DNA of 31,391 bases from contig DYOT01000001.1 in NCBI GenBank assembly GCA_020720345.1, positions 1-31,391 of the forward strand, read 5' to 3'. Source of the stretch: Candidatus Caenarcanum sp. (lineage in GTDB: Bacteria; Cyanobacteriota; Vampirovibrionia; Gastranaerophilales; UBA9971). The notes below the pieces were generated by a model that was not told where the DNA came from, made no database searches, and saw nothing but the letters and a program-made list of their open reading frames with translations. Shown here in pieces: positions 1 to 31,391 of the stretch (positions are counted from its first letter, which is position 1; the number at the start of each line of letters is the position of its first letter). The position numbers and the translations under genes are program-made.

Positions 1-166
1 TTCTCATAAACCGTTCAGTTTTTTCATCATCATTGTTTGCCATCAATGCAAACGGAAGCTCAACGCCCAGAGATTCCATCAAACCGCGGTTAAGCACTGC
101 GTTTTTTTCGATTTCGGAGGTTGTTTTATACATGAATGATTGATTTTGATTTATGGGCGGCAGCAA
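1..166 (-). CDS. 5' part of a hypothetical gene running off the window edge
   Basis: Minus-strand frame open from TTG at 166 (or ATG at 133) to base 1: (L)LPPINQNQSFMYKTTSEIEKNAVLNRGLMESLGVELPFALMANNDDEKTERFMR. AGGA lies a few nt upstream of the TTG. Only ~55 codons visible, no family recognised. Confidence 0.5.
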   Translation of the reverse strand, partial: MLPPINQNQSFMYKTTSEIEKNAVLNRGLMESLGVELPFALMANNDDEKTERFMR

Positions 167-327
167 TTAAAATTTCCTACATTTATTTATGAGTTCACCT
201 ATAAACTATAAAACCAAAAACAAAAAAAATTGCCCTCCAAAAAAATATTGTAAATTGTAAAGGTAATTGACTAAAAAGCATATATCCTTAAAAATAATAC
301 TTGAACCATAGATGAACAGGCATTCTT

Positions 328-2883
328 ATGATTATAGATTATGACAAATATTCTCTGATTATTAATAATAAAAAAGTTTTAATAAACAGCGCAGCTTTTC
401 ATTATTTCCGATGCCCGGGAATAGATACTTGGAGAGACAGACTAAGCAAGATTAAAGCCTGTGGATACAACACAGTCGACTTCTATTTTTGCTGGGGATA
501 TCACTCACATAAACCAGGGGCTTATGATTTTACCGGAATCAGGGATATAAGAGCGCTTCTGGATTTAACTGTCGAGCTTGACTTACACGTAATTGCGAGA
601 CCGGGACCTTTTATAAACGCTGAACTTTCTCTTGGCGGACTTCCAACTTGGCTTTTAAATATTCCCGGCATGATTATCAGGAACAAAAAAGACGGAAATT
701 TTGTTTACTCCAAGCCTTACATGAAAGCATTAAGAGAATGGTATTCAAGAATTATTCCAATTATAAATGAATATCACAATATAATTGCATTTCAGATAGA
801 GAATGAATACTTCACAAATGAGGCAGAGCCTGATTACATGCAGGAACTTTACGATATGTCTCGTTCTCTTGGTATTAAAGCGCCAATATTTCATAATGAT
901 GCGCTTTCTGTTGGTTTATATTCTGACATTGTCAACATTTACGCTTTCGATAATTATCCGACAATTAATTTAAACTATAACTGGAAGGATTTTCCTGATA
1001 CTTTCGGGGTTTTAGACAATGCGGAAAGTAATCTAAAAGAATACAAAGATGATGCGCCGCTTTTAATTGCGGAGCTTCAAGCAGGATGGTTTGACAGATG
1101 GGACGGTATTGGATATGAAAAGATACACCCCCATTTTGAAGAACAGCATATAAATATTGTTACTAAAACAGCGCTTTCGCAGGGAATAACAATGTTTAAC
1201 CATTATATGGGATGCGGAGGAACTTCATGGGATAAACTGGCAAGCTGCGAAGTTTATACGTCTTATGATTTTGCAGCGCCTATTTCAGAAACAGGCATTC
1301 CACGAAAAAATTATTTTAAAGCAAAACAAATAAACTATTTTTTAAATTCATTTAATCTTGCTTCGACCGAGCTAATCGAAGAATTTCACGCTGAAGTTGT
1401 CGCATGTCATTCCGAACTTGATTCGGAATCTATCCGGCAATTAGAATCGGTATCCAAAACCGAACAGATCTTGAAACAAGTTCAGGATGACAATTCTATG
1501 CAAGATACTATTTTGGAAAATGAAAATCTTTTCATCAAGTTGAGAAAAGATAACCTTAATGGATGCAAGTGGCTTTTTATCAGAAATTTTAATATTTTAG
1601 ATAAAAATTTAAATATTTTAGATAAATTTAATATAAAAATTAAGCCTTTCGACATGAAAATTCTTCCTGTTGATTTAAACTTAAACGCATGCAAAATAGA
1701 TTTTTCTTCAATGGAAATTTTTGCAAGGGTTGAGAATGCTAATCATGAAAAAGTTTTTTTGCTTATAGACAAAGATTCTGAGATTTATATTTCCGCCCCA
1801 CTGATAAATGGAATTAACCGTATAAAATCCGATAATCTTGAAGATTTATCTTCGTATAAATTCACAAAAGATGACCAGATTACCGAAATTATTTTTATAA
1901 AGCCTGAAACTGCTGATAAAACGTGGATTATTAATAATAAAATTCTTACAGGTGTGGATTTTTTAACCGATAATTCAGCAAAAGCTGCTTTTAAAAAAGC
2001 TTTTGAAAAAGAAGACCTGCCGCAATTAACAAATTGGAAAGCCTTTAAATGCAGCCCTGAAATAGATTTCAACTATGATTATTCAAGCTGGGATGTATTA
2101 AATGAGCCTGAAAAGTTTGACTGCATTACAAATGCAACTTATGACGATTATATATGGTATAAAGGCTCTTTTAAACATACGCCTGACATGATTGAAATAA
2201 GCGCTAAACACTGCTGGGCTGTTTATTTAAACGGCAAACAAATTTATCAGCACGATACATTGGGAATTGACCATGAAATTTCTGAAAATATAACTTTTGA
2301 AATAAACAAACATTTTTCTCATCCAACCGGTAGAAATGAATTGACGATACTGGTACAAAATTTAGGATTTGACAAAGGTTTTCAAAATGAACTTGTCGCT
2401 CCAAGAGGAATATTGTCGTTAAAAACAATACCTGAAAAGGAAATTGAATGGAGAATAAGAGGCGGATTAGCTCCTGTTATAGAAGAATGGGATTTCATGC
2501 CGGAAGATAATCTGGAAAACTCTTCCGAAAACGCTTATTTAGTACAATTAAGCGCAAACTTCAAAATAAATCCTGCTAATAAAAAGGTAGAATTTAATCC
2601 TCTTTTACTTGACCTGAGCGATGCAAAATTTAATAAAGCGGATATATATTTAAATGGCAACCATATTGGTAGGTTCTGGAAATCCAAAGGTCCTCAAACT
2701 CTGTTTTATATGCCTGAAGAATTTATAAACCCTGTTAACAGACTGTCATTAATTATTTGGGACAGAGAAAATGTTATTAATTTTAATAAAGACTTTGATT
2801 CAGGACAAGTATGTGTTAATATAAAGATAAGAAACATTCAGGCATTTGAATTAAAATCAGTTGAAGGATTAAACCTTACTTAA
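328..2883 (+). CDS. GH35 beta-galactosidase-like glycoside hydrolase (cytoplasmic, no signal peptide)
   Basis: GH35 motifs SAAFHYFR, GYNTVDFYFCWGYH, ARPGPFINAE, FQIENEY (acid/base Glu), AELQAGWFD (nucleophile Glu), YTSYDFAAPISE. C-terminal beta-domain motif IYLNGNHIGRFW...GPQTLFYMP. Confidence 0.9.
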   Translation: MIIDYDKYSLIINNKKVLINSAAFHYFRCPGIDTWRDRLSKIKACGYNTVDFYFCWGYHSHKPGAYDFTGIRDIRALLDLTVELDLHVIARPGPFINAELSLGGLPTWLLNIPGMIIRNKKDGNFVYSKPYMKALREWYSRIIPIINEYHNIIAFQIENEYFTNEAEPDYMQELYDMSRSLGIKAPIFHNDALSVGLYSDIVNIYAFDNYPTINLNYNWKDFPDTFGVLDNAESNLKEYKDDAPLLIAELQAGWFDRWDGIGYEKIHPHFEEQHINIVTKTALSQGITMFNHYMGCGGTSWDKLASCEVYTSYDFAAPISETGIPRKNYFKAKQINYFLNSFNLASTELIEEFHAEVVACHSELDSESIRQLESVSKTEQILKQVQDDNSMQDTILENENLFIKLRKDNLNGCKWLFIRNFNILDKNLNILDKFNIKIKPFDMKILPVDLNLNACKIDFSSMEIFARVENANHEKVFLLIDKDSEIYISAPLINGINRIKSDNLEDLSSYKFTKDDQITEIIFIKPETADKTWIINNKILTGVDFLTDNSAKAAFKKAFEKEDLPQLTNWKAFKCSPEIDFNYDYSSWDVLNEPEKFDCITNATYDDYIWYKGSFKHTPDMIEISAKHCWAVYLNGKQIYQHDTLGIDHEISENITFEINKHFSHPTGRNELTILVQNLGFDKGFQNELVAPRGILSLKTIPEKEIEWRIRGGLAPVIEEWDFMPEDNLENSSENAYLVQLSANFKINPANKKVEFNPLLLDLSDAKFNKADIYLNGNHIGRFWKSKGPQTLFYMPEEFINPVNRLSLIIWDRENVINFNKDFDSGQVCVNIKIRNIQAFELKSVEGLNLT
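1405..1492. repeat. Palindromic element, family A, full two-arm copy inserted in-frame in the GH35 gene
   Basis: Left arm TGTCATTCCGAACTTGATTCGGAATCT (1405-1431), right arm AGATCTTGAAACAAGTTCAGGATGACA (1466-1492). The arms are imperfect inverted repeats and each is a hairpin. Translates as CHSELDSES...ILKQVQDD. Confidence 0.9.
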
Positions 2884-2916
2884 ATTTATTTTCAGAAAAT
2901 CTTAGCGAGGCATGGC

Positions 2917-3318
2917 GTGACTATTATCCCATCTTTTTTGCTCAAAAAAATTTACAAAAAAGGCAGCTTAAGACTTATAGAAGAAGGCATAGCCTTTGAA
3001 TTAAAAAACATTCTGGCTCCGGGTTTTATTACCGGAATCAATTTCGTTAAAATTAATGACACTATTTATAATTCTTCATTTATTAAAATTATAAAATCAG
3101 GTGTTGCGACTTTAGCAGAACATGTTTCTTCTGAAAATCCCATGCTTGTCAAACTTAATGAAGATATTACATGTATTTTAAATAATGAATTTGATTCAGG
3201 AATAAACTGCTTTTCAGAACCCGCTGCACAGCTACAAAAGGGAATAAACAACATAATCGTAGAATTAACAAGTCTTGATGCAGGCAGAGTACAAATAAAT
3301 CTTTCTGATATGGTGTAA
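2917..3318 (+). CDS. Small conserved hypothetical protein, probably beta-rich (PSFLLKKIYKKGSL...FELKNILAPG motif)
   Basis: GTG start with GAGG at 2907-2910, 33 nt after the GH35 stop. The N-terminal motif resembles a small uncharacterised family I recall from thermophilic archaea and Chloroflexi; not verified by search. Confidence 0.75.
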   Translation: MTIIPSFLLKKIYKKGSLRLIEEGIAFELKNILAPGFITGINFVKINDTIYNSSFIKIIKSGVATLAEHVSSENPMLVKLNEDITCILNNEFDSGINCFSEPAAQLQKGINNIIVELTSLDAGRVQINLSDMV

Positions 3319-3319
3319 T

Positions 3320-4429
3320 TTATTCTTTTTTATCGCTAAAACTTTTTCTCACGCCTTTGTAGAAGGCTTCTCTTTTGGTTACGGCATCTTCTTCAGACTG
3401 TTTTTCTGCTTGCTTGATAGAATTCAAAATCTTTTCAGATTCTCCTTGATAATTATCTTTATTACTGTTAAAAATTATCACATTGCCGCTTGTAGCGCCT
3501 TTTAAACTATCTTCTTTCAGTAAATTACGGACAGCATCGCTTGTTTGTGGTGGTTCTGCGGGTTCAGACTTTTTCTGAATTTGTCCTGCATTTTTAAACT
3601 TTGAAACTTCGTTTTTAAGATCTTTTTTGAAATCTTCAGTCAATATTTCATTTTTCAGCAATGAATTTTTCAATATAACAATTTCAACCCTTCTGTTTAA
3701 TTTTCTACCCTGCTCAGTGTCATTCAAAGAGACAGGTCTGCTTTCAGCGTAACCTACAGCGCTGAACCTGTTTGCGGGTATATGGGAATTATCTACAAGA
3801 TAACGAACAATAGTTGATGCCCTGGCAGATGAAAGTTCCCAGTTTGAGGGATAAAGTGACGATTTCATAGGTAAATTATCTGTATGCCCTTCAATTCTCA
3901 ACAAATGATTGGGAAATTTAGTTTTAATAACTTCTCCTAATTTATCAATGACTTTATAATAATCAGTTTTTATTGCCGCACTTGCAGGCTCAAAAATAAC
4001 ATTTCCGATTAAATTAATTACAAGTCCTCTCTCAGAGACTTTTGCCTTAATTTCTTTAATTCCCTCAAGTCCATTAGGCTTTTTATCATTTAAGTTTTTT
4101 GCAACTTCCTCAAAATCAGCTTTTTCTTTTTGTGTGTATGGCTGATCAAGTATAGGAGGAATTATATTTTGATTATTTGCTTCTCCACTAGCACTCATGA
4201 CCTGATCGCCTTGTTTATCAAGTACACTTGGCTCTCCTTTTAAAATAGTCGGTGAAGAAGAAAAAGCCTTTGCAAGAGAAATCTTCAAATCTTTAAATTT
4301 AGCTAAATCAAGTTGTGACAGGGCATAAAGCACAACAAATGTTGCAAACAACAGTGTAATAAAATCCGCATAGGATACAAGCCATCTTTCAAGATTTACA
4401 TGTTCTTCAGCGTGTTTTTTTCTTGCCAT
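3320..4429 (-). CDS. motB: Flagellar stator protein MotB (OmpA-like peptidoglycan-binding domain) with a long C-terminal extension
   Basis: TM motif WLVSYADFITLLFATFVVLYALS with the critical Asp22. OmpA-like motifs IEGHTDN, NWELSSARA, GYAESRP, NRRVEIVI. Confidence 0.95.
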   Translation of the reverse strand: MARKKHAEEHVNLERWLVSYADFITLLFATFVVLYALSQLDLAKFKDLKISLAKAFSSSPTILKGEPSVLDKQGDQVMSASGEANNQNIIPPILDQPYTQKEKADFEEVAKNLNDKKPNGLEGIKEIKAKVSERGLVINLIGNVIFEPASAAIKTDYYKVIDKLGEVIKTKFPNHLLRIEGHTDNLPMKSSLYPSNWELSSARASTIVRYLVDNSHIPANRFSAVGYAESRPVSLNDTEQGRKLNRRVEIVILKNSLLKNEILTEDFKKDLKNEVSKFKNAGQIQKKSEPAEPPQTSDAVRNLLKEDSLKGATSGNVIIFNSNKDNYQGESEKILNSIKQAEKQSEEDAVTKREAFYKGVRKSFSDKKE

Positions 4430-4447
4430 AATTTCAACTTATCCGTA

Positions 4448-5239
4448 TTAAGCCATTGATTCTTCAGCAGATTTTGAGCCGCCATGCCCGCCTGATTCTT
4501 CTAATATAAACGCCTGAAGTTTTCTCTCAATAAGCGCAGGACTTTCTCCGGCCTGAATAGAAAGTATACCTTCAATCATCATTTGTTTTGCAATAAACAT
4601 ATGGTGATCTTTATTTTTAATTTTGGTATTCATCGGAATAAATACTAAATTTGCTCCGATTAAACCATAAATAGTAGCAACGAATGCAACAGCAATACCT
4701 GCTCCCAGTGCAGAAGGATCAGAAAGGTTTTTCATTACCTGAATAAGCCCCATTACTGCGCCGATAATTCCAAATGTAGGTGAATAAGCTCCGGCTGCTT
4801 CCCAAACCTTGCAATCACTTAAGGAAGAAGCTTCCATCTGCGCAAGTTGAGTTTCCATTAAATCTCTGACAAGAGAAGGATCAGCTCCGTCGCTAACCGC
4901 TTCAAGTCCAAGTTTTATTAAAGAATCACTTGCATGCTTTGCTTCTTTTTCAAGAACAATGACCCCTTCTTTTCTTGCCTTTGTAGCATATCTTACAATT
5001 TCCGCAATAATTTCTTTAAACTCTATATGTTGAGTAAAAAAAACTCTTTGTACCGCTTTTACTGCTGAAATAAGCTGTTCCTGAGAAAAACTAAAAACGA
5101 CTGCTCCTAAAGTACCACCAAATACAATCATAGCAGCAGTTACCTGTATCAATGATGCTATGGTGCCACCTTCCATGGAATATGCGACCATAATAAATAC
5201 TATACCGGCTATAGGACCAATTAAGGATGTTAAATCCAT
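4448..5239 (-). CDS. motA: Flagellar stator protein MotA
   Basis: EGG..ASLIQ..AAMIVFGGT, ARKEGVIVLE, GAYSPTFGIIGAVMGLI, VAFVATIYG, EGILSIQAGESP. Directly upstream of motB. Confidence 0.95.
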   Translation of the reverse strand: MDLTSLIGPIAGIVFIMVAYSMEGGTIASLIQVTAAMIVFGGTLGAVVFSFSQEQLISAVKAVQRVFFTQHIEFKEIIAEIVRYATKARKEGVIVLEKEAKHASDSLIKLGLEAVSDGADPSLVRDLMETQLAQMEASSLSDCKVWEAAGAYSPTFGIIGAVMGLIQVMKNLSDPSALGAGIAVAFVATIYGLIGANLVFIPMNTKIKNKDHHMFIAKQMMIEGILSIQAGESPALIERKLQAFILEESGGHGGSKSAEESMA

Positions 5240-5323
5240 GAATAACTCCAGAAAATTTTTATACTTTCTCTTTTTTATTTAACCCCAATTTTTATATATC
5301 GTAATCATACAGTTAAATGGTAG

Positions 5324-5332
5324 TGTTATAAT
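5324..5332 (+). promoter_or_regulatory. Extended -10 sigma70-type promoter element for the 5361 ORF
   Basis: TGTTATAAT (TGn-TATAAT) in the motA/ORF divergent intergenic region, flanked by an imperfect inverted repeat (ACAGTTAAAT...ATTTAACCTGT). Confidence 0.55.
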
Positions 5333-5360
5333 TTAACCTGTTAATTATGGAGCAATAAAA

Positions 5361-5720
5361 TTGTTTATAAGTTTTAACGGTTTTGTTTTATTAAAAGGTG
5401 ATAAAAAGACCAGCGCAAACGATTTAGACAGGGCAATGACAGCTAAATTAAAAGAAATTGGCAACAAATCAAGACTTAAAAAAATTTATGATGAAGACAA
5501 TCAAAAAGTAGTATTGTGGGGAGAAGAAAAGGATTACTTTATCACACATCAGGCTTACTGGCGCAGGCATCATAAAACTCACCCCGGAAAAAATAAAATA
5601 GCTCCCTCTAACGCTTTTTTTGACACAAAACAAAAATTCAAGCTTGTCGAAATAAATACCAAAAATTACAGGTCTCTTCTTGGACTTGACGTGCTTGACT
5701 GGTTTAAACCCAAGGTTTAA
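5361..5720 (+). CDS. Hypothetical basic protein (119 aa)
   Basis: TTG start with GGAG ~8 nt upstream and an extended -10 further upstream. No recognisable family. Confidence 0.65.
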   Translation: MFISFNGFVLLKGDKKTSANDLDRAMTAKLKEIGNKSRLKKIYDEDNQKVVLWGEEKDYFITHQAYWRRHHKTHPGKNKIAPSNAFFDTKQKFKLVEINTKNYRSLLGLDVLDWFKPKV

Positions 5721-5808
5721 TCAAATTATATAGTCCTGTTCAAGAAACAATATACCCGATTGTACAGTCGATTATATTAGAAATTAAATGTATAAGAAAT
5801 TTTGTATA

Positions 5809-5817
5809 TGTTAAAAT
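5809..5817 (+). promoter_or_regulatory. Extended -10 element, probable secA promoter
   Basis: TGTTAAAAT (TGn-TAAAAT) about 60 nt upstream of the probable secA start. Confidence 0.5.
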
Positions 5818-5822
5818 TTTAT

Positions 5823-5849
5823 AGATGCTGAAACAAGTTCAGCATGACA
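5823..5849. repeat. Palindromic element, family A, single right arm in the secA leader
   Basis: AGATGCTGAAACAAGTTCAGCATGACA, with a perfect 8-bp stem ATGCTGAA/TTCAGCAT. Same 27-nt pattern as the GH35 right arm. Confidence 0.85.
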
Positions 5850-5879
5850 ATTGTTAAATTCGGGGAAAAAATTAAAATT

Positions 5880-8699
5880 ATGATAGATGTTTTATTAAAA
5901 ATATTTGGGGATCCAAATGAGAAAAAAATTAAAAAAATTCAACCTATAATTGAATACATAAACAGCATGGAATCTGAAATCAGCAAACTTTCAGATTATG
6001 AATTAAAGACAAAAACAGCTGAATTCAAACAAAGACTTGTAAACAGGCAAAGATCAGACGATTTTTCAAGAGACAAAGCTTTAGAAAAAGAAGCACTGGA
6101 AAACTTGTTACCGGAAGCCTTTGCAGTAGTAAGGGAAGCAGGAAAAAGAACCCTTAACATGCGTCATTTTGACGTGCAGCTAATCGGGGGAATTATTCTT
6201 CATCAGGGACAGATATCAGAAATGAGAACCGGTGAAGGTAAAACGCTTGTTGCAACTTTGCCTGCATACTTAAATGCACTTACAGGTAAAGGGGTGCATG
6301 TTGTTACGGTTAACGATTATTTGGCTAAACGTGACAGTGAATGGATGGGCAAAATTTACAAGTTTCTCGGACTTGAAGTAGGGCTTGTTCTTTCTGACTG
6401 GACGGAAAAAGGTTTTGAAAAGAAGAAAAAAGCATATGCAGCCGATATAACATACGGAACTAACAATGAATTCGGTTTTGATTACCTGCGTGATAATATG
6501 GCAGGAAGCCTTGAACAGTACGTTCAAAGACCTTATAACTACGCTATTATTGACGAAGTTGACAGTATTCTTATAGACGAAGCAAGAACGCCTCTTATTA
6601 TAAGCGGAAGACTTGAAAAATCGGCAGAAACATATAAGACTATGGCAAAAATTGCTCCCGCCTTAGAAAAAGACATTGATTACGAAATTGAAGAGAAAAA
6701 CAAAAACATAATTCTTACCGAGGAAGGCATAGACAAAGCTCAGGAACTTCTGGGAGTTCAAGATATTTTTGATACTTCCACTCAACTTGCGCATTATGTT
6801 CTTCAGGCGCTAAAAGCCAAGGAATTATTCCAAAAAGACACTGATTATGTCGTTAAAAATGGTGAGATAGTTATAGTTGATGAATTTACCGGCAGAATGA
6901 TGGAAGGTCGACGTTGGAGTGATGGGCTTCATCAGGCTGTAGAAGCAAAAGAAGGCGTTAAAATTCAGGATGAAAGCCAGACACTTGCAAGCATAACTTT
7001 CCAGAATCTGTTCAGACTTTACCCCAAGCTTGCAGGAATGACAGGTACAGCAATTACTGAAGAAGCAGAATTCGGGAAAATATACGGTCTTGAAGTTACA
7101 CAAATTCCGACAAACAGGAAAGATACAAGAAAAGATCTTGCTGATATTGTTTATAAGACTGAAAAACAAAAATTCAAGTCTGTAGTTGACGAAATACAAG
7201 AAGCTCATTTACAGGGAAGACCAATTCTTGTAGGGACAATAAGCATTGAAAAATCCGAATTTTTATCAGGATTGCTCAAAGCAAAAGGGCTTAAACACAA
7301 TGTACTAAACGCAAAACATCATGAAAAGGAAGCCGTTATAATTTCTCAAGCCGGCAGATACGGTGGAATTACAATAGCCACAAACATGGCAGGTAGAGGA
7401 ACAGATATTATACTCGGCGGAAATCCTGAATTTCTTGCTAAAGACTCATTGTCAGGTATTGATAAAGATAAAATTTCTACAGAAGAATACGAAAATTTAA
7501 AAAATCAGGCTCTTGAAAAAGCGTATAAAATTACACAGGAAGAGCATGAAAAAGTTGTGAATGCCGGAGGACTGTACGTAATAGGCACAGAAAGGCATGA
7601 ATCACGACGTATTGATAACCAGCTCAGAGGAAGAGCCGCAAGACAGGGAGATCCCGGTTCTACAAGATTTTTCCTTTCTCTTGAAGATAACTTAATGCGC
7701 ATTTTCGGTGGAGACAAAATCTATAACCTTATGGAAATGCTTAAAGTAGAGGAAGACATGGCAATAGAAGCCCCTATAATTAGCAGAAGCATAGAATCAG
7801 CGCAAAAAAAAGTTGAAACATATCACTTTGATATGAGAAAACACGTCCTTGAATACGATGACGTTATAAACAGACATAGAGAACTTTTCTATACCCAGAG
7901 AAGAAAGGTTCTTGAAGGAAAAAATATTCATGAAGATATTACTTATATGATTGAACAGGAACTTAACAGGATTATGTCAGCTTATATAAGTCCTGAATTA
8001 CCTCCAGTTGAATATGACGAGGAATCTCTTAATTTTCTTATAAGAGCAATACATTCAGTCATTCCGCAGCTTTCACAACTTTCTGTCGAGGATATTAGTG
8101 GGATTAAATACCCTGACTTACTTGAAAAGATTAAAAACATGGCAATTGCCGTCTATAATAAACACGAAGATGAAATCATAACGTTCTATAACAATATTAT
8201 GGCTGATTCATATAATGAAGGTGAATACGAATTGCAGATTTCAGGCGCTGAAGATAATATTATGAGAAATCTTGAAAGGGATACACTGCTTAGGATTATT
8301 GACAGTAAATGGATTGACCACCTGCATAATATAGATATTCTTAGAGACGGCATTGGTTTAAGGGCGTATGGACAGAAAGATCCTCTTCTGGAATACAAAA
8401 AAGAAGCTTTTGACCTCTTTAACGGAATGATGCATGAAATTCAAAGAGAAACGGTTGCGCATCTTTTCAGGACAAAGTTCGAGATGCAGGTAGTCCATAT
8501 GCAGGAAGAGCCTTCTGATGTAATAGAAACAGATCTTTCAAGAGCCGCTGAAAACTTTGTACCTGATTTTTTGACGAACAATACTGTAAGCACAGGCGAT
8601 AAAATCGGCAGAAATGATCTTTGTCCCTGCGGAAGCGGACAAAAATACAAAAAATGCTGTATGCAAAGCGGAAGGAAGGGCTCCACTTTTTCTGACTAA
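5880..8699 (+). CDS. secA: Preprotein translocase ATPase SecA
   Basis: [64 protein letters not shown], and a C-terminal SEC-C motif [18 protein letters not shown]. The ORF-track ATG at 5844 lies inside the repeat arm, so ATG 5880 ([16 protein letters not shown]) is the more plausible start. Confidence 0.98.
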
Positions 8700-8777
8700 A
8701 TGTCATGAAAAGAAGGAGGAATCTTTAAACGTTAATGCATAATAACAAAGCTTTAAGATAAAGGAGTATGGCAGACA

Positions 8778-8975
8778 ATGGAATGCAGAATTTCAAAAAA
8801 TTTACAAAACTGCACTTGCAGCTATGACGGATGCTCCAGAAGAGGGGTTTGTTGTGAATGTGTAACATATCACCGGAGCAAAAACGAAATACCGGGCTGT
8901 TTTTTCCCGCCTGACGCTGAAAAAACATGGGACAGGTCAATCAAAAATTTTGTGAACAGTTTTAAACAAAACTAA
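8778..8975 (+). CDS. Small Cys-rich DUF6485-like protein
   Basis: 65 aa with 8 Cys: C-x8-CTC-x4-C-x5-CCEC...PGCFFPP..EKTWDRS. The pattern matches the DUF6485 family as I recall it. AAGGAG at 8761-8766. Confidence 0.8.
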
Positions 8976-9110
8976 AAGCTTAACATTTCGTCTTACTTAA
9001 TTGTGAAAAAATCATTTACGATATAAAATTACTTTATATCAAGTAACCTTTTAAATTAAGCAATAATAAATTCAAATCTGGCATAGTTGGAGGAAACGGG
9101 TAAAATTCAA

Positions 9111-9470
9111 ATGTACATCTCTGGTTACGGAATTTTAATAGCTTTTATTATGTTTTCCTTTGCGTTTGCAGCCGCAGCGCTTATTTTATCATTTATTGTA
9201 CAGCCTAAAGCGCCGGGAAAACTTAAAGAAAACACTTACGAATGTGGAATGAAACCTTTCGGTGATTCAAGAATCCAGTTTGATATAAAATATTATCTTT
9301 ATGCGCTTTTATTTTTAATATTTGATATTGAAGCGGTTTTTCTTTTTCCATGGGCTGTGAGCTATAATAAATTAGGACTGTTTGCCTTGGTAGAAGCACT
9401 GATTTTTATAGGTATACTGATTCTTGGACTGGTTTACGCATGGAAGAAAGACGCTTTAAAATGGCAGTAA
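9111..9470 (+). CDS. ndhC: Complex I-like NDH subunit NdhC/NuoA
   Basis: YECGMKPFG, QFDIKYYLYALLFLIFDIE, AWKKDALKW. ATG 9111 (MYISGY) fits the NdhC N-terminus better than TTG 9087. Confidence 0.95.
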   Translation: MYISGYGILIAFIMFSFAFAAAALILSFIVQPKAPGKLKENTYECGMKPFGDSRIQFDIKYYLYALLFLIFDIEAVFLFPWAVSYNKLGLFALVEALIFIGILILGLVYAWKKDALKWQ

Positions 9471-9513
9471 AAAATAGACAAAAATGGGAATTAATCGGGG
9501 AATAATCTAAAAA

Positions 9514-10140
9514 ATGCAAATAATTTTAACAGCAGTAGATTTTATATATAACTGGGGAAGATCGAATTCAATATGGCCATTAACCTTTGCAACTTCCTGC
9601 TGTGGAATTGAAATGATTTCAGCCAGCGCAGCCAGCTTTGATATAGCCAGATTCGGATCAGAAGTTTTCAGGGCAACACCTCGTCAAGCAGATTTAATGA
9701 TTACTGCTGGAACGATTACGCATAAAATGGCACCTGCTTTAATACGACTTTATGAACAAATGCCGGAACCTAAATATGTAATTGCAATGGGAGCCTGCAC
9801 TGTAACCGGCGGCATGTACGAAAATGACTGTTATTCTGTAGTGAAAGGCGTGGACAGATTAGTCCCTGTTGACGTTTATTTGCCGGGCTGTCCTCCAAGA
9901 CCGGAAGCACTGCTTGATGCCATAATAAAACTTCAGAAAAAAATGCGTACAGAAACTATTATGGACAGGAAAAAATATCTTGAAGCCCATAAGCCAAGAG
10001 TAACACTTTCTGAAGATGCAAATTGTGAAGTATTGCTTCCAAATCCTGATTTTCAGGTAATACACTGGGGAGTGCAAAAAGAGGGCTACAATAAAAACTG
10101 TCATTGCGAGGAAGCCAGAAGGGCTGACGTGGCAATCTAA
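9514..10140 (+). CDS. ndhK: NDH subunit NdhK/NuoB (N2 FeS cluster)
   Basis: [41 protein letters not shown]. The last 13 aa are encoded by a palindromic element. Confidence 0.97.
10099..10138. repeat. Palindromic element, family B, single arm forming the 3' end of ndhK
   Basis: TGTCATTGCGAGGAAGCCAGAAGGGCTGACGTGGCAATCT, with internal hairpin AGCC-AGAAG-GGCT. Matches the copies at 28168 and 30934. Confidence 0.85.
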
Positions 10141-10163
10141 TTCCTTATTAATACGGAGAAAAC

Positions 10164-10556
10164 ATGGAATATCTTGAAATAACAAAAGAAATACTGGTTG
10201 AAACTGTTAATAATCTTAAAAATGCTGAAGATAAACAGTTTAATATGATGCTTTCCGTAAGCGGCGTTGATAAACAGGATTGCTTTGAAGTTGTTTATCA
10301 TTTATTTTCAACTGCTTTCAAGAAAAACATTATTATAAAAGTCAAACTTGAAAGAGAAAATCCTATTGTTGAAAGCTTATGCGGCATATATTCCGCTGCA
10401 AACTGGCATGAAAGAGAGACTTATGACTTATTTGGCATAATATTTAAAGATCATCCTGAACTTGAAAGAATTTTACTCCCTAAAGACTGGATAGGATATC
10501 CTTTAAGAAAAGATTATGTACTTAAAGACGAAAGATTAAGCTGGAACGAACGATAA
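10164..10556 (+). CDS. ndhJ: NDH subunit NdhJ/NuoC
   Basis: ANWHERETYDLFGIIF..HPELERILLP..WIGYPLRKDY. GGAG upstream. Confidence 0.95.
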   Translation: MEYLEITKEILVETVNNLKNAEDKQFNMMLSVSGVDKQDCFEVVYHLFSTAFKKNIIIKVKLERENPIVESLCGIYSAANWHERETYDLFGIIFKDHPELERILLPKDWIGYPLRKDYVLKDERLSWNER

Positions 10557-10574
10557 AAATAAAGAGATAAAAAA

Positions 10575-11768
10575 ATGGTTTTAGAAAATACTATTCAAAA
10601 AGAAATGATAATAAATGTTGGTCCTCAACATCCCAGTACTCATGGCGTTTTAAGACTAATAATGACTCTTGAAGGGGAAGTAATAAAGGATACAAAACCT
10701 GTAATCGGTTATTTACACAGGGGAAAAGAAAAACTTGCAGAAAGCAGGACTTATTTCCAGTATTTACCAATGGTTGACAGGGTGGACTATTTATCAAGCT
10801 TTTTCTGCGCAGCGGCATACTGCTATGCGGTAGAATCAATAGCAGGGCTGAAAGTCCCAAAGAGAGCCGAGTATATAAGACTTATTACAATGGAATTTAA
10901 CAGAATCAGCTCGCATTTACTATGGGTGGCATCATTTTTACTTGATTTGGGAGCTACTTCTCCCCTGTTTTATGCTTTTAGAGAAAGGGAAGAAATAGTA
11001 AACCTCTTTGAACAGTTGACCGGTCAGAGAATGATGTATAATTTCTACACTTTTGGCGGGGTTAAACAGGATTTCCCGGAAGGCTGGCTTACAAAAGCGC
11101 TTGACTTATGCAAAAAAATGCCTAAAATGTTCGATGAATATGAGGCAATAATTACAAAAAACCCTATATTTATAGAAAGAACAAAAAATATTGGTGTTTT
11201 AACTCCTGAATTAGGCATTGATTACGGAATTACAGGAGCAAATATAAGGGCATCGGGAGTTAATCTTGATTTAAGAAAACCATGTTCGTATTCTGTATAT
11301 GATGAAATAAATTTTAACGTTCATCTTGCTGAAAATGGCGACAGTTATGACAGATATCTGGTAAGAATTGCCGAAATGCGAGAATCAGTGAAAATTATTG
11401 AGCATGCTATAAAACAAATCCCCGGCGGTACTCCTGAGAAATTAAAAATGAAAAAAGTAAACTGCAATTGCGGCAACGAAAATTGTGGTTATTGCGGCTT
11501 TGATTCTCAATTAACAGGGAAAAAAGCTAATATGGTGGTTTTCAAACCGCCGGCAGGGGAAGCCATTTCAATGGTAGAAGCGCCCAGAGGAATAATATCC
11601 TGTTATGTTATAAGCGATGGCACAACCAAACCCTATAGAGTAAAATGGCGAACTCCATCGTTCTCTTCGGTTCAGGTGCTGCCTGAACTCATAAAAAACA
11701 GAAATTATTCTGATTTAATGCCGATTTTCGGAAGCCTTGACGTAGTACTTCCAGAGGTGGACAGATAA
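10575..11768 (+). CDS. ndhH: NDH subunit NdhH/NuoD (quinone-binding) with a Cys-rich insert
   Basis: NVGPQHPSTHGVLRL, GYLHRG, RISSHL, EAPRG, PYRVKWR, GSLDVVLPEVDR. No NiFe-binding CxxC motifs. Confidence 0.97.
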   Translation: MVLENTIQKEMIINVGPQHPSTHGVLRLIMTLEGEVIKDTKPVIGYLHRGKEKLAESRTYFQYLPMVDRVDYLSSFFCAAAYCYAVESIAGLKVPKRAEYIRLITMEFNRISSHLLWVASFLLDLGATSPLFYAFREREEIVNLFEQLTGQRMMYNFYTFGGVKQDFPEGWLTKALDLCKKMPKMFDEYEAIITKNPIFIERTKNIGVLTPELGIDYGITGANIRASGVNLDLRKPCSYSVYDEINFNVHLAENGDSYDRYLVRIAEMRESVKIIEHAIKQIPGGTPEKLKMKKVNCNCGNENCGYCGFDSQLTGKKANMVVFKPPAGEAISMVEAPRGIISCYVISDGTTKPYRVKWRTPSFSSVQVLPELIKNRNYSDLMPIFGSLDVVLPEVDR

Positions 11769-12895
11769 TGCACGAATTATATATGGAATTATTTAATAAA
11801 CTTGGAATTCCTGAAATTTTTGGGGAAATCACATGGCCAATAATACCGTTCGTTTGTGTGGCGGCATTACTGATTATTGTTGTATTATTTCTGGTTTTAA
11901 TGGAAAGAAAAGTTCTTGCGTGGCTTACCATAAGAAAAGGTCCGAACAGGGTTGGTCCTTTCGGCTTCTTCCAAACCATTGCCGATGCAATAAAACTGCT
12001 TATCAAAGAAGACATTATGTCTAAAGATACAAATAAGATTCTTTTCACGCTAGCACCGATGATTGTATTTGCCCCGATAATGGTTATTTACGGATTAATG
12101 CCGTTTACTGAAAAATTTGTCGCTATAAATTTAGCAGCCGGTCTTTTTCTGGTTTTTGCACTGTCTTCCCTAACCACTGTTGGCATAGTACTAGCAGGAT
12201 GGGCAAGTAACAACAAATATTCTCTGCTGGGAGGAATGCGATCTGCTGCACAAGCTATAAGTTATGAAATACCTTTAATTATTTCAGTACTCAGCATAGC
12301 AGTGATTTCAGAGACATTGAATCTTTCAGACATTGTGGATGCGCAGTCTGGAGGAATTTCCTACAATATTTTGCTTAACTGGAATATATTTAGCTGGAAC
12401 ATATGGCCTGCTTTTATAGGATTTATTGTTTTTTTTATATGCTCAATCGCTGAAGTTAACCGGATACCATTTGACTTGCCGGAAGCGGAAAGCGAACTGG
12501 TAAGCGGCTACAATACCGAGTATTCGGGCATGAAATTTGCTCTTTTCTTCCTTGCGGAGTATTCGGCGCTATTTATAATAAGTGTTTTAATGGTTACATT
12601 ATTTATGGGTGGTTATTTATCTCCATTTAACGGTTATTTATCCAATATTTTATTTCAAAATATCATACATAATCAGATAATTTTGAATATTTTTGTTCAT
12701 TTTGAGCAAGCCTTCTGGCTTTTAGCAAAAACTTATTTTGTAATATTAATTATTATGTGGATAAGAGCAACGTTACCAAGACTAAGAGCTGATCAATTAA
12801 TGACTTTCAGCTGGAAATTCCTTCTTCCCCTTTCTTTACTTAATTTAACAATAGTAGCAATAGTGAAATACCTGCTAAATACGGGAAATATATAA
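11768..12895 (+). CDS. ndhA: NDH subunit NdhA/NuoH
   Basis: MERKV...RKGPNRVGPFG, ADAIKL, KYSLLGGMRSAAQAISYE, PFDLPEAESELVSGYNTEYSG. 1-nt overlap with the ndhH stop. Confidence 0.97.
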   Translation: MHELYMELFNKLGIPEIFGEITWPIIPFVCVAALLIIVVLFLVLMERKVLAWLTIRKGPNRVGPFGFFQTIADAIKLLIKEDIMSKDTNKILFTLAPMIVFAPIMVIYGLMPFTEKFVAINLAAGLFLVFALSSLTTVGIVLAGWASNNKYSLLGGMRSAAQAISYEIPLIISVLSIAVISETLNLSDIVDAQSGGISYNILLNWNIFSWNIWPAFIGFIVFFICSIAEVNRIPFDLPEAESELVSGYNTEYSGMKFALFFLAEYSALFIISVLMVTLFMGGYLSPFNGYLSNILFQNIIHNQIILNIFVHFEQAFWLLAKTYFVILIIMWIRATLPRLRADQLMTFSWKFLLPLSLLNLTIVAIVKYLLNTGNI

Positions 12896-12898
12896 AAA

Positions 12899-13375
12899 AT
12901 GAAAAAACTTATTAATAAAACATTCAGCGGAATTATAGAAATAGCAAGAGGTATGTTCACTATAGGCAAACATGCTTTCAGACCGGCTATTACCCTTGAA
13001 TATCCTGAAAAGAAACAGGTTTTCAACTCAAGAATAAGAGGAAGGCTTGCACTTACTACAAACAAAGACGGCGAATTAAACTGCATAGGGTGTATGTCCT
13101 GCACAAAAGTATGTCCCTGCGGTGATTTAATACAGATTGAGACTTCCAAAGGCGAAAATAATAAGCCTGTAATAAATAAATTCACAATAGATATCGGAAG
13201 ATGCATCTTTTGCGGAAACTGCACACAGGTATGCCCGAAAGATGCAATAATTATGACTGAAGAATACGAACTTGCCGACTACTCCAGAGAATCACTGGTT
13301 TTTGATATAGATAAACTAAAGATTTCACCGGAAAAATCGGATCAAAGGCTCAAACAGCGAGAACGAGACAATTAA
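12899..13375 (+). CDS. ndhI: NDH subunit NdhI/NuoI (2x[4Fe-4S])
   Basis: CIGCMSCTKVCP and CIFCGNCTQVCP ferredoxin motifs, TLEYPE, YELA. Confidence 0.97.
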   Translation: MKKLINKTFSGIIEIARGMFTIGKHAFRPAITLEYPEKKQVFNSRIRGRLALTTNKDGELNCIGCMSCTKVCPCGDLIQIETSKGENNKPVINKFTIDIGRCIFCGNCTQVCPKDAIIMTEEYELADYSRESLVFDIDKLKISPEKSDQRLKQRERDN

Positions 13376-13395
13376 AACTAAGAAATTGAGGAGTT

Positions 13396-13986
13396 ATGGA
13401 AGTAATTTATAATTTATTTTTCTATTTAATTTCATTTGTATTAATAATATCAGCACTTGGTGTTGTTTTTATGCCCAGAATAGTTTATTCTGCCGTATCA
13501 TTAATTCTGGCTTTTATTTCAGTAGCAGGGATTTTTGTTATGTTAAATGCTGATTTTCTGGCTATAACACAAATCATCGTTTATGCGGTCGGTATTACAA
13601 TTATACTAATTTTTGCAATAATGCTTACCGGAAAAATTTCCGAGAAAAAACTCTGGATTGCTTTTGCACCGAGAACTTTGTTTGCTTTTGCAATTTCAGG
13701 AGCTTTTTTTGTTACGATTTTATTCGCAATAACAGATGGCTTTAAGCTTGTGGCAAGAGAAAGCAATATATTTTCCGCCACATTACCTTCTTTAGAAACT
13801 ATAGAAACCTTGCAGACAGAAGGAACTACAGGAATAATAGGCAAAGCTCTTTTTACCAAATATGTTTTACCGTTTGAAGTATTGTCCTTGTTGCTGATTG
13901 CCGCAATGTTAGGAGCGATAGTTATGACTAAAAAAAGCGGGGATAATCTCATAAATCACACAACGAAAACGATAGAGGAAGATTAG
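13396..13986 (+). CDS. ndhG: NDH subunit NdhG/NuoJ
   Basis: LNADFLAITQIIVYAVGITI, YVLPFEVLSLLLIAAMLGAIV. Operon position. Confidence 0.95.
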   Translation: MEVIYNLFFYLISFVLIISALGVVFMPRIVYSAVSLILAFISVAGIFVMLNADFLAITQIIVYAVGITIILIFAIMLTGKISEKKLWIAFAPRTLFAFAISGAFFVTILFAITDGFKLVARESNIFSATLPSLETIETLQTEGTTGIIGKALFTKYVLPFEVLSLLLIAAMLGAIVMTKKSGDNLINHTTKTIEED

Positions 13987-13989
13987 TTT

Positions 13990-14328
13990 ATGTTTATGGA
14001 GATATTTTCAGTTATATTTAACGTTGGATTGACTCATTACCTGATTCTAGGAGCAATAATGTTCTGTATTGGCTTATTGGGCTTAATAATTTCAAGAAAC
14101 GTAATCAGGGTGCTTATGTCCATAGAAATTCTGCTTTGTTCAGTAAATATTAATTTTGCTGCATTTGCAAATTATGTAGATATAAACAATATTCAGGGGC
14201 AGATTTTTGCAGTATTTATAATAGCTGTAGCTGCTGCCGAAGCGGCTCTTGGACTGGCAATCCTTCTTTCTCTATACAGAAACAAGCCAACTATAGATAC
14301 GGAAGAAATTAGTGAATTAAAAGGATAA
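13990..14328 (+). CDS. ndhE: NDH subunit NdhE/NuoK
   Basis: RNVIRVLMSIEILL, VNINF, GQIFAVFIIAVAAAEAALGLAI. Confidence 0.96.
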   Translation: MFMEIFSVIFNVGLTHYLILGAIMFCIGLLGLIISRNVIRVLMSIEILLCSVNINFAAFANYVDINNIQGQIFAVFIIAVAAAEAALGLAILLSLYRNKPTIDTEEISELKG

Positions 14329-14365
14329 ATATTTTAAATTATTATTTACGGAGTGTTGAAATATA

Positions 14366-16297
14366 ATGGAGTTTTTTGTTAAAAACGCAGGAATAATAGC
14401 TTTATTACCCTTATGGGTTTTCTTAATCATAATGTTCGGACAAAACCTGTCTATTTATGAAAATAAAAAATTTACTTTATGGCTAACGGCTACGAGTACT
14501 TTTGCAGGGCTTATATGCTCAAGTTTCATACTGGCGTGGACTATGAGCCATAACGAACCTTATATTCAAAATTTTATCTGGCTCGAAGCCGGTTATATAA
14601 AATTATCGGTTGGAGTAATTGTAGACAATCTTTCTGCAATGATGTTAATGGTCGTTACAAGCGTAAGCCTTTTAATTCAAATATATTCACACGAATATAT
14701 GAATAAAGATGAAGGTTATCACAGGTTTTTTGCTTACTTAAACCTGTTTAACTTCTCTATGCTAGGACTTGTATTAAGTACAAATTTATTTCAGACATAT
14801 ATTTTCTGGGAACTTGTAGGGGTTTCCAGCTATTTATTAATAGGCTTCTGGTTCAGAAGACCTTCAGCCTCCAGCGCAGCGACCAAGGCATTTATAATAA
14901 ACAGAATTGGTGATTGCGGCTTGCTATTGGGGATTTTAGGATTTTTATTTTTCTCAATAATATTCTGGTTGAACTCAAGCGACGTTTTTCTCGGTTTTAG
15001 TTCTTTACCCCAGGCAGCAAAGTATGTTTATGCTGCAACAGGTTCGACACCAATGTTATACACGATTATAGCAGTTTTAATCTTCCTTGGACCTGTTGCA
15101 AAGAGCGCACAATTCCCGCTGCATACATGGCTTCCTGATGCAATGGAAGGTCCCACTCCTATTAGCGCATTAATCCACGCAGCAACAATGGTTGCTGCAG
15201 GCGTTTATCTTATTGCCAGAGTTTATCCTATTTTCGAACTTTCTAATGATGCAATGACAATTATAGCGTGGACAGGTGCAATAACAGCAATTATGGGTGC
15301 GACCATAGCAATAACACAGCAGGATATCAAAAAAGCCCTTGCCTACTCAACATGCAGCCAGCTTGGATTTATGGTTATGGCAATGGGAGCAGGAGCTTAC
15401 GCTGCCGGATTATTCCATCTTATGACCCACGCTTATTTTAAAGCAATGCTTTTCCTTTGTTCCGGTGCTGTGATTCATGGATTAAATAATCAACAGGACA
15501 TGAAGTATATGGGTGGTTTGCGAAAACACATGCCGGCTGTTGCTTATACATATTTAATAGGATGTTTAGCTATTTCAGGAATATTTTTAAGCGGATTTTG
15601 GTCAAAAGAAGAAATTTTTTCCGGGCTTTTAGCTAATAATCATATTGTTTTACTTATAATAGCATTAATTGTTGCCGGTATGACTTCATTTTATATGTTC
15701 AGAACTTATTTTCTTACATTTGAAGGTGAATACAGGGGTAATGAACACCCTCATAATGCTTCTAAAGTAATAACTTTACCGTTAATTATATTTGCAATTC
15801 CTTCTGCTATTATAGGTTTTATCCTTTGCGGAAAATTCGGGCTGCCGTCTTTTGATAATTTTATCAGCCCAACTCATGAAATTGTTGAACATAGTGAAAA
15901 TTTCATCCTTCCGGTAATTTCTTTAATTATTTCACTTGCAGGTTTTGGACTTGCAATGGTTTTATATGTTGATAAATACAGAGATAAGCTAAATATTAAT
16001 CTGGATAACTTTATACAGAAAGTTAAACCTGCTTATAATTTCTCCACAAATCTTTGGTACATTGACAAATCTTATTATAAACTGATTGATTATATGGTAA
16101 TACCCGTCTGCAAACTTATGTCAAATTTTGACAAGTATATTGTTGACGGAATTGTCAATCTTATTGCGCTGATGACCGGATTTAGCGGCTGGGTTCTCAG
16201 ACTATTCCAGAATGGAAACGTTCAAACATACGCTACAATACTTTTTGGAGGGTTAATGCTTTTAACCTTTGTGTTAACAATTTACTGGTTGCTCTAA
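14366..16297 (+). CDS. ndhF: NDH antiporter-like subunit NdhF/NuoL
   Basis: WELVGVSSYLLIGFW, KAFIINRIGD, KSAQFPLHTWLPDAMEGPTPISALIHAATMV, LAYSTCSQLG, HAYFKAMLFL. Confidence 0.97.
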   Translation: MEFFVKNAGIIALLPLWVFLIIMFGQNLSIYENKKFTLWLTATSTFAGLICSSFILAWTMSHNEPYIQNFIWLEAGYIKLSVGVIVDNLSAMMLMVVTSVSLLIQIYSHEYMNKDEGYHRFFAYLNLFNFSMLGLVLSTNLFQTYIFWELVGVSSYLLIGFWFRRPSASSAATKAFIINRIGDCGLLLGILGFLFFSIIFWLNSSDVFLGFSSLPQAAKYVYAATGSTPMLYTIIAVLIFLGPVAKSAQFPLHTWLPDAMEGPTPISALIHAATMVAAGVYLIARVYPIFELSNDAMTIIAWTGAITAIMGATIAITQQDIKKALAYSTCSQLGFMVMAMGAGAYAAGLFHLMTHAYFKAMLFLCSGAVIHGLNNQQDMKYMGGLRKHMPAVAYTYLIGCLAISGIFLSGFWSKEEIFSGLLANNHIVLLIIALIVAGMTSFYMFRTYFLTFEGEYRGNEHPHNASKVITLPLIIFAIPSAIIGFILCGKFGLPSFDNFISPTHEIVEHSENFILPVISLIISLAGFGLAMVLYVDKYRDKLNINLDNFIQKVKPAYNFSTNLWYIDKSYYKLIDYMVIPVCKLMSNFDKYIVDGIVNLIALMTGFSGWVLRLFQNGNVQTYATILFGGLMLLTFVLTIYWLL

Positions 16298-16308
16298 GTG
16301 AGGTATCT

Positions 16309-17859
16309 ATGAAGTTTTTATCTATAATATTACTGGTTTTATTACCGGCTATAGGCTCAATAATTTTATTCGGCCCATGGTTTCCACATAACGAAGTTAA
16401 AATAAGAAGATTTGCCAAAGGCTGGGCAGGCTTAGTGTTTTTATATTCCTTACTTTTTGTGGTATTTTTTAACCCTGCTCAAGCAGGTTTTCAGTTTGAA
16501 CAAGTACTTAAATCACCAGGAGGTAAAGCATGGATTCAGCCTCTTGGAATAAATTTTGCTTTCAGCATAGATGGAATATCCTTACCACTAATAGTTTTAA
16601 CTACTTTTCTTGTATTACTCGCACTAATTGCAAGCAAATACAATATAACAAAAAGGCATAAACTTTATTACGCCTTAATTTTTGTATTAGAAACCGCTAT
16701 TCTTGGTGTGTTTGCCGCAAAAGACTTATTTGTATTCTTTTTATTCTGGGAAATTGAGCTGATTCCAATGTATTTTCTTATTTCAATATGGGGAAGCGGC
16801 AGAAAAGAATATTCTGCAATGAAATTTATATTGTATACGTTTATAGGAAGCATATTTATGCTCGCTTCTATACTTGCAATATACTTCTATCATTATATTT
16901 ATACCGGAGTTTTGACTTTCGACTTAGGCGTTTATACATCATTAAAGAGCTACAGTTATCCCTTAATGTTCTCAATACTTACTTTTTGGGGATTTTTTAT
17001 AGCTTTTGCCGTAAAAATACCGGTGGTTCCTTTTCACACATGGCTTCCTGACGCTCACGTTGATGCCCCAACCCCTATAAGTATGTTGCTGGCTGGTATT
17101 CTTCTTAAAATGGGCGGTTACGGCTTAATAAGGATGAATATGCAAATTTTGCCGGAAGCTATAAAAGTTTTAGCGCCTATCCTTATAATAATGGGTGTAA
17201 TTAACATAATTTACACAGCCTGTATTGCTCTTGTACAGGAAGATTTAAAGAAATTAATAGCCTACAGCAGTATTAGCCATATGGGAATAGTATTACTAGG
17301 AATTGGCGCACTTAATGCTGCCGGAGTTTCAGGAGCATTATTCCAGATGATCGCCCATGGAATAATTAGTGCAGGGCTCTTTATGATTGTTGGAGTTATT
17401 TATCTCAGGACACATACAAGAAACATATCAGTTCTTGGCGGTCTTGGTCAAAATTCACCTAGATTTATGTGGTTCTCACTGACAATAGTTCTTGCAAGTG
17501 TCGGTTTGCCTTTATTAATCGGATTTGCAGCAGAAACACTCGCATTTTACGGTGCTTTTACCTCAACAGTATTTAACAGTTTCTCTTTATTTGGCTGGTA
17601 TATTCCGGTTTCAATACAAGTTTTAACAGCTATAGGAATATTTGGAATAATTCTAACGGCTGCATACCTTTTGTGGATGTTCCAGAAAGTATTTTACGGC
17701 AATATTCTCAATAAATGGAAAAGTTTTCACGATGTTACACCACATGAAGTTGCAGTATTATTATCTTTAATCCTCGTAATAGTGGTATTCGGATTTTATC
17801 CGCAGGGGCTGGCAAAAATTTTCACCCCTACGGTAAATAATATTGTAAATATAATCTAA
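16309..17859 (+). CDS. ndhD: NDH antiporter-like subunit NdhD/NuoM
   Basis: FFLFWEIELIPMY, AVKIPVVPFHTWLPDAHVDAP, LLKMGGYG, IAYSSISHMG. Confidence 0.97.
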   Translation: MKFLSIILLVLLPAIGSIILFGPWFPHNEVKIRRFAKGWAGLVFLYSLLFVVFFNPAQAGFQFEQVLKSPGGKAWIQPLGINFAFSIDGISLPLIVLTTFLVLLALIASKYNITKRHKLYYALIFVLETAILGVFAAKDLFVFFLFWEIELIPMYFLISIWGSGRKEYSAMKFILYTFIGSIFMLASILAIYFYHYIYTGVLTFDLGVYTSLKSYSYPLMFSILTFWGFFIAFAVKIPVVPFHTWLPDAHVDAPTPISMLLAGILLKMGGYGLIRMNMQILPEAIKVLAPILIIMGVINIIYTACIALVQEDLKKLIAYSSISHMGIVLLGIGALNAAGVSGALFQMIAHGIISAGLFMIVGVIYLRTHTRNISVLGGLGQNSPRFMWFSLTIVLASVGLPLLIGFAAETLAFYGAFTSTVFNSFSLFGWYIPVSIQVLTAIGIFGIILTAAYLLWMFQKVFYGNILNKWKSFHDVTPHEVAVLLSLILVIVVFGFYPQGLAKIFTPTVNNIVNII

Positions 17860-17871
17860 CTGGAGAAATAT

Positions 17872-19380
17872 ATGAATTTATTGTTTGATATAGCCAATGT
17901 ACTGCTTCCCGAGGCTTTTTTGTCAATTTTAATCATTCTATGCATAATACTTACATTTGTTTTAAAGGAAGAAAACCAGAATTTAGTTTTTGCAGCGGCT
18001 TTAACAGGACTTATTCTAACTTTGTTCTCTTTCATATTTATACCTTTTTCGCAGGAAAATCAGGCACTTTACGGAAATTTTGTTTCAAATTCGTTTACTA
18101 TTATATTTAGAATCCTTATTCTAATCGGAACAATACTAACAGTAATGCTTTCCAGAAGATATACAAGTAATTTTAGCAACAGTATAGGGGAATTTTATAC
18201 ATTAATTCTCATTGCAACGCTTGGTGGAATGCTTTTAACAGGTGCAAATGATCTTATTATGCTTTTTGTTGCAATTGAAACCTTGAGTATTTCAAGCTTT
18301 GCGCTTTGCGGCTACACAAAACTTGATAAATTAAGCAATGAAGCCGCGTTAAAATACCTTATAATAGGTGCTGCCTCGACTGCTGTGATGCTTTACGGGT
18401 TTTCGTTTTTATATGGAATAACGGGGCAAACGAATATAGCTGATATAATAAAAGTTTTGCCTAATTATCAACCAAGTATAGTACTAATACTAAGTTTTCT
18501 GTTTATTCTTGCTGGTTTTGGCTACAAACTTTCTGCTGTGCCTTTTCATGTTTGGGCACCAGACGTTTATCAGGGAGCTCCAATTCCCGTTGCAGCCTAT
18601 TTGTCTGTTGTTTCAAAAATTGCAGGATTTGCGGCATTAACAAGATTCATGACTTTAATTTACAGCGATATTTCCATCTTCACTGTTGCAATTGCAGTAA
18701 TTGCGGTATTAACAATGACAGTAGGAAACCTTATGGCGCTTGGTCAAAAAAACATAAGACGACTGATGGCATACAGTTCAATTGCACAGGCGGGATATGT
18801 TTTATTAGGTCTGTCAGTCTTAACTATAGAAGGTGTTTCCGGTATAATATTTTATTTAATAGCATATTTATTTATGAATTTCGGTACATGGGCAGCTATT
18901 CAAATCTTTGCAACAGAAACCGGAATGGATTCTATAGACGACTATAATGGACTCGCCTACAAAAATAAATATTTTTCTCTTTGTCTTGCGATTTGCCTGC
19001 TCTCTCTGGCAGGAATTCCCTTTACGTCGGGATTTTTTGCAAAGTTTTATTTATTCAAAGCGATTGCTTTTGCAGGACTTAATTATATGCCTCTATTAAT
19101 AATTGCCCTTGTTAACACTGTTTTGGGGGTATTTTACTATGTAAAAGTAATAAGGGCAATGTACGTAAGAACAAACAATGGAACTGCGAAACAAAACGGC
19201 AAATTAAAAATTTCCTTATCTTTACAAAGTGTACTTGTCGTAACCGTTCTGACAACATTATTAATCGGGGTTTTTGCAGGTTCATTTATTGATATTTCAA
19301 AATTTGCGGCAAAAAGCATAACAATCAATAAAAAATCCCCTGTTGAAAGCTTTTCCGATATTTCATCGTTTATAAGATAA
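17872..19380 (+). CDS. ndhB: NDH antiporter-like subunit NdhB/NuoN
   Basis: EAALKY, GYKLSAVPFHVWAPDVYQGAP, RLMAYSSIAQAGY, LSLAGIPFTSGFFAK. Confidence 0.97.
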   Translation: MNLLFDIANVLLPEAFLSILIILCIILTFVLKEENQNLVFAAALTGLILTLFSFIFIPFSQENQALYGNFVSNSFTIIFRILILIGTILTVMLSRRYTSNFSNSIGEFYTLILIATLGGMLLTGANDLIMLFVAIETLSISSFALCGYTKLDKLSNEAALKYLIIGAASTAVMLYGFSFLYGITGQTNIADIIKVLPNYQPSIVLILSFLFILAGFGYKLSAVPFHVWAPDVYQGAPIPVAAYLSVVSKIAGFAALTRFMTLIYSDISIFTVAIAVIAVLTMTVGNLMALGQKNIRRLMAYSSIAQAGYVLLGLSVLTIEGVSGIIFYLIAYLFMNFGTWAAIQIFATETGMDSIDDYNGLAYKNKYFSLCLAICLLSLAGIPFTSGFFAKFYLFKAIAFAGLNYMPLLIIALVNTVLGVFYYVKVIRAMYVRTNNGTAKQNGKLKISLSLQSVLVVTVLTTLLIGVFAGSFIDISKFAAKSITINKKSPVESFSDISSFIR

Positions 19381-19471
19381 GTTATCTGTATAAAAAAAAA
19401 TTAAAAATGGACAAATAGGTTTATTCGTTGTCTAATTTTAATATCTAAAATTAGCCGAGGAGGATAAAGCA

Positions 19472-20575
19472 ATTAAAGTTTCATTTCCACATATGGGTAC
19501 CATATATATAGTAATAGCCTCATTGATACGCTCTCTTGGAGGGGAAGTAATAATTCCTCCCAAAACAAGCAAGAAAACCCTTTCTCTAGGTACAAAATAC
19601 AGCCCTGAAGCAATATGTTTACCTTACAAGCTGCTTCTCGGCAATTACATAGAAGCCATCGAACACGGAGCAGAAGCAGTAATAATGATTAACAGCCCCG
19701 GAATTTGCAGGCTTGGCGAATACAGCAAAACAATCAAAAACGCTCTTGACGACCTGGGTTACAAGATAAAATATATTGACCTTGACATTTACAAAGGTAA
19801 ATTCGTAGAAATGTTGGGCTGCTTAAAAACAGTAACAGGAAATTCCAATCTTTTTGTTCTTGCACAAGGTTTAGGACTTGCCTTTAACAAAATTTTTGTG
19901 ATTGATAATCTGGACGGAGTCCTATCATACTACAGGGCAAGGGAATATGAATTTGGAGAAGCTGAAAGAGCTTACAATACAGCTTTAAAATGGATAGATG
20001 AAGCTTCTACAGGAAAAGAACTCAAAGAAGCAAACTTGCTCGCCATTCAGGAAATTAAAAAAACACCAATAAATGATGAAAAAGACGTTTTAAAAGTTGA
20101 CCTTACCGGTGAAATTTTTATGGTACTTGACCCTTTTTCAAATCAGGGTCTTGAAAAAGAACTAGGCAGACTCGGAGTTGAAACAAAGAGAAGCATGAGC
20201 CTTAGCGGCTGGTTAAAAACAGCGATAATTCCGGGATTTATGAGAAAAGAAGAAACTCATCTTGAAAGAGCCTATAAATATGCAAAGCCCTATCTTTTAA
20301 GAGATATAGGCGGAGATGCCATAGAATCCGTGAGCGATGTTGCTTATGCGACAAGCAAGGGAGTTGACGGAATCATACACTTGAGCCCGTTTACCTGCAT
20401 GCCGGAAATTATATCCCAAAATATTTTCCCGAAGATGAGAGAAGATGGATCAATCCCCATTCTTGCCCTTGTACTCGATGAACAGACAGGAAAAGCCGGC
20501 TTTGTAACAAGACTTGAAGCATTTGTAGACCTTATGAGAAGAAGAAAATACCAGCAAGCCGCAGGTTTGGCATAG
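19472..20575 (+). CDS. 2-hydroxyacyl-CoA dehydratase / CoA-protein-activase family FeS protein; probable ATT start at 19472 (first ATG at 19493)
   Basis: (I)KVSFPHMG N-terminus, YSPEAICLPYK, GICRLGEY, LTGEIFM, DGIIHLSPFTCMPE, DEQTGKAGFVTRLEAFVDL. Strong SD GAGGAGG at 19457-19463. Confidence 0.85.
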   Translation: MKVSFPHMGTIYIVIASLIRSLGGEVIIPPKTSKKTLSLGTKYSPEAICLPYKLLLGNYIEAIEHGAEAVIMINSPGICRLGEYSKTIKNALDDLGYKIKYIDLDIYKGKFVEMLGCLKTVTGNSNLFVLAQGLGLAFNKIFVIDNLDGVLSYYRAREYEFGEAERAYNTALKWIDEASTGKELKEANLLAIQEIKKTPINDEKDVLKVDLTGEIFMVLDPFSNQGLEKELGRLGVETKRSMSLSGWLKTAIIPGFMRKEETHLERAYKYAKPYLLRDIGGDAIESVSDVAYATSKGVDGIIHLSPFTCMPEIISQNIFPKMREDGSIPILALVLDEQTGKAGFVTRLEAFVDLMRRRKYQQAAGLA

Positions 20576-20583
20576 AATCTTAA

Positions 20584-21510
20584 ATGGAATTTATACATAA
20601 AACTGTACTTTTGAATGAAGCTGTAGAAGGCTTGTTTTGTAGCGCAGGCAAGCTTTATGTTGATGCAACAGCAGGAGGAGGCGGGCATTCCTACGAAATC
20701 GCAAAACGAATCGGGGAGCAAAGCAGTCTTCTGGCATTTGACGTTGATGAAGACGCAATCAAAGCTGCTTCTGAAAAGCTAAAAGATTTCACTAATACAA
20801 AAATTATTAACGCAAGCTATACGCAAATACCGGAAATTTTAAAACAGGAAGGCATAGAAAAAATTACCGGAGGCATTTTATTTGATCTTGGTGCTTCTTT
20901 TCACCAGCTTACTTCTGCGGAAAGAGGATTCAGCTTTACAAAAGACGCATTTCTTGATATGCGATTTAACAAAGAGCAAGATTTAACGGCATTCAAAGTA
21001 ATTAATAAATTTTCAGAAACCGAACTTGCAAATATTTTTTATAAATACGGAGAGGAAAAATTTTCGCGTCGAATTGCAAAAAAAATTGTCGAAAAAAGAA
21101 AAGAAAAGCCTGTTAAAACAACAACTGAGCTTGCCGATATAATAAAATCAATAGTCCCTTTTCAAAAAAAAGGAATTAATCCTGCAACAAGAGTGTTTCA
21201 GGCACTAAGAATCTTTGTAAACAAAGAACTTGAGAATATTGAAACAACACTGCAACAAATTATTCCTTTATTGGACAAAGGTGCTAGAATAGTTGTAATA
21301 AGTTTTCACTCGCTGGAAGACAGACTTGTAAAAAACATTTTCAGAGAATACAGCCTTGACTGTAAATGTCCTAAAGAACAGTTAATTTGTTCATGTAGGC
21401 CGGGGCTGCTAAAAATCATCACCAAAAAGCCTGTGGTAGCTTCTTCAGAAGAGTTGAAAGACAATCCTTCAGCAAGGAGCGCGAAAATGCGCATAGCTGA
21501 GAAAAGATAA
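20584..21510 (+). CDS. rsmH: 16S rRNA m4C1402 methyltransferase RsmH (MraW)
   Basis: HKTVLLNE, VDATAGGGGHS, FDLGAS, DMRF, PATRVFQALRIFVN, ISFHSLEDRLVK, NPSARSAKMR. Confidence 0.97.
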   Translation: MEFIHKTVLLNEAVEGLFCSAGKLYVDATAGGGGHSYEIAKRIGEQSSLLAFDVDEDAIKAASEKLKDFTNTKIINASYTQIPEILKQEGIEKITGGILFDLGASFHQLTSAERGFSFTKDAFLDMRFNKEQDLTAFKVINKFSETELANIFYKYGEEKFSRRIAKKIVEKRKEKPVKTTTELADIIKSIVPFQKKGINPATRVFQALRIFVNKELENIETTLQQIIPLLDKGARIVVISFHSLEDRLVKNIFREYSLDCKCPKEQLICSCRPGLLKIITKKPVVASSEELKDNPSARSAKMRIAEKR

Positions 21511-21576
21511 TCAACTTAAATTTGTTTTCGGTATTTTTTGCTAACTCAACGATTCATATTAATAAAGGAAAAGACA

Positions 21577-22011
21577 ATGGGAGCCGTAAATATTTTCGGA
21601 CAAAGACCAAGGAAATCGGGTTTAAGTAAAAGATCCGTTATAAAAGGCGATTTTTCCTCCTATAAAATAAATCATAAAGAATTAAGAATATTTAAATTAA
21701 ATAAATTTATGTCTTTTTGCCTGTTAATTTTTGTAGTTCTTTCGATGGCAAGCTATATTATTGTCATTTCAAAAGAAGCCGTTATAAAAGATATTCATAC
21801 AAAAACAACCGGTCTGTTTTATGAGAACATCGACCTTCAAAATAAAGTAGACAACCTTAAATCCTTTTATACAATAGATAATCAGGTTTCAAAAGTTAAT
21901 TTCCTGCAAAAGGCTGACAAAATTATTGAAGTAAATAACGTGAAAAAACCTGCTAAAATTAAACATATATTCAATAAAAATAATACAAAGCAAGTTCCTG
22001 CAGGGTTTTAA
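21577..22011 (+). CDS. ftsL: FtsL-like cell division protein
   Basis: Lies between rsmH and ftsI. Basic N-terminus, one TM helix (FMSFCLLIFVVLSMASYIIVI), then a coiled-coil-like segment. ATG 21577 with AAAGGA upstream is preferred over TTG 21538. Confidence 0.75.
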   Translation: MGAVNIFGQRPRKSGLSKRSVIKGDFSSYKINHKELRIFKLNKFMSFCLLIFVVLSMASYIIVISKEAVIKDIHTKTTGLFYENIDLQNKVDNLKSFYTIDNQVSKVNFLQKADKIIEVNNVKKPAKIKHIFNKNNTKQVPAGF

Positions 22012-22013
22012 AA

Positions 22014-23783
22014 ATGAAATATTTATTTCAGTTAAAATCTCAAAAATATAACAAATGGTCGATTATAATACAGTGTATTCTTTTTTCTTTTGCTCTGATA
22101 ATAATAGGCAGGCTTTTTTGGCTTCAAATAGTTGAAGGACGTGAATTAAAACAAAAAGCAAGCGAAAGTAGGCAATCCGAGAGAGATTTTAGTTTTCGTG
22201 GAGAAATACTTGACAGAAACGGCATAAAGTTAGCCGGAGATAACACTCTCTATGATATTTACGCTCACCCCCAGTATTATAATAAAAAAATAAGCATTGA
22301 TTTAATAGCATCAATTCTTTCACCGTCTTTACGGTTATCAAAAAGTGCCTTAAAAGAAAAATTAAGCCGTTTTAACGATTCAACAATTTCCATAGCAAAA
22401 AATGTGAAGATGGATATCGTTGAAAAAATTATTAAACCTCAAATAAGCAAAAATCAAATAAGAGGACTTGATTTCGTAAAAAAAAGTAAACGAGTTTATC
22501 CTCAGGGAAATCTGGCGTCTCACATTCTGGGCTACATAAATTCAGAAGCAAACTTATCCGCCGGAGTAGAAAAAACAGGACAAACAAATCTTGAAACCAC
22601 ACCTGAAATGAAACCCATTGAATATGACGGCAGAGGAAATATTATATATGACCTGAGCACAAACCCGCAGATTGTAACAACTCCTTTAAAGGGTTCAAAA
22701 TTGTGCTTGACGATTGATTCAATGATTCAGCACACGGCAGAGACCGAACTAGCAAAAATGATATCCAAAACAAGAGCAGATAAAGGCGCTGCAATTATTT
22801 TAACCCCTAAAAACGGTGAAATATTAGGATTTGCAGTATATCCCAGCTATAATCCAAACAAATACAATAAATTTAATGCTTCAATAGTCAAAAATTGGGC
22901 TTTAAGTGATGTTTACCCACCCGGTTCAACTTTTAAAATTATTACAATAGCTTCTGCGCTTGAAACAGGCGCAATTACCAAAGACGAAAGAATTCTGGAC
23001 ACAGGAAAAATTAAAATACAGGGATGGAATATACAGAATTATGATTATTCAAAACATCCTTATCCGGGAATGATTAATTTAAAAAACCTTTTTGTACACA
23101 GCAGTAATATCGGAAGCCTTAAAGTCTCTCTTAAAATCCCCAGTGAAAAGCATTATAAGATGCTCAGACTTTTTGGAATAGGTCAAAAAACCGGAATTGA
23201 CCTCCCCGGAGAATCTGCAGGAATTATTCACCCTGCCAGGACATGGAATGAATCCACACACGCTTCTATAGGTTACGGATACGGTATAGCCACCACTCCA
23301 ATCCAGATCGCATCAGCGGTAGCAGCCATTGCCAATAAAGGAGTCTGGGTAACCCCGCATGTTATAAAACCCCAAACCGAAGAGGAACAAGAACAAAGAA
23401 TAAAATCCAGAGTTGTATTATCAGAAAAAACCGCTTCTGATTTAACAGAATTACTTGCGGAAAGCATCGAGGCAAGCGAGGCAAAATCGGGAAAAATTCC
23501 AAAATACAGAGTTGCCGGAAAAACAGGAACTTCAAAAAAGCCTAATACCGTAGGGAAAGGTTATTCAAGCGGAATTTACACATCTTTTGTAGGATATTTC
23601 CCTGTAAAAGACCCACAAGTTCTTATAATGGTTGTAATTGATAGCCCCAAAACAGACAATTCGTGGGGGAGCACTGTAGCAGGACCTGTATTTAATAATA
23701 TAGCAACTGAAGTCGGAAGAATCCTTAATATTAAACCTGAAAAACAAGATACTGAAAACAATTTAACTGCTAAAACGGAGTAA
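22014..23783 (+). CDS. ftsI: Class B penicillin-binding protein (FtsI/PBP3-like)
   Basis: N-terminal TM, RGEILDRNG, R.YPQG, and transpeptidase motifs PGSTFK (SxxK), SSN (SxN), GKTGT (KTG). Confidence 0.92.
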   Translation: MKYLFQLKSQKYNKWSIIIQCILFSFALIIIGRLFWLQIVEGRELKQKASESRQSERDFSFRGEILDRNGIKLAGDNTLYDIYAHPQYYNKKISIDLIASILSPSLRLSKSALKEKLSRFNDSTISIAKNVKMDIVEKIIKPQISKNQIRGLDFVKKSKRVYPQGNLASHILGYINSEANLSAGVEKTGQTNLETTPEMKPIEYDGRGNIIYDLSTNPQIVTTPLKGSKLCLTIDSMIQHTAETELAKMISKTRADKGAAIILTPKNGEILGFAVYPSYNPNKYNKFNASIVKNWALSDVYPPGSTFKIITIASALETGAITKDERILDTGKIKIQGWNIQNYDYSKHPYPGMINLKNLFVHSSNIGSLKVSLKIPSEKHYKMLRLFGIGQKTGIDLPGESAGIIHPARTWNESTHASIGYGYGIATTPIQIASAVAAIANKGVWVTPHVIKPQTEEEQEQRIKSRVVLSEKTASDLTELLAESIEASEAKSGKIPKYRVAGKTGTSKKPNTVGKGYSSGIYTSFVGYFPVKDPQVLIMVVIDSPKTDNSWGSTVAGPVFNNIATEVGRILNIKPEKQDTENNLTAKTE

Positions 23784-23789
23784 ATCGCT

Positions 23790-25418
23790 GTGTCTATAAC
23801 ATTACAACAGATTATTGAATCCTTTTCGTCTTGTGATTCCAAAATAAATTCGGAATCTATCCAGTTTACGGAATCTCACATAAAACCCAAAGATGGACAG
23901 ACCCTGAATCATCTTGGTTACTCGCCTTTAACGGCATTTCAGGGAAGCAAAGCTCCCCTTGCAGCCTCAGCTCGTAATCCGCAAGTTCAGGGTGACATTT
24001 TGATTACAGGAATTTCTTTTGATTCCAGAAAAACAGAACAGGGAAACATCTTTATTTGCATAAAAGGAGAACATTCCGACGGTCATGAATACGTGGAACA
24101 GGCTGTTAACAATGGAGCTGTCGCAATAATAACTGAAAAAGAACTGCCGATAAATTCGATTCCTGTGCTTGAAGTAAAAGATACAACCCTTGCACTCGCT
24201 CATGTTTCAGCGTTATTTTACGGTTTTCCGTCAAAAAATATAAATTTAATCGGGGTTACCGGCACAAACGGAAAAACAACTGTAACACACCTGCTAGAAA
24301 ATATATTTGAAAAAGCCGGGATTGCTTGCGGACTTATTGGAACGCTTGGCTACAGATATTCATCGTCTGAAAATTATGTTTCATGCGGACATACAACGCC
24401 ACAGGCAAATGATTTACAAAAAACATTAAAGAGTTTCCTCGATAAAGACATAAAAAACGCGGTAATGGAAGTAAGCTCACATTCTCTGGCGCAGCATAGA
24501 ACCGCTGAATGCAAGTTCAGGGGTGCAGTTTTGACAAATTTAACCCAGGATCATCTGGATTATCATATTACAATGGAAAATTACCTCCAATCCAAGAGCA
24601 AATTGTTCAGCTCTCTGGAAAACAGCTCCAACAGCTATGCTGTTATCAATAAAGACGATAATTACGCAGAGCGTTTTATGGAAATAATACCCGAAAACGT
24701 AAAAACTTTGACTTACGGAATAAAGAATAAAGCCGATATAATGGCTGAAAATATTGAATTTTCAGTATCAGGCTCAAAATTCACCTGCATAACCCCGACA
24801 GGGACGCAGGAAGTTAATCTTCAGATGACAGGCATGTTTAGTATTTATAATGCCCTTGCAGCTATAGGAGCAGGACTGGCTGAAGGAATAGACTTAAATA
24901 TATGCATAGAAGCCCTTGAATCAACCCCTTCTGTGTCAGGAAGATTTGAAGTAATTGCCAGAAAACCTCTTATAATAGTTGATTATGCTCACACTCCAGA
25001 CGGACTGGAAAATGTCCTTAATGCCGCTAGAGAAGTTACCCCTGTCGGCGGAAAATTAATATGTGTTTTCGGCTGCGGAGGAGACAGAGATGCGACAAAA
25101 CGCCCTAAAATGGGAAGAATAGCAGAAAATTTATGCGATAAAGTTATAATAACTTCAGACAACCCACGCTCCGAAGATCCGCAACAAATAATTACAGATA
25201 TTTTAACCGGTATAAAGTCTTTAAGTTCAAATAAAATAACAGTGGAAGCCGATAGAAAAGCTGCTATAGAAACTTCTATAAGGATTTCAAGTAAAACCGA
25301 CGTTATTGTTATTGCAGGCAAAGGACATGAAGATTACCAGATTTTGAATAACGAAACAATTCATTTTGATGACAGAGAAGAAGCAAGAAACGCCTTGCAG
25401 AAAATTTTGTTAATATAA
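23790..25418 (+). CDS. murE: UDP-MurNAc-dipeptide:meso-DAP ligase MurE with a ~55-aa repeat-derived N-terminal insertion
   Basis: GTG start. ITGISFDSRK, VTGTNGKTT, HTTP, MEVSSH, TNLTQDHLDYH, VDYAHTPD, GCGGDRD, DNPR (meso-DAP specificity motif), AGKGHE. Confidence 0.97.
   Translation: MSITLQQIIESFSSCDSKINSESIQFTESHIKPKDGQTLNHLGYSPLTAFQGSKAPLAASARNPQVQGDILITGISFDSRKTEQGNIFICIKGEHSDGHEYVEQAVNNGAVAIITEKELPINSIPVLEVKDTTLALAHVSALFYGFPSKNINLIGVTGTNGKTTVTHLLENIFEKAGIACGLIGTLGYRYSSSENYVSCGHTTPQANDLQKTLKSFLDKDIKNAVMEVSSHSLAQHRTAECKFRGAVLTNLTQDHLDYHITMENYLQSKSKLFSSLENSSNSYAVINKDDNYAERFMEIIPENVKTLTYGIKNKADIMAENIEFSVSGSKFTCITPTGTQEVNLQMTGMFSIYNALAAIGAGLAEGIDLNICIEALESTPSVSGRFEVIARKPLIIVDYAHTPDGLENVLNAAREVTPVGGKLICVFGCGGDRDATKRPKMGRIAENLCDKVIITSDNPRSEDPQQIITDILTGIKSLSSNKITVEADRKAAIETSIRISSKTDVIVIAGKGHEDYQILNNETIHFDDREEARNALQKILLI
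23832..23997. repeat. Palindromic element, family A, in-frame in murE, right arm interrupted by a nested element
   Basis: Left arm TGTGATTCCAAAATAAATTCGGAATCT (23832-23858). Right arm AGACCCTGAATCA[...]AGTTCAGGGTGACA (23899-23997). Translates as CDSKINSES...TLN[24 aa]QVQGD. Confidence 0.85.
23912..23983. repeat. 72-nt nested insert (different palindromic element) in the loop of the murE family-A arm
   Basis: Removing 23912-23983 restores a canonical 27-nt arm AGACCCTGAATCAAGTTCAGGGTGACA. The insert is bounded by CA on both sides and has an internal hairpin AGGGAAGC-AAA-GCTCCCCT. Encodes HLGYSPLTAFQGSKAPLAASARNP. Confidence 0.75.
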
Positions 25419-25516
25419 ATTTACTTAATATTCGTTAATATTACTGCTTTACAACAGCAACTTTATTTTTAAAATGTTTTATATATAGTATAAGCTATAT
25501 TAATGGTAAGAGTTAG

Positions 25517-28147
25517 ATGCATATTCAATCTGCTTTAGTTTCATCCAGATCTGTTCTGGATAGAAAAGTTGTCTCTGAAAATAATAGTAAAAAACATACA
25601 ACAAATCCCACTATGGGATTTGCTACAAGTTCAGTGCCTTCTTCTGAAAATTTAAAGGCACACTATTTAACACCTTTATCCACAGAAAAAACAAAAAAAA
25701 TTGGCTTCGGAAAAGCTATTGAAACTCATCTTAAAGGGATAGGTCCTGTATATGACTCCGAAAACGGGAAAGCTTCCCTTAAAATATGGGCGCCTACTGT
25801 CGCTGAAGGAGGAATGGAGCTTCAAATAATTAAAATCCCTATTAAATCAGCTTTAAATTTAAGATACAACGACCCAAAAATGCCTGAAGGATGCATAACT
25901 ATTCCGTTAAAGAAAGAAGGAGATGTATTCACCTCTGGAGACATCGATATTTCCAGACTTTCTCTCAGCAACGCTAATAAACCTGAAAACCCTTTATTGG
26001 GTTCAAATTCTTTTAATCAAGATGGCTATAAAGTAATGTACAGGTTAAATATAACCAAAAGACCTGATTGCTGTAAGCATCATTATCTTGGTGCCGTGAA
26101 AGACCCACGAGGCGAATTTTTGCCTGAAGGAGCAAGCGGCTGGAACGAGTTTGTAGACCATAAAACATTTGATTGGGGAGAACACGAAAAAGAGTGGAAC
26201 AAACCAGCTGCAGAAGGCGAAGTTTTTAATAAAGCAGGAAGAATCCAACTTGAAGGACGTTCAATACCTGAAAGAAACAAAGCTTTAGCTTCTCTTAAAA
26301 TATATGAATGCCATGTTGGCACTATGACAAAAGAAGGAACGTTTGATGCATTAATTAAACCTTTATCATATAACGAATTAATGAGCCAGTTCGTTGATAA
26401 AGGGGAAAACCTTGATGAAAAACTGAAAACCGAACTGGTTGAGCTTGATAAAAAAGGCAAACTTAACAGGCTAAGCTTTATCAAGGCTATGGGATACAAC
26501 GCTATAGAATTTATGCCGGTTAATCAATTCCCGGGCAAATTTGGCTGGGGATATGATACGTCTGACATTCATGCTATTCAGCATTCATATGGCGGACCGG
26601 AAGGATTTAAAGATCTTGTTAAAACCTGTCATAAAGCAGGATTAAATGTATTTCAGGATGTCCAGCACAATCATGAAGGTCCTGAAGAATTCTTATTAAA
26701 CCATTTCGCTCCGTATATTAAATCAGGAGGCGAATTTGGAGGACTCTACAACTTTGATACGAGTGATCCTTTTGAACGAGTCAGAGACCACTTTGTAGAT
26801 GCGTCAGTAAAAAGTTTTCACGATCACCACATTGACGGAATCAGATATGATTACACCAAAGATATGGGATTAAACCCACTCAGACAAATTTCGGAAGAAC
26901 TTCTTGCACACTTCCCCAATTCTATAAAATCTTCTGAAGACCACAGAGAAAGATTTGACCTGTCTAATCATATTACACCTGATGACCCTAACATTCCAAC
27001 GGCATTAACAGATGACTATATACCGCCAAGGTGCACTGAGGGTTCACCAAGATTATGCGCTATGGACATGAATCAGTGGAATTCCGATGCAGCTCATACA
27101 GCAGAAGCGTTGGTTGTCGGCGAAAAGGTTGATGCAGCTGAACCTTCATTAAATAGGCTTTCAGCTATTTACAAAAACGGGTTTACAAAATATTCAAATC
27201 CATTGGGAGATGCCAATACAGTTGAATTTATTATAAGCCACGATGAAAAAGGCAACCATGACAAAAACTTAGTGGCAAAGATAGCTGCTAAAGATCTTGA
27301 CATTTTCAATAACTCCCCTGACGGACCAACAGGTAATAAAATTATAAATGCATTAATTGATTCATATATAAATAGCGACAAAAAAAGTATAATGTCAGCC
27401 GAAGAACAATCCCAAATGGGATTAAGAAGAACTATCGACTTTGCAAAATTTGATGCTGCATACAAAAGAGCAGAAGCAAGAAGAAGAGTGGCATTGGCAG
27501 AGTTGGCCATAAGACCGGGCGGTCCAAAAATGATTAACCAGGGGGCAGAAAGAGTTCATAATAGGCTAAAATTCTTTGCTGACCTTTCTCCTGAAAAAAA
27601 TGCGGCATTATCAAACTCCAAAAAATATGATGCAGGTGTTCCTGCATTAAATGAATGCAAACTTGATAATTACGGGTTTGATTCAAAGAAAATTAATCTC
27701 TGGAAAAAGTTATCCGATATAACTTCCGAAAACGAAGCACTAACTTCCGGCAAGAGAAAATATGCCGATTTAATCAAAGATTTTGTATCTGAAGGACCTG
27801 ACGATAAAGTGTATGAAGTTTTACGCACAAATGACACTGATTTAACTAAGAAACCTAATAATGAAATTTTTACCATAATAAATTATGGAGACAAAGACTA
27901 TAAAGAATACGGAATAAAAATGACCAATGAACTTGCCCAACCCGACTCAAATTGGAGATTAAGCAAAGGCATCTGGGAAGTCATATTCCATTCAGAAGAC
28001 CCTAAATACAGCAATCATCCTATTCCTGAAGAATTCAGAATTAAGGAAGGAACAAGATTTATAGCTGATGGGAAAGAAATAATTCTTCCACTGTTTAGAA
28101 ATTCAGCCATAATTCTCAAGAAAATCAGCAAACACGCTAAAATATAA
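25517..28147 (+). CDS. GH13 alpha-glucan hydrolase most like malto-oligosyltrehalose trehalohydrolase (TreZ), with a ~70-aa N-terminal leader
   Basis: LKIWAP, YECHVGT..KEGTFDA, AIEFMPVNQFPG..GWGYD, YGGPEG, DVQHNH, GIRYD (nucleophile Asp), SSED (acid/base Glu), SHDEKGN (transition-state Asp). Confidence 0.85.
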   Translation: MHIQSALVSSRSVLDRKVVSENNSKKHTTNPTMGFATSSVPSSENLKAHYLTPLSTEKTKKIGFGKAIETHLKGIGPVYDSENGKASLKIWAPTVAEGGMELQIIKIPIKSALNLRYNDPKMPEGCITIPLKKEGDVFTSGDIDISRLSLSNANKPENPLLGSNSFNQDGYKVMYRLNITKRPDCCKHHYLGAVKDPRGEFLPEGASGWNEFVDHKTFDWGEHEKEWNKPAAEGEVFNKAGRIQLEGRSIPERNKALASLKIYECHVGTMTKEGTFDALIKPLSYNELMSQFVDKGENLDEKLKTELVELDKKGKLNRLSFIKAMGYNAIEFMPVNQFPGKFGWGYDTSDIHAIQHSYGGPEGFKDLVKTCHKAGLNVFQDVQHNHEGPEEFLLNHFAPYIKSGGEFGGLYNFDTSDPFERVRDHFVDASVKSFHDHHIDGIRYDYTKDMGLNPLRQISEELLAHFPNSIKSSEDHRERFDLSNHITPDDPNIPTALTDDYIPPRCTEGSPRLCAMDMNQWNSDAAHTAEALVVGEKVDAAEPSLNRLSAIYKNGFTKYSNPLGDANTVEFIISHDEKGNHDKNLVAKIAAKDLDIFNNSPDGPTGNKIINALIDSYINSDKKSIMSAEEQSQMGLRRTIDFAKFDAAYKRAEARRRVALAELAIRPGGPKMINQGAERVHNRLKFFADLSPEKNAALSNSKKYDAGVPALNECKLDNYGFDSKKINLWKKLSDITSENEALTSGKRKYADLIKDFVSEGPDDKVYEVLRTNDTDLTKKPNNEIFTIINYGDKDYKEYGIKMTNELAQPDSNWRLSKGIWEVIFHSEDPKYSNHPIPEEFRIKEGTRFIADGKEIILPLFRNSAIILKKISKHAKI

Positions 28148-28270
28148 CTACTCAGGTACTTGTAAACTGTCATTGCGAGGAGCTTGCGACGAAGCAATCC
28201 AAAAATTATAAAAATTTTTTTAGATTGCCACGCTCCCATTGGTCGCTCGCAATGACAACCTGAGTAGTTA
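28145..28270. repeat. Composite palindrome between convergent GH13 and clpB: full family B element inside a 13-bp perfect inverted repeat
   Basis: Outer IR TAACTACTCAGGT (28145-28157) / ACCTGAGTAGTTA (28258-28270). Inner element TGTCATTGCGAG...GCAATCC-AAAAATT..AATTTTT-AGATTGC...CTCGCAATGACA (28168-28257). Confidence 0.9.
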
Positions 28271-28286
28271 CGTTAAAATATAATAG

Positions 28287-30905
28287 CTAAACTTTCTTAA
28301 AAATTATCTCATCGTTCTCAACGTCTATGATTAAATTATCGCCGTCGGAGAATTTGCCTTCGAGTATTCCTCTGGAAAGCGGGTTTTCTATATCCTGACG
28401 AATTACTTTTTTTAGGGGTCTTGCCCCGTAAGCAGGATTATATCCCCTTGCTGCAAGAATTTCCTTGGCATCATCAGTAATTTCAATAGTAATATCTTTT
28501 TCTTTAAGAAGTTTTTTAAGATTTCCAATTTGAATATCGACGATTTCACATAGCTGTTCAAGGGACAACCCGCTAAAGAAAACAATTTCGTCAATTCTAT
28601 TAAGGAATTCCGGCTTAAAGTGCTGTTTCATAAGATCCATAACACGATCTTTTACAGCCGTCATTCCGTTACCATGGGCAAGCATCTGGCTTAAAGTGCC
28701 TTCAAGAATAATATTGCTACCAATATTGCTGGTCATAATTATAACTGTATTTTTGAAATCAACTGTTCGTCCTTTGGAATCAGTAAGCCGCCCGTCATCA
28801 AGGATCTGAAGCATTATATTAAACACATCATTATGAGCCTTTTCAATTTCATCAAAAAGTATAACACTATAAGGTTTTCTGCGAACCTGTTCGGTAAGCT
28901 GCCCGCCTTCTTCATAACCCACATAACCGGGAGGCGCACCAATAAGCCTTGCCACAGAGTGTTTTTCCATATATTCAGTCATGTCTATTCTGACTAGGGC
29001 ATTCTCATCGTTAAAAAGAAATGTTGCAAGTGCTTTCCCCAGCTCAGTTTTACCTACACCGGTAGGACCAAGAAAAATAAAAGAACCGATAGGTCTATTA
29101 GGGTCTTTCAATCCTGCCCTAGCCCTTCTAACAGCTTCAGAAACAGCAATAACGGCTTCATCCTGACCAATAATCCTTTTATGAAGATCTTCTTCCATAT
29201 GAAGCAGCTTCTTTAATTCACTTTCCATTAGCTTACTTACAGGGACGCCTGTCCACTTGGAAACAACTTCGGCTATTTCATCCTCATCGACTTCTTCTTT
29301 AAGCATCGCATCTTTGGTTTCACGACGAGAAAGCCTGTCTTCTTCCTGATTTAACTTCTTTTCAAGCTCAATAAGTTTTCCATATTTTAATTCCGCTGCT
29401 TTTGCAAGGTCAGTTTCTCTTTCTGCGGTTTCAATAAGCTGTTTGGTTTTTTCTATTTCTTCTTTAATATTTCTCACAACAGAAATAGTATTTTTTTCAT
29501 ACTCCCATTGATTTTTTAAGTCGTCGACCTCTGCCTGAAGCGATTTAATTTCAGAATCAAGACCATTAATTTTTTCTTTTGAAATTTCGTCTGTTTCCTT
29601 TTTCAACGCTTCTCTTTCTATTTCAAGCTGAGTTTTTTGCCTTACGAGAGCATCAATTTCAGACGGCATGCTGTCAATTTCAATCCGAAGTTTTGAAGAA
29701 GCTTCATCTATAAGATCAATCGCCTTATCCGGCAAAAACCTGTCTGTTATATACCTGTCAGAAAGTTTTGCTGCGGCTATAATAGCGGAATCCTTTATTA
29801 TTACGCCATGATGAACTTCATAACGTTCTTTCAAGCCCCTGAGAATACTTATTGTATCCTCAACAGAAGGCTCATCGATAAGCACCGGCTGAAATCTTCT
29901 TTCCAGAGCCGCATCTTTCTCTATATATTTTCTATATTCATTTATTGTAGTAGCCCCGATACATCTTAACTGCCCTCTTGAAAGCAGGGGTTTAAGAAGA
30001 TTGCTTGCATCCATAGAGCCTTCTGTCGCACCGGCGCCAACAACGGTATGAAGCTCGTCGATAAACATAACTATTTCGCCTTCGCTGTTCTGGACTTCTT
30101 TTAAAACAGCTTTAAGGCGCTCCTCGAATTCCCCTCGGAATTTTGCCCCCGCAACAAGTGCTCCCATATCAAGAGAAATAAGCTTTGTCCCCTTTAAGCC
30201 TTCAGGAACATCTTCTTTTATAATTCTAAGAGCCAGACCTTCAGCTATGGCAGTTTTACCGACACCGGGCTCACCGATTAAAACTGGATTATTTTTAGTT
30301 CGCCTGTTTAAAACCTGGATTGTCCTTCTAATTTCTTCATCACGTCCAATAACAGGGTCAAGCTTGCCTTTTTTGGCAAGGTCAGTTAAATCAATACTGT
30401 ATTTTTCAAGAGCCTGATATTTTGCTTCGGCATCAGGACTGTCAACGGAAGCCGAGCCCCTGATTTCCTTTAAGACCTTGTAAAGAGCTTCTTTTGTAAT
30501 GCCGTTATCGTTCAAAATTTTTCCGCAGTCAGAACTTCTGTCATTACTCATAGCGAGCAATATATGCCCGAGGTCAATATAACTGTCTTTAAGCCTTGCC
30601 GCTTCTTCTTCGGCGGCGTCAAAAAGCCGTTTGAACTCTATACTTATGTATATTTGTCCGGCAGCAACAACGTTTGCAACTTTAGGTTTTTTAGCGAGAT
30701 CTTTTTCCGTGGATTCTTTAATTAAAAGAGTATTAGCCTTTAACTTATTAAATACAGTCGTTGCAAAACCTTTCTCATCCTCTGCCATAGCAAGAAGCAA
30801 ATGTTCGGGGAATAGCTGTGGGTTATTGAAGCGCATCATTATGTTTTGCGCAGCCATAATGGTATTTTGCGTCTGCTGGGTGAGCCTGTTAAAATCTATC
30901 ATCAA
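28287..30905 (-). CDS. clpB: Disaggregase chaperone ClpB
   Basis: Clp N-domain, [21 protein letters not shown], coiled-coil M domain, [43 protein letters not shown]. Confidence 0.98.
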
Positions 30906-30933
30906 ACAATCCTCTCAAAAAAAATAGTTGCAT

Positions 30934-30975
30934 TGTCATTGCGAGGAGCATTCGTAGAATGCGACGAAGCAATCC
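30934..30975. repeat. Palindromic element, family B, single arm upstream of clpB
   Basis: TGTCATTGCGAGGAGCATTCGTAGAATGCGACGAAGCAATCC, with internal hairpin GCATTC-GTA-GAATGC. Confidence 0.88.
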
Positions 30976-31079
30976 ATAATTTTATTTTAAACTATTTATA
31001 TATTATATGTAGCTATTTTAATAATTATTTTATTATTTTCCACGCCATTGCATTTGATTTCTGTATTGCAAAAAATCAA

Positions 31080-31113
31080 AATAATGTTATTATAATAATG
31101 TAATAACATTATT
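31080..31113 (+). promoter_or_regulatory. Perfect 13-bp inverted repeat overlapping a TATAAT box; candidate toxin-antitoxin operator
   Basis: AATAATGTTATTA (31080-31092), 8-nt spacer, TAATAACATTATT (31101-31113). TATAAT at 31091-31096. Ends 13 nt before the toxin-like ATG. Confidence 0.55.
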
Positions 31114-31126
31114 CAAAAATAATAAA

Positions 31127-31375
31127 ATGAAATATGATGTAGAATTTTTAAAGGAAGCCAAAGAAGAAATAAACAAACTTGACGATCATTATCAAGGAAT
31201 CCTTAAAGTGGCTTATGAAACAATAAAAAATAATGGCATAGAATATTTAGACATAAATTCTTTAGGCAATAAACTTTTTGAAATCAAAGATGGGAAAACC
31301 AGAAGTATATATAAATATCAGGAAGGGCAAATAATTATTATAAAATTAGCTCAAAAAAGACTAAATAACATATAA
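31127..31375 (+). CDS. RelE/ParE-fold (HigB/Gp49-like) toxin homolog, apparently internally shortened
   Basis: 82 aa with VEFLKEAKEEINKL, SLGNKLFEIK, RSIYKY, terminal KLAQKRL. Followed by SD plus ATG of a next gene (toxin-first layout). Confidence 0.7.
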   Translation: MKYDVEFLKEAKEEINKLDDHYQGILKVAYETIKNNGIEYLDINSLGNKLFEIKDGKTRSIYKYQEGQIIIIKLAQKRLNNI

Positions 31376-31387
31376 GGAGATACAGAA

Positions 31388-31391
31388 ATGA
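31388..31391 (+). CDS. Start of a downstream gene cut by the window edge (possible antitoxin)
   Basis: AAGGAG at 31375-31380, then ATG at 31388. Only 4 nt visible, so identity is inferred purely from position. Confidence 0.4.

Follow-up and report, generated by a model that had tools for sequence, protein, structure and literature searches.

Where does translation begin in a gene that carries a strong Shine-Dalgarno (SD) sequence 8 nt before an ATT codon and 29 nt before the nearest in-frame ATG? The question is raised by a DUF2229 gene of an uncultured Gastranaerophilales (Melainabacteria), Candidatus Caenarcanum sp., known from a metagenome-assembled genome (MAG), a placement that agrees with the names carried by homologs; the window analysed here is a 31,391-nt stretch of one of its contigs (DYOT01000001.1, assembly GCA_020720345.1). 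Both a mechanical open reading frame list and the corresponding entry of a public protein collection (P0002) start the gene at the ATG at 19493, giving a product of 360 residues. The first-pass annotation of this DNA had proposed initiation at the ATT at 19472, and the positions on which that proposal was built (the SD sequence, the 8-nt spacer, the ATT, the upstream TAA and the ATG at a distance of 29 nt) were all found to be correct. The features of the region are as follows.

19408-19435, forward strand: conserved upstream element TGGACA-N15-TTGTCTAA (family consensus T[AG]GACA-N15-TGTCTAA)
19439-19441, forward strand: TAA, in frame, which shuts the frame upstream
19457-19463, forward strand: extended SD sequence GAGGAGG, 8 nt 5' of the ATT and 29 nt 5' of the ATG at 19493
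19464-19471, forward strand: spacer between SD and ATT, ATAAAGCA, 8 nt
19472-19474, forward strand: ATT, proposed on a comparative basis as the initiation codon (AUU, read as fMet)
19472-20575, forward strand: full coding sequence, 367 codons plus TAG; DUF2229 (PF09989), with a predicted HadBC/BCR/DCCP fold
19475-19492, forward strand: codons 2-7 (K-V-S-F-P-H), covering beta-strand 1 and the invariant His7, missing from a product that starts at 19493
19493-19495, forward strand: internal ATG (Met8), the gene-caller start (360-aa product P0002), with no SD sequence in range
20584-21510, forward strand: rsmH (16S rRNA m4C1402 methyltransferase; TIGR00006, 364 bits)

Between the TAA and the ATG the frame reads TAT CTA AAA TTA GCC GAG GAG GAT AAA GCA ATT AAA GTT TCA TTT CCA CAT, a stretch with no ATG, GTG or TTG, and in which the ATT at 19472 is the sole codon that differs from ATG by a single mismatch. 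The arrangement of SD sequence and ATT exceeds what would be expected by chance, given the counts of these motifs over both strands of the 1.63-Mb genome (78 for GAGGAGG, 1156 for GGAGG), which correspond to a probability of about 2e-4 (7-mer) or 4e-3 (5-mer) of finding one within the 10-nt window before a given codon, and given its recurrence in independent assemblies, described below. Counting, over the whole genome, the GAGGAGG motifs that precede a long reading frame was uninformative by itself, since most copies of the motif are intragenic. The spacing customary in this organism was determined from 477 genes with an unambiguous ATG start, with GGAG or GAGG as the SD core. Such a core lies upstream of 132 of the 477 genes (~28%), at a spacing of about 4-13 nt with a mode of 7, and in only 1 of the 132 does the distance exceed 16 nt; a spacer of 8 nt therefore suits the ATT at 19472, while 29 nt is unsuited to the ATG at 19493.

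The nature of the encoded protein bears on which of the two N-termini is the more plausible. The PF09989 model (DUF2229, CoA enzyme activase uncharacterised domain) matches residues 9-70 with 46.0 bits, against a gathering threshold of 29.4, and on the model side the match runs from position 11 to 73, so that positions 1-10 of the model fall to the residues that precede Met8. The HGD-D model (PF06050) scored 20.3 bits, short of its cut-off of 28.4, and over the C-terminal 60 residues only, so the protein is treated here as a structural relative and not as a member of HGD-D; NCBIfam models gave no match to the 367-residue product. Sequence searches of the PDB returned marginal matches only (E values of 0.14-0.85), and a fold search was therefore needed. 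An AlphaFold2 model, calculated from an alignment of 50 sequences with identities down to 40% (alignment A1), has a mean pLDDT of 87.9, and residues 2-4 form its first beta-strand, with pLDDT of ~89. Foldseek comparison of this model with 3o3m, 7yzm/6eno and 8s02 gave E values of 7e-10 to 1e-5; VIA gave Z values of 14-15.5 for 292-299 aligned residues at an rmsd of about 4.4, and alignments to the solved relatives start at model residue 1. The model thus predicts that the protein shares, over its full length, the two-domain alpha/beta fold of the HgdAB/HadBC - BCR - DCCP radical enzyme superfamily. Within the 50-sequence alignment H7, C49, C79 and C309 are invariant, and the genome encodes a BcrAD_BadFG ATPase on contig C158, not adjacent to the DUF2229 gene. 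The same two-domain fold is found over ~295 residues in HadC (3o3m, the beta subunit of (R)-2-hydroxyisocaproyl-CoA dehydratase), in the double-cubane cluster protein DCCP (6eno/7yzm) and in the class I benzoyl-CoA reductase proteins BzdO/MbdO (8s02, 9gai); unlike these, to which its identity is only 10-18%, the DUF2229 protein is encoded by a solitary gene, with neither a partner subunit nor an activase adjoining it.

If the ATG at 19493 were internal, the seven codons that precede it should behave as protein-coding sequence. Orthologs were found in all 41 of the related genomes searched, with alignments that begin at query residue 1-3. In addition to the invariant H7, residues K2, V3, F5 and P6 are conserved in at least 90% of the 50 aligned sequences, a class that Met8 does not reach. 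In other homologs Met8 is replaced by Val, Ile, Ala, Leu, Cys or Thr, encoded by codons that are not start codons (GTA, GTT, GTC or GCC, for instance), which argues that it is a residue of the fold and not a start. Among loci that carry the ATT, codons 2-7 differ from those of the window by 12 synonymous changes and a single non-synonymous one. These comparisons indicate that the seven codons 5' of the ATG are coding and under protein-level selection.

The codon at the proposed start was also followed through the relatives. Five lineages, with 13 distinct sequences among them, have an ATT with an SD sequence 7-9 nt upstream, the codon being ATT in 13/13; in all five lineages the SD sequence tracks the ATT and not the ATG. 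For seven of the 13 (the window itself, L001, with L112, L013, L014/L019/L020 and L017) the frame holds an upstream stop and offers no canonical alternative, and these ATT-only loci come from independent assemblies that belong to several GTDB families. The others (L002-L004, L113, L116 and L016) keep the same SD and ATT, and the upstream 'canonical' codon is inconstant. This is best seen in the closest clade, with 86-88% identity, where GGAGGG, 7 nt and ATT are constant, and where the upstream codon is ATG in L002, L003 and L116, TTG-CTG in L113, CCG in L112 and a more distant ATG in L004. That codon overlaps the SD sequence or sits 5' of it, so the SD sequence of the closest clade cannot serve it. 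Where the position is clearly internal, its codon is ATA in 60 cases, ATT in 18, TTA in 12 and ATC in 5, in addition to CCA, CTA, CTT and AAA; ATT thus makes up 18 of the 83 Ile codons at internal positions. At this position, then, no canonical codon preserves the N-terminus, the SD sequence lies at a functional spacing, and codon and SD sequence are both conserved in independent assemblies.

Distant homologs and paralogs (40-56% identity) start at exactly this position in 37 of 37 cases, with ATG in 28, TTG in 7 and GTG in 2, their N-terminus reading MK[VI]xFPHMG and a GGAG or GAGG lying 4-12 nt upstream in 25 of the 37; this is therefore where proteins of the family ancestrally began. The earlier statement that homologs begin with MKxxFPHMG thus holds for paralogs and distant homologs and fails for most direct orthologs. 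Most of the latter use an upstream ATG or TTG, the ATG lying 5-10 codons 5', which adds a Lys-rich extension of 5-10 residues. In the gut Gastranaerophilaceae orthologs (L025-L111, L121-L145) this extension, of the type M-x-K-E-x-K-K-K, looks as though the A-rich leader had come to be translated; the former start position has become an internal Ile, Leu or Pro codon, and the SD sequence is absent. It is of note that the matches to some metagenomic paralogs (L146-L152, L154 and L158, 52-56% identity) exceed the query by ~340 nt in length, and that straight-through translation of L146 meets in-frame stops, which suggests inserts or frame changes in some paralog copies.

Comparison, predicted structure and SD spacing together thus give strong support to the ATT at 19472 as start codon, as the first-pass annotation had proposed. 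From these comparisons we infer, with considerable confidence, that the DUF2229 gene is translated in vivo from AUU 19472 and that the ATG at 19493 is internal. The extended SD sequence GAGGAGG, 8 nt upstream, would position the 30S subunit at the AUU, which the initiator tRNA would read as fMet to yield a protein of 367 residues that starts with M-K-V-S-F-P-H-M-G, with AUG 19493 as an internal Met. In the ancestor of the Gastranaerophilales orthologs the start codon would have turned to ATT with the SD sequence kept; several lineages, including this genome, would have retained both, and other lineages would have captured an ATG or TTG from the A-rich leader, 4-15 codons further 5', acquiring the Lys-rich extension and losing the SD sequence of the old site. 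In a FastTree phylogeny of 129 sequences, calculated without the first 8 residues and with the paralogs as root, the forms with SD and ATT (L016, L017, L013, L014 and the clade of the window) lie on basal branches of the ortholog clade, and the upstream-start forms make up the large gut family (98 rows) and three smaller groups. This direction of change is the most economical reading of a topology with a basal polytomy, and the number of upstream-ATG captures, perhaps 3-4, is uncertain because of that polytomy.

Against initiation at the ATT must be weighed the annotated start itself. Translation from ATG 19493, with the upstream SD sequence and open frame either incidental or a standby site, would make use of the most efficient start codon, in a genome where most genes lack an SD sequence, and would agree with the 360-residue call in the database. 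This reading is nonetheless improbable, since its product would lack the invariant His7 and beta-strand 1, the seven codons that it leaves untranslated are those found to be under protein-level selection, the SD sequence would stand 29 nt away where the observed range is about 4-16 nt, homologs do not keep a codon capable of initiation at Met8, and in five lineages it is the ATT that the SD sequence accompanies. SD-independent initiation at AUG 19493 may nevertheless contribute as a minor route, given that only ~28% of the clear genes bear an SD core. A related reading, in which both codons are used and the full-length protein is accompanied by a truncated and probably inactive isoform, draws on the weakness of AUU, which could let some 30S subunits slide or bind downstream, and on the fact that the AUG is kept in all loci of the ATT type. 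It is quite improbable, however, as Met8 is also kept in 104 of the 107 orthologs with an upstream ATG, so that its conservation is explained by the fold; moreover, AUG 19493 has no SD sequence and the local hairpin that contains it is not statistically significant.

A different type of explanation holds that the start codon has been lost, in a decaying or silent pseudogene, or that an ATG was wrongly assembled as ATT. A single genome, taken alone, excludes neither, yet the idea is scarcely credible in the light of the relatives: the frame of 367 codons is intact, its identity to other ATT-type loci is 72-88%, the changes at its 5' end are mostly synonymous, as under purifying selection, and an identical ATT is seen in all 13 distinct sequences, which come from separate MAGs and metagenomes. 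This recurrence rules out a local sequencing error, and with it an assembly error for ATG. Initiation at AUU 19472 is consequently the reading that is followed here.

The leader of the gene contains a further conserved feature. Of 14 ATT-type loci, 12 carry the pattern T[AG]GACA-N15-TGTCTAA at a distance of 64-110 nt 5' of the start position. Three upstream-ATG loci from the same family share it at that distance, none of the 37 paralogs does, and the element at 19408-19435 is its single occurrence in this genome. Since it is common to ATT-type and some upstream-ATG loci, their 5' regions are homologous and not convergent. The element may be either a promoter-like pair (-35 TGGACA, 17 nt, TCTAAT) or a perfect 6-nt inverted repeat that could serve as an operator. 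A scan for consensus sigma-70 promoters and terminators yielded one weak match, inside the coding sequence, and no terminator; it missed the element because the -10 hexamer lacks an A at position 2. An Rfam scan of 19300-19650 gave no meaningful RNA element, and the predicted fold of the leader and start region was no better than that of shuffled sequences (z = 0.24). A hairpin with AUAUGG and CCAUAU arms around a GUA loop can be drawn at 19488-19508, taking in AUG 19493, in a fold that does not rise above shuffled controls.

The genomic neighbourhood evokes the question of whether the unusual start is linked to cell wall and division genes. Genes of the nuoL/M/N type lie upstream of the DUF2229 gene, and downstream are found rsmH, a 157-residue reading frame without a Pfam match, a penicillin-binding protein (PBP) gene and murE. 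The ATG of rsmH lies 8 nt past the DUF2229 stop (TAG aatcttaa ATG, 20573-20586) and has no SD sequence, and rsmH may be translationally coupled to the DUF2229 reading frame. In L006-L008, three further loci of family f1, the gap to rsmH is likewise short (5-11 nt), suggesting that the two genes are translationally coupled in this family. Among ~190 loci, rsmH is downstream in 9, all of them in family f1 (L001, L005-L010) and its close metagenomic kin, a family in which every genome but this one has an upstream ATG; elsewhere among the ATT-type lineages rsmH is absent from the locus, and unrelated genes stand on either side, frequently in convergent or divergent orientation. Conserved linkage of the DUF2229 gene to rsmH, ftsL, ftsI and murE, as expected of a component of the dcw cluster, was not found across relatives in these ~190 loci. 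The earlier idea of a tie to the coupled dcw genes is therefore not supported, and dcw linkage as the reason for the ATT is rejected by synteny, which indicates instead that the ATT is older than, and independent of, the adjacency of rsmH.

The suggestion that AUU throttles the gene and makes it responsive to IF3 fares better. It is a reasonable inference that AUU keeps DUF2229 expression low and IF3-sensitive, because AUU is weak in reporters, with 1-2% of AUG output in E. coli and, together with an extended SD sequence of the kind present here, ~10% in S. aureus (bioRxiv 10.1101/2025.06.19.660503). The infC gene of this same genome (G000, contig C78; positions refer to L031, 1351-1560) lies downstream of a tRNA-Leu(CAG) gene at 1351-1434, and no ATG, GTG or TTG is found between that tRNA and the conserved IF3 core; AGGAG at 1459-1463 is followed, after 7 nt, by an ATC at 1471. 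This infC likely starts at ATC 1471, a non-canonical AUH start, and the lack of a canonical codon suggests that AUH initiation is used by this organism. The m4C1402 modification that RsmH introduces lies in the ribosomal P site, and in E. coli lacking RsmH initiation at AUU is 1.8-fold higher (PMC2831307). One could conceive that, with rsmH coupled to an AUU-initiated gene, ribosomes short of this methylation would start more often at AUU and thereby raise RsmH output, in a translational feedback loop sensing P-site methylation in this lineage, for which the autoregulation of infC by IF3 would be the analogue; such a loop is a long shot.

The immediate consequence concerns annotation, as gene callers regularly cut the protein short, an error that will spread into family models and structure predictions. 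A start at Met8 (MGT...) is called in 34 of the 120 nearest protein clusters of the public collection (P0004-P0094). All four Met8-called homologs that were compared at the DNA level are ATT-only loci, so that as called these products lack the invariant His7 and beta-strand 1; the remaining 30 clusters probably carry the same truncated call. A class-wide genome search with P0061 gave no close relative at the threshold used. The loci also form a natural series for escape from a weak start, from SD and AUU kept, through an upstream ATG that overlaps the SD sequence, to full capture with a Lys-rich extension. The value of the case, which is modest, lies mainly in annotation and in the evolutionary turnover of start codons.

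Comparison with known systems places the locus within an established pattern. Like infC and pcnB of E. coli, the DUF2229 gene would combine an AUU start with an SD sequence, and poor initiation and discrimination by IF3 would be expected; unlike them, it encodes a radical-enzyme-like protein of an FeS family with no evident autoregulatory logic, and only some branches of the ortholog clade keep its AUU, which elsewhere is bypassed by capture of an upstream ATG. In S. aureus, Ribo-Ret work on cvfC1 (AUU) and ccpN (AUA) found that the conserved AUU and AUA starts all have extended SD sequences (bioRxiv 10.1101/2025.06.19.660503). Those starts were mapped experimentally, whereas that of the DUF2229 gene is drawn from comparison only, and the phylum here is Cyanobacteriota/Melainabacteria, in which SD sequences are sparingly used (28% of genes). 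The AUU proposed here is a further example of a known phenomenon (infC, pcnB and cvfC1-type) that does not overturn current understanding, and it adds a well-supported, phylogenetically conserved AUU start beyond the classic infC and pcnB, in a phylum whose initiation signals have been little studied. With cvfC1 and ccpN it shares the same pairing of a non-canonical start with a strong, well-spaced SD sequence, codon and SD both being conserved in relatives.

Follow-up and report, generated by a model that had tools for sequence, protein, structure and literature searches.

The 5' end of the murE gene of Candidatus Caenarcanum sp. probably carries two nested selfish palindromic DNA elements that are read through as protein, with a dimer of family-A REP hairpins having entered the gene first and a 72-nt hairpin element (IH72) having followed into one of its loops. 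The features on which this reading is built lie in a window of 31,391 nucleotides (the whole stretch of DNA that was analysed) and are listed with their coordinates in Table 1.

Table 1. Features of the murE region and the family-A dimer used as reference (window coordinates)
Feature	Position	Strand	Description
Shine-Dalgarno-like GGAG	23777..23780	+	9 nt 5' of the murE GTG; overlaps the ftsI stop codon region
murE (UDP-MurNAc-tripeptide synthetase)	23790..25418	+	542 aa including the insert; GTG start; from the ORF list
Native N-terminal 14 codons	23790..23831	+	V/M-SITLQQIIESFSS; homologous to the N-terminal helix of orthologues
Outer family-A palindromic repeat	23832..23997	+	Head-to-head dimer of CGTC/TGTC-tagged REP hairpins; MurE residues 15-69
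Left arm of outer element	23832..23862	+	Decayed; stem and loop no longer canonical
Right arm, 5' half	23899..23910	+	AG, stem ACCCTGAA (23901-23908), first two loop bases TC
IH72 inner hairpin element	23911..23982	+	72 nt = 24 codons; encodes HLGYSPLTAFQGSKAPLAASARNP; nhmmer and covariance-model matches
Right arm, 3' half	23983..23997	+	Loop bases AAG, stem TTCAGGGT (23986-23993), tag GACA
Alternative start TTG (Leu71), in frame	24000..24002	+	AGGGTGA (23989-23995) upstream; read from the sequence
Reference canonical family-A dimer	1405..1492	+	88 nt; in frame in an 851-aa ORF (GH35 in the first-pass annotation)

Only one murE was detected in the assembly. The Pfam domains Mur_ligase, Mur_ligase_M, and Mur_ligase_C are recorded for its protein cluster, and from about residue 65 onward the protein is 58-77% identical to the MurE of 40 relatives. 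The part that precedes is unusually long, as the first-pass annotation had pointed out, with 69-71 residues before ITGISFDSRK versus ~13-27 in relatives; in solved MurE structures, chain residues ~21-33 align onto residues 66-75 of the Caenarcanum protein. The excess amounts to 55 in-frame codons (residues 15-69), in agreement with the earlier estimate, and is placed between the N-terminal helix and the first strand. The expectation that repeat-free orthologues have a short N-terminus also held, the insert being absent from 40 relatives, 80 further genomes, and 120 database proteins. Two database loci considered as sharers of the insert (L047 and L061) proved on inspection to be ordinary sequences without it. 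The native 14-codon N-terminus aligns with DITLKQIIEF and MKLDELIEYL of orthologues. Since ~11 native linker residues of the closest empty orthologue are absent from Caenarcanum MurE, the murE event was no simple clean insertion. The location proposed for the element (23832-23997) stands with a small correction: this stretch measures 166 nt and the insert 165 nt, since the last A is common to the element and to the next native codon (first base of I70).

The outer element (MurE residues 15-69), 94 nt long without the inner one, had been assigned to family A, and positions 23832-23996 do match the reference dimer as well as other copies. About 60 family-A arms and ~20 dimers occur in the Caenarcanum genome; 17 dimers of 68-94 nt with outward-pointing tags, plus the composites with IH72, were found genome-wide, and about half of the dimers lie within long ORFs. 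The published definition of CGTC-tagged REPs comprises an unpaired terminal CGTC (TGTC or CCTC allowed) at one end of the stem-loop, a stem of 8-9 bp with A·T first positions, a loop of 4-5 nt, subfamilies with alternative complementary stem residues, a short unpaired tail with the consensus CCA, and a predominance of head-to-head dimers (Di Nocera et al. 2013, PMC3733652). Family-A arms agree with this architecture: they carry an unpaired CGTC or TGTC tag at their ends, 8-bp stems starting with A·T that occur as alternative variants (ATGCTGAA, ATTCCGAA, ATCCTGAA, and ACCCTGAA, each with a perfectly complementary partner), a 5-nt loop (CTTGW or CTCGW), and a tail (A/G)TCT(A/T)TCC followed by A or G, which exceeds the published tail in length. 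Within murE, the right arm retains a perfect 8-bp stem enclosing a loop of 77 nt instead of 5 nt, and the left arm differs from the arm at 1405-1435 at 5/31 positions (84% identity), with an inverted repeat of 9-nt arms that is 89% complementary and a degenerate tag, TGTG. The family-A arm pattern is present in 125 of the 151 genomes of the order (0-1 control matches), where the arms number more than 3000 and the same few stem variants recur.

The enlarged loop of the right arm holds IH72. Its position had been given as 23912-23983, which is equivalent in phasing to the coordinates adopted here, and excision of the 72 nt restores, as claimed, the arm ...CTGAA-TCAAG-TTCAG... and the peptide TLNQVQGD. 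The element is made up of 2 variable nt and a 70-nt core, from CTTGGTT through AATCCGC, that folds into an imperfect hairpin whose apical stem covaries and whose loop is AAA. Double changes were observed at 15/20 pairs, 84.5% of cells are paired, and none of 500 shuffles attained the observed covariation value. The 5' TG common to the copies is part of the 72 nt that were inserted; the 3' flank is rich in T and not fixed, no fixed flanking motif or tetranucleotide was found, and no target-site duplication was seen at two clean sites. Four of the six reading frames of IH72 are free of stops, and the family-A dimer has none in the frames used. IH72 bears neither a CGTC nor a GTAG tag and lies outside the REP superfamily. 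It differs from a classical MITE in being one long imperfect hairpin with no terminal inverted repeats around its core, and a scan of positions 23700-24100 against Rfam 15 (E<=10) gave only chance-level miRNA and snoRNA matches (E 0.75-9.6, far below gathering scores). Readings of IH72 as an attC site, intein, intron, or ribozyme were ruled out by the occurrence of copies in both orientations and several frames within ORFs.

The inner segment is a repeat in its own right, as its proposed mobility demanded, with 14 copies in the genome; the 13 further copies of the 70-nt core have E values of 1e-16 to 1e-22 (nhmmer/CM). All but one of the 14 reside within open frames of 400-1070 aa, in four different strand/phase combinations, which makes the DNA, and no peptide, the conserved unit. 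The host genes are diverse (e.g., EngA/Der, GlnRS, a PGM/PMM-family mutase, a class-III aminotransferase, ComEC, GH65, a GT9 heptosyltransferase with two copies, and a RecJ-like DHH protein). Der and GlnRS contain exactly 24 inserted codons relative to five relatives, and the MurE, Der, GlnRS, and RecJ sites (4/4 tested) are empty in relatives, which is the pattern of RPE-type in-frame insertion. The GlnRS of one relative (G011), considered as a sharer of the insertion, is on inspection an ordinary sequence without it. The inner copies in murE and C286 are nearly identical, which puts a date on a copying event but not necessarily on the insertion into murE. Searches with a covariance model located IH72 in 125/151 genomes of the order (Gastranaerophilales-type Melainabacteria), whereas ~100 genomes elsewhere in the phylum had none. 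Copies per genome range from 0 to 30 within the order (~880 order-wide), with 10-21 in the closest IH72-rich relatives (G006, G009, and G011), and intergenic tandem arrays occur as well.

IH72 is strongly biased toward the loops and junctions of other palindromic repeats. The first-pass annotation had proposed that the inner insert targets the hairpin loop of another family, and 7/14 copies do occupy one and the same position in family-A arm loops, 6/7 of these giving back WCAAG when excised. The probability of such nesting by chance is ~1e-23 for seven of 14 copies in ~285 nt of arm loops, or ~2e-9 if there were 3 independent events. The accompanying claim that the insert is bounded by CA on each side applies to 4/7 nested copies and fails for the rest. 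Among relatives, IH72 is found in arm loops or junctions of both family A and another palindrome family, in both relative orientations (e.g., within a family-A loop in opposite relative orientation in G001; six copies at one position of a different palindrome family in G009). Copies of IH72 that differ at only 1/70 positions lie in arms with 4/16 stem differences, all compensatory, and copies that differ at 30/70 positions lie in identical arms. This incongruence of arm type and IH72 subtype supports several independent loop insertions, as judged from the sequences, as opposed to the spread of one composite. The hairpin target may be recognized as single-stranded or cruciform DNA. Gene conversion among repeats is a process that could mimic independent IH72 insertions. 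The element also enters ordinary coding sequence outside palindromes, where the orientation of in-ORF copies is 18:2.

The history that best accommodates the murE allele would involve two steps, of which the order is the probable one. A family-A REP dimer of ~90 nt would have entered MurE at the linker of variable length that joins the N-terminal helix to the first beta-strand, and IH72 would later have inserted at TC^AAG in the 5-nt loop of its right arm, presumably mobilized in trans by an enzyme. The frame would have stayed open by virtue of the 24-codon length and stop-free frames of IH72 and the stop-free used frames of the dimer, the 55 extra residues would form a disordered surface loop tolerated by MurE, and both families would be long established throughout the order. 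Among 90% protein clusters and contigs from two runs, no empty, single-insert, or excised murE allele was found (the clusters of MurE and of six other host proteins contain same-length members only), a point against the two-step history. The missing single-insert allele is also what would be expected if a ready-made composite, a family-A dimer with IH72 in its right arm, had moved into murE in a single transposition. The genome contains seven composites that share this junction, four of them with both arms, and such common structures could be the mobile form. This single event is nevertheless unlikely given the uneven state of the murE copy, whose left arm is decayed while its right stem is perfect and its inner element pristine (5/31 differences versus 1/70 from the nearest copy; Fisher P=0.01). 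Furthermore, the composites form no clade: arm stems, the 4-nt loop remainder, and IH72 subtype assort independently, and the central regions differ. The contrast between decayed arm and pristine inner element thus favors the two successive insertions over a ready-made arrival.

Translation probably proceeds through the insert. The upstream start, on which the first-pass annotation depended, is plausible: the GTG, the GGAG, and residues 1-10 show conservation in L158, the nearest orthologue that lacks the insert, which also has the ACGGAG plus GTG context. The AlphaFold2 model of MurE has a mean pLDDT of 87.6, with most of the protein above 90, residues 19-61 below 50, and residues 5-15 forming a confident helix (pLDDT 93 for the first ten residues); it renders the insert as a disordered loop on an otherwise confident enzyme. 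The insert may be neutral for enzyme function. The insert would be missing from the protein if translation began at the TTG at 24000, the only plausible alternative start downstream; the element would then belong to the 5' leader, and the open frame would be a by-product of two elements that lack stops in most frames. An SD-like AGGGTGA stands at 4-nt spacing before this TTG, and it has been noted that many N-terminal REPs may be extragenic, with translation starting downstream (Di Nocera et al., PMC3733652). Such a start is improbable, as the GGAG-N9-GTG and the first 10 residues are conserved about as much as the rest of the protein, the N-terminal helix is kept in all relatives and is modelled as packed on the domain, and the insert keeps the downstream frame exactly. 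A further 12 in-ORF copies of IH72 lie mid-gene, where no alternative start could rescue the protein. None of the RNA runs searched contains the locus.

Host-functional structured nucleic acids (e.g., mRNA stability or regulatory hairpins, protein-binding DNA sites) that were exapted in murE would account for the order-wide conservation of the unpaired IH72 sequence and of the few arm variants, and for the 18:2 orientation bias. They would also account for the strong compensatory covariation, although DNA hairpins required for mobility would show it just as well. That the elements serve the host is very doubtful in light of the wide range of copy number, the lineage-specific sites, the scatter of copies over unrelated genes, orientations, frames, and intergenic arrays, and the lack of an Rfam match. 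Repeat-induced misassembly or misbinning that put the repeats into murE can be dismissed almost entirely, despite the fragmentation of the MAG (88% complete, 327 contigs) and short-read unitigs that end inside the repeat, because positions 23770-24040 are identical in three assemblies made with different pipelines and a 1163-nt contig from a second sample type matches without any difference across IH72, the right arm, and the murE body. A 2474-nt contig covers ftsI, the left arm, and half of IH72. Positions 23849-24300 are spanned by one contig with zero differences, the insert is supported in two runs of different sample types, and contig joints that skip it were found in neither run.

With two selfish elements read through as the favored account, the murE case is a new variant of the known phenomenon of RPEs and REPs residing in genes. 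CGTC-tagged REPs form a superfamily to which RPE-4 and RPE-6 of Rickettsia and dRS3 of Neisseria belong; they are found within genes and have no dedicated transposase, and REPs in some cases lie within other palindromes (Di Nocera et al. 2013, PMC3733652). Family A shares with them the tag, stem, loop, and ..TCC(A) tail, as well as alternative-stem subfamilies, head-to-head dimers, frequent in-frame intragenic copies, and the lack of a dedicated transposase. It differs in its host (non-photosynthetic Melainabacteria), in its new stem and loop sequences, and in the recurrence of the same few stem variants across a whole order. In-frame RPE insertions (Ogata et al. 2000) are reviewed in PMC10969869. 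Like the murE elements, Rickettsia RPEs are short palindromes that are found in frame in unrelated housekeeping genes, are absent from orthologues, and sit in predicted surface or tolerant regions. Unlike RPEs, the elements described here belong to an unrelated lineage and have unrelated sequences, IH72 is 72 nt rather than ~100-150 and occurs in both orientations and several frames with no single conserved peptide, and one element sits within the hairpin loop of a second. The link between family A and RPEs consists solely in their common CGTC-REP architecture (PMC3733652).

One family at a fixed position within the palindrome of another is a feature that IH72 shares with previously described nested REPs, although IH72 as the guest is a non-coding 72-nt hairpin, its host palindrome is a REP arm, the murE nesting lies inside a protein-coding gene with the frame kept, and IH72 inserts outside palindromes too. 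IS1397 and ISKpn1 likewise insert into the loops of REP/BIME units of E. coli. Nesting of REPs in other palindromes has been described for GTAG-15 of A. variabilis, GTAG-23 of T. roseum, and CGTC-1 of H. neapolitanus (PMC3733652). REPIN/RAYT systems (Bertels & Rainey 2011, PMC3116915) resemble family A in their ~90-nt doublets of inverted REPs and in hairpins conserved through compensatory change, and a single-strand hairpin mechanism, as in IS200/IS605, would explain the targeting of loops. In contrast to both systems, Caenarcanum and its closest IH72-rich relatives are without Y1/RAYT, and no fixed flanking tetranucleotide was found. Insertion of the IS200/IS605 type uses a Y1 TnpA, takes place beside a fixed tetra- or pentanucleotide, and leaves no target duplication. 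Searches for a transposase and for a parent element covered Y1 (PF01797) only, and returned 0 matches for Y1_Tnp in the Caenarcanum genome (88% complete) and none in the relatives G006, G009, and G011; no cognate Y1 gene flanked by REPs, as in REPIN/RAYT, and no TnpA were found. PF01797 is present in 49/151 genomes of the order versus 125/151 for the repeats, with no correlation between the two. A literature search produced no account of palindromic elements in Melainabacteria and no match to the exact element sequences in the papers searched.

Taken at its most ambitious, and only tentatively, the evidence could mean that IH72 is an undescribed, still-active mobile hairpin that dwells in genes by virtue of codon-quantised lengths and stop-free frames, is confined to one order that includes animal-gut Melainabacteria, homes to the loops and junctions of REP hairpins (presumably extruded single strands or cruciforms), and is moved by an enzyme other than Y1/RAYT. 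REP hairpins would then be 'safe harbours' that let a second parasite into essential genes without more damage. Selfish palindromes in essential genes are best known from Rickettsia, and the murE case adds the non-photosynthetic sister lineage of Cyanobacteria to their range. The target rule WC^AAG, by which one repeat family prefers the hairpin loop of another at a defined position, provides a sequence-defined system for understanding how REP-like elements that lack a tag or a transposase move. As MurE is essential and its 55-residue disordered insert adjoins the UDP-MurNAc-binding domain, the fitness effect of the allele would also bear on the insertion load that core enzymes tolerate. In practical terms, the ~880 IH72 copies and >3000 family-A arms will make proteins in Melainabacteria MAGs too long, give rise to spurious 'hypothetical' peptides, and fragment short-read assemblies, and annotation should gain from masking both elements.

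The codon-quantised lengths of IH72 are only a hint. Units including the 2-nt leader measure 72, 75, 78, 90, 93, or 96 nt, and in 96/136 of the cores listed across the order the length equals 1 mod 3, which gives whole codons with the leader, in a tally made by hand from listed coordinates of copies that are not independent and whose covariance-model ends may be off by one. In the MurE alignment, the pairing by MAFFT of IKPKDGQ in the insert with VKPKEVY of the orthologues is a coincidence, and the similar peptide IKPQKGK is found in other family-A copies.

The murE gene of the window lies in the order rsmH-ftsL-ftsI-murE on contig C124 of the metagenome-assembled genome G000 (1.63 Mb, 327 contigs, 35% G+C, 88% complete), and its product, which contains both the GVTGTNGKTT P-loop and the DNPR motif, clusters with MAGs of Candidatus Gastranaerophilales, Melainabacteria, and 'Cyanobacteria bacterium'. 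The ITGISFDSRK motif is preceded by 71 residues, and the proposal in the first-pass annotation that this N-terminus is unusually long is borne out by orthologues without the repeats. Alignments to solved MurE structures start at chain residues about 21-33, and matches in 40 genomes from its own family and order start at residues 61-72 of the window protein (a single one at 101). Upstream of the match, the open frames of these genomes encode short N-termini (type MKLDELIEYL...ITGIS), as do 80 further genomes and the best 120 database MurE proteins (476-514 aa, fusion proteins excepted). The same annotation had envisaged successive frame-preserving insertions, and this essential gene does carry a real, well-supported double insertion of selfish palindromic DNA that is specific to the lineage. 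Positions 23770-24040 are identical in the window, the NCBI MAG GCA_974321815.1, and the JGI metagenome contig 3300000234, and the insert junctions are covered, with zero differences, by contigs of two runs, one from a biofilm (2014) and one from a cave (2025); no intermediate murE alleles were found among 90% protein clusters or contigs of the two runs. Comparison with the nearest insert-free orthologue (P0002 on locus L158; 496 aa, 76% identical, sequence VDITLKQIIEFVKPKEVYNFNENLNQIITGINFDSRK) shows that about 11 native linker residues (KPKEVYNFNEN...; L158, 3001-3110) are missing from the window allele, whether through loss at the time of insertion or because this lineage never had them.

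Coordinates and composition of murE and of the palindromic elements
Feature	Position	Strand	Description
murE	23790..25418	+	542 aa, GTG start, GGAG 9 nt before GTG
Outer element in murE (family A)	23832-23996	+	residues 15-69; copy of repeat at window 1405-1492
Second palindrome family in window	10099-10138 (single arm); 28168-28257 (dimer)		TGTCATTGCGAGG, variable GC hairpin, CGACGTGGCAATCT
G009 host palindrome			AGATTGCCACGTCG, inner hairpin, insertion point, TCCTCGCAATGACA

In an AlphaFold2 model of MurE with 99 homologues (mean pLDDT 87.6), residues 5-15 are predicted to form a helix (the first ten residues have a pLDDT of 93), the stretch 19-61 lacks secondary structure at a pLDDT below 50, and the fold is confident from about residue 70 on. 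An in-frame TTG at 24000, after the insert, has an SD-like AGGGTGA and is a conceivable alternative start; however, the conserved SD-GTG context and the modelled N-terminal helix argue for translation from 23790 through the insert.

The outer element is a member of a known superfamily, the CGTC-tagged REPs of Di Nocera et al., with which family A agrees in its defining features (PMC3733652); members of this superfamily, which include Rickettsia RPE-4 and RPE-6, are often intragenic and lack a dedicated transposase (PMC3733652). The arms follow the pattern (C/T)GTC, 8-bp stem, loop CTTGW (or CTCGW), complementary stem, and (A/G)TCT(A/T)TCC. A genome-wide census of G000 yielded about 60 arms, with stems restricted to a few perfectly compensated variants (e.g., ATGCTGAA, ACCCTGAA, ATTCCGAA, and ATCCTGAA); two arms facing head-to-head form a dimer of 68-94 nt. 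Of these dimers, about half fall in long ORFs, where two reading frames are used (CHSELDSESI...LKQVQxD or VTLNLIQGLS...), and the remainder are intergenic. Of 151 genomes of the order, 125 contain the arm pattern (as many as 263 times per genome, with 0-1 matches for the reversed control), and the identical few stem variants are found again across all of it. Elsewhere in the window, a lone arm (5821-5849) directly precedes and overlaps the start of ORF 5844..8699, whose ATG falls inside the arm's ...CATGACA tag.

The right arm in murE retains a perfect 8-bp stem (23901-08 with 23986-93) that encloses 77 nt versus the usual 5, and excising the 72 nt of the inner element, IH72, gives ...CTGAA-TCAAG-TTCAG... 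and the peptide ...GQTLNQVQGD, the restored arm that had been predicted. The expectation that the inner segment is multicopy with a target preference was likewise confirmed, the 70-nt core (CTTGGTT...AATCCGC) being present in 14 copies in G000, half of them in family-A loops. Open frames of 400-1070 aa house 13 of the 14 copies, in four different strand/phase combinations, and the conserved unit is therefore DNA rather than peptide. The hosts are MurE, EngA/Der, GlnRS, a PGM/PMM-family mutase, a class-III aminotransferase, a GT9 heptosyltransferase (two copies), a RecJ-like protein, ComEC, GH65, and three unnamed ORFs. In the five relatives compared, Der and GlnRS have empty sites, with a difference of exactly 24 codons, which sets the unit at 72 nt (the core preceded by a 2-nt leader, usually TG); neither of these two sites shows a target duplication. 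The RecJ site is also empty in the five relatives compared, yet the region is length-variable, and the insertion is accompanied by a net loss of about 5 residues. The two copies in the GT9 gene (L007, on contig C100 of G000; 1117-1186 and 1501-1570) differ in subtype but share the same frame. The 90% protein cluster of GlnRS (587 aa; P0125-P0128) is represented by a 56-aa protein and also contains 55-56-aa members from short contigs, all probably fragments or repeat-derived ORFs.

The IH72 elements, 72 nt long, constitute a new gene-dwelling family that spans the order and prefers hairpin loops. A covariance model built on the 14 G000 copies matches 125 of the 151 genomes (1-30 copies each, about 880 matches in total) and none of about 100 from other parts of the phylum; Rfam contains no match, and a literature search did not find the sequences. 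Among 48 copies drawn from 12 or more genomes, pairing holds in 84.5% of cells, and 15 of 20 pairs have changed on both sides (106 cells), a level of pairing approached by 0 of 500 shuffles and by no slid register. Almost no variation occurs in the outer frame and in several unpaired stretches, and the apical stem varies freely in sequence with pairing kept, often with an AAA loop.

In the seven nested G000 copies the junction is always ...CTGAA-W-C-[NN+core]-AAG-TTCAG..., and excision regains the canonical WCAAG loop in six. Arm loops occupy about 0.02% of the genome, giving P about 1e-23 for this enrichment, or 2e-9 assuming only three independent events. Sequence comparison indicates that the seven composites comprise more than one lineage. 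The inner copies of murE and contig C286 are identical except at 1 of 70 positions, but their arms have 4 differences, each compensatory, among 16 stem positions (Fisher P=0.004); murE and contig C150 have identical arms, and yet 30 of 70 positions differ between their inner copies. In the relative G001, IH72 lies inside a family-A loop (TTTA^T) in reversed relative orientation, and in G009 another palindrome family, the one that the window also contains at 10099-10138 and 28168-28257, hosts six copies at a single fixed position. Together with the G000 loops, these cases indicate that IH72 has repeatedly entered other palindromes, a nesting principle with precedent, since REPs nested at fixed sites within other palindromes have already been described (PMC3733652). 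Plain coding sequence also receives insertions. At murE, decay affects 5 of 31 positions of the outer left arm, whereas the inner element is 1 of 70 off its nearest copy and the right stem pairs perfectly (Fisher P=0.01), which favors an older REP-dimer insertion and a younger IH72 insertion, although this comparison dates a copying event and not necessarily the insertion into murE itself.

The Y1/RAYT transposase family (PF01797) is absent from G000, an 88% complete MAG, and from the closest IH72-rich relatives, and occurs in only 49 of the 151 genomes. Recognition of extruded hairpins would be an attractive explanation for the loop targeting. In-ORF copies outside palindromes have an 18:2 orientation bias relative to the host gene, which could reflect strand-specific insertion or peptide tolerance. 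Copies also occur back-to-back with only TG between them within a long open frame (G006: L155, contig C43, 751-904; L128, contig C82), and an intergenic tandem array (G053: L175, contig C4, 962-1240) contains three variants with a period of 93 nt, each unit consisting of TG and a core of 91 nt whose apical stem is longer. Four IMG/VR contigs classed as viral (L181-L184; 33-39 kb) contain exact IH72 end motifs at the correct spacing, and could be a vehicle of spread or prophages of the order.
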